From assembly GCA_965649295.1 (NCBI GenBank), contig CBFGKH010000003.1:96001-160000 (forward strand): DNA of 64,000 nt, read 5' to 3'. This DNA comes from a candidate division WOR-3 bacterium (GTDB taxonomy: Bacteria; Hydrothermota; Tepidihabitantia; Tepidihabitantales; Tepidihabitantaceae). Below the pieces are notes generated by a model that was not told the origin of the DNA, ran no database searches, and saw nothing but the letters and a program-made list of their open reading frames with translations. The translations under genes and the position numbers were made by a program. Positions 1 to 64,000 of the stretch are shown here, in pieces (position 1 is the stretch's first letter; each line of letters opens with the position of its first letter).

Positions 1-180
1 GATCTGGTCATTGAAGCTGCGCGTGATGTCAATCGCGGTGGCATGGAAGCCCTGGTCCTTGAGCGACTGCATCACCCGCTGCCCAGAGAGCAGCGATATT
101 TCGCGCTCGCTCGACCAGCCGCCCATCAGCACACCAATCTTCCGCTTGCGCAGCCTGCGAACGATATCACTTCTGCTCAT
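1..180 (-). CDS. ddl: D-alanine--D-alanine ligase, N-terminal part (runs off window)
   Basis: Manual translation from ATG at 180: MSRSDIVRRLRKRKIGVLMGGWSSEREISLLSG...; GGxSxERE(I/V)S is the Ddl N-terminal motif. Not in the ORF track because it is truncated. Confidence 0.9.
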   Translation of the reverse strand, partial: MSRSDIVRRLRKRKIGVLMGGWSSEREISLLSGQRVMQSLKDQGFHATAIDITRSFNDQI

Positions 181-218
181 CTAACACCTCGATTCCGGAT
201 GCCAAATCCGTCCTCTGG

Positions 219-246
219 ATTCGCCATTCGTCATTCGGAATTCGTC
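219..246. repeat. Four tandem heptamers ATTCGnn
   Basis: attcgcc attcgtc attcgga attcgtc, between nfnB and ddl. Confidence 0.75.
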
Positions 247-248
247 TC

Positions 249-1646
249 TCACCAAACGCCGGTCCGCAAATACTCATCAATCGAGTTAGCGGCAATCCGG
301 CCTGCACCCATCGCCAGAATCACCGTGGCCGCACCGGTAACAATGTCGCCGCCGGCAAATACGCCGCGCTTGCTCGTGCGGCCGGTCTTCGGGTCAGCGA
401 CAACATTGCCCCACTTGGCCACTTCCAGCCCCGGGGTTGTCTGCGGTATCAGCGGATTGGGGCTGTTACCGATTGCGACGACCACCGTGTCAACCGGAAT
501 CCGGAACTCGCTCCCTTTCACCGGCACTGGCCGCCGCCGGCCGCTCGCGTCCGGTTCGCCCAGCTCCATCCGCAGACACTCCACCTCACGCACCCAGCCC
601 TCGCTATCAGCGATGTATCGGACCGGATTGGTCAGCAGGTGGAACTCGATACCTTCCTCTTCGGCGTGGTGAATCTCTGCCTGCCGGGCCGGCATCTCGT
701 CGCGGGACCGACGATAGATTATCATTGACTTCTCCGCGCCCAGTCGCAGCGCGGTCCGGGCAGCATCCATTGCCACATTGCCCCCGCCAATCGTCGCCAC
801 CCGCTTGCCGCGCACAATCGGCGTGTCATACTTGGGAAACAGGTAAGCCTTCATCAGATTCGACCGGGTCAAATACTCATTGGCCGAATAGACCCCAAGG
901 TAGTTCTCGCCCGGAATCCCCATAAAGGTCGGCAACCCGGCGCCAGTGCCAACAAAGACCGCATCAAACTCAGCCAGCAGCTCGTCCACGGTGCGCAGCT
1001 TGCCCACGACGTAGTTCAGATGAAGCGTCACACCCATCGAGCGAATGAAGTTCACCTCGCGCTCGACAATCGCCTTGGGCAACCGAAACTCCGGAATGCC
1101 ATAGACCAGCACACCACCCGGCTTGTGCAGTGCCTCGAAAACCGTGACCGAATGCCCGAGCTTTGCACAGTCGCTCGCTACTGTCAGCCCGGCCGGCCCA
1201 GCGCCCACCACCGCTACCTTCTTGCCGGTCGGCGGCTGCATTTGGCACATCACACATTCGCTCTGCTCAGCCTCCCAGTCAGCGATAAACCGTTCCAGAT
1301 TGCCAATCGCCACCGGCTCCATCTTCTTCGCCAGCACACACTCGCCCTCGCACTGAGTCTCCTGCGGACAGACCCGACCACAGATTGCCGGCAACGTGTT
1401 CTTCGCCTTCATTATTTTCATCGCTTCCCAGAAGTTGCCCAGCGCAATCTGGCCGATGAAGCCCGGGATATCAATGTTTACCGGACATCCCTGCACGCAG
1501 CCCGGCTTCTTGCACGCAAGACAGCGCTTCGCCTCCTCAACCGCCTCTTCCGGCGAATAGCCGTAGGGCACCTCGTCAAAATTGCGGGCCCGAACCTTCG
1601 GGTCCTGCTCGCGCATCGGCGTCTTCTTCGGGCTTGGCTTAGGCAT
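249..1646 (-). CDS. nfnB: NfnB / GltD-like large subunit of NADH-dependent reduced ferredoxin:NADP+ oxidoreductase (often annotated as NADPH-dependent glutamate synthase GltA)
   Basis: RCLAC..C..GCP and CGRVCPQE..C Fe-S motifs, GAGPAG and GGGNVAMD dinucleotide motifs, FAGGD; coupled to an nfnA-like gene. Start placed at ATG 1646 (MPKPSPKK). Confidence 0.88.
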   Translation of the reverse strand: MPKPSPKKTPMREQDPKVRARNFDEVPYGYSPEEAVEEAKRCLACKKPGCVQGCPVNIDIPGFIGQIALGNFWEAMKIMKAKNTLPAICGRVCPQETQCEGECVLAKKMEPVAIGNLERFIADWEAEQSECVMCQMQPPTGKKVAVVGAGPAGLTVASDCAKLGHSVTVFEALHKPGGVLVYGIPEFRLPKAIVEREVNFIRSMGVTLHLNYVVGKLRTVDELLAEFDAVFVGTGAGLPTFMGIPGENYLGVYSANEYLTRSNLMKAYLFPKYDTPIVRGKRVATIGGGNVAMDAARTALRLGAEKSMIIYRRSRDEMPARQAEIHHAEEEGIEFHLLTNPVRYIADSEGWVREVECLRMELGEPDASGRRRPVPVKGSEFRIPVDTVVVAIGNSPNPLIPQTTPGLEVAKWGNVVADPKTGRTSKRGVFAGGDIVTGAATVILAMGAGRIAANSIDEYLRTGVW

Positions 1647-2508
1647 TTCGGCACTCCTTGTGCGCACCGCAGCAACCTGCAGCTCGCTGAGCCTCGAACT
1701 GCTCCAGCGACAGCTTCTCCTCGGGCAAGTAAGTGCGGAGCCGGGCCATCAGCAGGTCAAAATCAACCTTGTGCCCGTCAAACTCTGGGCCGTCAACGCA
1801 GGCGAACTTCGTCTCACCACCGACATCAACCCGGCAGACACCACACATCCCGGTCGCGTCGAGCATGATTGGGTTGAGACTCACTGTTGTCGGAATACCG
1901 TATGGCCCGGTCAGCTTCGAGACCATCTTCATCATGATTACCGGGCCAACCGCAAAGAGATGACCAATCTTCTCTCCGCGGTCAATCACGGCCTTGAGCA
2001 TATCGGTCACAAACCCCTTCTGACCATACGAGCCATCGTCGGTACAAACAATCAGCTCGGTAGAAGCCGACCGCATCTCTTCTTCCATCAACACCAGCTC
2101 TTTTGAGCGAAAACCGATGATGGAAATGACCTTGTTACCGGCCGCCTTCAGGGCCTTGGCAACCGGATAGACCTCGGGTGTGCCCACGCCGCCGCCAACA
2201 CAGACCACAGTCCCGTAGTTCTCGATATGGGTTGGCTGACCGAGCGGACCAATCAGGTCTAGGATGGTGTCACCAACCTCGAGCGTGCCCAGCAGCTTTG
2301 TTGACTTCCCCACCTCTTGGAACACGATAACCAGAATCCCCTTATCCGGATCGGTGTCAGCCACGGTCAACGGAATCCGCTCACCCTCCTCGTTCACCCG
2401 TAGAACAACAAACTGCCCGGGTCGGGCCTTGCGGGCGATTTCCGGCGCGTCGAGGTCAAAACGTTTGATAACCGGCGACAGCACCTGCTTGGCGAGAATC
2501 CTGGTCGT
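1639..2508 (-). CDS. nfnA: NfnA (sulfide/dihydroorotate dehydrogenase-like FAD/NAD-binding [2Fe-2S] subunit)
   Basis: PGQFV, ERIPLT, GPLG, GGGVG, MLDATGMCGVCR, CVDGPEF. Start uncertain: GTG 2484 in the track, or ACG 2508 behind AAGGAGG. Confidence 0.88.
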   Translation of the reverse strand, partial: TTRILAKQVLSPVIKRFDLDAPEIARKARPGQFVVLRVNEEGERIPLTVADTDPDKGILVIVFQEVGKSTKLLGTLEVGDTILDLIGPLGQPTHIENYGTVVCVGGGVGTPEVYPVAKALKAAGNKVISIIGFRSKELVLMEEEMRSASTELIVCTDDGSYGQKGFVTDMLKAVIDRGEKIGHLFAVGPVIMMKMVSKLTGPYGIPTTVSLNPIMLDATGMCGVCRVDVGGETKFACVDGPEFDGHKVDFDLLMARLRTYLPEEKLSLEQFEAQRAAGCCGAHKECRNA

Positions 2509-2631
2509 AAGGCCTCCTTATGGATGATGTTGTCCAGATTGAGCAGCCGGACTACCTGCAAGGACCCGGCAGCGAACTCGGGCCCCGAGATTGGTCTGAA
2601 CCGGCTCCAACTGCCGTTCGCAACAGCCATA

Positions 2632-2659
2632 AGCATATAGACAAATCAGAATTAGTCAA
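2632..2659 (-). promoter_or_regulatory. Sigma70-like promoter for nfnAB-ddl
   Basis: Minus strand TTGACT-N16-TATGCT. Confidence 0.55.
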
Positions 2660-2874
2660 GGGACTGAAAAACGATACCAAGCTCCCTGCCTGCCAAGGGG
2701 TTACAGCCGTTTCCCGCAAACGACCGAGCTACTACCCTAACACGCTAACCGATTGACAACAGAGAGAATAGCAAGGCCCGCCCCTAACCCAAACCACCCT
2801 GGCCGGCTTCACATTATTGGCTCTCCAGCTCACCAGCCAGAACCCGAGCAAGGCCTATTCGAGGGAGTGGCAGG

Positions 2875-3138
2875 AACAGACCGCCAGACCACTTGGGCAA
2901 GCCTGTGCCCAAGGCCAAGGCAGGCCCATCTCCAGACCGCAGGCCAAACAGCCCGAGCAAGAGCCGCCCATACACAATAGCAAACAGCCTTCCCAGCTCT
3001 GGTCAGAAGAGCTGCCCGGACATTCTGCCCAACCCCGCCACCAGCTTATCCATCAGTAGTCCGACCCGCACCTTACCAGACAGCCTCACCAAGGGTTCAG
3101 GGAACCACTCCCGGGACAGTCCCCGGGGTGGGGTATAC
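2875..3138. repeat. Degenerate 12-nt periodic tract (about 22 units)
   Basis: Units include aacagaccgcca, aacagcccgagc, aagagccgccca, aacagccttccc, aagagctgcccg, gacagcctcacc and gacagtccccgg, all in one 12-nt register. Confidence 0.55.
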
Positions 3139-3249
3139 AGAAACGCACTACACACCTAACTGGCTGTCATGCAGAGACTTGCACCAAGAGCCGGGCGCAG
3201 GTCTCTGTGAACTTCAAAGTACACAGAGAGCACGGGCGTATCCTTGGCT

Positions 3250-3362
3250 AACTCGTATCCACCATTAGGCCCTTCTCCATTCAGGCTGAACAAATTCCGA
3301 CCGGCTGGCACCGGCACTCCAACGGAACTCGTATCCACCATTAGGCCCTTCTCCATTCAGGC
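3250..3362. repeat. Perfect 37-bp direct repeat pair separated by 39 bp
   Basis: AACTCGTATCCACCATTAGGCCCTTCTCCATTCAGGC at 3250-3286 and 3326-3362. Confidence 0.9.
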
Positions 3363-3457
3363 CCTGGCTCGGATTCTAACCAACCAAACCCTACAGACGA
3401 CATCCGTAAGGCAAGAAGCCACCATGACTGACAATTAGATGCAAACACCGTTTTCCC

Positions 3458-3827
3458 GTCATTCCGAACGAGCAGAGCGAGTGAGGAATCGCCGGACAAC
3501 GAACAACGAAGACCCTCGACTGCGCTCGGGGTGACGTGCGGGTTCTTCGCTCGGTTCAGGGTGACGTGATAGGGTCTTCTCTCCGCTCGGGATGGTATGA
3601 AATGCAAGGTAACACGAGAAGGCTTTGCCACGTTCGGTTGACTGGTGACCCGCCGGACACCCAGATTCGTCTCCTCCCTGTCATTCCGAGCGCAGGTCGC
3701 AAGGCCGGAGTCGAGGAATCGTCGGCAATAAGGGACAAAGACCCCTCGACTATGCTCGGGGTGACTTGATGGGTCTTCGCTCCGCTCGGCATGACATGAA
3801 GGCGGCTTTGTCACGCTCAGGGTGGTA
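3458..3827. repeat. Cluster of REP-like palindromic elements (GTCATTCCGA...GAGGAATC / ...CTCGACT..GCTCGGGGTGAC family)
   Basis: Left arms at 3458-3490 and 3679-3720; complementary right arms at 3511-3535, 3541-3565, 3572-3596, 3740-3765 and 3771-3796; related copy at 29102-29177. Confidence 0.8.
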
Positions 3828-3874
3828 TAGCCGTAGCATACCTTGCCCGGCCATCATCGTATCGTTCCGACTCC

Positions 3875-3902
3875 TTGACCGGCCCACCGACCCATCTAGA
3901 AT
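3875..3902 (+). promoter_or_regulatory. Sigma70-like promoter; uvrB probably leaderless
   Basis: TTGACC-N16-TAGAAT, ending 6 nt before the GTG start; no Shine-Dalgarno. Confidence 0.65.
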
Positions 3903-3908
3903 CGAACT

Positions 3909-5942
<2,034 letters not shown>

Positions 5943-5961
5943 ACTGCGGTTCTCGGCGACG

Positions 5962-7050
5962 TTAGCGACCAAGAAGATTCAGTAACAGGCTCTGCAGCGG
6001 GCTCGGCACTGAAAATGCGTGCTCGGGGCAAAGCTCGGCGCAGCAGTAGCAAGATATGCACTTGCGCCGGTCAATCTGAGGATACGGACTCATCGCAATT
6101 GCCTCAGCCGGACAGCTCTCTGCACAGCGCTGACAGCGGATACATCTTGACTTGGCAAGCACCGGTGGGTGACGTCCCAGCCGCGAATAGATTGCTCCAA
6201 AGATTGGGCTGGCCAGTCCGGCAATCCGCTGCGATGGTAAGCGGAATCCGACAATCGGCGCGAACTCACCGACTATTCTGATTTCCTCTGGTCGCACCGG
6301 CCCCAGCCTGCGTTCGCCGGCGATGCGCAACATCGGCACATCAGTCGGCTGCGCTCCAGCCATCAGCGCCATCACGGTGTCGAGCGCAACCGGACTAGTG
6401 CTGGCGAGCAGCTTGCCAATGGCCAGCACCCGGCCGCCACTGGGCCCGTTCTGCCCATCCATTCCCCGCAGAGCGTCCATAATGTTCAGCACCGGCACTG
6501 GCACCGCCGCGTAGATATCAACCAGCAGCTCGGCAAAATCGAGCGGATTCGAGCAGACGCGATGCAGATAGGACTTGTGCCCGCCTGGTATCAGCCCGAA
6601 CAGATTTTTGACCGCGCCAGTGAGCATAGTCAGGGCATGAGTCTTGAACACGGGCAGGTTGAGAATGACGTCGGATTCAGTTATCAGGTGTGACACTGGC
6701 ACATCACTGACAAACCGCGACCTGATGGCAAGCCTCTCGGGTCGAGCTGTGCTGGTTCGGAAGGTGCCCTCGCTCGCTTCGATTACTCCGGTTCGGCCAA
6801 GATAGGTCTCAACATTCCTGGTCAGCGAGCCGCCCGGGTTGTCATGGACAAAAGGAACTGCGCCGCGTGCGCGCAGGCCGCGGACCACTACCCGGATTAG
6901 TTCGGGATCGGTAGTAACACCGGCTTCTGGCGGGTAAGGACCGAGCAGGTTCGGCTTGACCCAGACGCGTTTGGCACGGAAGTCGAATTGAAGAAAGTCG
7001 AGCGCTTCGTCAACCGCTGCCGGCAGCGCTGTAACGCGCCGCACCAGCAC
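5962..7050 (-). CDS. DUF362 domain protein with C-terminal 2x[4Fe-4S] ferredoxin domain
   Basis: VKPNL, TTDP, NLPVFKTH, TGAVKNLFG, DALRGMDG.GP; two CxxCxxCxxxCP motifs. Confidence 0.88.
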   Translation of the reverse strand: MLVRRVTALPAAVDEALDFLQFDFRAKRVWVKPNLLGPYPPEAGVTTDPELIRVVVRGLRARGAVPFVHDNPGGSLTRNVETYLGRTGVIEASEGTFRTSTARPERLAIRSRFVSDVPVSHLITESDVILNLPVFKTHALTMLTGAVKNLFGLIPGGHKSYLHRVCSNPLDFAELLVDIYAAVPVPVLNIMDALRGMDGQNGPSGGRVLAIGKLLASTSPVALDTVMALMAGAQPTDVPMLRIAGERRLGPVRPEEIRIVGEFAPIVGFRLPSQRIAGLASPIFGAIYSRLGRHPPVLAKSRCIRCQRCAESCPAEAIAMSPYPQIDRRKCISCYCCAELCPEHAFSVPSPLQSLLLNLLGR

Positions 7051-7131
7051 CGTCTCGGGCTGAACCGAACCGGCCTGGCCCGAACCGCTGGCAGAGAGAG
7101 GAGTGACGGTCAGAAGAAGACTGCGACCGGT

Positions 7132-7320
7132 CTAGAGCTTTCCGGGCAAGATATAGAGAATGTTGCTCGGCGAAATATCGGCGTTCGACATTGCCGACTT
7201 CTCTTCCGGCACGCCCGGTACATCGCTGAACTTAACATCTACCGCTCGAATCATCCCTTCTTTCAGCGTATAGGCAGTGCAAGTAACAGTACCGCCAGAC
7301 TTGAGGAAAATCACCGGCAT
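7132..7320 (-). CDS. Small hypothetical protein (62 aa)
   Basis: Strong RBS (AGGAGGTG) right after the acyl-CoA dehydrogenase stop; globular-looking sequence; fills the operon gap. Confidence 0.75.
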   Translation of the reverse strand: MPVIFLKSGGTVTCTAYTLKEGMIRAVDVKFSDVPGVPEEKSAMSNADISPSNILYILPGKL

Positions 7321-7332
7321 CTAGCTCACCTC

Positions 7333-8529
7333 CTATTCGGGCCGGGGCAGGTTCACGCGGGTCGGTTTGTCGGTCCGCAACCCTAGGGAGTAGTCAGCCT
7401 GGAGCAGGGTGTGAATCTCACGCGACCCCTCGTAAATCTGGGCACCCTTAGCGTTACGATAGAACCGCTCGACATTGTACTCATTGGAGAAGCCATAGGC
7501 ACCATGAATCTGAACCGCATTCGACGCGGCCCGTTCTGAGCGCTCACAGGCATACATCTTGGCAAGCGATGTCTCCCGCGTGTTGCGCCGACCTTCGTTC
7601 TTCAGCCAGCCGGCCCTGAGCCAGAGCAACCGGCTCGCCTCATAGTCAGCCACCATCTCGGCAATCATTGCCTTGATGAGCTGATGTTCGGCAATCGGCC
7701 GGCCGAAAGTCGTCCGAGTCTGGGCATACTCAACCGACGCATCAAGGCAGGCGCGAATCAGGCCGGTAGCCCCCGCGGCGACTGTGTAGCGGCCCTGGTC
7801 AATCGCAAACATCGCAATCTTGAAACCCTCGCCCTCGTTGCCTAACCGGTTGGCTGCCGGCACCCGCACCTCATCGAGCGCAATCGAACCGGTGTTGCCA
7901 GCACGGACACCAAGCTTGCCGTGAATCGTCGCGGTCGAGAGCCCCTTCATGCCTCGTTCCAGCAGAAAGGCCGACATCCCGGAGTGGTCGCGCTGCTTTT
8001 TCTTCTCGATGTCGGTCCAGGCGATTACCAGGAAGTGGTCGGCAACATCGGCAAGCGAAATCCACATCTTCTCACCGGTCAGGACATAATCGTTCCCGTC
8101 TTTGCGGGCGATGGTCTGAATACCCAGCGCATCGCTGCCGGCCGCTGGTTCGGTCAGGCCAAAGGTGGCAACCTTCTCGCCTTTGGCCTGCGGCACGAGC
8201 CAGCGTTGTTTCTGTTCTTCGGTTCCCCAACTAAGCAGGGTAAGCGAGTTCAGACCGATGTGCACCGAAAGCACGACCCGCAGCGAGGTGTCCACATATT
8301 CGAGCTCCTCGCAGGCCAGGCCGAGTGCAATGTAGTCATTGCCGGTGCCGCCGTAGCGAGGCGGTAGTGAGAGCCCGAGGATGCCGGCTTCGGCCATGCC
8401 GCGCAGCACCGCCGGGTCGAATATCCCTTTCTCATCCCGTTCCTTGATAGTGGGCGCGACCACCCGATTGGCGAACTCCCGCGTAAGTGATTGGACCATC
8501 AATTGGTCATCGGTGAAATCAAGATTCAT
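7333..8529 (-). CDS. Acyl-CoA dehydrogenase family protein
   Basis: FGLTEPAAGSDA, GEKMWIS, KLGVRA, GEGFKIAM, R..FGRPI, QIHGAYG, IYEGSREI. Confidence 0.95.
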   Translation of the reverse strand: MNLDFTDDQLMVQSLTREFANRVVAPTIKERDEKGIFDPAVLRGMAEAGILGLSLPPRYGGTGNDYIALGLACEELEYVDTSLRVVLSVHIGLNSLTLLSWGTEEQKQRWLVPQAKGEKVATFGLTEPAAGSDALGIQTIARKDGNDYVLTGEKMWISLADVADHFLVIAWTDIEKKKQRDHSGMSAFLLERGMKGLSTATIHGKLGVRAGNTGSIALDEVRVPAANRLGNEGEGFKIAMFAIDQGRYTVAAGATGLIRACLDASVEYAQTRTTFGRPIAEHQLIKAMIAEMVADYEASRLLWLRAGWLKNEGRRNTRETSLAKMYACERSERAASNAVQIHGAYGFSNEYNVERFYRNAKGAQIYEGSREIHTLLQADYSLGLRTDKPTRVNLPRPE

Positions 8530-9811
8530 GCTGTCTCCTTCTGATTAGAACTGTCATCTTCAATCGCCGTGATGCGCTCAACGTTCAGCTTGCTGCCCAG
8601 CCGGCTGGTGCGAATCTCCTCGACAAGCGCCGGGAGCGGAAAGAGTTGCTGCTGTTGCAGCAGCAGGGCCAGGCCGCGCAGAGCAGCGGCCCGGCCATAC
8701 CACGAATGTCGGCAGTGATAACTTGGGCGCCGGTCTGGGGAACAGACAGTGACCGGTCAATGATGAGCGTCCCGGCCCTTAGCTGGCCTATTGTATCAGC
8801 GTAGTAGGCCAGCCCGTCGGCTGAGGTGATAACAACATAGTCAGGGACAATCGCGCCGGCATAGAGGATTGGCTCTGGCGAGAGCACGATGTCGGCAACC
8901 GAGTAACCGGTGCTGACTGTCACCGGATAGGCGCCACGTTTGGCCACGTGCAGGCCGGCCGCCATCGCGGCGCGGCAGAAAAGCTCGGCTGCGACCTGCA
9001 CCCCTTCGCCGGCTGAACCGCCAAGCGGCAGAGAAACTCTGCTGGTCAAAGCTGAACGATGGCTAGGCGTGACCGTTCGCACATCGAGCAGTGAGCCAAG
9101 AACAGACCGTTGGGTCAGGCGGAATCGCTCGGCATTGGGGCAGGTCAGGCGGCCTAGTTCCAGGCCAGCAGCCCGAATAATCTCGTCAAGATGACGTCCA
9201 GGATTGTGCTTAACACCGTAGCTCGGACATTGCTCAATTACCTCAACCAAAGCAAACCCGGGCGTTGTCAGTGCCTCGACAATCGCCGACGAGAAGTCGC
9301 CCCGGCCAATGACGCGGTAGGCACTAGCCGCGCCGGCCGAATGAACGCGCTGGAGGATATCGTAGCCGTGTAACTGGTGGCCATCCGAACAGGTGGGTGT
9401 CCGAAAACCGCAAGGCGTCAGCCCGCTGGGCTGACCACCAGTCATCCCGTAGAGCAGATTATTGTGGAGAATCGCTGTCACCGGAAAGTTGCGGTGGGCT
9501 GCCTCAATCAAATGCTGCAACCCGATGATTGCTCCGCCGTCGCCAAGGTAGGCGATTACCTTCTTAGTATCGGGCTGACAGGCAGCGATGCCCGCTGCCA
9601 AGGCGATGGCGCGGCCATGCAGTCCGTGCACGGTGTGCGTCCGAAAGTGTCGGTCAATGATACCATGACAACCGATGTCGGTAACCAGGATGACATCGAG
9701 CGGTTCGAGGCCGAGGGTTTCGAGCGCCCGCACCGTATTGCGCACAACCAGCGCATGACCACAGCCGCTGCAGAACGGTAATGGTGCGTCCGTGAGAAAA
9801 CGGCTACTCAC
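8526..9811 (-). CDS. 2-oxoacid:ferredoxin oxidoreductase beta (TPP-binding)-gamma fusion; probable frameshift near 8690
   Basis: FCSGCGH, TDIGC, HGLHGRA, GDGG, NNLLYGMTGGQ, CPSY, then gamma motif GSAGEGVQ. GTG 9811 overlaps the end of the alpha gene. The annotated frame stops at 8585; an alternative frame ends at 8526. Confidence 0.85.
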
Positions 9812-10913
9812 GATTGCGTACGGCGGCGATGATTTCGGCGGGCGCGATTGGCCGACCGATAGCATTGACACCAATGACACTAGCACGACCGCTTGCCCCC
9901 CACAGCAGCAGCCGAAGCTGACCGGTCAGATTCTCCTCGGCAACGATGACCCGTTGATAGCGGGAAGCTGTCGCCGTGACCAATGGCGGCAGCGGCAGTA
10001 GCGTCTTGGGAATACAGAGCGAGACGGGAACACCCGCTTCGCGCAGTCGCAAGACAGCGTGACGGGCAGCTAGCGCGGTGACATCCCAGGCAATGACCAG
10101 CGTATCGGCTTCAGCTTGTTCATCCAGCTCGACACGAGTGTAGAAGCTGAGGTTGGCAACAGCCTTCTCGTGCAGACGGCGAGTGTTGGCCAGTGCCTCA
10201 GGATCAAGGTGACGGACAATCCCATTGCGGTCATGGGTTGAGGCGTTGAGCCGCACCTGCTGGTGCGGGTTGCCCACCGGCAGAAACGCCGGTACAAGGT
10301 CCGGGCCAGGCGCATAGGGAACATACGGTGCTGACGCGGGGTGCTCAGGCCGCGGTACCGGTTTGATTGGTTCGAGTGCTGCCAGGTCGCAGTCGCGCTG
10401 GGTCATCATCATCTCTTTCGAGGTGAGGAGAATGACCGGTGAGCGCAGCCGGACCGCTGTGGCCACGGCCAGAGCTGCCAGTGTCCAGCAGTCAGTCAGG
10501 TCGGCTGGACAGAGCACTGGCAGGGCATGACCACCCGAGATTACGCCGTTGAGGAGCAGCAGGTCGCCAGCCGCCCCGGCAGTCGCTGAACCGGTTGACG
10601 GCCCGAGCCGCTGGGCCAGCACAATGACCATCGGCAGCTCCATCATGTGCACCATATTGATGGACTCAACCATCAACGCAAAACCTGGGAACGAAGTTGC
10701 CGTTACCGGTAACCGGCCAGAAGCCGAGAACCCAGCCATCCACTGCAGCGCCGTAATTTCGTCCGGAGCAGCCAGGGCGTAGGGCATCCGTTGAAAACCG
10801 TAGGCGTAGAGTAGATTAGCCGGCGTAATCGGATAGCCAACATACGTATCGGCACCAGCAAGCGCGAGCGACTCGATTACCAGCCGCGAGCCGTCAACCA
10901 GGGCAGGGCGCAT
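9804..10913 (-). CDS. 2-oxoacid:ferredoxin oxidoreductase alpha subunit
   Basis: GYPITPA, DEITA, TATSFPGFALMVE, ELPMVIV.AQRLGPSTG, AEENLTGQ. Confidence 0.9.
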   Translation of the reverse strand: MRPALVDGSRLVIESLALAGADTYVGYPITPANLLYAYGFQRMPYALAAPDEITALQWMAGFSASGRLPVTATSFPGFALMVESINMVHMMELPMVIVLAQRLGPSTGSATAGAAGDLLLLNGVISGGHALPVLCPADLTDCWTLAALAVATAVRLRSPVILLTSKEMMMTQRDCDLAALEPIKPVPRPEHPASAPYVPYAPGPDLVPAFLPVGNPHQQVRLNASTHDRNGIVRHLDPEALANTRRLHEKAVANLSFYTRVELDEQAEADTLVIAWDVTALAARHAVLRLREAGVPVSLCIPKTLLPLPPLVTATASRYQRVIVAEENLTGQLRLLLWGASGRASVIGVNAIGRPIAPAEIIAAVRNRE

Positions 10914-12226
10914 TACGCCGGGTGCTTGACCCCAGTGGCAAGGCCGATGCGGCGGTAGGCAGCGTCAACGTGCCGAAGCAGATGACGAAGGTTTAGTGCC
11001 CTATCCAGCTCGCGGCGGCTCAGCCGGCGGACGATTGCGGGATTGGCACGAACCAGTTCCGGAAAGCTCTGGCCTTGGGCAGTGGCCTCAAACGCCAGGT
11101 CCTGAACCAGTTGGTAGGCACTGTCCTTGTCCATTCCAGCTCGAACCAGCGCTAGCATCACTGCTTGCGAGAAGAAAGTCTGACCGGACGATTCGAGATT
11201 GGCGAGCATTCGCTCTGGCCGCACCACAAGCCCGCTCAGCACGGCGGTGAGTTTGCGTACAGCGTAGTGCAGCAGGGTGAACGATTCGGGAATGATGATC
11301 CGCTCGGCCGCCGAGTTTGTCAGGTCACGCTCGTGCCAGAGAGCAATATTGTCCATGCCGGCCTGCGCATACCCGCGAATCACCCGTGCCAGACTGGTTA
11401 CCCGCTCGCAGATAATCGGATTCTTCTTGTGCGGCATCGCTGATGAACCGCGTTGCCCCCGACCGAACGGCTCACCAACCTCACCAATCTCAGTACGCTG
11501 GAGATTGCGAATCTCCGTGGCGATACGTTCGAGTCCGGTGGCGCAGACCGCCAAGGTGTTGAGCAAACAGGCATGACGGTCGCGGGGAATGACCTGAGTC
11601 GAGACCGGCTCAACCGCCAGCCCGAGCCGCCGCAGCACTCGTTTCTCAACTTCTGGACTCTGCTGGGTGTAGGAGCCGACCGCCCCAGAAAGCTTGCCGA
11701 AGCGCAGTTCGGCCATCGCTGCCTTCAGCCGTTCGATGTTGCGACTCACCTCGGCATACCAGGAGAGGGCCTTTAGACCAAAGGTTATCGGCTCGGCATG
11801 GACACCGTGGGTGCGCCCCATCATCGGTGTGTGCTTGTGTTCAAGCGCCAGCCGGGCACACTGCACCCGCAGGTCACCGAAAGCAGCAATCAGTATTTCG
11901 AGTGCCGAGATGCAGCGCAATGACAATGCCGTATCAACCACGTCGTAGGACGTAAGGCCATAGTGGACATAGCTACCGGCACTGCCCACACTCTTAGCAA
12001 CACTGCGGGTGAAGGCAATGACATCGTGGTTCGTCTCTTTCTCGAAGCGGTCAATCTCCGCGATACTGAAGGTGGCGCGCTGAATGCGACGAGCAGCGGT
12101 CTTGGGTATGAGACCGAGTTCAGCCTGAACCAGCGCCACCGTCTTCTCGACCAAGAGCCAAGAACCAAACTTGGCCTCCTCGCTCCAGAGGTTGGCCATT
12201 TCGGGCGTGTCGTAGCGACCGGTCAT
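10913..12226 (-). CDS. purB: Adenylosuccinate lyase
   Basis: RY..PEM..LWS, HDVIAF, HYGLTSYD, GRTHGVHAEP, GSSAMPHKKNP, LWHERDL. Confidence 0.97.
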   Translation of the reverse strand: MTGRYDTPEMANLWSEEAKFGSWLLVEKTVALVQAELGLIPKTAARRIQRATFSIAEIDRFEKETNHDVIAFTRSVAKSVGSAGSYVHYGLTSYDVVDTALSLRCISALEILIAAFGDLRVQCARLALEHKHTPMMGRTHGVHAEPITFGLKALSWYAEVSRNIERLKAAMAELRFGKLSGAVGSYTQQSPEVEKRVLRRLGLAVEPVSTQVIPRDRHACLLNTLAVCATGLERIATEIRNLQRTEIGEVGEPFGRGQRGSSAMPHKKNPIICERVTSLARVIRGYAQAGMDNIALWHERDLTNSAAERIIIPESFTLLHYAVRKLTAVLSGLVVRPERMLANLESSGQTFFSQAVMLALVRAGMDKDSAYQLVQDLAFEATAQGQSFPELVRANPAIVRRLSRRELDRALNLRHLLRHVDAAYRRIGLATGVKHPA

Positions 12227-13305
12227 CGCAGTCGGTAGAGCAGGCGAATCTGCTCGCCGTTGCGGTCAATCACGATGTCAATAATCCGACCGAGTTGTTC
12301 ATAAAGCCGAGCAAACCCGGCCGCCGAAGAGACTGCCTTGCCCTGAGCCAAAAGAATCACATCGCCCGGCGCCATGCCGATTGTCTCGCCGATTGAACCC
12401 GCCGGCACCTCAACAACCACAACACCACGGCGATGGCCAAGACTGTAGAGGTTACGCAGGGAAGGAGTGATATCAGCAACTTTGATACCAAGGCCGGTAC
12501 TGATGCGAACAAAGCCAGAACCAGCAGTCCCGCGTACCTCGCGGATAAACTCTTTGGCATCGTTGATCGGCCGAGCAAAGCCAATGCCCTCAGACCCGCC
12601 GGAATGGCTAAAGATGAAAGTATTGATGCCAATGACCTCGCCGGCAGCGTTCACCAGTGCACCGCCCGAATTGCCCGGGTTGATGGCAGCATCGGTCTGA
12701 ATCATGTCGGCATACACGGCATCTCGCTGCCCAGCCTTGATGTCGCGGTGGAGAGCAGAGATAACACCAACCGTCACGGTCGGCTGAGCATCGTCAATCA
12801 TGAATCCGAAAGGATTGCCGATGGCAATCGCCCATTCGCCAATAATCAGGTCATCAGAGTTGCCGAGCGGAGCAGCGGGTAGGTCCTTAGCCCGAACCTT
12901 GAGCAAGGCCAGGTCGCGGTTCGAGTCAATCCCTTCAATCTCGGCATCAAACTCGCGGTTGTCGGGCAAAGTTACCTTCACCCGCGATGCGTTGTGAACC
13001 ACATGGGCATTGGTCAGCACGTCGCCATCGGCCGAGACAATCACGCCTGAACCCATTGACTTCACTTCCTGCCGGTACTGACGGCGCGGAAAGAAATCGC
13101 GGAAGAAATCATCGAAAGCACCGAATCCGCCAAATGGGTCGTAGGTCACGACTCGGGTCTGAGTTACGGTTACCGAGACAACTGCCGGACTGACACGCCG
13201 AGCAGCAAGCACGATGGCATTGGTGCGCGAGGCAGTAACATCTTCCCCGGGAGACGATGCCAGCAGTAGCGAACAGACAAAGATGACGACCGCCAGCTTT
13301 CTCAT
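12223..13305 (-). CDS. HtrA/DegP-like trypsin serine protease with PDZ domain
   Basis: Signal peptide, GSGVI, TNAHVV, DLALL, IQTDAAINPGNSGGAL. Confidence 0.93.
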   Translation of the reverse strand: MRKLAVVIFVCSLLLASSPGEDVTASRTNAIVLAARRVSPAVVSVTVTQTRVVTYDPFGGFGAFDDFFRDFFPRRQYRQEVKSMGSGVIVSADGDVLTNAHVVHNASRVKVTLPDNREFDAEIEGIDSNRDLALLKVRAKDLPAAPLGNSDDLIIGEWAIAIGNPFGFMIDDAQPTVTVGVISALHRDIKAGQRDAVYADMIQTDAAINPGNSGGALVNAAGEVIGINTFIFSHSGGSEGIGFARPINDAKEFIREVRGTAGSGFVRISTGLGIKVADITPSLRNLYSLGHRRGVVVVEVPAGSIGETIGMAPGDVILLAQGKAVSSAAGFARLYEQLGRIIDIVIDRNGEQIRLLYRLR

Positions 13306-13397
13306 CGGTGCGCCAGTCTAGCAGCAGGACAGAACAAGGTCAAGAAACGGAGACCAGTATCTTGACACGCCAATACCAGTGCATATCCTCAGTGACA

Positions 13398-14102
13398 ATG
13401 AAGTGGTTCATCGTCCTCTCGCTAGTTGTACCAGCGCATGCCATCCTCTACAACATTGACGCACCGGTACCAATCTCACTCGGCCATGGCGAGTATTTCG
13501 TTGCGACCCGGCTCTGGGGTGCTGGTGGAGCACTTGTCCGTGGCGGCGTCGGGCTTTTTGACCGGGTAACGCTCGGCATCTCGTACGGCGGTGACCACCT
13601 TTTGGGCAACGACTCAGTCCGTCTTTATCGTCGGCCCGAGTTTCAAGGCCGGCTCGCAGTGCTCAACGAGTCGGGCTATATCCCGGCACTGACTGTTGGG
13701 TTTGAAAGTCAGGGTTACGATGACCTTCTCGTGATTGCCGAAAGTGGCCGGGACACATCCTACCGCTATGCGGTACTGCCCCGCGGAGCTTACCTTGGCA
13801 TCGGCAAGACCATCGATCCGATTCGCACTTTTGTCCAGGTCGGGGCGAACTACTGGGGCGGATTCGACGGCTTTCTTGCCGCCAACTGTCTGCTCCCGGG
13901 TAGTGTCGAAATGATGCTGGAATATGACCCAGCCCTCAACGATCGGCAATCACTCTGGCAGGGCGGGCTGCTCAACCTTGGGATTGGCTGGACAATTGCC
14001 AACAAAGTTCGACTCGCCCTAGGCCTGCGCGACTTGCTCGGCAACCGTCGCGAAACGTTCTTCAACCGGATAATCGAGATTTCGATAAACGACCGCTTCT
14101 AG
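13398..14102 (+). CDS. Hypothetical exported/outer-membrane beta-barrel-like protein (YjbH-like)
   Basis: Signal peptide MKWFIVLSLVVPAHA, amphipathic strands, terminal Phe. Start moved to ATG 13398, behind TTGACA-N16-TATCCT. Confidence 0.7.
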   Translation: MKWFIVLSLVVPAHAILYNIDAPVPISLGHGEYFVATRLWGAGGALVRGGVGLFDRVTLGISYGGDHLLGNDSVRLYRRPEFQGRLAVLNESGYIPALTVGFESQGYDDLLVIAESGRDTSYRYAVLPRGAYLGIGKTIDPIRTFVQVGANYWGGFDGFLAANCLLPGSVEMMLEYDPALNDRQSLWQGGLLNLGIGWTIANKVRLALGLRDLLGNRRETFFNRIIEISINDRF

Positions 14103-14113
14103 CGTCCGGCTGC

Positions 14114-14476
14114 CTACCGTAATGGCCGGGCACGAAGAGCGACGCCGTCCAGAGCAATCACCAATGTGTCAAACCCTGGTGCATCGAACGTGCGCTGAGC
14201 AATCGCCAAGCACGAATCAACCATCAGCTCTTTTGCAGTTGAATCGCTGGTTCTGGCAACAATGTTGATCACGACATTGCGAGTACGCGGACGCGGGGAA
14301 CTACTCCGAACCTGAAAATCGGCTTGCGGGTATGACTGCTGCAAGGCGGTGCGCGTCCGCTCGATGGCAGAAAATAGTCTGTTCTGCGCCGCAGCGTAGC
14401 GGGCCGTTCGCGCCAAAAAGAGCAGAACTGCACCGGTCAGTAGGACGAGAAAAACCAGCCACATCAGCCGAGTCAC
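14114..14476 (-). CDS. Hypothetical membrane-anchored protein
   Basis: N-terminal hydrophobic helix; promoter TTGACG-N16-TATCAT ends 6 nt upstream of the GTG. Confidence 0.7.
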   Translation of the reverse strand: MTRLMWLVFLVLLTGAVLLFLARTARYAAAQNRLFSAIERTRTALQQSYPQADFQVRSSSPRPRTRNVVINIVARTSDSTAKELMVDSCLAIAQRTFDAPGFDTLVIALDGVALRARPLR

Positions 14477-14614
14477 GACAGAATGATAGACTAACAGTAA
14501 GCCACGTCAAACCGCCGGCCAAGCCACCACCAATACAACGTCGTTCAAGCCTATTAGCCGGCCGGCCCTATCGCCACTGCGTTGACAGAACAAAGGGTCT
14601 CGTTATGATGCAGC

Positions 14615-15388
14615 ATGGCTCAGCTTGGTAGAGTTCGAAAGGAACGGCCGAAGAAGAAGTTTCGGCTATCGTGGGACCTCGTTCAGTGGGTAGTCGTTGG
14701 GGTCGTTGCGGCTTTCATGGGCTTCTTCCTGATCCGGGCCCTCATCTCGCGCCCAACCGACACCCCGCCGATCCCATTCCTAACACAACAACAGCCAGAC
14801 CTGATTGCCCTGACCCGCACGCTCGGCGAGATAAACCTCGACTCGACGACCCGCAGCATATTCCCGGCTGAGCTGGCAAGTCGGCTACCGACGTTCGACT
14901 CGCTGGTTGCGGAACGCCGCTTCAATGAGGCGGTCGAAGGGCTGCAGCGCCATCTACGTAAGGCGACCTCGGCTGAAACAGCGGCGATTCGGGCCTATCT
15001 TGGTTACTGTTACCTGCAGACAACAGCCTATGACCTGGCCTTGATGCACTGGCGCAAGGCACGGCTCATCGCGGTGCAGGCACTGCCCAGGTTAGTGCCT
15101 TGGCTAGACTTTGCTATCGGCTTCTTGTTCCAGTCACGCAGCCTGCCAGACAGCGCTCTAGCCAGCTATCGCCGCATACCACCAGATGCAATCGTGCCGG
15201 TCGGATATGGCCGGCCAGGTGTCTTGAACAACACCGGAGTTGCGCTGGAACTGCTGGGCGACAGCACCGCTGCGGCTCAGCTCTATCTTGAGGCCCGAAC
15301 AGCGCTCGGTCCTGAACACCTGCCGCGGGCGGCCGAAGTCATCGCTGACAATATCGGCCGGCTGGCCCGGTTTCTACCCGAGCAGTAA
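14615..15388 (+). CDS. Membrane-anchored TPR-like protein
   Basis: Basic N-terminus plus TM helix; TPR-like YLGYCY, LNNTGVALE; promoter TTGACA-N16-TATGAT. Confidence 0.75.
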   Translation: MAQLGRVRKERPKKKFRLSWDLVQWVVVGVVAAFMGFFLIRALISRPTDTPPIPFLTQQQPDLIALTRTLGEINLDSTTRSIFPAELASRLPTFDSLVAERRFNEAVEGLQRHLRKATSAETAAIRAYLGYCYLQTTAYDLALMHWRKARLIAVQALPRLVPWLDFAIGFLFQSRSLPDSALASYRRIPPDAIVPVGYGRPGVLNNTGVALELLGDSTAAAQLYLEARTALGPEHLPRAAEVIADNIGRLARFLPEQ

Positions 15389-17239
15389 CTAGCCCCAGAG
15401 CGGGTCAACGTCAACGCGGACACTAACGCCCGGCCGTTCGAGTTCCTTGAGCGCTATCAGTCGATCAAGTCGCTGCGGCCGGGTGAGCTTGACCAGTAGC
15501 CGTAGCCGGTTCTGGCGGCCGCGCACTGAAACCGGCCCGAGCACAGTGACTCCCTGCTCTCGCTCTAGTCGCCGGGCGATTGTGGCAGCATGCCTAGCAA
15601 CAATAGCCTCAGTCTTGCCGGTGAGTTCGACAATCGCAATCCGACTTATCGGCGCGTAGCCCAGTTCTTTTCGTGCTGCCAGTTCTGCATCCAGAAAGCC
15701 GACAACGTTGCCGTTGCTTGCATACTCGACTACCGGATCGTCCGGACGACGGGTCTGAATCAACAACTTAGCGTTGTGGGTGGCTGCTCGGCTCATCAGT
15801 GCCGCAACAACCGAGAATGCGGTTTCGGCTGCTCGAAAATCAGGTCGGCAGAGTTCACCATCCAGAACCGGGGCCAGAACCAGAGCTGTGTCTTCAGGCC
15901 AACCCATACCAAACAGCGCTGCCGTACCAATCAGGATGGTGTTATTGCTGACGGTCGGTGGCGTCCTACCGGCTTCAACCAGTGCAATTCTTGAGCTAGT
16001 CGGGAGTTTGCGTATCTCCCTTTCGACTCCCTCTAGCCCGGGCGATCGGAACTCGAACTGCAGGCCACCACAGACCTGACACTGATCGGGTGCTGGTGAC
16101 CGGTGACCGCACCAAGGGCAACAGAGTTCACCACCAGATTGGAGGGTAGCATTGACCTGACATTGGGGACAGACCAGCGGAGTCGCGCATTCAGTGCAGG
16201 CGACATAGCGAGCGAGCCCGCGACGGTTGACATAGACGACAGCGCTCTGCCCACGAGCCATGGTCTTCTGAAGCTCATGCCGAGCCAACGGCGCAAGAAT
16301 CTCTCGATAATGACGCCGCATGTCTATGACTCGCAGGTCGGCCGGCGCCAGGCTTGGCCCGTGAAGCTGACGATAGCTGCCGTTCTTGACGTGATACCAA
16401 GTCTCAAGCGATGGGACTGTGTCGCAAAGCAGTGTTGAACACCCAGCCGCCTGAGCCCGCAGAATCGCCACGTCGCGGGCATGAAAGCGGGGATACCGCT
16501 CTTCTTTGTAGTGTCGGTCGTGCTCGTTCAGAACGACGATGCCGCGGAGGTCTGGTACCGGTGCGAAAACGGCTGAGCGCGTCCCGAGCACAATCCGGCG
16601 AGAGGAACAGCGCAACTCGAACCAAACCTGCCGACGCTGGCGCAAGCTCAGCCCGGCGTGATAGGGCACGACCGAAGAACTTGCCATTCTCTCCAGCTCG
16701 CGCTGCCAGTTACCTAGGTCGGTTTCCGGTGACAGAACAATTACCGACCCCCCTGCCAGCGCACTGGCAACATAGTTGGCGACGATCGGGTTCGGGTCTG
16801 AACTTCCCGAGAAAAGCACCACGTGACCATTGGTCGTTGTCGTCTGGGCGAATGACGGAAGGCCAAAGGTCGAAGGTTGGGACTCAATAGCTGGCAGTTT
16901 CTTGCTAGTCGTGACTATCCCGCGGGGCAGTATCAGACCTAGCGTCGTGCCGATGTGACCAAAGTAGTATGAATTCACCCGCAGGGCAAGCCGGATGAGT
17001 TCAGCCGGAACTAGCTGTGGCCAAAGCAATTGCTCAACCGACAGAATACGCGAGACTGCTGGTCTAGACCCACGTCCGATAACAATAGCTCGCACCCGTT
17101 TGTTGCGCAGTCGCACAAGCACACAGTCACCAGCATCCAGGTTTGGCAGAACTGCCGGGTCGTATTGGTAGGTCAGCTCAGCGAGTCGCGTATGGGGTAT
17201 CGCGACGTCACAGTATTGTGGCTGCGCCGGTTCGGCCAT
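15389..17239 (-). CDS. priA: Primosomal protein N' (PriA) with degenerate helicase motifs
   Basis: N-terminal 3'-binding domain, LGTRSAVFAP, YKEE.YPRFHARDVA, NRRG, four CxxC pairs, PDFRAAE, IQT, LGP, C-terminal DVDP. Confidence 0.9.
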   Translation of the reverse strand: MAEPAQPQYCDVAIPHTRLAELTYQYDPAVLPNLDAGDCVLVRLRNKRVRAIVIGRGSRPAVSRILSVEQLLWPQLVPAELIRLALRVNSYYFGHIGTTLGLILPRGIVTTSKKLPAIESQPSTFGLPSFAQTTTTNGHVVLFSGSSDPNPIVANYVASALAGGSVIVLSPETDLGNWQRELERMASSSVVPYHAGLSLRQRRQVWFELRCSSRRIVLGTRSAVFAPVPDLRGIVVLNEHDRHYKEERYPRFHARDVAILRAQAAGCSTLLCDTVPSLETWYHVKNGSYRQLHGPSLAPADLRVIDMRRHYREILAPLARHELQKTMARGQSAVVYVNRRGLARYVACTECATPLVCPQCQVNATLQSGGELCCPWCGHRSPAPDQCQVCGGLQFEFRSPGLEGVEREIRKLPTSSRIALVEAGRTPPTVSNNTILIGTAALFGMGWPEDTALVLAPVLDGELCRPDFRAAETAFSVVAALMSRAATHNAKLLIQTRRPDDPVVEYASNGNVVGFLDAELAARKELGYAPISRIAIVELTGKTEAIVARHAATIARRLEREQGVTVLGPVSVRGRQNRLRLLVKLTRPQRLDRLIALKELERPGVSVRVDVDPLWG

Positions 17240-17248
17240 CAGGATGCA

Positions 17249-20200
17249 CTAATACCTGAGCTTGAACCGGTAACGGAGAGAATAGCGACCGTCTTCGCTA
17301 CGGCCGGCTACTAGCTCATTACGGCGGTTGAGGTAGTATTCAACACGAAAGACCGGCTGCAGGTCACCGGTGAAGCTCTGGGCATATGACACATAGAGGT
17401 TGCGACCGATGTACTTGCCAACGGTCACCCGTGTATCGCGACCACTAATCAAGCCGGTCTCAAACTCGAGATAGTCAAGACTGGCGAATGAACGGGCACG
17501 TTTGGCAGCCTGAGTCTGAAAGTAGCTGAGCAACCGATCCGAGAGAAGCCGGGTTACAGCCTCTTTCTGGTCAAGAGCGTTGAGCTCGTCCGGCGTCACG
17601 TTGAGGCTCAGATAGGACGCGATCTCTTCTGCCCCCCAGCCAGGAGGATCAGAAGCCAGATCGAAAACCGGCTGTTCCAGAGTGCCAGTAAGGGTAATAA
17701 CAATCCGTTCTGGCGTATCCGCGCCGCCGTTGCGGTGCAATGCCCGCACCGGCATCGCCGCAACGATTGCCAGGTCTGGGTCAAGTCGGTTGATATTCTC
17801 GAAACGCACAACTCCGCTATCCACGCGCAAGGTGTGGTCCAAGTAGTAAAGCGACCCCTGCCGCGAAACCAGCTCGCCAGAGTAGATCACATCGGTACGG
17901 GTCTTACGCACATTCAGGTCAATGCCAAATTCGATATCGGCGAGTTGATTACGAAGCCAGATGTTCCGCTCACCGCGAACACGAACGTCGTAAAGCAGGG
18001 TTGTGTCCGGTCGGGAAGGTGGTAGTGCGGGCCGGCCAAAGCCGTAGGCAATCAGCGCCTCGTCAACATCAACTTGGCCGGCTAGGGACAATGGTTTGAT
18101 TGGTGACCAATCAACTCGGAGTCGGCCCGAGCCGATGGCAAAAAGCTCGGGTTCAGGATTGAATGTCACACCGCTGAACTGAACATCACACTGGATCGAA
18201 TCAACGACCCAGTTCGCGCCGAGGTCAACAAACCCGTTGACAAAGACCATCCCCTTGCCCGATTCGCCAGCAATCTTCTGTAGCGTAATCCGACAGCTGT
18301 CGAACGTCAACTCGGCGGCAACGCGCTCAACCGCCAGATTGAGATCAGGCATCAGCACGCGAGCACGTGAGATTCGAGCCCGGCCTTTGAGCCGAGGACG
18401 CGTCAGCTCACCACTTAGCTGAACATCGCCATAGATGAGCGGCTGCCGGACAGCAAATGTTGGCACGAGGAAGAAAAGCGCCCACGCTCCAGGGTTACGC
18501 AAGGCGATATCAAGATCAGCCGGACCAAGTCCGAAACTACCGTTGAGGTTGAGAGCGATTGTCCCGCTGATGCGACTCGTGTCGGGCATAGTCGGATCAG
18601 CACTGATCAGGGCCAGGCTGTCAATTCTCAACTGGTCCCGGCTGATTCTGGCACCAAGTACAGCGCTGGCCAGTTCCAGACCGATTGCCGGCAGAACCGG
18701 CTGGCTAATCCTGAGCTCGACAACCATCGTATCCTGACCATTGATATCAACGTCCAGTGTTCCTCGGCACGGCTCGTTCAGTCTGAACAAGCCAGCAAGC
18801 TGAGCGATATCCAGTTGGCGAGCCGCCAGCCTTAGCCGAGGAAGTCCTTTCGCGGCCGCGGCCAGGTCGAACTCAAATCTGCCCCCAGCAATAGCAGCAG
18901 CAACTCCCTGCAGCAGAACCGAGTCGGAGAAAACTACCAGCCTAAATGGCTGAGTTGTAACCAAAGTCTCTTGTTCCGTGGAGAACCGAAAACTGCTGGC
19001 GGTCAGGTCAAGTCGGTCAAGCCTCAGCCGGACATCACCAGCCGCTAGCAGTTCGTTCTGGGGCAGTCGCAGTCTCAGGTCAAGTCGGCCACTGTCGAGA
19101 CCGATACTGGCGCGGTCAATATTGATACCAACCGCAGTCAGCGACTCAGCATCGAGCGTTAGCATCCCTAGCAGCTCTTCCTGATAACTTAGATCAAGGG
19201 CGGCCCGAGCGTGAGCAACCTTGACTCTGGCTACCGCCAGTCCGCTGGCGGCGATGGCACCGAACACCCGTGTACTGGTCTCGCCCATCACCATTGTCAG
19301 CTCGCCATCAAACTGGCCACTGGCAGGAACCGCCAGGATGTTGCCCAGCAGCCCTGCATCCAGCCGGTCAAACCGCACTTTTGCCCGGGTCCGGCCATCC
19401 TGCCATTGCCCGTTACCAGCCAGCTGACCAAGCGGACCAGCAATCGTAAACTCTTCAAGCCGTAACTGCTGTCGGTTGACAGCTCGCCGCCAGCTGACAG
19501 AAGCACGAAGACTCTCAACGCCCAACTCAGAAGCACTGGCGGCAATAGTGCAGTCAATCGAATCAATGCCCTGGCCACTAGCAACAACCCTGGCACCGAG
19601 CCGAACATTAGGCAAGTCATTGGTCAGCCTGCGCAACGCCAAGTCACGCAGTTTGGCCTCGACAGCGAAAGCCAGGGTCGTGATGTCAACACGGCCAGCA
19701 AGGTCAAACTCGCCCAGGGCAGTATCAGCACCGGCAGCGGACAGCTCGACAGTGTTATTCTGAAGTCTGAGATGGCCGGTTATCTCCGGCAGTGTGACTC
19801 GCCCAACCAGCAATCCGGTGGCCGCATACCTGCCGCTGGCACTGCGCGTCTTGTCCTCAATTCGACCCTCGCCGTGAAACCTAAACCAGCCGGGCTGATT
19901 CAGCAGCTCGGGCAAACTGACCCGCAACTCGCTGACTCGGAGACTCAGCCCATTGTCAGTCAAGCCGAGCTTAAGGTCGCCGGTGAGAACTGAAGCTGGC
20001 GTGGCGAGTTCGAAACCGATAAGACGAAGCGTGTCAGGTGTCAGTTCGAGTCGCGCCCGCATTCTGCGCACAGCCAGCTTCTTGGGCGCAAACACGGCAG
20101 TGAACGAATCGAGCTCAGCCTGCAGCAATCTGGGCCGAGAAAGGAGATTGAGTTCCAGCCCCAGCGAATCAACCAGCACCTGAGAATCAAGCACCACCTG

Positions 20201-20620
20201 GGCCTGGCTGATGCGTAGTCGCTCAATGACGGCACGCGGCAATCGGATTCGACCAGGTGGCTTGGTGCCTGGTGTTGCCGCCCGCTGAGTGGCCAAATAT
20301 ACCCCAAGACCACTGACCAGCACTTCTCGAAAGGAAAACCGGCCGCGCAACATCCCGAGCAGGTCGTAGTCGAGCTTGACTGACTCCGCCTTGATAGAAT
20401 CCGAGCCCGACACGACCCTTAGTTCATAAAGCTGGGGACGCGCAAAAATGTCGCCAGCGATTCGGCCACAGCTCACTGAGCCGTTCAGCGAACGACCCAG
20501 CGCAGCAAGCACTCGACCCAAAACAAAGCGGCCCAACGGCTGCCGGAACAATAGCAACGAAACTACTACTGCCAGCACTGCAATCAGAAGAACCAGACCG
20601 CGACTGCGCCTAGAAGGCAT
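17249..20620 (-). CDS. Translocation/assembly module TamB-like protein
   Basis: N-terminal anchor, long beta-rich body, C-terminal TVGKYIGRNLYVSY...RFKLRY (DUF490-like). ATG 20620 overlaps the upstream Omp85 gene. Confidence 0.85.
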   Translation of the reverse strand: MPSRRSRGLVLLIAVLAVVVSLLLFRQPLGRFVLGRVLAALGRSLNGSVSCGRIAGDIFARPQLYELRVVSGSDSIKAESVKLDYDLLGMLRGRFSFREVLVSGLGVYLATQRAATPGTKPPGRIRLPRAVIERLRISQAQVVLDSQVLVDSLGLELNLLSRPRLLQAELDSFTAVFAPKKLAVRRMRARLELTPDTLRLIGFELATPASVLTGDLKLGLTDNGLSLRVSELRVSLPELLNQPGWFRFHGEGRIEDKTRSASGRYAATGLLVGRVTLPEITGHLRLQNNTVELSAAGADTALGEFDLAGRVDITTLAFAVEAKLRDLALRRLTNDLPNVRLGARVVASGQGIDSIDCTIAASASELGVESLRASVSWRRAVNRQQLRLEEFTIAGPLGQLAGNGQWQDGRTRAKVRFDRLDAGLLGNILAVPASGQFDGELTMVMGETSTRVFGAIAASGLAVARVKVAHARAALDLSYQEELLGMLTLDAESLTAVGINIDRASIGLDSGRLDLRLRLPQNELLAAGDVRLRLDRLDLTASSFRFSTEQETLVTTQPFRLVVFSDSVLLQGVAAAIAGGRFEFDLAAAAKGLPRLRLAARQLDIAQLAGLFRLNEPCRGTLDVDINGQDTMVVELRISQPVLPAIGLELASAVLGARISRDQLRIDSLALISADPTMPDTSRISGTIALNLNGSFGLGPADLDIALRNPGAWALFFLVPTFAVRQPLIYGDVQLSGELTRPRLKGRARISRARVLMPDLNLAVERVAAELTFDSCRITLQKIAGESGKGMVFVNGFVDLGANWVVDSIQCDVQFSGVTFNPEPELFAIGSGRLRVDWSPIKPLSLAGQVDVDEALIAYGFGRPALPPSRPDTTLLYDVRVRGERNIWLRNQLADIEFGIDLNVRKTRTDVIYSGELVSRQGSLYYLDHTLRVDSGVVRFENINRLDPDLAIVAAMPVRALHRNGGADTPERIVITLTGTLEQPVFDLASDPPGWGAEEIASYLSLNVTPDELNALDQKEAVTRLLSDRLLSYFQTQAAKRARSFASLDYLEFETGLISGRDTRVTVGKYIGRNLYVSYAQSFTGDLQPVFRVEYYLNRRNELVAGRSEDGRYSLRYRFKLRY

Positions 20621-22331
20621 GTAGTAATCCCAGATAGAACCGGCCATGGTCGCTGGCTGTGGCGTTGCGCAGACGCTTGCCCCAGTCCAAGCGCACCGGT
20701 CCAATCGGCGTGCGGACTCTGATACCCAAACCAGCGCCGTATTCAAGTTCGGTGAACTCGATACGGTTCGTAACCTGACCGATATCGAAGAAGACGACCA
20801 GTCCAACCCATCGGAAGAAGTAGCCGGACCGCAACTCGATGTTGGCGTTCAAAACGGTTGGGCCGTAGCGCCAGAATCCAGGTGCAGAGTCGGGTCCGAG
20901 CGAACGCTCATCGTAGCCGCGCAGCGAGTTGCGCCCGCCCAGGGTGAATGACTCATAGTACGGTGCCCGTTCAATACGCCCAAAAGGCAGCACTGCGCCG
21001 GCCATCGCCCTAGCCGCTAGAACCAGCCGCGGCCCTAACCCAGCAAAAGACCGAACCTCAGCCGTCAGTCGCCGGAAGTCGTTGTTTCCGCCCAAGACTC
21101 CGCCAGCAGCCTCAGCAGTTGTCTGCGCATAAATGCCACGAGACGGGTCGAAAATATCATTGCGGCTGTCATACTGCAACGAAAGCCCAACTGAGTTCGT
21201 AATCCCGGTGAGACTGGGACGCACGAACCGCAGCCGGTTGGCGATACCAACCACCAATTGCGGCGCTACATTGCGACTCATTCCAGTCTCAATGCTGTAG
21301 TCAATACGCCGCAGCGAATCAGTAACCTCGTAGGTAAACGACGGTCTTGTCTGAAAATCAATTCTCGTCAGTACCAGGTATGGTATCCGGTAGCGACCGT
21401 TCAGGTTCGCCCGATAGTTGCCGGTCAGGTCTGGACTGACCTCAGCTCCGATTACTGCGGTATGGCCGATGCCGAAAAGGTTGTCGTGCTCCCACTCGAC
21501 CGAAGAGAGGAGACGAATCGGTGTTGCCTCAACGCCCGCGCCGACTGAAAAACCACGATACTGCTGCTCGGTCACGTCAAACCGAACTACCACCTCATCT
21601 GCCGCCGAATCAGGCCGAAGCACAAAAAAGGCCACCCGCGAAAAGAGACGGGTACTGTAGAGCCGGCGCTGAGCAGCATAGAGTTCCCGTTGCGAAAACC
21701 ACTGGCCGGCCCGCAACTCGCTGGCACGAGTAATGATTGGTGTACGGACAGTTCGATTGCCGCGCACTCGCACTTCGCGAATCCGACAACGCGGCCCCTC
21801 AGCAATCGTGTAGCCAATCCAGACAAGCGTGTCGTCAGGCGCCGAACTCTGCAGGGACGGCTGGTCGAGAGTCACCTCCACAAATGGGTAGCCGGAGTTG
21901 AGATAGTGATTGCGGATGGCTTCAAGCCCAGCACCAAGCTGGGCGAACACGAGTGCCCCGCCCGGCTGACAAGGCAGCAATCCAAGCAGAGTAGCGGCTG
22001 GAAAGACATTAGCCCCGGCAATATCAATGCCGGCAATTTTGGTACGCGGCCCTTCCTCAATATTGAAAACCGCTACCGGCCGGCGGCGGCCCGGCACGAC
22101 CGACCGTTCAACCCGCACGTGCCTGAACCCTTGTTCTTCGTACACCCGTTCGATTGTGGCCGCATCGCGAACCAGTTGCGCATCACCGGTCGGCTTACCC
22201 GGCCGAGCGCTGACGAGCTGAGCAAGCACATGACGTGAAAGAGCCCGGTTACCATTGAAGCGAACCGCTTCGAGTGTCTCGCCAGCCGCAAACGGCCCGG
22301 CCGCAACCACCAGTACCAGCAGGGCAACCAT
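20610..22331 (-). CDS. Omp85 family (TamA/BamA-like) outer membrane protein with three POTRA domains
   Basis: POTRA GN/EGP motifs, LGGRNSLRGY, GLGIRVRTPIGPVRLDWG, terminal F. Start ATG 22331 or 22385. Confidence 0.92.
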   Translation of the reverse strand: MVALLVLVVAAGPFAAGETLEAVRFNGNRALSRHVLAQLVSARPGKPTGDAQLVRDAATIERVYEEQGFRHVRVERSVVPGRRRPVAVFNIEEGPRTKIAGIDIAGANVFPAATLLGLLPCQPGGALVFAQLGAGLEAIRNHYLNSGYPFVEVTLDQPSLQSSAPDDTLVWIGYTIAEGPRCRIREVRVRGNRTVRTPIITRASELRAGQWFSQRELYAAQRRLYSTRLFSRVAFFVLRPDSAADEVVVRFDVTEQQYRGFSVGAGVEATPIRLLSSVEWEHDNLFGIGHTAVIGAEVSPDLTGNYRANLNGRYRIPYLVLTRIDFQTRPSFTYEVTDSLRRIDYSIETGMSRNVAPQLVVGIANRLRFVRPSLTGITNSVGLSLQYDSRNDIFDPSRGIYAQTTAEAAGGVLGGNNDFRRLTAEVRSFAGLGPRLVLAARAMAGAVLPFGRIERAPYYESFTLGGRNSLRGYDERSLGPDSAPGFWRYGPTVLNANIELRSGYFFRWVGLVVFFDIGQVTNRIEFTELEYGAGLGIRVRTPIGPVRLDWGKRLRNATASDHGRFYLGLLHAF

Positions 22332-22471
22332 TACTGCAGCGCGGGCCTCGACCCAAAAGAGGGATGCACGCCTGATATTAGCCATGCGATGACCGAAGCG
22401 TCAAGCTCGCCGTTAGCACTCGCCCGACTGTTGACTTCGCCGGCTCGTCTTCTATTCTGTGCGTAAGAATC

Positions 22472-24178
22472 ATGGCGAGTCATCGAACAATTGTAGCACC
22501 TCGTGGCAACGGACTCTCCTGTCGAGGCTGGCAGCAGGAAGCCGCATTGCGGATGCTTTGCAACAATCTTGACCCGGCAGTGGCCGAAAACCCGGCTGAG
22601 CTTGTTGTGTATGGCGGTACTGGTCGTGCTGCCCGCAACTGGGATTGTTTCGACGCCATTGTTAGGACTCTACGGACACTGGCTGACGATGAAACACTGC
22701 TGGTACAGTCCGGCAAACCGGTCGGCGTCTTCCGCACCTGGCCCCACAGCCCGCGTGTGCTCATCGCCAATTCGAATCTTGTCCCGCACTGGGCCACCAA
22801 ATCTTACTTTGATGAACTAGAACAAGCCGGTCTCATAATGTACGGCCAGATGACGGCCGGTTCCTGGATATACATCGGCACCCAGGGAATTCTTCAGGGA
22901 ACACACGAGACATTTGTCGCAGCTGGCAAGAAACACTTCGGCACCGGTGACCTTACTGGCCGTTTGGTAGTCTCTGGTGGCCTGGGAGGAATGAGCGGTG
23001 CTCAGCCGCTGGCGGCAACGATGGCCGGCGCCACCTATCTCGGTGCCGAAGTTGACCCGGCCCGTATCGAACGTCGCCTGGCAGCGAAGAAGCCCCGCTA
23101 TCTCGACCAACGGATTGACGATCTCGACAAGGCGATTGACCAAGCACTTGACTATCGCCGCCATCGTCAGGCTCAGAGCATTGGCTGGTGCGGCAATATC
23201 GTTGACCTCCTTGCCCGACTTGTCGAACGCGAGGTGGTGCCGGACCTCCTCACTGACCAGACCTCGGCCCACGATGAACTGAACGGCTATGTACCAGCGG
23301 GAATGAGCTTCAACCAGGCGCTGGAACTGCGCCGTACGAACCCAGCTGCCTATCGGGACGCCGCGTACAAGACAATGGCCACCCACGTGCGGCTCATGCT
23401 TCGGTTGCAGGCGATGGGCGCAGTAACCTTCGACTATGGCAACAATCTCCGTGGCAAAGCACTGGAAGGCGGACATCTGGCCGAGGCAGAGATTCGAACT
23501 CCCGGCCGCGTTGGCTCCTGGAAGTATCCTGGCTTTGTGCCAGCCTACATCCGGCCGCTCTTCTGTGAAGGTAAGGGGCCGTTTCGCTGGGTAGCACTTT
23601 CCGGTGACGCGGCCGACATCACCGAAACCGACCGCATCATCGCTGAACTCTTCCCTGACAATGGCCCGCTATTGAACTGGCTCCGTAAGGCCGGTGAGCT
23701 TATTCCCTATCAGGGACTACCAGCCCGCATCTGCTGGTTGGGCTATGGCGAACGCGACCGGGCCGGACTCGCATTCAACAAGGCGGTACGCGAGGGCCGC
23801 ATCAAGGCACCGATTGTGATTGGTCGCGACCATCTCGACTGCGGGTCAGTTGCCTCACCAAACCGTGAAACCGAGGCAATGAAAGACGGCTCCGATGCAA
23901 TCGCCGATTGGCCACTGCTCAATGCCCTGCTCAATGTCGCCTCTGGTGCTTCATGGGTCTCAATTCACCACGGCGGTGGAGTTGGCATCGGCTACTCGAT
24001 TCACGCTGGCCAAGTCATTGTCTGCGACGGCACGCCAGCGATGGACGGCCGTATCCAGCGCGTTCTCACTAACGATCCGGGGACTGGTGTGATGCGACAC
24101 GCTGACGCGGGATACGAAGAGGCGTTACTCGTGGCGCGTCAGCGCGGTATCAGGCTACCGATGTACGACCAAGGCTAG
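22472..24178 (+). CDS. hutU: Urocanate hydratase
   Basis: [56 protein letters not shown]. Confidence 0.98.
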
Positions 24179-24223
24179 CCCACGCTCGGTTCGCGTTCTG
24201 TCCTCCATTCACCTGCCCGCAGT

Positions 24224-25558
24224 GTGCAGCTTGCGTTCTGCCTGCTTCTTGCCTGCTCCACCTTCAAGCCACTTTCCCCGGCGGATCGGCTGAACGCGTC
24301 CGAACGGCTCGACTATGTCACCCTGCTGGCACTGGCCCCGGATATGGCCGCAACCTTTGCAAGTCAACCCACTGGGACGGCTCGTGCCAGCTACCTGGAC
24401 TGGTTCTGGCAGAACTGGCCAGCGGTCAAAAACACCGCCCCCGACTCGCTGCGCCGGCTCTATCGCGAGCGAGCCGAGCAGGCTCGCCGATTCTACGGCT
24501 CAACCGACCTGCTCGGCGACGACCGGGTTCGCGCCTACATCAGGTATGGCCCACCACGGCGCGAGGTTTTTGCACCCCGCTTACCGGCGCAGGACACGGT
24601 CCGTTATGTTGTCAGTCCGGCTGAGATTTGGACCTATGATTCGCTCGGTCTCCAGCTCGACTTTGTCCGCACTGGTGTCAGCTACAAGCTCGTTGGCGAG
24701 TCCCGTTTTGGTGCCAGCGTTACCGTGCCTGCACTTGAACCGCTCGACCTCAGCCTGTCTCGGCCCCAGCTCAAGCCGGATGCCCGTGCGCTCGATATCG
24801 GATTCGCTCTGTATCGGTTAGGACAGCAGTCTGACTCCGTCGAAGTCGAAATCCAGTATGGACTGCCCCTAGCTGACATCAGGTCAGTTTTCCCGTCGGG
24901 CACACAACCTCGATTCTACTGCCGGATTGACTTTGATCCGCGCGGCAGGGGCCTACCGCAAACCATCATCCGCTGGGACGGCTGCCCAGCAGTCAGTGAT
25001 TCGGCTGCAACTGGCCAAGCAGTCGCTCTTGAACGCCTATACCTGCCGGCTGATGTCTATCGTGTTAGGATTGAGATTGTTGCCGGCAACGGTCGGGCAG
25101 CCGGTTCTCGCAGTGCTGAGCTCAATCTGATTGAGTACGCCAGGCGGGCTCAGCCGGCCTCTGACATCGTTTTCTACGCCCTAGCTGACTCGACCTACCA
25201 GAGTGAACAATTCCGCCGTTCCGGCTGGCTTCGACTCATTCCCAACTGCGGTCGGCAACTACGCTCCGGCAGCACTGGTTATCTGCTATACGAGCTATAC
25301 AACCTAGGAGTTGACTCAACCGGCAGTCACCGGCTTGAAGCCGACTACGACTTTATCGAGCGATCGACGCGGCAGGTGACATTTCCCGCCTCACCGCAAC
25401 GGTTCGTCACCGGTGTTGGTGCAACTGCCCGCATTGTCGAACGGATCCATACGATGAACCTGCGACCGGGAACCTATCTCATTGTTGCCCGAGCCAACGA
25501 CCTCCAAGCAGCTCGTCAGATTACGCTCACTTCTGAACTGGAGATAACCCCTCGCTAG
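24224..25558 (+). CDS. GWxTD-domain-like exported protein
   Basis: FW...Y..R...A..FY...DDR.RAYIRYGPP...EIWTY pattern plus a C-terminal beta-sandwich (LRPGTYLI); the GWxTD motif itself is degenerate. Confidence 0.7.
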   Translation: MQLAFCLLLACSTFKPLSPADRLNASERLDYVTLLALAPDMAATFASQPTGTARASYLDWFWQNWPAVKNTAPDSLRRLYRERAEQARRFYGSTDLLGDDRVRAYIRYGPPRREVFAPRLPAQDTVRYVVSPAEIWTYDSLGLQLDFVRTGVSYKLVGESRFGASVTVPALEPLDLSLSRPQLKPDARALDIGFALYRLGQQSDSVEVEIQYGLPLADIRSVFPSGTQPRFYCRIDFDPRGRGLPQTIIRWDGCPAVSDSAATGQAVALERLYLPADVYRVRIEIVAGNGRAAGSRSAELNLIEYARRAQPASDIVFYALADSTYQSEQFRRSGWLRLIPNCGRQLRSGSTGYLLYELYNLGVDSTGSHRLEADYDFIERSTRQVTFPASPQRFVTGVGATARIVERIHTMNLRPGTYLIVARANDLQAARQITLTSELEITPR

Positions 25559-25559
25559 G

Positions 25560-26189
25560 TCAGCCAACAAGCCAGGCCTTAAGCCAACCCAGCCCATAGG
25601 CAACTCCGGTCGTAAGCCACGTCGGCCACTCCAGCCTTGCCCTCTCCCACTGCCACTCTTGCCGGTTCTGCCCAACACCGTCCACCTGGCATTGGGTTTT
25701 GGCCCTTGGCCTCTGGCTTTGTTCCGCCCCACCCCCTTTGCCACCGTCCGCTGCCCCCGTTTCTGCCTGCTCGCTTCGCCCGCTACTCACTGGTTGGTGC
25801 TCACTCAGGTATTCTTCCTCTGCCAAAACAATCAACGCATATTCGGCACAGAACAATACAAACACCATCGCTGCCAGCCACAGCGGCGGCAATAATGCCA
25901 GCAGCACACCCAGCACCAGTAACGCGTTGCCCAGATACAACGGATGCCTGACAAAGTGATATGGTCCAGCAACGATGCGTTCACTGCCACCGATAGTAGT
26001 AACACGCGCTCCCGTGCCGATATGGCCCATTGCCCAGAACCGCATCCCCAGCCCTGCTAGCAGCAGTGGCACCGCCCCGATTAAGCTGGCCAGCCTTGGT
26101 TCTGCCTGCCAGAAAACCAGAAAGTAGCCGATGAAACCGATCACTCCGCGCCAGCGAAACAGCCAACGGCCGAATTCCGTCAACGCCAC
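25560..26189 (-). CDS. Isoprenylcysteine carboxyl methyltransferase/PEMT family membrane protein
   Basis: RFWAMGHI, GPYHFVRHPLYLGN, AEEEYL. Confidence 0.85.
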   Translation of the reverse strand: MALTEFGRWLFRWRGVIGFIGYFLVFWQAEPRLASLIGAVPLLLAGLGMRFWAMGHIGTGARVTTIGGSERIVAGPYHFVRHPLYLGNALLVLGVLLALLPPLWLAAMVFVLFCAEYALIVLAEEEYLSEHQPVSSGRSEQAETGAADGGKGGGAEQSQRPRAKTQCQVDGVGQNRQEWQWERARLEWPTWLTTGVAYGLGWLKAWLVG

Positions 26190-26297
26190 GGCTAATCTCT
26201 ACCCATCAACACTTGTGTCCTCTTCATTCACCGGGATTGACGGGTTGCCTTCGGTGCCGCCATTCCCGCCTGCTGGTCAAACGCCGCTGCTAGACTG

Positions 26298-27137
26298 CTA
26301 CTTCAGCCCGAAACCGAGTGAGACCGACACGGTACCGAGCCAGTTCTTGTTGTAGCCGTCGGCGCCGGGATTCTCGGGGTTGTTCTGCTGACCTTCGGCC
26401 CCACCGCCGAGGTAGCGAACGTTCAAATAGCCGTCGAGCCAGTCGCTGAAGACGCGGCCGTAGCGCACCGCCGCATCGAGGATCGCACCCTTGAAACTCG
26501 ACGTGACATTCGTACTGCCGGTGACAAACTTACCCTGAGCATAGAAACCATCAACCTCGGTGCCGAACCAGGAATGGTCGTCAATTGGTAGCCTCGCCCG
26601 AAGCCGTAGGACCGGAACCGGGCCGATGTCATTGTAAGCGGCTAGTAGGTCGCCGTTCTTAGCCGCGAAGCTGATGGCTGCGTCACGAATCTGCAGCGAG
26701 GCACCGAATGCCAGCTCGCGGTCCGGCTCAGGAAAGATGTCATACTGGTAGCTGAGCCGGTAGAAATCAAAGCCGTAGCGGAAGTTCATCGGGGTGCCGG
26801 CTGGGAAGGTAACGCTGTCAACAATCAGTGGTGCAAAGAGCCGCTGTTCGGTGCGGATATCAATTGGCTGATACAAAAAGACGATGGAATGGCGCGGCTT
26901 CAGGTGCAGTTCGGCAGCAAGACGGGAGAATGGAAACAGGATGTTCTGGCCCGCGTCTTTGACGTAATCAAACTCAGTGCCGTTGACGCCGAACTGAATG
27001 GTGTGGCTCGTAATACCGATGAAACCGATTTCAGTGCTGGCGCGCAGCTCATAGCTGCGGTCCCGGTCATTGAGCCAAGTCGCCGAGGCGAGCGAGGCAA
27101 TTAGCAGCACAGCAAGGGCAGCATGAGGATACTTCAT
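26298..27137 (-). CDS. Hypothetical outer-membrane beta-barrel protein
   Basis: RBS GGGAGG, signal peptide, alternating aromatic strands, C-terminal VSLGFGLK. Confidence 0.75.
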   Translation of the reverse strand: MKYPHAALAVLLIASLASATWLNDRDRSYELRASTEIGFIGITSHTIQFGVNGTEFDYVKDAGQNILFPFSRLAAELHLKPRHSIVFLYQPIDIRTEQRLFAPLIVDSVTFPAGTPMNFRYGFDFYRLSYQYDIFPEPDRELAFGASLQIRDAAISFAAKNGDLLAAYNDIGPVPVLRLRARLPIDDHSWFGTEVDGFYAQGKFVTGSTNVTSSFKGAILDAAVRYGRVFSDWLDGYLNVRYLGGGAEGQQNNPENPGADGYNKNWLGTVSVSLGFGLK

Positions 27138-27194
27138 TAGACCTCCCGGGTAAGTGTTATTTGACGCGAAAACCAGCCGGGCAGATTCGACCTG

Positions 27195-28037
27195 CTAGTA
27201 CTCGGCCGGGAGCTGTTTGAGCTGGGAGTAGGAGAAAACCGGGCCGTCTTTGCAGACGTAGAACTGGCCGACGTTGCAGTGGCCGCATTTGCCAATGCCG
27301 CACTTCATCCGGTTTTCGAGTGACAGATAGACGTTGTCCGGGCTGAACCCAAGCTCTTCCAGCACCGGATGGGTGAAGCGAATCATTACTGGTGGACCGC
27401 AGACGAGCGCAACCGCGTTCTCCGCGCTGGGCGCCACTTGCCTGAGCACGTTGGGCACCAAGCCTTCGGTCTTGGGCCACTGGGCTGAACCAAGCTTGTC
27501 CACGCAAAGATGCAAACTCAGGTCAGGGTTCGATTCCCAAGCCCGTAGTTCGTCTTTGTACAACAACTCGCCGGCCGAACGCGCGCCGTAAACAACGGTC
27601 AGCTTGCCAAATTGAGCGCGGCGAGCCGGGTCAAGCAGATGGACGATGGTCGAGCGCAAGGTGGTGAACGAAAAGCCACCAGAGACGATAACCACGTCCC
27701 GGCCCTGCATCCGGTCGAGCGGATAGGAATTGCCCCAGGGGCCGCGCAGGCCGATAGTCGCGCCCGGCTCCAGCTCATGTAAGGCAGTGGTGAACGAACC
27801 GACTCGCTTGACCGTGAACTTGACCAGCTCTTCGGACGGTGCTGAGGCAATACCGAATGGGGCCTCACCAACGCCCATGATCGAGAGAAACGCAAACTGG
27901 CCCGGGATGAACTCGAATGCCCGGCGCGCGGCCGGGTCGGCAAACGACAAGTCAAAGGTCTTGAGGTCGCGAGCATCGTTCTCGACCGTAATCCGTTCGA
28001 CTCTGACCGGCTGAGGCAAGTAGGGGTTGGCTGGCAT
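27195..28037 (-). CDS. FAD/NAD(P)-binding [2Fe-2S] oxidoreductase (FlxA/AsrB/HydG-like)
   Basis: PGQF, GEAPF, RGPWGN, CGPPVM, LENRMKCGIGKCGHC, CKDGPVF. Confidence 0.9.
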   Translation of the reverse strand: MPANPYLPQPVRVERITVENDARDLKTFDLSFADPAARRAFEFIPGQFAFLSIMGVGEAPFGIASAPSEELVKFTVKRVGSFTTALHELEPGATIGLRGPWGNSYPLDRMQGRDVVIVSGGFSFTTLRSTIVHLLDPARRAQFGKLTVVYGARSAGELLYKDELRAWESNPDLSLHLCVDKLGSAQWPKTEGLVPNVLRQVAPSAENAVALVCGPPVMIRFTHPVLEELGFSPDNVYLSLENRMKCGIGKCGHCNVGQFYVCKDGPVFSYSQLKQLPAEY

Positions 28038-29090
28038 CTACTTCTCCGCAAGACAGGACAGCAGGATGCTTACCGTTTCCCTGATGTCGATGTGGGCCGG
28101 GCACTCGCTAATGCAGCGACCACAGCCGACACACGAAACCTCGGCAATCATATCCACGGTGTATTTGAATTTATCCATCACTCGATTACGGTAGCGAGTC
28201 TCGGTCGCAGCCCGAGGGTTGTGGCCGGACGCGTGCTGCGTGTACTGACAGAACTGACAGGAGTCCCAGACGCGGATGCGAGCACCCCTGCCCTTGCGTT
28301 CTTCATCGGTAATGTCAAAACAATGGCAGGTTGGACAAAGAAACGTGCAGGCACCGCAGTTAACACAAGGCAAGCTGAGTTCCTCCCAGACCGGGTTGTC
28401 GAAGCCCGAGTCAAGGCGGCGCTTGAGGCCGGCAGTATCAATTGGCCGAGGCAATTGCTCAAGGCTCTTAGCCGCCAGCTCCTTTTTCTGTTCCAGGTCG
28501 CCGATTGCTGGGTCGGGCTGCGTGGCAATCAGTGCCACTCCCCTCTCAGTGATCGGCTCGGCCAGAAACCTGCCGCCAAGGTCGGTAAGCAGTAGGTCAA
28601 GACCACTGGTACCGAACGGCGAACCGCCGACTGCGGTACAGAAACAGGTCTCGGCTGGGGTGTTACAGGCAATGCCGACGAGCGTAGTTTTCTCACGTCG
28701 GCGCAGGTAGTATGAATCCGGTTGCCCCTGGCTGAAGAACTTGTCGAGCACGGCAATCGCGCGGGCATCGCAAGGCCGGACTCCGAGCACTATCTGTTCA
28801 TCTCCGGCCTTGGGTTCCATAGCTACAGCCGGATTGGTCGCTTCAAACCGAAGCATTACTTCCGACTGCGGAAAAAGCAGGGCTTTGGCACTAACCTTGG
28901 TGTTGACGCGGTCGAAGCAGGCCTCGGCCGCGGAGGTGATGCGGCGATACTCGGTCCAAGAAAGAAACTCTCTTGTCGGCTGACTTTTCAGGATGACACG
29001 CTGTGTCACCGGCGCGTAAACTGCGGCGTGTTTTGACCATTCGGCGACAAGCCGATCAAGCGCCTCAGCCGTGATGATACGCTCGGTCAT
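28038..29090 (-). CDS. 4Fe-4S dicluster protein (FlxB/AsrA-like)
   Basis: GVRPCD, CFCT, CVNCGACTFLCPTCHCF, WDSC, CVGCGRC...CP. Confidence 0.9.
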   Translation of the reverse strand: MTERIITAEALDRLVAEWSKHAAVYAPVTQRVILKSQPTREFLSWTEYRRITSAAEACFDRVNTKVSAKALLFPQSEVMLRFEATNPAVAMEPKAGDEQIVLGVRPCDARAIAVLDKFFSQGQPDSYYLRRREKTTLVGIACNTPAETCFCTAVGGSPFGTSGLDLLLTDLGGRFLAEPITERGVALIATQPDPAIGDLEQKKELAAKSLEQLPRPIDTAGLKRRLDSGFDNPVWEELSLPCVNCGACTFLCPTCHCFDITDEERKGRGARIRVWDSCQFCQYTQHASGHNPRAATETRYRNRVMDKFKYTVDMIAEVSCVGCGRCISECPAHIDIRETVSILLSCLAEK

Positions 29091-29101
29091 ACCGATTACC
29101 C

Positions 29102-29177
29102 TGTCATTCCGGGCACCGCGAGGAATCGCCGAATCAAACAGAGGCCATCCTTCGTCGCTGCGCTCCTGAGGATGACA
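29102..29177. repeat. REP-like palindromic element inside the flx-like operon
   Basis: TGTCATTCC...GAGGAATC ... ATCCTTCG...GAGGATGACA; same family as 3458-3827. Confidence 0.8.
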
Positions 29178-29184
29178 CTCCGTG

Positions 29185-30021
29185 TCACTTGATAAACTCC
29201 TGCTTGTCGTCCGGGCTGAATGCAGTCAGGGCCACGGGTTCATCCGGGTTCGTGCCAGCAACCGCCCCGAACCGGTCGCGGACAATTCTCGCTACCTTGC
29301 GGTTGAACTTCATCAGGTCAATACCCATTGGGCAGGCACGGGCGCACGCCCCGCACTCGACGCAGCGTCCAGCCATGTGCAAGGCCCGCATCAGGTGGAA
29401 TACCATGTTATCCGAAAGCTGCGGTGTCTTGCCGACCCACTGGGGTAAGTTCGAGTCAACAAAGCAGACCGGGCAATAGCAGTTCGGGCATACCTGACGA
29501 CAGGCATAACAGCGAATGCAGCGGCTCACGTCCTGCGACAACTGCTGCCAGCGTTCATCGGCCGAGAGCCGCTCGAACTCGGCAAGCCGGTCGGTCTCGG
29601 GCTCGTGCTCCGGCACCCGCTCACCAATCATCTCGTCGAAAATAACCGGGTTCGGATACCGACAGGTCGTGCAGGAATCGCTCAGACTCCCATTCTCCCG
29701 AATCCCCTCGCAGCCAACACCAAGAATCAAGAGCTGCTTCCGATCGAGCTGCCGTTCCTTGACAAGGCTGAGGATTGAACGCAAGTCGCAGCCCTTGGCG
29801 ATAACCGCGACCTTGCCGCGGTGTTTCACTTTCTGCAGATAGTTGGCAATGTTATGCCCGCAGCGGTCGTCAAAGATAAGGGTGTCAGCCTGCGCCGGCG
29901 TCGTAACAAAGGCAGGCTGGGCAACGCCCAGCGCTGTCTCGCGCCAACCGACAACCATCGCCACTGCCTGCTGTTCGAGCAGCTCACGGCAGCGCTTGCG
30001 CAGGGCCTCGGTGCGATTCAC
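29185..30021 (-). CDS. 4Fe-4S dicluster protein (FlxC / FdhB-like)
   Basis: KGCD.RS, RCIRCYACRQVCP.CYC..C, HMAGRCVECGACARACP. GTG 30021 overlaps the upstream stop (GTGA). Confidence 0.88.
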   Translation of the reverse strand: MNRTEALRKRCRELLEQQAVAMVVGWRETALGVAQPAFVTTPAQADTLIFDDRCGHNIANYLQKVKHRGKVAVIAKGCDLRSILSLVKERQLDRKQLLILGVGCEGIRENGSLSDSCTTCRYPNPVIFDEMIGERVPEHEPETDRLAEFERLSADERWQQLSQDVSRCIRCYACRQVCPNCYCPVCFVDSNLPQWVGKTPQLSDNMVFHLMRALHMAGRCVECGACARACPMGIDLMKFNRKVARIVRDRFGAVAGTNPDEPVALTAFSPDDKQEFIK

Positions 30022-30479
30022 TCGAACGGCTCCTTGACCATTCGCCGATTTGGGCCGAGCTGTCGAACGCGCTCGGTCACCTCCCGCACGACCGTGGCGA
30101 AGCGCTCGCCCTCGGCCGCCGAAACCCAAGAGAAACTCACCCGGCTTGGTTCAATACCGACAAACTCAAGCAAGTCGTGCAGCACTGCGAACCGCCGCCG
30201 CGCAACATAATTCCCGGTCAGGTAATGACAGTCACCCGGATGGCAGCCTGAGACCAGCACACCGTCTGCACCATTCTGGAGTGCCTTGAGGATGTAGAAC
30301 GGGTCAACGCGGCCCGAACAGGGAACACGGATGACCCGAATGCTGGCAGGGTACTGAATACGCGAGATGCCAGCTAGGTCAGCGCCAGCGTACGAACACC
30401 AGTTGCAAAGAAAAGCAACTATCTTCGGCTCGAAACCGGTCGTGCTGGGAGCTACTGGCTGAGGCTCGCTGGTGTTCAT
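30018..30479 (-). CDS. MvhD/FlxD hydrogenase iron-sulfur subunit
   Basis: FLCNWCSYAGAD, RVPCSGRV, GADGV...GCHPGDCHY..GN, WVSAAEG; all Cys codons, no UGA. Confidence 0.95.
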   Translation of the reverse strand: MNTSEPQPVAPSTTGFEPKIVAFLCNWCSYAGADLAGISRIQYPASIRVIRVPCSGRVDPFYILKALQNGADGVLVSGCHPGDCHYLTGNYVARRRFAVLHDLLEFVGIEPSRVSFSWVSAAEGERFATVVREVTERVRQLGPNRRMVKEPFE

Positions 30480-30498
30480 TATAGAACTAAGGAACGGG

Positions 30499-30527
30499 AT
30501 TATAGCGGCCAGGACTGCTGCTGTCTA
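30499..30527 (-). promoter_or_regulatory. Sigma70-like promoter of the flx-like operon
   Basis: Minus strand TAGACA-N17-TATAAT. Confidence 0.65.
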
Positions 30528-30545
30528 TCTTTCCGAACCGAACTG

Positions 30546-31298
30546 CTAGCGGACGATAACAGCCTTGGTTTTGCCGCCGTCCGGCCGAACCAGGAAATAA
30601 ACTCCAGTGCCGGCAGCCGCAGTCCGACGGCCGACGACGTCAAACAAGACAGAAGACGACAGATCCTGTCCGAAGCTTGCTTTTGCCCCGCGCTGCACCG
30701 TTAGGGTACGCTCCTCAGCAATACCGACCATGGTATAGAATATCCGCAACCGCGGCATATAGTTGCGGGGAGTGCCGGTCGGTGCGGTCGCGGTAGTTGC
30801 GTGTACTGCTCGGTTGCCGACCGTGTTGTAGCCATAGACATAGACCGAGTTGTTGTCATCACCCTGCCAACGGTATTCGATGATAAGATTCTCGATCCCG
30901 TTGTAGCTGAACGGATAGTCGAAAGCAAACCCGGCCCAGACATCAATCTGCCAGTCGATTCTCATCGTATCCGGTGGCACGGCGACTGCCGGCTCGCGAC
31001 CGGTGTAGTTGTCGGCAAATGTCGCTCCCAGCTCGGTAGCAGTGGTGTGACCAAGCCAGATACCTGAGTTGTAGAAGATGCCGTGATCGTAAACATCCGA
31101 GCCGCAGAGGAGCTGAATCGAGTCAATCCGGCAAGGGCCAGGCAGCTCGGTGGCAAGTACCAGAACCTGGTACCGTGTTCCGTTGTATCAGCCGCCGCAA
31201 TAGGGTACGTTGAGCAGCAGCGTGCCACCCGCCCCAAGCTCAACGAACTCAGCTGCAGCCGGCACGACGAGTAGTAGCAGAACCAGTGCGGTACGCAT
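30546..31298 (-). CDS. Putative secreted selenoprotein (250 aa; CxxU, U37) with T9SS-like C-terminal tail
   Basis: ATG 31298, signal peptide MRTALVLLLLVVPAAA, then ...VPYCGG-TGA(31190-31188)-YNGTRYQ..., open and in frame with track ORF 30546..30980; SECIS-like hairpin follows the TGA. Confidence 0.75.
31157..31173 (-). promoter_or_regulatory. Candidate bacterial SECIS element
   Basis: mRNA GUACCAG-GUU-CUGGUAC, a perfect 7-bp stem starting 14 nt after the UGA, with GU at the start of the loop. Confidence 0.7.
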
Positions 31299-31303
31299 AG
31301 TTC

Positions 31304-31373
31304 AGATTACTCCGCCGTCCGCGGTGGTCAAGATTGGTCGCAGTTTGACACCTACTCAGGCGTTCCCTATCAT
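31304..31373. promoter_or_regulatory. Back-to-back divergent sigma70-like promoters, both apparently leaderless
   Basis: Minus: TTGACC-N16-TAATCT, 5 nt before ATG 31298. Plus: TTGACA-N17-TATCAT, 5 nt before GTG 31379. Confidence 0.65.
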
Positions 31374-31378
31374 TCGGC

Positions 31379-32095
31379 GTGCCGCGCGGTCTTGTGATAA
31401 TGCCCACCTACAACGAAGCGGACAACGTCGAGCGCATCATCCCGGTCGTGCTCGCGCAGTCGCCCGAACTCGACGTGCTGGTCATTGACGACAATTCGCC
31501 GGATGGAACCGGTGAAATCGTTGAACGTATGGCCCGGTCCGAACCGCGCATCCATCTGCTGCGCCGGCCTGGCAAGCTGGGACTCGGCACCGCCTATGTC
31601 CTCGGATTCCGCTACACCATCGAGCACAACTACGACTACTGCTTCGAGATGGACTCCGACTTTTCCCATCCACCTGAGAAAATACCGGAGATGATTGCCC
31701 TGCTCAAAGACTACGACCTCGTCATCGGCTCTCGCTACTCCGACGGTATCTCGGTCGTCAACTGGCCGATGAAACGCCTGCTGCTTTCGTATTTCGCCTG
31801 CACCTATGCCCGAATTGTTACCGGTTGCCCGGTGCGCGACCTGACCGCTGGCTTCAAAGCCTACCGGACCGACATGCTGCGGAAGCTGAACCTCGACTCA
31901 CTCAAGGAAGATGGCTACGGCTTCCAGATTGAGATTGTCTTCCTCATCTGGCGCAAAGGTGGCCGCATCAAGGAAACTCCAATTGTCTTCACCGAACGCC
32001 GGGCTGGTGTTTCAAAGATGTCGAAGCGGATTATCCGGCGAGCGTTCTTCTTGGTACTGCGGCTACGACTGCAGCGCATCTTTAGCCACAGCTAG
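31379..32095 (+). CDS. Polyprenol monophosphomannose synthase (DPM1-like GT2)
   Basis: PTYNE, DDNSPDGT, GKLGLGTAY, EMDSDFSH, GSRY, DLTAGF, GYGFQIE, SKM. Confidence 0.92.
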   Translation: MPRGLVIMPTYNEADNVERIIPVVLAQSPELDVLVIDDNSPDGTGEIVERMARSEPRIHLLRRPGKLGLGTAYVLGFRYTIEHNYDYCFEMDSDFSHPPEKIPEMIALLKDYDLVIGSRYSDGISVVNWPMKRLLLSYFACTYARIVTGCPVRDLTAGFKAYRTDMLRKLNLDSLKEDGYGFQIEIVFLIWRKGGRIKETPIVFTERRAGVSKMSKRIIRRAFFLVLRLRLQRIFSHS

Positions 32096-32141
32096 TCCCC
32101 ACTTTGTTGACAACCAACAGTCGGCGGCTACTCTCGGTCAG

Positions 32142-33731
32142 ATGCTGATTCGCGCTGTCAACCTTACCAAGTCCTACGGCACTAAGACGGTGCTGAATTC
32201 GGTGAGTCTCGCCATCCATCCCGGCGACAAAATCGGACTGGTTGGTCCCAACGGTTCAGGCAAGACAACGCTTCTGCGAATTCTCGTCCGCGAGCTGGAG
32301 CCCGATGACGGCGAGCTACTTTTCTCCGGTGAACCCGAGATTGGCTACGTCCGCCAGACCATAACAACCGCAGAAGACGTTACGGTCCGGTCCGCCCTGC
32401 TGGGGCCGATTGAGGGACTGGAAGAACACCTTGAGGAAGTCCGCGAGGAAATTGCCGAGGACCCCGAAGACGATGCGGCAATCGCCAAACTTGAGCTGCT
32501 CGAAGAAGAGTTGACGAACCGCTTTGGCGCTGACTACCGCCACCGGGTTGAGAGGATTCTTGGTCAGCTCGGATTCGGCCGTGACCGACTCGACATCGCC
32601 GTGCGCCAACTCTCGTCCGGCGAACGTGCCCGACTCGAATTAGCGCGCGTTCTGGTTACCAAACCTGATCTGCTCGTTCTCGACGAGCCGACAAACTTCC
32701 TTGACATCTCCCAGCGCGAGTGGCTTGAGACTTTTGTCGAGGAGTTTCCGGGCGCGGTACTGGTAGTCTCAAACGACCGTTTCTTTCTGAACAACACTGT
32801 CACCCGCATCCTCGAACTGCGAGGCGGCCGAGTCCGCGAATACGATGGCAGCTACGATGACTATGAAGCAGCACGCCAAGCCGAACAAGAGAAGCTTGCC
32901 CGTGGCCACGCCGAGCCGACAAAAACGATTCACCGTTCCCGAACCGCAACCGCAGGGCGCAAGAAGACCAACACCGGTCAGGCTAACCTCGGAAGCCAGC
33001 ACGCCGACAAGCCCAGCATCGAGAAAAAGCCGCAGTCAGGCCTATCCGGCCCCAAGCTGCCTCACAAACGTGCGCTGTTGGTCAAAGGAGTAACCAAATC
33101 ATTCGGTAAGCGCCGGGTACTCGACGGAATAAGTTTCGAAATGAACACACACGAGCGGGTTGCCCTTATCGGGCCGGCTGGCTCAGGCAAGACCGTGCTA
33201 CTACGGACAGTTGTCGGCGAACTCAACCCTGATAAAGGTGAGACCAGAATCGGCTCCGGCCTGCGGATTGGCTACTTCCCTCAAGACCTTGGCACACTCG
33301 ACCTAAATAACACCGCGGTCGACGAAGTCCGCAAATCAGGATGTGACGACGAGACGGCACGCACCCTCCTCAACACACTGCTGCTAAACGAAGAACTGGC
33401 AGCAAAGCGGCTTCGACAGCTCTCAGCCGCTGAGCAATCCAAGGCACTGCTCGCCCGGATTCTCGCCAGCAACGCTGACCTGCTTATTCTTGACGAGCCG
33501 ACGAACCACCTCGACATTGAGGCACTGGTGGCATTCGAGCAGTTGCTGGCCGAGTTCCCGGGAGCGATTCTCATCACCACCCATGACCGGGCCATGCTCG
33601 ACAGGCTAGCGACGCGGATTGTTGAACTTAAGGACGGCAGGCTGACCGACTTCCGTGGCCGCTACGATCAATACCGCACGAAGCAGCAGACACCAACCAG
33701 GCCAAAGGCCCCTGCTCGCGACAGAATCTAG
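32142..33731 (+). CDS. ABC-F family ATP-binding protein
   Basis: Two NBDs (GPNGSGKT/LSSGE/LDEPTN; GPAGSGKT/LSAAE/LDEPTNHLD), no TM segments. Start moved to ATG 32142, behind TTGACA-N16-TACTCT. Confidence 0.92.
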   Translation: MLIRAVNLTKSYGTKTVLNSVSLAIHPGDKIGLVGPNGSGKTTLLRILVRELEPDDGELLFSGEPEIGYVRQTITTAEDVTVRSALLGPIEGLEEHLEEVREEIAEDPEDDAAIAKLELLEEELTNRFGADYRHRVERILGQLGFGRDRLDIAVRQLSSGERARLELARVLVTKPDLLVLDEPTNFLDISQREWLETFVEEFPGAVLVVSNDRFFLNNTVTRILELRGGRVREYDGSYDDYEAARQAEQEKLARGHAEPTKTIHRSRTATAGRKKTNTGQANLGSQHADKPSIEKKPQSGLSGPKLPHKRALLVKGVTKSFGKRRVLDGISFEMNTHERVALIGPAGSGKTVLLRTVVGELNPDKGETRIGSGLRIGYFPQDLGTLDLNNTAVDEVRKSGCDDETARTLLNTLLLNEELAAKRLRQLSAAEQSKALLARILASNADLLILDEPTNHLDIEALVAFEQLLAEFPGAILITTHDRAMLDRLATRIVELKDGRLTDFRGRYDQYRTKQQTPTRPKAPARDRI

Positions 33732-33790
33732 TTCGACACCGCAAGCAGAACTACTGCCAAGCCCAGACCACTGATCTCCTTTCTAGTATC

Positions 33791-33977
33791 GCGAGCTCAG
33801 CGAGCAGCCAACTCCCCGTCCTTATCTTAAGGTAGGTGGCAGGCAATCAGCCTGCCACATAAGTTGCCAAGAAGGGGAGTTGCTCTGCGAGCTCGCGAGC
33901 AGTCAACTCCCCAACCTCATCTCAAGACAGGTGGCAGGCAATAGGCCTGCCACATCAGATGCCGAGGAGGGGAGTTG
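33791..33977. repeat. Tandem duplication (about 95-bp period) containing the tRNA-Leu 3' end and a hairpin
   Basis: 33791-33882 and 33887-33977 align along their length; each has CAACTCCCC...GTGGCAGGC-N5-GCCTGCCAC...GGGGAGTTG. Confidence 0.9.
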
Positions 33978-34043
33978 AACCCCTATGGGCGTGAGCCCAC
34001 TAAGTCCTGAGCCTAGCGCGTCTGCCATTTCCGCCACCTCGGC
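33960..34043 (-). tRNA. tRNA-Leu (anticodon CAG)
   Basis: GCCGAGG acceptor stem, TGGCGGAAATGGCAGACGC D-arm, CTAGG-CTCAGGA-CTTAG anticodon arm, long variable arm, GGGGTTCAACTCCCC T-arm; CCA not encoded. Confidence 0.96.
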
Positions 34044-34723
34044 AGCAAGGTCCAATTGTCGGCACCTAGCATAGCCGACACCGTTATCAAGTCAAGGTAG
34101 CCTTGGGTCGTTGTCGAGGCAACTGGGCTGCCTGAGGATAGCAATCTGGCCTGCGCCGCATAACAACTGCAGACAACCAGCCATCTGCACCTCTTTTGGG
34201 GTGCAAGGCCAGGTCTGGCCGATAGCCAATAACTCTAGCTCCTACAATTTGATAGCTGTCTTCGCGTTACAACCCCTCCCCCGTCCCCGGGGTTACCTCG
34301 CCCCCTGTTCCCAAAGCCACTGGCCGCTACCTGGGCCAAGGGCCTTGCCAACGAATTGCCGACTGGGTCTGAAGGAGGGTACCTCGTTCGGCTCGCGACT
34401 GAACCAGCAATCAGGTTCCCGGACCAACCCTAGTAGCTATCTTGGAACAGGCCTTCCGTCACGCTGCCGACAGGCCTTACAATGTCCTTTGGGCGGAACT
34501 CTGCAAACTGCATTTCCCCCATGTCACCTAAAATCATTATCGGTCGGCTACTCGGACTGCATTCTTCTTGACTCGCCGTAGTCGGTAACTACAACATGCA
34601 GCGGGCACGGCTTGACTTGAACCCAGCCCGTTCTACGATGTTAGCAGCTAACTAACCAGTAACTGTGTTCGCCTACCACTACATTAACAATCTGCGGTCA
34701 ATGAACCGCAACAGGAGGTTTGT

Positions 34724-37700
34724 GTGAAGAAAATTGCTGTGCTATTGGCGGTGTTCGTGCTTGGCCTGGCTGGCGCCCGCGAATGGGTACCGCTCGCTGC
34801 CGGAGCACCGGAACGCACACCCGAGTTCCGTGTCATTTCTTCAAACCTGCAGCGCACAATTGTCGAACTCGAGCTGTCCGGATTCTATGTCGAACCAACA
34901 ACGATAGATGGACAAGTATTTCAGCGGCTTGAGCTAGGAATGACCGGTGGCGCTAGCCTGCGTGAGGTCGGCTCACCAGAACTACCGGCAGTGGCCCGAC
35001 TTATCCAGATTCCCGACGATAAGGAAGTTCACGTAAGAGTACTGGAAACAGAGGCCGTAAGCCTTTGGGGTTACGCTGTCTATCCTGCCCAGCCGCCGCT
35101 TCCCGAAAACGTCTCGTCGCTGCCATTCACGATTGACGCTAAGCGCTATTCCACGAACGAGCTCTATCCAACCGCCAGCTTCCGCGTGACCGAACCGATG
35201 ATTATGCGCGACGTGCGAGTCGTCCAGCTCGTGCTCCAGCCTGTTCAGACCAACCCGGTAACCGGCGAGCTAAAGGTAGCTCGCCGCTTGCGAGTTGAGC
35301 TGAGCTACAGCGGCCGTTCGAGCATCAACGTCCTCAACCGCACCAGAGTTGCCCACTCCCGGACGTTCGTGCCACTGTACAAACATTTTATCCCCAACTA
35401 TGATGGTCCGCCGGTCCGACCCGAGGACGGCTCCTACCTGATTATCGTCAACGATGCATTCGTCAGCGCAGTCCAGCCGTTTGCCGACTGGAAACGGCAG
35501 AAAGGCTGGCGCACTAAAGTCGTCACAATATCAGAAATCGGCGGCAACGACACCGCCCGCATCTGGGCCTACATCAACAATGCCTACCGGACTTGGCCCT
35601 ATCCGCCCGACCACGTGCTGCTCGTCGGCGATGCGCCCGAATACATCCGCTGCAACCGCTGGCCCGGCCACACTGACGCTTCCGACCTCTACTACTCACT
35701 CCATGCCGGTTCCGACATTCTTGCTGACCTGATGATTGCCCGTGTCAACGCTCGGACCCTGACTGAAGCCCAAACAATGCTGAACAAGCTGTACCGCTAT
35801 GAAAAGGAACCCTACCTCGGTAACACCCAGTGGTTCAACAAGGTCTGCGCTCTGGCCGCCTACGAATCGTCACAGCCCAACCGATTCTGGACAGTTGTCA
35901 TCCGCATCCGCAACTACGTTCTCGGCCGGCCTTTCGCTCAGTTCGATACTCTGTTCGAACGCTGGGGTCTGAACACTGCCCAACGGCTGACCGATTCACT
36001 CAATCAGGGTCGGTCCTGGATGTTGTATCGTGGCCACGGCGAGGAACAGGGTTGGGCCAACGTCAATCCATCCTGGTACAATGCCAATGTTGCCGCTCTG
36101 AACAACGCTGGGATGCCACCGGTGGTGATCGGACCAACCTGCCTATCCGGTGACTTTGACTATCCATCTGGCGACTGCCACGCTGAGGCTTGGCTCAAGG
36201 CCGGCACTCCCGAAATCAGCAAGGGTGGCTGCGGTTACTTCGGTTCATCCGAGGTCAGCTACTCCGGCTACAACGACTCGCTTGCTGCCGGCTCTTTCTT
36301 AGGCTATGTTGACAGCCTCCACTACGGCTTTGCTCAGAGCACCCAGTTCGGCAAGCTATTCATGCTTCGGGCCTACCCGCTCCCCGACCAGATTACCGAA
36401 GAGGAAATCTACATGTTCAACAACTTCGGCGACCCGGAACTGAACATGTGGTCCGCCACTCCGCGCACACTTTCGGTCAACTATCCGCCAACCGTGCTTA
36501 TCGGCTCGTTCCCATTCAGCGTCAGTGTCAACGCCAATGACGCACCGGTTGCCGGCGCGCTCGTCTGCGTGATGTCGCGGCAAGATACAACCATCTACCA
36601 TGTCGGCCACACTGATGCGTCCGGTCAGGTCAACTTCACAATCAACGCCACCCTGCCTGGTGACTCGCTGCTCGTTACCGTCACCGGCCGGAACCTTCTG
36701 CCGCATCTTGGGTCGGCACTGACGATTGCACCCAACTCGGCCTACGTCACCTACCTGCGCCATATCATCGACGACAGTGCTGGCAACAATGACGGCATCG
36801 TCAATCCCGGCGAAACCATCGAACTACCGGTATGGCTGAAGAACTGGGGCAGTCTCGCGGCCAGCAACGTGAGCGCAACGCTACGGTCGGCCGACCCCAA
36901 CGTCACGATAACCGACTCGATTAAGAACGTCGGGACAATCGCGCCTGGCGATTCGGCCTACACCGGCACCGACGGCTTCACCTTCACGCCGGCCCTGGCC
37001 TGCACAAATGGTTATGCCTTGCGGTTCACGCTTGAGGCTCGCGACGCGAACGACTCGATCTGGACGTCAACCATCACCATCTGGGTTGGTACGCCGATTG
37101 TATCATACGTCGGCAATGTCGTTGACGACCCGCCGCCGGGCGGCAATGGCAATGGCAAAATCGACCCGGGTGAGACTGCCAATCTGATTGTCACGCTCCG
37201 CAACTCTGGGCTTGGTCACGCCTACAATGTCAGCGCCGTGCTTCGCTCCGGCGATGCCCGGTTCGTTATCCAGGATTCGGTTGGAACACTGGGCACGATT
37301 CTGCGCGATTCAACTGGCACCAATGCCAGTCAACCATTTAGAGTCTTTGCCTCAGCCGCCATCCCCCGCGAAGTCACTATTCCCTGCACTCTGCTGGTAC
37401 GCGCCGATGGTGGTTACGAGCGGCGTCTGGCTTTCGGCATCATGATTGGCCAGATTCGTCAGGTTGACCCGATACCCGACTCCGGCGGAACAACCCAGCT
37501 CTACTGGGCCTACGATAACGCCGACTCATTCTATGTCCAGGCTCCGCGCTACTCTTGGTTCGATATCACCGGCCTTGGCACCCGACTGACACTGTCCGAC
37601 GACCAGACCGTACCAGTAAGCCTGCCGCCGGCATTTGGTCCGTTCCGGTTCTACAACCAGAACTACACCACTGTCTCGGTTTGCAGCAATGGTTGGCTTG

Positions 37701-38437
37701 GACTCGGGTCAACAACCACCTCAACCTACACCAACACCCGCCTGCCCAATACTTCCCTGCCCCCTGCTTTCTTCGGCTACTGGGATGACCTCTATCCCCC
37801 AACCGGCAACGGTGTCTGGTGGTACCACGATGCCGCTAATCACCGCTTCATCGTCCAATTTGACTCCGTGCCGCTCTACCGTGCTCGAACTAGCTTCCAG
37901 AAGTTTCAGATAATCCTCTACGACACAACTTTGGCAGCAGCCGATGGCAATTGCCAGGCAGTGATTCAGTATGCGATGGTAAACGACCCCAGCTCCTGCA
38001 CTGTCGGCGAACAGGACCACACCCGGACCGTCGCCATCCAGTGCCTGTTCGACGGCTCCTACCACCGCGGCGCAATGCCGCTTGCTGCCGGTCTTGCCAC
38101 CAAGTACTCAACCGATGCACCCTCAACCGGTGTGGCCGAGCCAGCTATCGGCCTAGCGCGAACCGTGCCACGAATGAGCATCCTGCCCAATCCGGTGCGC
38201 CAACGGACATTCGTGCATTTCAGCTTGCCCGCAACCGGACTGGTGCGGATAGCGGTGTATGACCGCTCTGGTCGTCAGCTCCACAAGCTGCTCGACGCCG
38301 AGGTCGAAGCCGGCGACCACCAAGTCGGCTGGGACGGCTGTGACAGCCAAGGAAGAAGACTCGCCCAGGGCGTCTATTTCGTTCGGCTCGAGACCAAGAC
38401 CTGTCAGCACTCGGTGAAGACGCTGCTCCTGCAGTAA
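34724..38437 (+). CDS. Gingipain-like C25 cysteine peptidase with propeptide, Ig-like repeats and T9SS/FlgD-type C-terminal domain
   Basis: RBS AGGAGG, signal peptide, G.PELP propeptide, WKRQKG, LLVGD, SDLYY, catalytic YRGHG and PTC, FGDPEL, C-terminal PNP...YDRSGR...WDG...GVYF. Confidence 0.93.
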   Translation: MKKIAVLLAVFVLGLAGAREWVPLAAGAPERTPEFRVISSNLQRTIVELELSGFYVEPTTIDGQVFQRLELGMTGGASLREVGSPELPAVARLIQIPDDKEVHVRVLETEAVSLWGYAVYPAQPPLPENVSSLPFTIDAKRYSTNELYPTASFRVTEPMIMRDVRVVQLVLQPVQTNPVTGELKVARRLRVELSYSGRSSINVLNRTRVAHSRTFVPLYKHFIPNYDGPPVRPEDGSYLIIVNDAFVSAVQPFADWKRQKGWRTKVVTISEIGGNDTARIWAYINNAYRTWPYPPDHVLLVGDAPEYIRCNRWPGHTDASDLYYSLHAGSDILADLMIARVNARTLTEAQTMLNKLYRYEKEPYLGNTQWFNKVCALAAYESSQPNRFWTVVIRIRNYVLGRPFAQFDTLFERWGLNTAQRLTDSLNQGRSWMLYRGHGEEQGWANVNPSWYNANVAALNNAGMPPVVIGPTCLSGDFDYPSGDCHAEAWLKAGTPEISKGGCGYFGSSEVSYSGYNDSLAAGSFLGYVDSLHYGFAQSTQFGKLFMLRAYPLPDQITEEEIYMFNNFGDPELNMWSATPRTLSVNYPPTVLIGSFPFSVSVNANDAPVAGALVCVMSRQDTTIYHVGHTDASGQVNFTINATLPGDSLLVTVTGRNLLPHLGSALTIAPNSAYVTYLRHIIDDSAGNNDGIVNPGETIELPVWLKNWGSLAASNVSATLRSADPNVTITDSIKNVGTIAPGDSAYTGTDGFTFTPALACTNGYALRFTLEARDANDSIWTSTITIWVGTPIVSYVGNVVDDPPPGGNGNGKIDPGETANLIVTLRNSGLGHAYNVSAVLRSGDARFVIQDSVGTLGTILRDSTGTNASQPFRVFASAAIPREVTIPCTLLVRADGGYERRLAFGIMIGQIRQVDPIPDSGGTTQLYWAYDNADSFYVQAPRYSWFDITGLGTRLTLSDDQTVPVSLPPAFGPFRFYNQNYTTVSVCSNGWLGLGSTTTSTYTNTRLPNTSLPPAFFGYWDDLYPPTGNGVWWYHDAANHRFIVQFDSVPLYRARTSFQKFQIILYDTTLAAADGNCQAVIQYAMVNDPSSCTVGEQDHTRTVAIQCLFDGSYHRGAMPLAAGLATKYSTDAPSTGVAEPAIGLARTVPRMSILPNPVRQRTFVHFSLPATGLVRIAVYDRSGRQLHKLLDAEVEAGDHQVGWDGCDSQGRRLAQGVYFVRLETKTCQHSVKTLLLQ

Positions 38438-38460
38438 CTGGTCTGACCGATTCTCTCTCG

Positions 38461-38484
38461 CCGGGCGGGCTTCGGCCCGCCCGG
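38461..38484 (+). terminator. GC-rich hairpin / probable intrinsic terminator
   Basis: CCGGGCGGGC-TTCG-GCCCGCCCGG after the C25 gene; weak U-tract. Confidence 0.7.
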
Positions 38485-38533
38485 TACTATTCAATCGGTT
38501 GACAGACCGAAGGCGCCTGCCGATACTCCTGCC

Positions 38534-38968
38534 ATGGTGACAATCCGGCCAATGACCGAGGCCGACCTCGACCGGGTCCTCGAACTCGAACGCGCCATCT
38601 TCACCGAACCCTGGCGTCGCTCGTTCTTTCTCTCAGATATCAATCGGCCGGCCGGGCTCTGCATTGTTGCCGAAAAAGAAGGCACTGTTATTGGCTACGC
38701 GATAGCTTGGGGTGCCGAGGAGGTTCATCTGGCCAACCTGGCAGTGGCCGAGGATGCCCGCCGGCAGGGAGTTGGTAGCAAGTTGATTGCCGCGGTGCTC
38801 GACTTCGCCCGTCGGCGCGGCGCTCAGTCCATCTATCTTGAAGTCCGAGCATCAAACCACATTGCTCGCAAGTTCTATGCTGACCACGGTTTCGTCCCAA
38901 CCTACCTGCGCAAAGGCTACTATCAGAATGGCGAAGACGCCATAGTCATGGAGCGCGACACCGCCTAG
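38534..38968 (+). CDS. rimI: Ribosomal protein S18-alanine N-acetyltransferase
   Basis: IRPM...D, F..PW, HLANLAV, RRQGVG, LEVRASN, RKGYY...EDAIVM. Confidence 0.92.
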   Translation: MVTIRPMTEADLDRVLELERAIFTEPWRRSFFLSDINRPAGLCIVAEKEGTVIGYAIAWGAEEVHLANLAVAEDARRQGVGSKLIAAVLDFARRRGAQSIYLEVRASNHIARKFYADHGFVPTYLRKGYYQNGEDAIVMERDTA

Positions 38969-39199
38969 ACCCAACAAGGCTGGCTACCTACGAGCACCGT
39001 GAACGTACCTGCTAGCTTAACAGCAATCGCGACATTCACTCATCACCCGCTCCCACAAGTCATGTGCGCTAGGAGCGGTATACCCGGTCAGCCGTCTCTA
39101 CGGTTCAACCCAAGACCGGCTTGTCACCGAGACCATCATGCTCTTCCATATGCTAGATACAAACTCTGTCAGCTTGGCCCCACAACAGGCTTACTTTGC

Positions 39200-39227
39200 T
39201 TGACAGTTCGGTATATCGGCCTAAAGT
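39200..39227 (+). promoter_or_regulatory. Sigma70-like promoter for the lipoprotein/TBDR/PorV operon
   Basis: TTGACA-N16-TAAAGT, followed by a roughly 130-nt structured leader. Confidence 0.55.
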
Positions 39228-39367
39228 TCAGAATAGGTTAAGCTCGGCCGCGCTACGACGCGACCAGCAAAGAAGAACAGAGCTGACTCGCCCCGCGCCA
39301 TTCAGTTCGCGGTCCGCTGGCGTAGTGCGAGCGCAGGACCGGTGTAATGCCAAAAAGGAGGCAGTAG

Positions 39368-41401
39368 ATGCAGGTCTTTGATAATCGGAGCGCCTTGGGC
39401 CGTCTTATGCTCGGTCCGGCCTTGGCGCTCGGCCTCGCGGCACTAGTGCTCGTGACCGGCTGTGGCAGAACTCCACCTGAACCATTCTGGGAGCCAACTG
39501 CTGCCGATTCAGCCGCCATCCGGGCGATTGTCGAGGCACGACGCAATCTCTTTACCACCGGGATGGCTGAACTGGCCACCGGCTGGATTAGCCCGGAGCT
39601 TCCCGGCACAACTGCCGTCCTTCTCCGGGAAGAGTTAATCAGCAACCCTTTCAAGCAGCGATTCCGGGCTGACTCGATGGAGCATATCTTCGATTCCCAG
39701 CCCTACTGGATATCGTTCATCGCGACGGTGATTGACTCATTCATGCTCGATTCGGCCCGGGCCGGCGGTGGTCGCGACACTTACTATCTTGCTGACACGA
39801 CCGCAACTGTGACAATTGTCGAGACCATACCTGGCCGGGTACGGTTCCACGCCTACGCGATGACGAAGTTCTTGCGTGACACCGGCATCACCAAGATTAC
39901 TGATTTTGCCACCGGCTATGCTGTCGGTGCTGCTGGCCGAGTTATCAAAACAACTGATGCTGGCGCGACTTGGCAACAAATCAGTACGCCGACTAACGCT
40001 GATCTGAACTCGGTCTGTTTCCCGCTCGACTACCTGTATGGCTACGCAGCTGGTTCTGGCGGCACGATTATCCGCACCACCGACGCCGGTCTCACCTGGC
40101 AGACCGCGGTCACCGGTACCAGCGAGAACCTGAACGCAATCTTCTTCCCTTTCACCCGGCACAAGGGTTTTGCGGTCGGTGACAATGGCACAATTCTCCG
40201 TTCGGTTGACTTCGGGGCTACGTGGAGTCCGCGGCCGTCTGGAACAACCGAACATCTCCGTTCGGTCGCTTTTCTTGCCAACACCCGGACTGGCATCGCC
40301 GTCGGAGACAACGGCACTGCTCTCCGGTCAGTTGACACCGCTAACGTAATTTGGACCGCTCGGCCTACTGGAACAACCGAACACCTCTATGGGGTGACCC
40401 TACTTGGTGACAACACTACCGCCTACGCGGTCGGGGCCAACGGCACGATTATCAAGTCAACCAACACCGGGTCAGATTGGACGACACTTACTTCCGGCAC
40501 GACCAATCACCTACGGGCCGTCACCTTCCCAACGCTTGCTATCGGCTATGTGGTTGGCGACAACGGCACGATTCTTAAGACAACGAACTCCGGTACTAGC
40601 TGGTTTACCCAGGTATCGAACACGACCTCACACCTGAGGGCCGTGCGGTTCCCAGAGAATCAGAAACGCGGCTGGGCTTTCGGCACGGACGGAACCGTAG
40701 TGGTAACAACTTCGGGGGGCGACACCTGGCGACCTATCGCCGTCGGTGGCTCAATCACGTCTGCTTGGTTCGGTGCTAAACGGGAGACTCTCGTCGTGCT
40801 ACCCTACTATGACTCCGTCTTCACCCACACCGACTCCTTCAATCCGCCCCTCCCGCCGGAGCGACATTACATCGAAAAGCCATTCAATGCGGTCACAACT
40901 AGCGGCTGTGTGTTGAAGCGTGAGAATGGTACCTGGCAGTTCTGGAAGATTAGCGGCGGCTCTCGTTTCTACGCACCGAATCCTGCTGATGCCCCATACA
41001 TCCTTCACGTCTATCTCTCTGGCTCCCAGGGTGTTGACACAATCTTCCTGCGACCGGGCGCCGGTCAGTTCGGAATTCAGCGGTTCTACGAGCTGGACGA
41101 ATTGCCGACGTTCCGAACCGGTGATTCACTACGCATCAGCGGTACCTACACGAATGTCGGCGACGCCGCCAATTACATTTACCTTGTCCGCGATACCCTT
41201 GATCCGCAGAACGGCCAGATTACTCGACAGTTCTACCGACGCATTGAGTTCGATCGAGGTCGGAACATCATTCGCTTCGACTCACTAATACCACCTGGCC
41301 TCTATCGGCTCTACATCGAGCATGTGCCGATCGCCACTTTCTGGGAAGTGGACGGCCGCTACACCGGTACAATCTGGGGCGTGCCGTTGCTGGTAAAGTA
41401 G
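39368..41401 (+). CDS. Lipoprotein with internal YCF48/BNR (Asp-box) beta-propeller repeats
   Basis: Lipobox VTGC; about seven AVGxxGTI.xT.D.G.TW repeats in the middle third. Confidence 0.85.
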   Translation: MQVFDNRSALGRLMLGPALALGLAALVLVTGCGRTPPEPFWEPTAADSAAIRAIVEARRNLFTTGMAELATGWISPELPGTTAVLLREELISNPFKQRFRADSMEHIFDSQPYWISFIATVIDSFMLDSARAGGGRDTYYLADTTATVTIVETIPGRVRFHAYAMTKFLRDTGITKITDFATGYAVGAAGRVIKTTDAGATWQQISTPTNADLNSVCFPLDYLYGYAAGSGGTIIRTTDAGLTWQTAVTGTSENLNAIFFPFTRHKGFAVGDNGTILRSVDFGATWSPRPSGTTEHLRSVAFLANTRTGIAVGDNGTALRSVDTANVIWTARPTGTTEHLYGVTLLGDNTTAYAVGANGTIIKSTNTGSDWTTLTSGTTNHLRAVTFPTLAIGYVVGDNGTILKTTNSGTSWFTQVSNTTSHLRAVRFPENQKRGWAFGTDGTVVVTTSGGDTWRPIAVGGSITSAWFGAKRETLVVLPYYDSVFTHTDSFNPPLPPERHYIEKPFNAVTTSGCVLKRENGTWQFWKISGGSRFYAPNPADAPYILHVYLSGSQGVDTIFLRPGAGQFGIQRFYELDELPTFRTGDSLRISGTYTNVGDAANYIYLVRDTLDPQNGQITRQFYRRIEFDRGRNIIRFDSLIPPGLYRLYIEHVPIATFWEVDGRYTGTIWGVPLLVK

Positions 41402-41410
41402 GAGGAAGCA

Positions 41411-44281
41411 ATGAGAATCTCTTTCATTTGCCATCTTGGCCTTGTACTGCTGCTGGCAGGCATCGCTCTCGGTGCCAACACTGGCTCGATTCAGGGCAAG
41501 GTCACTGACCGAGCCACAGGCGAGGCGCTGGTCGGTGCCAGCGTCGTAGTCGAAGGTACCGACCTTGGAGCTGCCACTGATGCCAACGGTCAGTATCTCA
41601 TTATTAACATTCCGCCTGGCCGATACACCATCACTGTCTCATACATGGGCTACAACGACACCAAGGTGACGAACGTCCTAGTCGTCCAAGACCTCACTGT
41701 CACCGTTGATGTCAAGCTCAGTCACACCGTCATTGACATCGGCAAGACGGTGAACGTTCTAGCCAAACGCCAAGACATGGTTCAACGCCAAGCCGTATCG
41801 GTTGAACGTATCATCACCGATGACGAGTTCAAACGCCTACCAGTCACTGACATCCGTGACATCGTCGCCCTACAGGCTGGTGTAACGCGAATCGGCAATC
41901 AGACTTTCATCCGCGGCGGCCGGTCTGATGATGTTGCCTATCTTGTTGACGGCGTTTCCGCCGGTAATGCGCTAACCGGCGACCTGTCGCGCGCGCCCAA
42001 ACCGACCACCGACGCACTATCGAGCGTCGTCGTCATCACTGGCGGGTTCGACGCTGAGTATGGTCAGGCGATGTCCGGAATTATCAAGGCGGTGACTAAG
42101 GAAGGCTCGGCCCGTACGAGCGGCCGAGTCCGCTACGTTACTGATGAGATCTTCCCGGAAAAGACCGGCTACAACTACGGCTACAACCGCGTCACCTTTT
42201 CTCTTGGTGGCCCAACCCCGCTCTACAACCGACTTCGCTACTTCGTGTCCACCGAATTCTTCCGTACCGATGACGCCCGCGACATCCGTTGGAAAGTTAA
42301 GGCACCACGGGCCGAGTACGCCGTTGATGGCAAACTGACTATGCAGCTACCAAAGAGTTTCGCTCTGACGCGCGAAGGGCTAAAACTGACTCTCGATGGC
42401 TATCATTCAAACTACGAGTGGCAGGAATACGGCCATATTCGCTCCTACCATATTCGGTCCCTGCCATCTAACCGCGTACGCAGTAGTCGCGGTAACATCA
42501 CCATCAACCATATGCTCTCACCCTCCACCGTCTATGAAGCCAAAGTTGGCGCCTTCACAACCGGTGTCATGTACGCCGTCCGCAACTATGCGGCTGAGGC
42601 TGCCGATACCGTTGGCTTCTGGGGATTCCTACGGCGAACTGGTATCTGGAACCGGATGTTCTTCCGCGCCGAAGACTGGGTACTGGATTACGGCCGTTAC
42701 AACGAATACCTGCGCCAGCACGGCCGCGATACGATTGCCAGTCGCCGCGACGCCGTGCTCAGACTCTACGAGTCCTTCTGGCTGGATGCCAACGGCAATC
42801 CGGTCTACGCCTATCCTGGCCAGAACTTCATGCAGGAATACGCCAACATCTACAACCCATACGGCGTCGCCGGATTGTTTATCACCGAGGGTGACTACCG
42901 ACTCTGGCAATACAATCAGACCGATCAGGTGCTGGTCAAATTTGACCTGACTCGAACCATCAACAAGGTACATGAAGTCAAGACTGGTATCGACTTCACC
43001 CAGTACGACCTCCAGATGCTCAACAACTCGCTGCCCTGGGACGCCAACCCATTCTGGGACGGCTACAACTACAAACCGATTACTTTTGCTGCCTACGTGC
43101 AAGACCGGGCCGATTTCGAAGACCTCGTCGTCAGAGCCGGTGTCCGCTATGACCTGCTCGACTCCAAGGCCAAGGTGCGAGCATTCCCCGAATCGCTAGG
43201 TGCCCGTGACGAGATAGCTGACTCGATGATCCCTGCCGGCGTAAAGTCAAGGCTCTCCCCTCGACTTGGCATTTCCTATCCGATTACCGAACGCATCAAG
43301 TTCCGGTTCTCTTACGGTCACTTCTTCAAGAATCCGGTACTCGATAATCTCTACACCTATGCCGACCGCACCGCCGCTGAACTTCGGGCCCGCGGCAACC
43401 TGATTGTCGGTAATGCCGACATGGGTGCGGAAAAGACGATTGCCTACGAAATCGGTTTCGATGCTCAGCTCTCGGACGTGTTCCAGTTCGACATGACTGC
43501 CTTCTACAAGGATGTTTTCGACCTGACCGGTGTTCGCGTGGTTAACGCCCTACCCCAGCCCTACTCGATGTTCTACAACGTCGAATACGCCCGTATCCAG
43601 GGCTTTGAGGCAACGCTGACCAAGCAGCTTGACCAGTACTGGTCAGCCGGACTGGGCTACACATTCCAGATTGCCAAAGGAACCGCCTCTGACGCCTATG
43701 ACCAGTACTTGCGTGACACGCCACGCAAGCTCGACTATTACCTCGACCAGGACCAGCGTCATTCAATCCGCGGCGATCTCACCTTCGCCTTTCCCAGTGA
43801 CTTCGGCTTTGTCCCAATGCGCGACTTCGAAGTCTCCGGCGTCGTCGCCTACGGCTCCGGTTTGCCGTATTCGCCCCAGGACCAGCGCGGTAACCAAATT
43901 GGTCTGACGAATTCTGGCCGAATGCCGGCCAACCACTCGGTTGACGCTCGTGTGTCAAAGAATCTGCGACTAGGTGGCCTCGGCTTGGCTCTCAACCTCG
44001 ATATCTCCAATGTCCTCAACACCGAAAACGTCGTCCGAGTCCATCCCCAGACAGGCTTGCCCAATACTAACGGCCGGGTCATTACCGAATACGAGGTTTG
44101 GTACGGTGGCATGTTTGGCGACTATGGTTACCATCCGGCCCGCGACTACAACCACGACGGTTACATCTCCCGCGCCGAGGCCTATCATTCATTCCTGCGG
44201 GCGTATCGCGACCGCTATGACCTACCCACCTACTACGGCCCACCGCGCAAGATTCGGCTCGGGCTCAGTCTGTCCTTTTAG
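41411..44281 (+). CDS. TonB-dependent receptor with N-terminal carboxypeptidase-regulatory-like domain
   Basis: G.I.GKVTD..TGEAL.GA, IRGGR, GGFDAEYGQAMSGI, SPRLGISYPI, YEIG, PRKIRLGLSLSF. Confidence 0.92.
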   Translation: MRISFICHLGLVLLLAGIALGANTGSIQGKVTDRATGEALVGASVVVEGTDLGAATDANGQYLIINIPPGRYTITVSYMGYNDTKVTNVLVVQDLTVTVDVKLSHTVIDIGKTVNVLAKRQDMVQRQAVSVERIITDDEFKRLPVTDIRDIVALQAGVTRIGNQTFIRGGRSDDVAYLVDGVSAGNALTGDLSRAPKPTTDALSSVVVITGGFDAEYGQAMSGIIKAVTKEGSARTSGRVRYVTDEIFPEKTGYNYGYNRVTFSLGGPTPLYNRLRYFVSTEFFRTDDARDIRWKVKAPRAEYAVDGKLTMQLPKSFALTREGLKLTLDGYHSNYEWQEYGHIRSYHIRSLPSNRVRSSRGNITINHMLSPSTVYEAKVGAFTTGVMYAVRNYAAEAADTVGFWGFLRRTGIWNRMFFRAEDWVLDYGRYNEYLRQHGRDTIASRRDAVLRLYESFWLDANGNPVYAYPGQNFMQEYANIYNPYGVAGLFITEGDYRLWQYNQTDQVLVKFDLTRTINKVHEVKTGIDFTQYDLQMLNNSLPWDANPFWDGYNYKPITFAAYVQDRADFEDLVVRAGVRYDLLDSKAKVRAFPESLGARDEIADSMIPAGVKSRLSPRLGISYPITERIKFRFSYGHFFKNPVLDNLYTYADRTAAELRARGNLIVGNADMGAEKTIAYEIGFDAQLSDVFQFDMTAFYKDVFDLTGVRVVNALPQPYSMFYNVEYARIQGFEATLTKQLDQYWSAGLGYTFQIAKGTASDAYDQYLRDTPRKLDYYLDQDQRHSIRGDLTFAFPSDFGFVPMRDFEVSGVVAYGSGLPYSPQDQRGNQIGLTNSGRMPANHSVDARVSKNLRLGGLGLALNLDISNVLNTENVVRVHPQTGLPNTNGRVITEYEVWYGGMFGDYGYHPARDYNHDGYISRAEAYHSFLRAYRDRYDLPTYYGPPRKIRLGLSLSF

Positions 44282-44290
44282 GAGACCAGC

Positions 44291-47212
44291 ATGAAAAGTC
44301 TAAGACTGCCTATCTTCAGATTCGGACTGCTCCTGCTTGCGGTTGCTGGCTTCGCCCTCGCGCGAACGGCAGCTCAGCCGCCATCCGGCCAGCGCATTTA
44401 CGATACAAAGTGGCTGAACATCAACAAGTGGCTTTGCCCGTTCTACAACGACGGCAAGTATGGTATCGACCTAACGTCTGGCGGCGACGCCGGCGGATCC
44501 TGGCCGCAGCCATTCAAGAACTGCTACATATTCGGGGCGGGCATGTGGTTTGGCTCACTCAAGCCTAATCCCAATGATACTTCCAAAGTGGACACGCTGG
44601 TCACGTTTGGGTACAACCCGAACTCCGGCGGCACCGAAATGACACCGACGATCACTGCCTTTGCTGATCAAGGTGCCGGTTCCACCGACGACCGGGTTTA
44701 CATGTACCCAACGGACTGGCAGATTCCCCGCGAACGTTGGATCAACGCTTATCCTGGCGACACGATGATCGATCTCCTCGTGCCTCGTGAGAACTTCTCG
44801 CTTCAGGATATGTGGTGTGCCTACTCCGATGTTCTTCCTGAAAACCACATCTCCCCGGGCAAACCGCAGGGCATTGATATCTTCCAGACAGTCTATGCCT
44901 GGAACTACCCGGCCAATCAAGATATCTTCTTCATCATCTACCACGTCCGCAATTCAGGCACAGACACTCTGAAAGAGTGCTACATCGGTGCAGTGATGGA
45001 CGCCGATGTCGGCGCTGCAGCCGACGATATGGTCGGGCTTCTACTCAACAACTACGTACCAGGGATGGACACTTCGCGCTACCCGACCGTTACTAACGTC
45101 GGCTACGTCGGCGACTATGACAATCAGGAGAATCGCGGTTCGACATGGGAGCAAGGAACACCTGGCGTCTTCGCCTACAAGTTCCTTGCCTCGCCGCGTG
45201 GTGCCAACGGTCGCGAGTTGGGGATGACTGCGTTCAAGAAGTTCACGATTGACATCGACCCCGTGACTGATCCGGCCCAGTACTTAACAATGGCAGGCTA
45301 CGACTACCGCACCGGCGTCTACTCGGCCTACGATTCGATTGACCTCGCCCCAGCCGACAAACGGTTTATCCAGTGCTCTGGCCCATTCACGCTCGCTCCT
45401 GGCCAAGTCGAGCGACTAGTGGTAGCAGCCATCGGCGCCCCGTTCGGTGGCCCACGTCAAACCTGGAACGCCCGCCCAGCTGATTCACTCGTCCACCTTG
45501 CGAACGTTGCCAATGCCGCTCAGTACATCTTCGACCAGAACTGGCTGCTGCCTGCGCCGCCGCTCGCACCCAATGTCACTCTGATCCCGGGTGACAATCA
45601 GGTGCGGATTATCTGGGACGACCTGCCCGAGCGTACACCTGACCCCTACTGGCAGCGCGTGGTCGGTGACCCGAACTCACCAGCCTATGACTCGGTTTAT
45701 ATAGGCTATGACTTCCAAGGCTACATGCTCTTGAAATCGCGTGACGGCGCAACCTGGACCACACTGGCCCAGTACGACAAAAACGACTCGTTCCCACGAC
45801 CGCCCGAGACTCTGTTCGTATATGCACCCGGCGGTGACACAATCAATCCTATCCGGATGCGCAACAACGGACTGCGCTACACCTATACCGACAACGACGT
45901 CACCAACGGCTTCACCTACTACTACTGCGTCCTCGCCTATGACTGGAACTATCAGACGAACATTCAACCTGGCCGCACCCGCGACACCCTTATCCTCCGC
46001 TCCGGCATCGTGTCGAATATTTCAACTGTTCCTCGCTGGGAACCAGCCAACTACATCCAACCCGAGGGCCGAATCCTAACTGCCTCGGGTGACACCGTTG
46101 CCCCCGGCTTGAGAATGCGTCTGAGTGTTGCCGCACCGTTTCTTGTGACCAGCGACACCTACGAACTTCGGTTCGACCCACCGGTCCATCGTGGCGGCAA
46201 CACATCTGGCGCCAAGACAGTCACCTACAACTACGCCTTGCTTCGTCCTGACACGATCGGCTTTGATACGGTCACAACAGGCTCGATTCCTTACACACTG
46301 GACCAGCGCGTGGTATTCTGGTTGCCGGTATTCAATGGTTTCGATGTTGCCTGCACTCTGCGCGTCAACACCCCAACTCAGGTCTTTGACACTATTTTCA
46401 GTTCCAACCCATTCTTCGAAACCCGAGCGCGGCCTTCGGGGGCGGCCAATCAGGGCTACTGGGCGTTCCGCGGCTCAACCTATCGTATTGAGTGGGGCAT
46501 GGACCCGACAAACACCTACAAGACCGCCCGTGTCTTCGACGAAACCCATAACGGTCTTGAGGTACTGGCACGGCGCTACAATGCGACCGGCACCAATGAT
46601 TCGGCTGATGGCTGGTGCTTTGTTGACCGACTGTTCCGGTCATCCCGCGACACACTCAAATCCGGTTCATACCGAATCTACATCTGCGGCGGCTATCTGA
46701 CGCTCAATGCCGGTGACTCGATTGGTGCGCTGATTGACTCAATCCGACCCGGAGACGTCTGGACTGCGGTCGGCCGTGTCAATAGCTCATTCCCTTCGGC
46801 CCCGAGCTACAATCGCTACCGCTTCATCCCCAAACCAGGAATCGCCGACGTCACCAAGACATATCAGCTCGACGTGAAGGTCGTGCCCAATCCGTACATC
46901 GTCTTCAATGGATGGGAACGCTCAACTGAGCAACGGGTAGTCAAGTTCACCCACCTGCCTGACGAGTGCACCATCCGCATCTACACAACCTCCGGTGACC
47001 TGGTCAAGACGATCCATCATAAGAGCCGCAGTCCTGGTGTTCAGAAAGACCAGCCACTGGCCGCTGGTGGCACTGCGACTTGGGACTTCACCAACGAATC
47101 GCCAGGCATGGCTGCCGGTTCCGCCGGCCAGTCAATTGCTTCGGGCGTTTACATCTGGCACGTCGAATCAGCAGTCGGCGAACAAGTCGGCAAGCTGGTC
47201 GTAATCTACTAG
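44291..47212 (+). CDS. Large exported protein with FN3-like region and T9SS-like C-terminal domain
   Basis: Signal peptide; C-terminal VKVVPNPY...FTHLP..CTIRIYT..GDLV...WD...ASGVYIWHV...GKLVVI. Confidence 0.85.
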   Translation: MKSLRLPIFRFGLLLLAVAGFALARTAAQPPSGQRIYDTKWLNINKWLCPFYNDGKYGIDLTSGGDAGGSWPQPFKNCYIFGAGMWFGSLKPNPNDTSKVDTLVTFGYNPNSGGTEMTPTITAFADQGAGSTDDRVYMYPTDWQIPRERWINAYPGDTMIDLLVPRENFSLQDMWCAYSDVLPENHISPGKPQGIDIFQTVYAWNYPANQDIFFIIYHVRNSGTDTLKECYIGAVMDADVGAAADDMVGLLLNNYVPGMDTSRYPTVTNVGYVGDYDNQENRGSTWEQGTPGVFAYKFLASPRGANGRELGMTAFKKFTIDIDPVTDPAQYLTMAGYDYRTGVYSAYDSIDLAPADKRFIQCSGPFTLAPGQVERLVVAAIGAPFGGPRQTWNARPADSLVHLANVANAAQYIFDQNWLLPAPPLAPNVTLIPGDNQVRIIWDDLPERTPDPYWQRVVGDPNSPAYDSVYIGYDFQGYMLLKSRDGATWTTLAQYDKNDSFPRPPETLFVYAPGGDTINPIRMRNNGLRYTYTDNDVTNGFTYYYCVLAYDWNYQTNIQPGRTRDTLILRSGIVSNISTVPRWEPANYIQPEGRILTASGDTVAPGLRMRLSVAAPFLVTSDTYELRFDPPVHRGGNTSGAKTVTYNYALLRPDTIGFDTVTTGSIPYTLDQRVVFWLPVFNGFDVACTLRVNTPTQVFDTIFSSNPFFETRARPSGAANQGYWAFRGSTYRIEWGMDPTNTYKTARVFDETHNGLEVLARRYNATGTNDSADGWCFVDRLFRSSRDTLKSGSYRIYICGGYLTLNAGDSIGALIDSIRPGDVWTAVGRVNSSFPSAPSYNRYRFIPKPGIADVTKTYQLDVKVVPNPYIVFNGWERSTEQRVVKFTHLPDECTIRIYTTSGDLVKTIHHKSRSPGVQKDQPLAAGGTATWDFTNESPGMAAGSAGQSIASGVYIWHVESAVGEQVGKLVVIY

Positions 47213-47220
47213 GAGGAGAC

Positions 47221-48294
47221 GTGAAGCGCATTGCTATGGACCGATTGCCAATCACCGGCAGTGGGGCGCGTGTTCTCATTACGGTGCTCCTGCTTGTGGC
47301 TACGACCTACGCGGCGTTCTCAAAGGTCGGCACGACTGGAGCTAATTTCTTGAAGATCGGCTACGGTCGGGCTGCAGGCATGGGTGACGCCTTCTGCGCG
47401 GTTGCCGACGATGCTGGCGCCTGTTTCTTCAACCCAGCCGGGCTAGCCCAGGTTCAGCGGACTGTTCAACTCAACCACGCCGACTGGTTCGCAGACATCA
47501 ACCACGACAACGTTGCCGTCGTTCTGCCCGTAACGAACTTCGGTACCATCGCCTTCAACGTAACTGCGCTGACCATGGGTGCCATGCAGATAACGACCCT
47601 CGATAACCCTAGCACCCTACAGCGCGAGGACGAAGGCGAGGGTCTGGCGACCTTCACCGCTTCTGACTTCGCCGTCGGCGCCAGCTATGCTCGGATTATC
47701 ACCGATAAGCTCTCTTTTGGCTTCACGGCTCGCGCCGTTTCCCAGACAGTAATGGACATGGCTGCCAGCGCAGTCGGTGTTGACATTGGCCTGCACTACA
47801 ACACCGGATTCCGCTCCCTGCGCATCGGCGCAGCGGTAACAAACTTCGGTACCCAGCTGGCTTTTGCCGGTCGCCAGCTTGACTACAGCTTTTTCTGGCC
47901 GGACTCCGGCCCGGCTTCAATCCAAGGTTCATACAAGACTACACCCGCTGGTCTGCCGACATCGTTCCGTTTCGGCGTTGCCTACGACCTTGTCTCAACC
48001 GGCGCTGACCGACTCACCACCGCCATCGACCTGGTCCATCCCTCTGACATCAACGAGACAGTCCACTTCGGGTTCGAATACAACCGCAGCCAGTTCGTCT
48101 CAGCCCGGTTCGGCTACATCCTCAACACTGACACAGACTACCAAGCGAACATCGGTTGGCTAACTGGTCTTTCGGCCGGTGCCGGCATCAACGCCGACAC
48201 GCGACGCGGAGTCAAGCTCGGTCTTGACTACGGGTTCCGCTTCTACGAAAAACTCAGTCCGGTTCACCGGCTGATGTTGACAGTTGGTTTCTAG
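47221..48294 (+). CDS. PorV/PorQ family outer-membrane beta-barrel
   Basis: GTTGANFLKIG.GRAAGMG.AF.A.ADD....FNPAGL, terminal F; GTG 47221 behind AGGAGG. Confidence 0.9.
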   Translation: MKRIAMDRLPITGSGARVLITVLLLVATTYAAFSKVGTTGANFLKIGYGRAAGMGDAFCAVADDAGACFFNPAGLAQVQRTVQLNHADWFADINHDNVAVVLPVTNFGTIAFNVTALTMGAMQITTLDNPSTLQREDEGEGLATFTASDFAVGASYARIITDKLSFGFTARAVSQTVMDMAASAVGVDIGLHYNTGFRSLRIGAAVTNFGTQLAFAGRQLDYSFFWPDSGPASIQGSYKTTPAGLPTSFRFGVAYDLVSTGADRLTTAIDLVHPSDINETVHFGFEYNRSQFVSARFGYILNTDTDYQANIGWLTGLSAGAGINADTRRGVKLGLDYGFRFYEKLSPVHRLMLTVGF

Positions 48295-50467
48295 CCCTGG
48301 AATCGTTCTAAGAGCAGGGGCGCGGTTCGCCGCGCCCCTGCTCTCTCTCAATCAGTCTCATCGTTGCACGTTACCTTTATTCATCATCGGTGCTCTGTTG
48401 AGCTGCTTTCCGCCACCAGCGGCCGCTGCCAAATGGACAGTTGGCATCTACATGGCTGCCGACAATAGCTTAGCTAGCCAGTCGGCAACTGACCTCGATG
48501 AAATGATGCAAGTTGGGTCAACCGCAGATGTCAATGTGGTGGTTCAGATTGACCGACCAGCCTTCGACACGCTGCCCGGGTGTCGAAGGCTGCTTATCGA
48601 GTCAGGTCGGCTGCGGACGCTAGGTGTGCTTGGCGCCGTCGATATGGCCGCACCCCAGACTCTGGGCGACTTTGCCACTTTTCTTGCTAGAAACTTCCCG
48701 GCGCAGAACTATGCGCTTGTGATCTGGGACCACGGCAACGGCTGGACATTCGACTCCGCCTCGCACCCGAAACACCGTTCGGTCATCATTGACCTATCCA
48801 GCAGCCAGACCCTAAGTGTAGCTGAGGGTGAACTGGCCGCGGCATTGCGTCTGTGCCGGAGTGCACTTGGCCGGCGCATCCGGGTACTCGGCTTCGATGC
48901 TTGTCTTATGATGATGGTGGAGGTAGCAGTTGAGGCCATGGATTACTGCGACTTTCTCGTTGCTGCCGAGGGTCTGGCACCGCTAGGGGGTTGGAACTAT
49001 GCCGAACTCATCCGTTCCCTCACGGCCCATGCTGCCAGTTCCGATCCCTCGCCGTGGTTGTCCGAACTCTGTGCCAGCTATGTCGCTCAGTATCCGCACG
49101 AGGACGTGACACTCGCAGCTATCAACCTCAGGCAGCTTGCTTCTCTGCTCAATCGAATGGCTGTGACGGTAGCCGGTCTCGGTCCGGACTCAGTCGTGCG
49201 CCAGGCACGACTGTTGGCGCAGTCTTTCCCTGACTCGCCACGTTCACCCAGTCCTCTTGATGAACAGCTCGACCTGATCCATTTCCTTCATCTTGCCCAA
49301 CAGCCATTAGCCGTCGCGCTCGAATCCTGTGTGGTCGCCTGCGCCACTGCCGGCCGACTGAGCCAGGCCCACGGCCTTGCCTGCTGGTTTCCGCTCCGCT
49401 ACCTCACGCTGAAATACAACTACCAGTCCTACCGCGGACTCGGCTTCAGCAAACAGGTACCCTGGCTTCAGTTTGTGAATCGTTTCCTCGGCCGGGACGA
49501 TATCGCCCCGACGACTCCACAACTCAGCCTTGCCAGCCGCGGTTCCAACCGGGTCTCATTGCACTGGACTGGCTCCTTTGACCTGGCGCCGGTTTCCTAC
49601 CGGGTATTGCAGTGCAACACCCAGACTCTGCTGCGGAACGATCCCTGCGAGTCGCTTGCCGACTGGCGAGCCACTGGCTGGAGTCTGTCCGGTACTAACC
49701 CTCGTTCGGGCAACTACTGTTTTGCCTCCGGGTCCGGTCCAAACCGTAATGACACCCTCGAATTGACTTGGTCTGACCATCCAGCTCATCTCGCTCAATT
49801 CTGGACAAGATTCCACACCCTCGAAACCGAGGACTCCACCGGCATCACACGTGACATCTGTCTATTCGAATGTCTCGGTGATCATGGGTGGCAGCCAGTT
49901 GACTCCCTATTCGGCCGCCAGGACTCCTGGCTTTGCTGTCGCTATCTCCTGCCTGGCGTCTTGGGCATCCGATTCGCCTACCGAACCCGATCAGCAGTCG
50001 GCAGCAGCAACATTCGCATTGACGACCTCAGCCTTTACTCGCTGCCCGGCCTTGTCCCAGCAACACCCATCCAGACCGACACCTTTGCCCTGCTTGATGG
50101 CCTAGAACGAAACCCGAACGGCTACTTCTTCTACGTAACCGCATCGGACAGCTTCGGTAACAGGGCCATGCTTAGCGAGCCCAAACAGAGCAGGCCGGTT
50201 CTTGACTACGCTCCCCCCTACACCATACCTGCTCCGTTTAGAGACTCTTGTCTCATCTTCGTTGACAGTCCGACCGGCCAGTTCGAGCTGACCATCTTCA
50301 CGGTCTCAGGCAATCGCGTTCGCCACTATCCCAAAGCATCCTCGCCGATACACTGGGACGGCAAGAACGAAAACGGGCAGCCAGTAGCCGATGGTATCTA
50401 CCTTGTCACAGCTGCTGGCCCAGGATTTCGGACCATCGGTCCAATCGCCCAAGTCAAACGCAATTAG
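48284..50467 (+). CDS. Clostripain-family (C11) cysteine peptidase with FlgD/T9SS-type C-terminal domain; start uncertain
   Basis: KWTVGIYMAADNSL, WDHGNGW (His), GFDACLM (Cys), C-terminal WDGKNENG..VADGIY. Confidence 0.88.
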   Translation: MVSSPGIVLRAGARFAAPLLSLNQSHRCTLPLFIIGALLSCFPPPAAAAKWTVGIYMAADNSLASQSATDLDEMMQVGSTADVNVVVQIDRPAFDTLPGCRRLLIESGRLRTLGVLGAVDMAAPQTLGDFATFLARNFPAQNYALVIWDHGNGWTFDSASHPKHRSVIIDLSSSQTLSVAEGELAAALRLCRSALGRRIRVLGFDACLMMMVEVAVEAMDYCDFLVAAEGLAPLGGWNYAELIRSLTAHAASSDPSPWLSELCASYVAQYPHEDVTLAAINLRQLASLLNRMAVTVAGLGPDSVVRQARLLAQSFPDSPRSPSPLDEQLDLIHFLHLAQQPLAVALESCVVACATAGRLSQAHGLACWFPLRYLTLKYNYQSYRGLGFSKQVPWLQFVNRFLGRDDIAPTTPQLSLASRGSNRVSLHWTGSFDLAPVSYRVLQCNTQTLLRNDPCESLADWRATGWSLSGTNPRSGNYCFASGSGPNRNDTLELTWSDHPAHLAQFWTRFHTLETEDSTGITRDICLFECLGDHGWQPVDSLFGRQDSWLCCRYLLPGVLGIRFAYRTRSAVGSSNIRIDDLSLYSLPGLVPATPIQTDTFALLDGLERNPNGYFFYVTASDSFGNRAMLSEPKQSRPVLDYAPPYTIPAPFRDSCLIFVDSPTGQFELTIFTVSGNRVRHYPKASSPIHWDGKNENGQPVADGIYLVTAAGPGFRTIGPIAQVKRN
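48311..48344 (+). terminator. 15-bp hairpin after porV-like gene
   Basis: AGAGCAGGGGCGCGG-TTCG-CCGCGCCCCTGCTCT. Confidence 0.75.
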
Positions 50468-50712
50468 CCTGGTTCTTCAAGAAGCTGGCAGCACTCGCTA
50501 GCTGACGAACCGACTGCTGTCGGCAAGAGGTCTTTGCTAACCGCCGACAAGAGGATTGAACCAGAAACTGCCTAGTGGTCTTTGCCGTAAAGGGCTGACA
50601 GTCTGACCGCAGCAGTCAGATTGACAATCGCAGTTCCCAACCGTTGCGTCCTTGGTATAGCGGCTGACTATCGACCATTGCGCACCGGGCCGACTGGGCA
50701 TCTCTGGCCACC

Positions 50713-50740
50713 TTGACAAATACTGCAATAATACTATATT
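50713..50740 (+). promoter_or_regulatory. Sigma70-like promoter
   Basis: TTGACA-N16-TATATT; RBS AAGGAGG at 50760. Confidence 0.65.
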
Positions 50741-50770
50741 CGCTGCGCCGCAACGCGGCAAGGAGGTAGT

Positions 50771-52414
50771 ATGCGCCAAGGCATCATACTTGTAGCACTA
50801 TACGGGCTGGCTGTAGCTTTCGTCCCCAGCTCGTTTCGACTCCAGTCAACTGCTGGTGTCTGGCCAGACGATTACGACCTGCTTTTTGAACCAGCCCGCA
50901 TTCCACTAATTGAAGGAAACCGAGTGTACAGCGGGCTTTCGAATCTCGTGACTGGTAGCGAGGAGCACTTCGGCGCAGCCAAGAGCAACTTCTTCTTCAT
51001 CGGCGGCTCCACCAACCTGACCGGCCCCTTCTATCCTGGGCTTATCTTCGACCGCTGGACCACAAGGACACCGCTATTCACTGGGCTGGTCTCTGAAGGC
51101 GACTCGCTCTTCGGCGAAGGCGAACTCATCAATCAACAGTTGTTCGACCGTGACACCAACGGCACCTACGACTACCAGATTCTTGAGACCGAATCAGCGC
51201 GGGCCCAAGAGGAGCAGACCGAGTCCGATTACCACCTGGCAGTCGGATTCCGTACCGGCGAGCTACGTCTCGGTGCAGCCTTTACCCGCCGCGACCTAAT
51301 CTCAGCCATGACTGCGCCGTGGTGCAACTACCGCTATCAGCGCCGCGATTCCAATTTCGTCGCCAACCGGCTCGTCTTTACCGAACTGGACACAGCGGTC
51401 GGTCGCGACGAGTTCAGCCAATCACTCAACCGTTTCACCCTCAATGGCTGGTACGACCTCGCCACTGTTCGTCTTGGTCTCCTCGGCTCATTCACCCTGA
51501 TGAGCCAGCAATCTTCGCTCAGAATCGATGCTCAAGACTGGATCAATCGTAGCCCGTCCGACCCCACCATCATCGACTACGCAAGAGAATCATACCAGTA
51601 CCGCTCTGAGCGACCTGCTGCTGGCAACCGGGTCGACGGGATGCTATCAGTCTTCTATCTTCCGACCGAGATTGTCGAAAACCGGTTCATGCTCATTGCC
51701 AGCACCCAAAGCCTCAAACTCGCCGCTGATGCTGGCGGGCTCGACCTGGCCCACGCTGACAGCGTGCGTTACCCCGGTCGCGACTCAACTGCTGACACGG
51801 TTCGCTTTCGCTATGCCGGTAACTATCAGTCAAACAGCCTCGAACTGCGCACCCGACACATGTTCCAAGTCAGCGACCGGTTCCGAGTGGGGTTTGGCTT
51901 GGGCTTTACTGTGGCCACAACCGAGGACTCACTGGTTGATTCGACCGCAAGTCGGACCTATTTCAGCCACAACAACGGTGACACAATTGCCGGCCGGGAA
52001 GACTACCGTCGCGTCCAGACCTCGTCAGCAATGTGGCAGCACCGCGTCACCCGCAGCGACAACATTCTTTCCGCTCCAATCGGGCTTGAGTTCAATATCA
52101 TCGAACCGCTTGTCCTTCGACTCGGGGTTGATTCACGCATCAACTGGCACAGCCAGACCAGTACTAAACAACTGCTTGCCATTTCGCCAACATTAACCCG
52201 CACCGATTATGGTGACGGCACCTTCACTGAAACCCTCGGCCCAGCCCCGACCCAGCCCGGCACCAGTGAGACCGTGAACTCAACCACCTATTCAAACACC
52301 TTTACCTATGGCTTGGGTTACACTCCGGTCCCGAACTTGCAGATTGATGTTATGGGCTTTGCTCGACTGACCGACTTGACCAACTGGCGGCTCTCGGTCA
52401 CCTTGAAGTTCTAA
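50771..52414 (+). CDS. Hypothetical outer-membrane beta-barrel protein
   Basis: RBS, signal peptide, amphipathic strands, ends WRLSVTLKF. Confidence 0.78.
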   Translation: MRQGIILVALYGLAVAFVPSSFRLQSTAGVWPDDYDLLFEPARIPLIEGNRVYSGLSNLVTGSEEHFGAAKSNFFFIGGSTNLTGPFYPGLIFDRWTTRTPLFTGLVSEGDSLFGEGELINQQLFDRDTNGTYDYQILETESARAQEEQTESDYHLAVGFRTGELRLGAAFTRRDLISAMTAPWCNYRYQRRDSNFVANRLVFTELDTAVGRDEFSQSLNRFTLNGWYDLATVRLGLLGSFTLMSQQSSLRIDAQDWINRSPSDPTIIDYARESYQYRSERPAAGNRVDGMLSVFYLPTEIVENRFMLIASTQSLKLAADAGGLDLAHADSVRYPGRDSTADTVRFRYAGNYQSNSLELRTRHMFQVSDRFRVGFGLGFTVATTEDSLVDSTASRTYFSHNNGDTIAGREDYRRVQTSSAMWQHRVTRSDNILSAPIGLEFNIIEPLVLRLGVDSRINWHSQTSTKQLLAISPTLTRTDYGDGTFTETLGPAPTQPGTSETVNSTTYSNTFTYGLGYTPVPNLQIDVMGFARLTDLTNWRLSVTLKF

Positions 52415-52423
52415 GGAGGAGAC

Positions 52424-53641
52424 ATGATCAATTACTCCCGACAGCTTGCTTTCGTCACCCTTGGGCTACTGCTTATTGCCGGCTGCAAGCAGGCCGAGAA
52501 TCAGTTGCATCTAGACTTGGGCCTGCCACTCGGCACCGGCGCCAGCAACCTGACATTTGTCGAGCAGGTGACTCCAAACAACGCCACCATGCTGGCCGAT
52601 GACAATCCTACCGTTACCGGTATCCAAGCGACCATCGTCGTCACCTTCTCTGACTTCATGGACAGATCGTCAGTTCTCTCTGCCGTCAGTGTCATCAACG
52701 CGACCACTGGCGAGCCGGTCCAGAACCTAGTGACTAGCTATAACGACGATGCTCGCAAGCTCTTCGTCCGTCATGAGGCTTGGACCAGCAACAGCTCCTA
52801 TCTCCTCTGTATCGCTACTGGCGGTGCACGCAATCGCTGGGGACGTCCGCTCGACGGCAACCGCAACGGCACTGCTGAACCCAGCCCCTACGATGACTAC
52901 TTCACTACCTTCTACACCACGGGCAGCACGCCAGATAGCTGCATCAATATCCAGCCGCCGCGCGTTACCGCCGTCGTGCCCGACACTGCCCGTATTACTG
53001 ACACGCTACCGCTGGTGAGAATCACCTTCTCCCGGCCAATGGACACGCTGACCCTCAAGCCGATCAACTTCCGTCTGCTCAGCAATACCGGGGCATCGGT
53101 TCAGCTCGACAGCGTGACGATTGTGCCAACCCAAGCGACCTTTCGCCCTCGGTCACCACTCCGCTTTGGCGATACTTATCGCTTGATACTGATTGACACT
53201 GCGATCCGGGCCCGCGGACTTCGCAACTCACCTACTCACCTCCTACGGCTTGACACCGATAACGACGGACCTGAGCCGGCTGAACCAGAGTGGAGCTCCT
53301 ACTTTCTCTGTGACACAGTTCCGTCACCAACCGTGACGGTCTCGCCAATTACTGGTGGGCGACGTTTTCAGTTCAGCGTTAGGATGGACACCGCCTCGCT
53401 CCTACCAAGCCGAATCAGGTTATTCGATAATCGCGGCTACGTGCCGGGAACTTTCAACTATCCATTTGGCTGCGCCGACGGTGTCCTTACACTTGACTAC
53501 TTCTACAGCCGGCCGGTAAGCGGCTCAGTGCGGGCCTTTGTCGCCAAAGAAGTCAGCTCGACCAAAGGACGGCTGCTTGACGGCCAGGCGCCCCCTAATG
53601 GTATCGGCGGTGAACCTTGGGACGACTACTGGTCACCGTAA
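52424..53641 (+). CDS. Lipoprotein with bacterial Ig-like (Big_5/SbsA-like) domains
   Basis: Lipobox IAGC; repeated TFS..MD..S/T; Ca-binding-like LDGNRNG and LDTDNDG. Confidence 0.8.
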   Translation: MINYSRQLAFVTLGLLLIAGCKQAENQLHLDLGLPLGTGASNLTFVEQVTPNNATMLADDNPTVTGIQATIVVTFSDFMDRSSVLSAVSVINATTGEPVQNLVTSYNDDARKLFVRHEAWTSNSSYLLCIATGGARNRWGRPLDGNRNGTAEPSPYDDYFTTFYTTGSTPDSCINIQPPRVTAVVPDTARITDTLPLVRITFSRPMDTLTLKPINFRLLSNTGASVQLDSVTIVPTQATFRPRSPLRFGDTYRLILIDTAIRARGLRNSPTHLLRLDTDNDGPEPAEPEWSSYFLCDTVPSPTVTVSPITGGRRFQFSVRMDTASLLPSRIRLFDNRGYVPGTFNYPFGCADGVLTLDYFYSRPVSGSVRAFVAKEVSSTKGRLLDGQAPPNGIGGEPWDDYWSP

Positions 53642-53658
53642 GCAAAGGTGACTCTCGA

Positions 53659-53692
53659 GGAACGGCGGGCAGGGTGACCTGCCCGCCGTTCC
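53659..53692. terminator. Hairpin between convergent genes
   Basis: GGAACGGCGGGCAGG-GTGA-CCTGCCCGCCGTTCC. Confidence 0.8.
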
Positions 53693-53708
53693 AACGCTGG
53701 CCAGAAGA

Positions 53709-54227
53709 CTACGCGTAGCGATCGTAGCAGACTATTTCCTCGATTGGTTTACGGGGACGCGGACTGGCTTCTCGTGCTGGATAGCCGATCGGCGTCAGCG
53801 CGATCGGCTTAACCCCAGAGGGAATACCAAGCACATTTTTCACGTCAGCTTCAACAAAAGCACCAATCCAGCACGTACCCAGACCTTCCGCCGTGGCCGC
53901 AAGAATCATGTGCTCCAAGGCGATGGCAAGGTCAACCGCCTCAGCCGACCAATATCCACCCATACCCTTCCAGACCTGTTCCTCGACTGCACAGCCGCAG
54001 ATAACAACTGGCGCCTCGGCGACGAACTTCTGGCCGCGACAGGCTGGTACAAGCGCAGCCCGCACTGCTGGGTCGCGAACAACGATGAACTTCCAGGGTT
54101 GATAGTTCTTGGCCGACGGTGCGAGGCGACCGGCCTCGATTATCCGATTGAGGACCTCGTCAGGAATCGGGTCCGGCTTGTAGGCCCTCACACTCAGCCG
54201 CCGCCGAACAACTTCATAGAACTCCAC
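53709..54227 (-). CDS. Nitroreductase family protein
   Basis: RRLSVRAY, APSAKNYQPWKF, EGLGTCWIGAF, IGYP, RK. Confidence 0.93.
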   Translation of the reverse strand: MEFYEVVRRRLSVRAYKPDPIPDEVLNRIIEAGRLAPSAKNYQPWKFIVVRDPAVRAALVPACRGQKFVAEAPVVICGCAVEEQVWKGMGGYWSAEAVDLAIALEHMILAATAEGLGTCWIGAFVEADVKNVLGIPSGVKPIALTPIGYPAREASPRPRKPIEEIVCYDRYA

Positions 54228-54270
54228 GCTTCACCTCCGGTCAACAGTGATTGCTGGCCTTGGGGGAAAA

Positions 54271-54344
54271 AGCGCCCGACGCGATTCGAACGCGTGGCCT
54301 GCAGATCCGGAGTCTGCCGCTCTATCCATCTGAGCTACGGGCGC
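54271..54344 (-). tRNA. tRNA-Arg (anticodon CCG)
   Basis: GCGCCCG acceptor stem, TAGCTCAGATGGATAGAGC D-arm, GCAGA-CTCCGGA-TCTGC anticodon arm, ACGCGTTCGAATCGCGT T-arm; CCA not encoded. Confidence 0.96.
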
Positions 54345-54853
54345 GTGGCCAAACTGTAACCAACGGGCATCAGCAAGTCAAGCTGCCGCAGCGCCCTCTC
54401 CAAGGCACCAGCAGGATCGTCTTGGGAAGAGTCAGCAGTGACCATCCATAGCCGAAGGCTAATCCGAAAACAGCGTCACCAGCCTATCGGCAGACGGTTC
54501 AGCTTGTATTGTGGGAAATCTGACCTCCAGCAGGCTAGGAGAAAGCATCGCCGACCGCGCTAGCAGCCCTCCGGGCAGGCCATCAGGGGGTGACTCCGGT
54601 AGTCACTCCCCCCGGCAGGTCCGAGAGCCTTGGCTACACGGCTATCGAATTGACGTGCAACAGCTTGTGCCAATACTCGTCCCAAACTCTCCCACTGAGA
54701 ACTGCTGGCAAGATGACTGGTGCAGCTACCCCTTCTGCGTGCCCATCGGAGACCAACACCTAATCCGACGCGGGTTTAGCTACCCCCAGTGCTCCCTTCG
54801 GGGAAGAGCAAAGACCAGCAACTTCAGTACCAGACCTGCTGCTACCCAAAGAC

Positions 54854-56233
54854 TTAGCCACCATCAAGCAAACTGGTTGTCATCTTCCCCTTCGTGAACG
54901 CCGGATTACGGAGCAGTGCTCGCAGAAAATCAACAGTTGTCTTGATTCCGCCAATGTGTGTCTCAGCCAGCGCCCGTTCCATCCTGGCAATCGCCGCCGC
55001 CCGGTTTTCGGCCCAGACTGTTATCTTGGCTACGAGCGGATCGTAGAACGGCGGCACAACCACTCGTGGTAGCAGGGCAGTATCAACCCGCACCCCTGGA
55101 CCGGCTGGCAGTTGCAGCTCGGTTACCGTGCCGGAGCAAGGCGCAAAGTCAGCCTCGGCATCCTCGGCGTAGATTCGGCACTCAATAGCGTGGCCTCGCG
55201 GCGTTGTCAGATCCTGACCAACATCAAGTTCATAGTTACCTGCGATTCTTAGCTGCTCCCGCACGATGTCTATGCCGGTAACCATCTCTGTTACCGGATG
55301 TTCAACCTGGAGCCGTGCATTCATCTCCATGAAGTAGCAGTTGCCCGATTCATCGCAGATGAACTCAACTGTTCCGGCACTCTCATATCCGGTTGACCGA
55401 GCTGCTGCCACGGCCCATTCTGCGAGCCGCATTCGCAGCTCCGCGGTCACACCGGGTGCCGGACTCTCTTCAATCAGTTTCTGATGGCGACGCTGTGCCG
55501 AGCAGTCACGCTCGCCCAAGAATAGTACATTGTCGTGCCGATCGGCAAGGAGTTGCACCTCGATATGTCGCGCTCGACTCAGGTATTTCTCGACATAGAC
55601 CCGTTCGTCATCGAACGTCCGCTTGGCTTCGGTCTGGCAGGCATGTAGTGCCGGTTCCAGTTCTGACTCATTGCGAACTATGCGCATTCCTTTACCCCCA
55701 CCGCCCGCTGCCGCCTTGATAATCACCGGCAGACCGACCTCAGCACAGACCTTGGGGGCAACCTGGGGGTCAGCGACTGGCTCATCAGCGCCGGGCACAA
55801 CCGGCACCCCGGCAGCCTTCATCTGCTTACGAGCCGCAATCTTGTCTCCAAGCAGACGCATCGTCTCCGGCCGCGGGCCAACAAATTCCATCCCGCAGTC
55901 ACGCACCGCCTCAGCAAAGTCGGCATTCTCTGCCAGAAACCCGTATCCAGGATGTACTGCTTCACTGTTGGTGACGGTTGCTGCTGCCAGAACACGAGCC
56001 GTGCTGAGATAACTCTGTCGGGCTGGTGGCGGCCCGATACAGACCGCCTCATCAGCAAGCAGTACCGGCAGGGAGAACCGATCGGCCTCGGAATAGACGA
56101 CGACACTGGCGATGCCAAGCTCGCGACACGAACGCAGTACGCGGAGCGCAATCTCACCGCGGTTGGCAATCATTAGTTTGCGTGGAAGCCGGGGCTTAGG
56201 AACGGTAGCAGCAGAATCACTTCTGGCGGTCAT
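54854..56233 (-). CDS. accC: Biotin carboxylase subunit
   Basis: IANRGEIA, HPGYGFLAEN, KAAAGGGGKGM, RHIEVQ, RDCS.QRRHQK, EMNARLQVEHPVTE, YDP. Confidence 0.93.
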   Translation of the reverse strand: MTARSDSAATVPKPRLPRKLMIANRGEIALRVLRSCRELGIASVVVYSEADRFSLPVLLADEAVCIGPPPARQSYLSTARVLAAATVTNSEAVHPGYGFLAENADFAEAVRDCGMEFVGPRPETMRLLGDKIAARKQMKAAGVPVVPGADEPVADPQVAPKVCAEVGLPVIIKAAAGGGGKGMRIVRNESELEPALHACQTEAKRTFDDERVYVEKYLSRARHIEVQLLADRHDNVLFLGERDCSAQRRHQKLIEESPAPGVTAELRMRLAEWAVAAARSTGYESAGTVEFICDESGNCYFMEMNARLQVEHPVTEMVTGIDIVREQLRIAGNYELDVGQDLTTPRGHAIECRIYAEDAEADFAPCSGTVTELQLPAGPGVRVDTALLPRVVVPPFYDPLVAKITVWAENRAAAIARMERALAETHIGGIKTTVDFLRALLRNPAFTKGKMTTSLLDGG

Positions 56234-56483
56234 GTCCGATACTCGTAGCTGACTTCGGTTCGCGAATCACCTTACACGCCCGAACCACCCCGGTCAACTC
56301 GATGCGTTGACTGTCGGCGCCGAACCAATACAATGACCTCTCATGCAGGAACCGACGCCATTTTCGGCTAGTCAACGGTGGGCCAGCTCCCAAGCTGAGC
56401 ATGATCGGCTATCTGCAATCTATGAACAACTCTCATAATTCGTCGCCGTCAGGAAATGGTAACCCAAACCCGGCTGGGCCAGA

Positions 56484-57057
56484 CATGACTTTTCCCGATC
56501 AGGGGTTTCTTCGGCTCTGCCAAACACGCTGTTCCGTCCGCCGTTTTGCCGAACGACCGGTACCAAGGAGTCTGATTGAGTACTGCGCAGAGGCCGCACG
56601 CCTCGCGCCATCTGCTGAGAACGCTCAACCCTGGCGATTCGTCGTTTTCGATGATGAGACAACCCGCAGCCAGGTTGCCAGAACCGTCTTTCGTGGCATC
56701 TACGCGCCGTCCGCCAAATTCGCCAAAGCTCCGGTCTTGGTCGCACTGCTAATCAAAGAAAACATCGTTACGAACCGCCTGGCTGGCGCAGTGCAAGGCA
56801 CACCGTTTCAACTTGTTGACGCTGGGATTGCTGGTGAGCACTTTGTTCTTGCTGCTGCCGAGCTAGGTCTGGGCACGTGCTGGATTGGCTGGTACGACGG
56901 ACGGGCGCTCAGCCGCTTTCTCGGCCTGAGTAAGGGAGGCTACCGCCCTGTCTGCCTCATTGCTCTTGGCTATCCAGCAGAAGACCAGCCCCCCCCGGCC
57001 AACCGACGCCGCCGACCGCTGCGAGACATACTGTTTTGGAACGGTCTGCCCAAGTAA
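56484..57057 (+). CDS. Nitroreductase family protein (start approximate)
   Basis: RCSVRRF, APSAENAQPWRF, ELGLGTCWIGW, LGYP. The track start is 56401; the start used here, at the MTFPDQG methionine, is approximate. Confidence 0.88.
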
Positions 57058-57127
57058 CAGCCGGTTCACTGTGGTCGGCGCTATCACCGCTTGACACGCT
57101 GATTTGCTGGGCAAGACTGTAACCTAA

Positions 57128-59137
57128 GTGAGAGGCAGATCTTTACAGGATTCGCTCCGCACCCGCCGGGGAATGCTAGTCATCACTGTCACTACTGCCC
57201 TGCTAGCAGTCTTGCTCTATCTGCCGACAATCCGTTACGGCTTCGTCTGGGACGACAACCTGCTCATCACTCGTAATCAGTTCCTGCAACAGGCAAACCC
57301 CCGCGATTTAATCGTGCATGGATTCTGGCATGGCAGTCCTGACCCGGTCGAAGGGCCGGCTGCGTCTTATTACCGACCGCTCACAACCTTTTCTTTCTGG
57401 CTCGACCGGAGTTTGTGGGGCCTCCGGGCGGCCGGTTTCCACTTCACCAACATAATCCTCAACGCAATAACAGCCGCGCTGGTAACGCTGATTATCTGGG
57501 AGCTCCTCCATTCCGGTGTCTGGGCACTGATCGGCGGACTACTATTTCTCACCCATCCCGCCCATGTCGAATCAGTCGCCTTCATCTCCGGCCGCACCGA
57601 CCTACTTGCCGGCATGTTCGTGGCGCTGGCGAGCGTCGCCCTGCTAAGATCGTTACGCAAGAATGACGCCCGCTGGAACATCGTTGTGATTCCTGCCTTC
57701 ATTCTTGCCATTCTCAGCAAGGAAACCGCCGTCGTTTTCCCATTCCTTGCCGCCATCACGCCGTTGCTGGTCAGCAAGCGCTATGACCGTTGGTACTGGC
57801 TACCGGTCATCGGCATGGGTCTCGCATTGCTAGGCTACTGGTTGCTTAGAAAGTGGCTCGTGCCGGTTCAGCTCATCCCCCCTTCTCCGGCCCCGCTCGG
57901 TGCGCGCCTTACTGAGATTGCCAACACCGCCGGACTTTATGTCCGCACCTTTTTCTACCCCTTTACCCACCGTGCCAAGATACCAATCGACATCGGCTTC
58001 TTGACGCCAACCTCAAACGCCATCATCGCTCTGCTCTTCGTCGTCACCGTCCCGCTCGTCGCCATCCGTCGTCGCTTTCGAGCAATACTCTGGGGCTACG
58101 CTTGGACCCTACTCTTTCTTCTGCCTGTCGCGGGCATCGTTGCCATTGGCCCCCAGGCTGCTGAACGTCTGCTCTACATCCCATCAGCCGGCATGGTCAT
58201 GATCATTGTTACACTAGTCTCACGACTTCTTGCTGGTCGCGTTCGACTCCGGCAGCTTGCCGCCGCCGGACTTGTTCTTGTTGCCGTCGTGTTTGCTGTT
58301 GACGCGGCGCTGCGCAGCCGTATCTGGCAGTCTGACTTGACCCTGTTTAGTGCTATGGTCAGCGAGGCGCCGCGTTCGCCCAGCGCCCACGCCAATCTGG
58401 CTGATGCCCTTGCCGCCACCAATCCCGATTCAGCGATCAAGCTCTATAATCGGGCGATTACGCTCGACCAGCGCTACACCCACGCATACATCAACAGCGC
58501 CATCCTGTTCAGCCGCCTCGGCGACCACCGTCAGGCAATCCACAATCTGCGGCTCGCTGCCGAACTCCGTCCTGGCTCGGCAATGGTACTCGACAACCTG
58601 GCTGCTGCATTCCTCGCCGCGGCTATGCCGGAAAGTGCCCTTGTAACGCTCGGTCGCATCGAGACAGCGAGCTCAACGCTCTACGTCAAACGCGCCGCGA
58701 TACTGGAAGCGCTCAACCGGCCGGCCGCAGCCGAGTCGAGTCTGCGCCTCGCACTCAGCATGGATTCACTTCTTCCAGTTGCCCGCTACGGTCTCGCCTC
58801 TCGCTTCATGCGGACCGGTCAAGCTGAGAGCGCGTGGAAGTACATGCCAAGGCAGTACGAAAACACGCCCGAGTTCGCTCCTGACTGGAATCGTTTGGGT
58901 TCGCTATTGGTTAGCCAGGGCGATACTGGTCGCGGTGAGACGTGCTACCGCCGCGCCCTGGCCCTCGACTCCAATCTGGTTCCGGCGCTCTACAATCAAG
59001 CTGTACTGCTCTTGAACCAAGGAGACAGTGTCAATGCCCGCCGCCTCATTGACCGCGCTCTACGTTTACGACCTGACCTAGTGCCGCTAAGAACCCTCCA
59101 ACAGCAATTGACCGGCACCAAGCAGACTGGTCGCTAG
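57128..59137 (+). CDS. TMTC-like (GT-C) membrane glycosyltransferase with C-terminal TPRs
   Basis: FVWDD, YYRPLT, FHFTN, HPAHVESVAFISGR.DL, SKE, AER.LYIPS, W.SD..LF, then TPRs. Confidence 0.85.
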   Translation: MRGRSLQDSLRTRRGMLVITVTTALLAVLLYLPTIRYGFVWDDNLLITRNQFLQQANPRDLIVHGFWHGSPDPVEGPAASYYRPLTTFSFWLDRSLWGLRAAGFHFTNIILNAITAALVTLIIWELLHSGVWALIGGLLFLTHPAHVESVAFISGRTDLLAGMFVALASVALLRSLRKNDARWNIVVIPAFILAILSKETAVVFPFLAAITPLLVSKRYDRWYWLPVIGMGLALLGYWLLRKWLVPVQLIPPSPAPLGARLTEIANTAGLYVRTFFYPFTHRAKIPIDIGFLTPTSNAIIALLFVVTVPLVAIRRRFRAILWGYAWTLLFLLPVAGIVAIGPQAAERLLYIPSAGMVMIIVTLVSRLLAGRVRLRQLAAAGLVLVAVVFAVDAALRSRIWQSDLTLFSAMVSEAPRSPSAHANLADALAATNPDSAIKLYNRAITLDQRYTHAYINSAILFSRLGDHRQAIHNLRLAAELRPGSAMVLDNLAAAFLAAAMPESALVTLGRIETASSTLYVKRAAILEALNRPAAAESSLRLALSMDSLLPVARYGLASRFMRTGQAESAWKYMPRQYENTPEFAPDWNRLGSLLVSQGDTGRGETCYRRALALDSNLVPALYNQAVLLLNQGDSVNARRLIDRALRLRPDLVPLRTLQQQLTGTKQTGR

Positions 59138-60774
59138 TAGCGAGCAGCTATCGGCATCCGCCAGCCGGTCCCAAAAGCCCGATCGGTAACTTTGATGCTA
59201 GGGGCAGCTTGCTTTCGCTTGAACTCGCTGCGAGCAATCGCACGAACAACCCAGTCAACAGTATCCTGCTCGAAACCGGCGGCAACAATCTCAGCCACCG
59301 ATTGTCCCTGGTCAACGTAGCGTGATATAATCTCATCAAGCACATCATACGGCGGGAGCGTATCCTGGTCTCGCTGATTCGGTTTCAACTCAGCCGACGG
59401 CGGTTTGCTAATGGTTGCTGCCGGAATCACTTCCCGATGGCGGTTAATGTAACTGGCAAGCTGATAGACCATTGTTTTCGGTACATCACCGATTACTGCC
59501 AGTCCGCCACTCATATCGCCATAAAGGGTGCAATAACCGACTGCCAGCTCGCTCTTGTTGCCGGTCGAAAGTACCATCCTGCCAGCCTTGTTGGCAAGTG
59601 CCATCAGAATGTTGCCACGCACACGGGCTTGGATGTTCTCCTCAGTCGTGTCCGGCGCAAGACCAGCAAACTCAGGTTCAAGTGCCTGCCGATAGGCAGC
59701 GACAACTTGCTGAATTGGAATAGTCAGGAACCGAATCCCGAGCCTCTGGGCTAGACACCGCGAGTCTTCGACACTGCCAGCCGATGAGAACTCCGATGGC
59801 ATCGTAACCCCAAGCACGGCATCACTACCCAGAGCGGCAACGGCAATACAAGCAGTCACTGCCGAATCGATTCCGCCCGACAGACCAATAACCACATTCC
59901 TAAATCCACACTTCCTGACATAATCCCGCACCCCCAAGACCAGTGCATTGTGGACTAGCGCGATTCGGTCCTGCTGGACCGGTTCGCCGATTCTTCCGAC
60001 TGACTCGGTGTCAACAACGGTGATATCTTCCTCAAAAGCCGGCGAGACATGCTGACATCGTCCTGTTCGGTCAAATGCCATGCTGAAGCCGTCAAATACG
60101 AGGTCATCGTTACCGCCAATCTGATTGACAAACACGAACGGGACGCCCCAGCGACGGGCGTGACTGGCGAACAACCGGTAGCGCATGTCCTCCTTACCGA
60201 CAGTAAACGGCGAGGCAGCGAGATTGACGAGCAGAGTCGCCCCCGCTGTTGCTAGTTCGGTCACAGGGTCCCGGCAATACGGTTGTTTCTTGTCAGTGTC
60301 GGCTGGGTTCCAAGCATCCTCGCATATCGTAACCCCAATCCGCTCACCCCTGAACTCGACAATCCGACTCTCACTAGCTGGGTCAAAGTAGCGTGCCTCA
60401 TCAAACACGTCGTAAGTCGGAAGTAGCGACTTTGGTTGTCGTAGCAGCTCTCTCCCTTGGAAGGCCATTACCGCGACATTGTAAAGCCCTCTGCCGCAGG
60501 CCTGTCGGCTGGTGGCCACTGCGCCAAAGAGAACTGCAGTCGCCGGGTAATGTCCTGTCAGCTCAACAGCAGCAGTGAGGGCCTGTTCGCCACGTTCAAC
60601 GAACCATCTCCTTGTCAACAAATCCCGCGGTGGGTAGCCACAGAGAAAGAGCTCGGGTAGCACCACCAGGTCCGGCGCTGTCGCCTGGGTCTTTTCAAGA
60701 ACTGAGCGCAGTTTCGCCAAGTTTCCATCAAAGTCGCCGACGACCGGATTCAATTGGGCAATTGCAACCTTCAT
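59134..60774 (-). CDS. nadE: Glutamine-dependent NAD+ synthetase
   Basis: Nitrilase domain (PEL, K.LLPTYDVFDE, ICED) plus GLSGGIDS, ENIQAR, TGNKSE, YGD, PPSAEL. Confidence 0.97.
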   Translation of the reverse strand: MKVAIAQLNPVVGDFDGNLAKLRSVLEKTQATAPDLVVLPELFLCGYPPRDLLTRRWFVERGEQALTAAVELTGHYPATAVLFGAVATSRQACGRGLYNVAVMAFQGRELLRQPKSLLPTYDVFDEARYFDPASESRIVEFRGERIGVTICEDAWNPADTDKKQPYCRDPVTELATAGATLLVNLAASPFTVGKEDMRYRLFASHARRWGVPFVFVNQIGGNDDLVFDGFSMAFDRTGRCQHVSPAFEEDITVVDTESVGRIGEPVQQDRIALVHNALVLGVRDYVRKCGFRNVVIGLSGGIDSAVTACIAVAALGSDAVLGVTMPSEFSSAGSVEDSRCLAQRLGIRFLTIPIQQVVAAYRQALEPEFAGLAPDTTEENIQARVRGNILMALANKAGRMVLSTGNKSELAVGYCTLYGDMSGGLAVIGDVPKTMVYQLASYINRHREVIPAATISKPPSAELKPNQRDQDTLPPYDVLDEIISRYVDQGQSVAEIVAAGFEQDTVDWVVRAIARSEFKRKQAAPSIKVTDRAFGTGWRMPIAARY

Positions 60775-60865
60775 TGCTGTGGCTTAGGGTTACGAGCCAT
60801 ACTGCACATCAATCGAGGCAAGAACGACCCGGATAGCAGTCTGCCAAACTGCTAGAGCTTGTCAA

Positions 60866-61750
60866 TTGCCAGCCGTGACGCTATCATCGCTTTCCGTGCT
60901 ACCAGTACTCGTAATCATGCTGCTCGCTGGTGCGAACAACGGCCGCCAGCTTTTGCCCGACACTGTTGACCTATCCGCACACACGGTCGTCTTGTCAGTT
61001 GACGACGGCTATCAGTCTGTGTTCTCAACAATCTACCCCCTGCTCAAGAAGCACCGCATGCCAATGACCCTTGCGGTTATCGGCGGCTGTGTCGGTGATG
61101 GCCGGCCCTCCTACCGACCCAAGGAAAGATTCCTGAACCAAAGCGAAATCCGAGAAATGATAGACTCCTGTGGCATTGAGATTGCCAGTCACACGATGTC
61201 GCACCCTTGGTTGACGCGACTGGACTCTGCCACGGCCACGCGCGAGATTGCCGATTCCAAAGCCTTCCTTGAATCGCTCTTCAATGTCCCAGTCATAACC
61301 TTCGTCTATCCCTACGGCGACCAAAATGAACGTATCCGCCGTTTAGTAGCTCGGGCAGGCTACAAACTAGCCCGAGCAGTTAGAGCTGGCACACCGGACT
61401 TGGGCCGCGAACCGTACTTAATACCAGAGACCGAACTTCGCAAGGACCGCAGCCTTATGAGCGTTGCAAACCACATCATGGCGAACCAGACTACTGTCCT
61501 CCTGCTTCACCGCATAGTCGATTCTCCATCGGTCTTCACGGAATGGCCAACAGCCGATTTCGCTGCCCTCCTCGATTGGTTGAGCCGAACCGGTGCCAGG
61601 GTGACAACCCTTGCTCAATTGTACAACGAATGGTGGCGACTACGGCTGGCGAGAGAACTAGTTCAACAATTGCAACGGGCAGGATCGCAGCATCGCTGGC
61701 TATTCGAGGATGTAGACATCGACGCTACTCGAACTGCTCATCCCCGCTGA
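60866..61750 (+). CDS. Polysaccharide deacetylase (CE4/NodB) family protein
   Basis: SVDDGY, IASHTMSHP.L, FVYPYG, LLLH; N-terminal signal/anchor. Confidence 0.87.
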   Translation: MPAVTLSSLSVLPVLVIMLLAGANNGRQLLPDTVDLSAHTVVLSVDDGYQSVFSTIYPLLKKHRMPMTLAVIGGCVGDGRPSYRPKERFLNQSEIREMIDSCGIEIASHTMSHPWLTRLDSATATREIADSKAFLESLFNVPVITFVYPYGDQNERIRRLVARAGYKLARAVRAGTPDLGREPYLIPETELRKDRSLMSVANHIMANQTTVLLLHRIVDSPSVFTEWPTADFAALLDWLSRTGARVTTLAQLYNEWWRLRLARELVQQLQRAGSQHRWLFEDVDIDATRTAHPR

Positions 61751-62359
61751 AACAAACGCTGCCATATTCTGCCGCTTACCGATAAAAATATCTATATGCT
61801 TACCCTTCACAGCACTGCCTATGTCGTTGGCATAGAAGATGCCGTTCAAGGTCACCCCATCAACAACTATGTTCTCGGCCTGTGGTATGTAGAGTTTGGA
61901 CCCGACCGGAATTATCCTTGGGTCAACTGCAACCGATTTCAGATCGGTCAGCCGGTATCCGCCATAACCTAGGAACTTATCAACAACTTGGGCACGGTTG
62001 GCCCGCTTAAGATAGCTAACTCGGCGCCCGTCACGCAGCACCGCAGCGGCCTCAGTCTTGAACGCCCGAACAAACGCCGTTGAGAACCAGCCGAGCAAAC
62101 TGCCGTCGGCTGCGTACAGCTTCTGCGACTTTGCCTCAGGATACTCGGTTTCATCAACTGCCCAATAATAGGTCACTTTGAATCTTCCAAGATAACGGCC
62201 AGTTGATAGCTGAGGACCGACAGACCAATCTTTGGTCAGAAAGTCAGGCGGCTGGACTGCAACGGCCTCACTGCCAGAAGTCTGAGCCCTGGGCAGAAGA
62301 CAGGCAGCAACCAGCAGAATCGAACCAAATGGCCACTTCCGCACCCTATAATCCTCCAC
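61700..62359 (-). CDS. 3D-domain (MltA-like) exported protein
   Basis: SVAVDPRIIPVGS, ANDIGSAVKGKHIDIF; true start may be the downstream GTG (MRKWPFG). Confidence 0.87.
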   Translation of the reverse strand: MEDYRVRKWPFGSILLVAACLLPRAQTSGSEAVAVQPPDFLTKDWSVGPQLSTGRYLGRFKVTYYWAVDETEYPEAKSQKLYAADGSLLGWFSTAFVRAFKTEAAAVLRDGRRVSYLKRANRAQVVDKFLGYGGYRLTDLKSVAVDPRIIPVGSKLYIPQAENIVVDGVTLNGIFYANDIGSAVKGKHIDIFIGKRQNMAAFVSAGMSSSSSVDVYILE

Positions 62360-62673
62360 ATACAGACCAGAATGTCAAGCTAACCAAACAAGCAATTTTG
62401 CTCTCCACATGCTGGCAAATGGCATCTGCGCTAGCCAGGCGAAACCACCGCCTATCACTGTAAAGACATATTTTGCAATTACTTACACACTGAAAATCCC
62501 GACTAGCGACAGGGAGTGAGAGACTACAGGACGCTACCAGCGACGGTTTGGCTGACGGAATCTACGGAGAACCTGAGGGGGGAACTATTGTTGTCGTTCA
62601 GACCGAACTGGTTAGTGCGTTTCCGCAGGTGCTATGCTGGACTGATTGATTTAACTGCTTAGCATTATTGACC

Positions 62674-63705
62674 TTAGCCGATATCTAGCCGACACTGTCG
62701 GCTTTTACTGATGGGATAGCCGAGATGCTCGTAAGCCAACCGTTGAGCTACTCGGCCCCTAGGTGTTCGCTGCAGCAGGCCCTGCTGAACAAGAAACGGC
62801 TCATACACCTCTTCAAGCGTCCCGACTTCTTCGCCAACTGCAACAGCCAGCGATCCAATGCCGACTGGCCCACCATCGAAACGTTCGATAATGACAGACA
62901 GGATCCGCTTGTCCATCTCATCAAGACCCAAGCTATCCACATCCAGCCTGGCCAACGCATAGTTAGCTATGTCTAGCTCTATCATATCCTTATGCTCAAC
63001 CTGGGCGAAGTCACGCACTCGACGCAGGAGCCGATTGGCGATTCTTGGAGTGCCTCGCGACCGCCGTGCGATCTCTTGCGCTGCCTCATCGGTAATGCCG
63101 ATGCCGAGAATCCGAGCGGAACGTTGGACAACCAGTAAGAGCTCATCAGCTGGATAGTAATCGAGGTGAAAAGACATCCCGAACCGCGCACGCAGCGGTG
63201 CTGTCAACAATCCTGAGCGAGTGGTCGCACCAACTAGCGTGAATGGACAAAGCCGGATCTTCTCCGACCGCGCACCAGGCCCGCGGTCTATCAAGACATC
63301 GATGGAGTAGTCTTCAAGTGCTGGGTAAAGGTATTCCTCTACTGCCTTGTTTGTCCGATGAATCTCGTCCACAAAAAAAACATCGTTAGGGCCGAGTCCG
63401 GTCAAAATTCCGGCCAGGTCGGCCGGTCGCTCCAATACTGGTCCCGAGCTGGTACGAATGTTCGCCTGCATCTCATGAGCGATCACATTGGCCAACGTTG
63501 TCTTGCCCAAACCGGGTGGCCCAAACAGCAACACGTGTTCAAGCGGTTCCTGACGCATACGCGCTGCGTCGATAAAGACCCGTAGATTCTCCTTTAGCCG
63601 ACGCTGGCCGATGAACTCATCTAGGGTTCGTGGCCGTATCTGCTCATCGAGAATGTCCTCACCCTGCAATCGCTGGGGTGAGGAAATCCGCTCCTGGTGC
63701 ACCAT
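62674..63705 (-). CDS. ruvB: Holliday junction branch migration helicase RuvB
   Basis: [50 protein letters not shown]. Confidence 0.98.
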
Positions 63706-63708
63706 AGC

Positions 63709-64000
63709 CTAATCCACTCGTAGCGCCTGCTTGAGTAGCTCTTGCAGCCCCATCCCGGGTATCCGCTTCACCCGAACCAGCCGCTGCTGTGCCTCGCGAC
63801 GCGACAGGCCAAGCGAAACAAGCGCGGCCTCCGCATCAGCGAGTATCGGCTCAATAGCAGGAACTGCCGGTGCAGCCTGCTGAAGCTTCTTTATGATAGT
63901 AGCCGCTTTCTGCGGTCCGATACTGGGAACCGTTTGTATCACATCCACACGACCGTCCGCCACTGCTGAAGCAATCTCAGCCGGGCTGAAACGCGAGAGG
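63709..64000 (-). CDS. ruvA: RuvA, C-terminal part (runs off window)
   Basis: HhH motif VPSIGPQKA, domain III DAEAALVSLG...EA...LLKQAL; immediately upstream of ruvB. Confidence 0.9.
   Translation of the reverse strand, partial: LSRFSPAEIASAVADGRVDVIQTVPSIGPQKAATIIKKLQQAAPAVPAIEPILADAEAALVSLGLSRREAQQRLVRVKRIPGMGLQELLKQALRVD

Follow-up and report, generated by a model that had tools for sequence, protein, structure and literature searches.

A putative exported selenoprotein with a lectin-like beta-sandwich and a C-x-x-U loop in a WOR-3 bacterium

In the window (the whole stretch of 64,000 nucleotides from a candidate division WOR-3 bacterium that was analyzed), a minus-strand frame runs from an ATG at 31298 to a TAG at 30546-30548 and contains a single in-frame stop, the TGA of codon 37 (31188-31190, minus strand), which lies in the context P-Y-C-G-G-TGA-Y-N-G. 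The 144-aa ORF at 30546-30980 given by a mechanical ORF finder is the 3' portion of this 250-codon frame. A preliminary description, made from the sequence of the window without database searches, had proposed a hidden gene for a secreted selenoprotein at this place, and its 250-aa frame with a lone TGA, its signal-peptide-like N-terminus and its C-terminus (VLFDVVGRR...GVYFLVR...KAVIVR) were all recovered when the frame was translated. Its placing of the ATG next to a promoter was not confirmed: a sigma-70 scan gave nothing promoter-like on the minus strand upstream of the ATG, the plus-strand site at 31345-31373 faces the divergent glycosyltransferase gene, and the minus-strand site at 30527-30499 lies downstream of the selenoprotein gene. 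The features of the locus are as follows.

30546..31298, minus strand: predicted complete selenoprotein gene, 250 codons plus TAG stop (frame translation; orthologues with the same architecture)
31251..31298, minus strand: predicted signal peptide, residues 1-16 (MRTALVLLLLVVPAAA, probable cleavage between AAA and EF; by inspection, with a helix at residues 2-15 in the model)
31188..31199, minus strand: C-G-G-U motif, Cys34 to predicted Sec37 (N-[VRK]-P-[FY]-C-G-[GST]-U in 17/17 Sec-form loci)
31156..31174, minus strand: putative SECIS hairpin, GGUACCAG-GUU-CUGGUACU (folding, covariation, codon constraint and published criteria)
30723..31250, minus strand: predicted beta-sandwich (jelly-roll, lectin/CBM-like), residues 17-192 (AF2 model and fold matches)
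30549..30686, minus strand: shortened C-terminal tail, about residues 205-250 (alignments A1 and A3; pLDDT 73-82)

When 272 genomes of the phylum were searched, the 18 top-scoring places (17 genomes, two families; E <= 7e-35) had exactly one in-frame TGA each and the weaker matches had none. The 17 sequences examined, from 17 genomes, all have the TGA in one and the same column and frame, and a start codon is present 36-37 codons 5' of it in 14 of these 17 Sec-form loci; C34, G35 and U37 are invariant in alignment A4, and other stops or frameshifts are absent from 16 of the 17 loci. The TGA column is also kept in three further lineages (L049, L050 and L052), and the further Sec forms read, by locus label, PFCGHU (Coatesbacteria), PFCPGU (PVC group) and PFGCU (Sabulitectum). 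As judged from these alignments, the conservation of the TGA column and of the frame is far beyond chance. No close relative with a sense codon, which would have pointed to a private nonsense mutation, was found among the 18 best places. A sequencing or assembly error, which the preliminary description had also considered, has a practically negligible probability, as this TGA recurs in 16 other independent assemblies and in the three further lineages, and a homologue from another assembly (P0002, 96% identical) is likewise called only from a downstream start. Contigs of related strains, from two studies, span the gene at ~94-95% identity and differ from it by 52-63 substitutions, without indels. 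The runs with these related strains carry the label hot-spring metagenome.

All 36 database homologues start 3' of the TGA, which agrees with the earlier expectation that gene callers would truncate the protein; the top database representatives begin at about profile position 52, and the names 'hypothetical protein' and 'T9SS type A sorting domain-containing protein' occur among the truncated homologues at NCBI. The reading of the Sec codon as a stop has removed the signal peptide and the first strands from all 36 of these public homologues, and a systematic annotation error is exposed in the public records of the Sec-form family. If the annotations were taken literally, the TGA would be a true stop behind a 36-residue secreted peptide, followed by an internally started protein, or the locus would be a pseudogene. 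Every public annotation reads the TGA in this way, and L023, with a broken hairpin and a frameshifted C-terminus, is degenerate in appearance; but such a stop is very improbable, considering that both flanks of the TGA are conserved as protein across the 17 genomes and three lineages, that 16 of the 17 loci are otherwise intact, and that the related-strain contigs have accumulated their substitutions without any indel in the gene. Moreover, the downstream piece alone would have neither the signal peptide nor the first strands of a domain that is a single chain in uninterrupted relatives. Because 12 such relatives can be aligned over their whole length, with the signal peptide, the TGA column and the C-terminus included (alignment A3), the two halves appear to be one polypeptide.

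The putative SECIS hairpin begins 13 nt 3' of the TGA and overlaps codons R42-Y-Q-V-L-V-L48. Bacterial SECIS (bSECIS) criteria in PMC13188914 comprise a loop of 3-9 nt with G in the first two loop positions, a stem of 4-16 bp, a spacing of 16-37 nt and an MFE <= -7.5, and all of these hold for the window-gene hairpin, which has the loop GUU (or GGUUC), an 8-bp stem, 21 nt from UGA to loop and a folding energy of -10.0 kcal/mol. It is conserved in 16 of 17 Sec forms, whose 17 sub-windows fold at -10.0 to -13.8 kcal/mol; 13 TGA-free relatives reach -0.3 to -6.7 kcal/mol and have no conserved hairpin. In the hairpin alignment, 91.5% of cells are paired vs 20-48% in slid controls, compensatory double changes occur at three pairs, and the covariation score was reached by none of 500 shuffles, a control that leaves relatedness in. 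Part of the conservation is at the protein level, as the peptide RYQVLVL is itself conserved at the hairpin. At V47, a codon of the stem, 11 of 17 Sec forms use GUA and none uses GUC or GUU (GUA makes up 9.6% of Val codons genome-wide), and the loop codon V45 varies freely. L049, L050 and L052 have a hairpin at the same place with differing stems and GG(U/A) in the loop, and the same A-GGUNC-U apex occurs in selD of the source genome. Folding of a single 81-nt stretch gave z = -1.33 only, and the signal emerged only in the comparative analysis; Rfam at the gathering threshold gave two tRNAs only over the window and no match at the hairpin. When the whole genome was scanned for in-frame TGA codons with an AGGUNCU apex on a perfect 5-bp stem after them, only the selenoprotein gene and C1:287730 were recovered, although the scan was too strict, missing selD and yielding no genome-specific SECIS consensus. 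The claim of a SECIS element was supported in that the hairpin is present, conserved and covarying.

The Sec machinery that this reading implies was found in full: the source genome encodes selA, selB, tRNA-SeC(tca) and selD, the last in two copies that both contain an in-frame TGA. SelA is present in 17/17 TGA-form genomes vs 135/272 phylum genomes overall; within family f1 its co-occurrence is a weak discriminator, with SelA in 41 of 43 genomes. The Sec-form gene of L050 has selA directly next to it in divergent orientation. TGA is not reassigned: six of the 17 Sec-form genes themselves terminate in TGA, and in the source genome 430 of 1149 long frames end in it. Reading of the UGA without Sec, by near-cognate Trp or Cys or through a local recoding signal, has a very low probability. 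Generic read-through stimulated by the hairpin is conceivable, and in one TGA-free relative the column holds a Trp codon (TGG); against this stand the complete Sec pathway, the ordinary use of TGA as a stop elsewhere in the genome, the fit of the hairpin to the bSECIS model, including G-G/U in the loop, its resemblance to the selD element of the same genome, and the Cys, within C-x-x-C, at the paired position of sister forms. On present sequence evidence, 30546-31298 is very probably a single gene for an exported selenoprotein in which UGA codon 37 is recoded as Sec, and the hairpin at 31156-31174 would recruit SelB with Sec-tRNA(Sec).

The N-terminus, by inspection, has M-R, a 12-residue hydrophobic run and AAA before EF, and is conserved across orthologues, with an equivalent in 14 of 17 Sec forms and in uninterrupted relatives. 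The sequence, taken together with the model and the relatives, suggests that a signal peptide of the Sec type is cleaved after Ala16 and that the mature protein is a lectin/CBM-like beta-sandwich of ~175 residues. The AF2 model (pLDDT 86.8 overall, above 95 over the beta-sandwich core) is, according to DSSP, all-beta save the signal helix and one 4-residue helix, which agrees with the earlier impression of a beta-rich protein. No thioredoxin fold was found around CxxU in the model, and the motif is predicted to form a loop between strands at residues 27-29 and 40-47. Structure matches with Z of 10-11 over 145-164 residues include Cwp84 lectin-like, esterase CBM-like, PHR and phage baseplate modules, and Foldseek gave probability 1.0 and TM ~0.4 to jelly-roll modules. 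Among them, 4ci7 (Cwp84 lectin-like domain; Z 10.7, rmsd 3.4, 146 aligned), 7tog (N-terminal module of the acetylxylan esterase PbeAcXE; Z 10.5) and 3gbw (PHR domain; Z 10.0) score higher than CBM32 (Z ~6). The lectin/CBM-like modules have 4-10% sequence identity to the window domain and none is a selenoprotein, and the common fold is no proof of a common ligand.

The T9SS-like tail of the preliminary description stood for the relatives and did not for the window protein itself. Two relatives exceed the TIGR04183 cut-off of 23 (L016, 24.8 bits; L024, 37.7 bits), whereas the window protein, whose shortened tail aligns only with the last strands of their T9SS type A/FlgD-Ig sorting domain, has no TIGR04183 or PF18962 hit that reaches cut-off and is absent from the 92 T9SS type A tail matches of its genome. 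Two PorU-like genes of the same genome match over their full length, at 369 and 340 bits, where the curated cut-off is 420. The short tail would derive from a T9SS type A sorting domain and is the probable signal that sends the protein to the outer membrane or through it.

Among 94 homologous domains that cover the TGA column, only three have Cys there, in PFCGxC. The expected pairing of Sec with Cys was therefore found in these three, and it did not extend to the remaining 91, in which the residue is mostly Ser, Thr, Ala, Val or others. As most distant homologues have Ser, Thr, Ala or others at this site, Sec is, as far as the alignments tell, a derived feature of one clade and not a substitute for a family-wide catalytic Cys, and no such Cys argues for a redox function. 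The clade that joins all Sec and Cys forms has local support of 0.74 and includes four members with neither residue at the site. The three Cys forms (P0154, P0164 and P0186, one labelled Candidatus Fermentibacteraceae) share the domain and signal peptide of the window protein at 26-29% identity, have P-F-C-G-x-C at its Sec site, and cluster with the L052 Sec form with 0.99 local support; they differ in a short C-terminus of another kind (FGAxKxLLG), without a T9SS-type tail, and in the lack of Cys65. All 16 WOR-3-type Sec forms have the latter residue, which is absent from TGA-free forms and from Sec forms of other lineages.

A TGA-free sister family of the same phylum consists of a single beta-sandwich domain and a T9SS type A tail and has the motif N-x-I-P-F-W-G-x-S. 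It resembles the window protein in architecture and length (23-31% identity over the whole chain), in its signal peptide and sorting tail, and in the motifs RxQVL, CHT, NY.GN.P and NL..E..W, but has Trp at the Cys34 position, Ser, Thr or Trp at the Sec37 position, and neither Cys65 nor a hairpin after the Sec column, both of which the window protein has. The C-x-x-U loop would correspond to the aromatic-x-x-Ser/Thr loop (PFWGxS) of these non-selenium relatives. The sister family is found in SelA-less families too, f6 for example, in which 5 of 11 genomes have the TGA-free form and none of the 11 has SelA. The presence of W-x-x-S, C-x-x-C and C-x-x-U in the same loop of one domain family provides a case study of the origin of a Sec site, in which the codons of a conserved peptide that was already there (RxQVL) appear to have supplied the SECIS.

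The window protein matched no Pfam and no NCBIfam family (its relatives match only T9SS/FlgD tail models), and no corresponding entry was found among the 119 prokaryotic selenoprotein families/subfamilies catalogued in a 2026 review (PMC13188914 Table 1), the model comparison covering those entries that have a Pfam or NCBIfam model. This agrees with the earlier statement that the protein could not be assigned to known selenoprotein families, and, on the basis of these comparisons, the family appears to be new and absent from current catalogues. A term search of PMC12013277, PMC13326102 and PMC13188914 retrieved no secreted or T9SS selenoprotein family; in the PMC/bioRxiv literature searched, no paper linked a selenoprotein with WOR-3, and, among the matches listed, co-mentions of selenoprotein or selenocysteine with T9SS were unrelated, as far as titles and abstracts indicate. 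Two catalogued systems come near. The TonB-dependent receptor selenoprotein is likewise a cell-envelope protein outside the thioredoxin world with an F-C-x-x-U motif, although its export route is unlike that of the window protein, and its NCBIfam model matched neither the window protein nor three Sec-form relatives. DUF1573 is an Ig-like beta-sandwich, and the DUF1573 domain-containing selenoprotein is, like the window protein, built on a non-thioredoxin domain. That protein (PF07610, PMC13188914 Table 1) differs in having a UGC motif rather than CxxU, and the window protein has no PF07610 match in Pfam. The non-thioredoxin lectin-like fold, the predicted export and the very few Cys homologues (3/94) are unusual traits of the new family, and the scarcity of Cys homologues goes some way to account for its absence from the results of methods that rely on Sec/Cys pairs.

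We infer that the CxxU loop has a role in redox chemistry or metal binding. It is plausible, at somewhat less than an even chance, that Cys34 and Sec37 form a reversible selenylsulfide, by which a surface binding module would have become an extracellular thiol/selenol redox site, and Cys65, specific to the subfamily, may assist them in WOR-3-type forms. A high-affinity soft-metal or chalcogen site at the cell surface, formed by the C-x-x-U loop (with Cys65 in WOR-3-type forms) in place of a catalytic redox center, is possible but doubtful. Such a site would suit a scaffold with a binding-module fold, the invariance of Cys65 in the 16 WOR-3-type Sec forms and its absence from TGA-free forms, the hot-spring label of the runs with related strains, and the metal-binding nature of several selenoprotein families listed in PMC13188914 Table 1; but only two ligands are conserved, considering that the Sec forms of other lineages and the Cys forms lack Cys65, and metal-transport or resistance genes are not among the conserved neighbours. 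More tentatively still than the redox site, this may be the first selenoprotein family displayed at the surface or released via a T9SS-type route, in which Sec arose in a CBM-like ligand loop (W-x-x-S to C-x-x-U) and not by the upgrade of a catalytic Cys. If so, uncultivated WOR-3-, Coatesbacteria- and Fermentibacteria-type bacteria would have an extracellular selenium redox or chalcogen/metal-capture site and, should the extracellular location hold, selenium biochemistry would extend to the cell surface of bacteria with related strains in runs labelled as hot-spring metagenomes.

No conserved operon partner was found across 37 flanking ORFs. A functional link to Hdr/Mvh was considered and rejected: the downstream MvhD/Fer4 genes are common only to the nearest genus, and a promoter-like site separates them from the selenoprotein gene. 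Elsewhere in the family, multi-domain relatives pair the window-type domain with CBM96, PKD, Big_5 and cadherin-like modules.

The frame read as a selenoprotein gene has one internal stop, a TGA at 31190-31188 on the minus strand (codon 37, context P-Y-C-G-G-TGA-Y-N-G), and the preliminary description of it (ATG at 31298, 250 codons, lone TGA at codon 37) was accurate; in the same frame, the mechanical ORF list held only a 144-aa ORF (30546-30980). The gene and its recoding element are as follows.

30546-31298, minus strand: selenoprotein gene, ATG at 31298, TAG at 30546-30548, 250 codons
31156-31174, minus strand: SECIS hairpin GGUACCAG-GUU-CUGGUACU, starting 13 nt past the TGA

The start codon had also been called promoter-adjacent, which was not supported: on the minus strand, the promoter scan gave no sigma-70-like site ahead of the ATG. 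A strong sigma-70-like site on the plus strand (31345-31373), belonging to a divergent family-2 glycosyltransferase gene (31379-32095, plus strand; PF00535, E 2e-31), was probably behind that impression.

Thirty-six homologues came from a protein search (best E 4e-84; one carries the label candidate division WOR-3). None of them starts before residue 45 of the window protein and the usual start is 'MPGPC', as would be seen if each had a stop just upstream. NCBI records of family members are likewise truncated and carry no selenoprotein flag, bearing out the prediction that standard gene callers would shorten the gene. A six-frame search with stops read through, covering 272 genomes of the phylum, gave matches in 49; the best 18 places (E <= 7e-35), in 17 genomes of two families, contain exactly one in-frame TGA each, and the weaker matches listed have no in-frame stop except for one TAA, one TAG and one 38-codon fragment. 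As anticipated for a conserved Sec codon, the TGA occupies the same column of the motif N-[VRK]-P-[FY]-C-G-[GST]-U in 17/17 fetched loci, with a start codon 36-37 codons 5' of it and then signal-peptide-like sequence in 14 of them. Since 430 of 1149 long frames in the window's genome end in TGA, it is not a reassigned codon; it also terminates 6 of the 17 Sec-form genes. Among 1.84 billion representatives, 815 proteins matched a profile built from 16 full-length Sec forms at E <= 1e-10, and the best of these proteins again begin near profile position 52. Contigs from hot-spring-metagenome-labelled runs of two studies span the gene at ~94-95% identity; counted over the gene as a whole, they differ from it by 52 and 63 substitutions and have no indels. 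The runs listed include no RNA data set. One genome (G185; C324:1294-1407, C111:4208-4798) has two full Sec-form paralogues and a separate 38-codon N-terminal fragment, comprising signal peptide and CGGU, ~1.8 kb upstream of one paralogue. Locus L023 (G212:C81) keeps the TGA with a disrupted hairpin and a frameshifted C-terminal half; either decay of this copy or an assembly fault is the probable cause.

A search of the window's genome (G000) for selA, selB, selC and selD, on which the selenoprotein reading had been made to depend, recovered SelA, SelB, tRNA-SeC(tca) and two SelD:

C1:318451-319377: selD with in-frame TGA (L003)
C1:355394-356299: selD with in-frame TGA (L004), directly adjoining selB (C1, about 356370)

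SelA is present in all 17 TGA-form genomes versus 135/272 across the phylum; within one family (f1) it occurs in 41 of 43 genomes, and co-occurrence discriminates weakly there.

The same hairpin lies at the same distance from the TGA in 16 of 17 sequences, including low-GC ones, L023 being the exception that folds differently. Folding energies in 17 sub-windows range from -10.0 to -13.8 kcal/mol, compared with -0.3 to -6.7 at the same place in 13 TGA-free relatives, in which no conserved hairpin was found past the column. In the hairpin alignment 91.5% of cells are paired (20-48% in slid registers), double changes occur at three pairs (U-A to C-G in L021 and L022; C-G to U-A in L017; A-U/C-G at the base), and the covariation score was reached by 0/500 shuffles, which ignore relatedness. 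Because the hairpin overlaps codons of the conserved peptide R-Y-Q-V-L-V-L, synonymous sites were also tested: stem codon V47 is GUA in 11/17 and GUG in 4/17, never GUC or GUU (genome-wide, GUA makes up 9.6% of Val codons and GUC plus GUU 61%), and loop codon V45 uses all four Val codons. An all-phyla scan with one genome per species detected further Sec forms:

L049, labelled Coatesbacteria: PFCGHU
L050, labelled PVC group: PFCPGU
L052, labelled Sabulitectum: PFGCU

In these divergent lineages the hairpin is in place with other stems (bulged in L049, GAUACCAG/CUGGUAUC in L050, ACCACC/GGUGGU in L052) and GG(U/A) in each loop. The SECIS claim is thus upheld by conservation, covariation and codon constraint, and the hairpin agrees with all four published bSECIS criteria, as given in passages of PMC13188914. 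Its A-GGUNC-U apex recurs in a SECIS-like hairpin of L003. It is very likely that Sec decoding of the family is genuine, and the comparative evidence indicates that UGA37 is recoded in a SelB/SECIS-dependent manner, yielding a single 250-residue precursor. Elsewhere in the genome, at C1:287730 (minus strand), another in-frame TGA interrupts an otherwise open frame, and 31 nt past it lies a GGGGCAGGUUCUGCUCC hairpin that shares this apex; the site may mark a further unannotated selenoprotein.

In the same phylum, twelve relatives whose frame is uninterrupted align over the full window protein, from signal peptide and first strand (DTTEVIIG vs EFVELG) through the TGA column to the C-terminal tail, so the segments before and after the TGA form one domain. 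In the 13 TGA-free relatives the TGA column holds Ser (11), Trp (1) or Thr (1), and the position of the Cys34 partner is Trp, not Cys. Among matches listed from the 815 proteins, 94 of 417 domain matches cover the Sec column, with Ser 15, Thr 13, Ala 11, Val 9, Tyr 8, Gly 8, Asn 7, Cys 3 and smaller counts of others. The expected TGA/Cys pairing is therefore found, in three P-F-C-G-x-C proteins (full-length, 202-207 aa, with signal peptides; one labelled Candidatus Fermentibacteraceae); residues other than Cys, which had been named as counting against the reading, fill the other covering domains. A FastTree of 52 domains, rooted at the midpoint, places every Sec and Cys form in one half together with four members having neither (local support 0.74), and the Cys forms cluster with L052 (0.99). 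CxxU/CxxC would thus be a derived state of one branch in a larger family with an ancestral aromatic-x-x-Ser/Thr loop; given modest support and an arbitrary root, no order of events is claimed. In the PVC-group MAG, the Sec-form gene (L050:3-1097, minus strand) supplies the N-terminal domain of a >650-aa protein, and selA (Pfam SelA, E 2e-97) is its immediate divergent neighbour.

No Pfam or NCBIfam model matched the window protein. The AlphaFold2 prediction, based on 28 sequences, is confident (mean pLDDT 86.8, over 95 in the core) and all-beta past the signal helix, in line with the beta-rich character suspected earlier. Structural matches comprise two phage modules (tail-tip, Z 11.3, rmsd 7.2; baseplate, Z 10.8, rmsd 3.5), the Cwp84 lectin-like domain (146 residues aligned at rmsd 3.4, Z 10.7) and the module at the N-terminus of an acetylxylan esterase (Z 10.5); PHR domains match at Z 10.0 and CBM32-type modules at about 6. 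A thioredoxin-like protein is ruled out by the predicted fold. In the model, CxxU occupies a loop between strands 27-29 and 40-47. Cys65 is invariant in 16 WOR-3-type Sec forms and missing from TGA-free forms, other Sec lineages and Cys forms. Multi-domain relatives are large extracellular proteins combining the domain with CBM96, disaggregatase repeats, PKD, Big_5, cadherin-like, TSP3 and Kelch modules, a make-up in keeping with a domain that generally serves in binding at the surface.

The T9SS-like tail described earlier stands for relatives, whose C-termini exceed the type A model cut-off of 23 (L016, 24.8 bits; L024, 37.7 bits), and not for the window protein, whose tail was undetected by this model; its ~45 residues align solely with the last strands of the relatives' sorting domain and appear to be a remnant of a type A tail. 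The 2.28-Mb genome has 92 T9SS type A sorting-domain matches, a predicted secretome unusually large for its size, and two PorU-like genes scoring below the curated cut-off. The precursor would undergo Sec-dependent export with signal peptide cleavage after Ala16, and then outer-membrane targeting via the remnant tail. The most likely chemistry, proposed tentatively, is an exposed Cys34-Sec37 selenylsulfide/selenol-thiol couple on a binding-module scaffold; soft-metal or chalcogen binding is a possible, less probable alternative. The non-thioredoxin fold and the lack of a conserved Cys at the site family-wide count against a classical redox enzyme.

The difficulty of assigning the protein to known selenoproteins persists: Table 1 of PMC13188914, a review from 2026, lists 119 prokaryotic families and subfamilies and has no counterpart. 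The conceptually nearest entries there, an FCYXU-type TonB-dependent receptor and a DUF1573 selenoprotein, have models without a match to the window protein. No secreted or T9SS selenoprotein was found in the literature covered, and the family is previously uncatalogued as far as that table and this literature go. It represents systematically mis-annotated selenoproteins, truncated in public annotation, with an unusual predicted fold and a predicted extracellular location.

The genes in 28038-30479 (minus strand) form an Hdr/Mvh-like electron-transfer cluster:

30018-30479, minus strand: MvhD/FlpD (PF02662, E 1e-56), carrying Cys in place of Sec, directly downstream of the selenoprotein gene
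29185-30129 and 28038-29090, minus strand: two 4Fe-4S (ferredoxin-like) proteins, downstream

A functional link between this cluster and the selenoprotein was rejected because no conserved partner gene was found in 37 flanking ORFs of 15 loci and a sigma-70-like site (30527-30499) intervenes. Two tRNA genes (Rfam) lie on the minus strand at 33960-34043 and 54271-54344.
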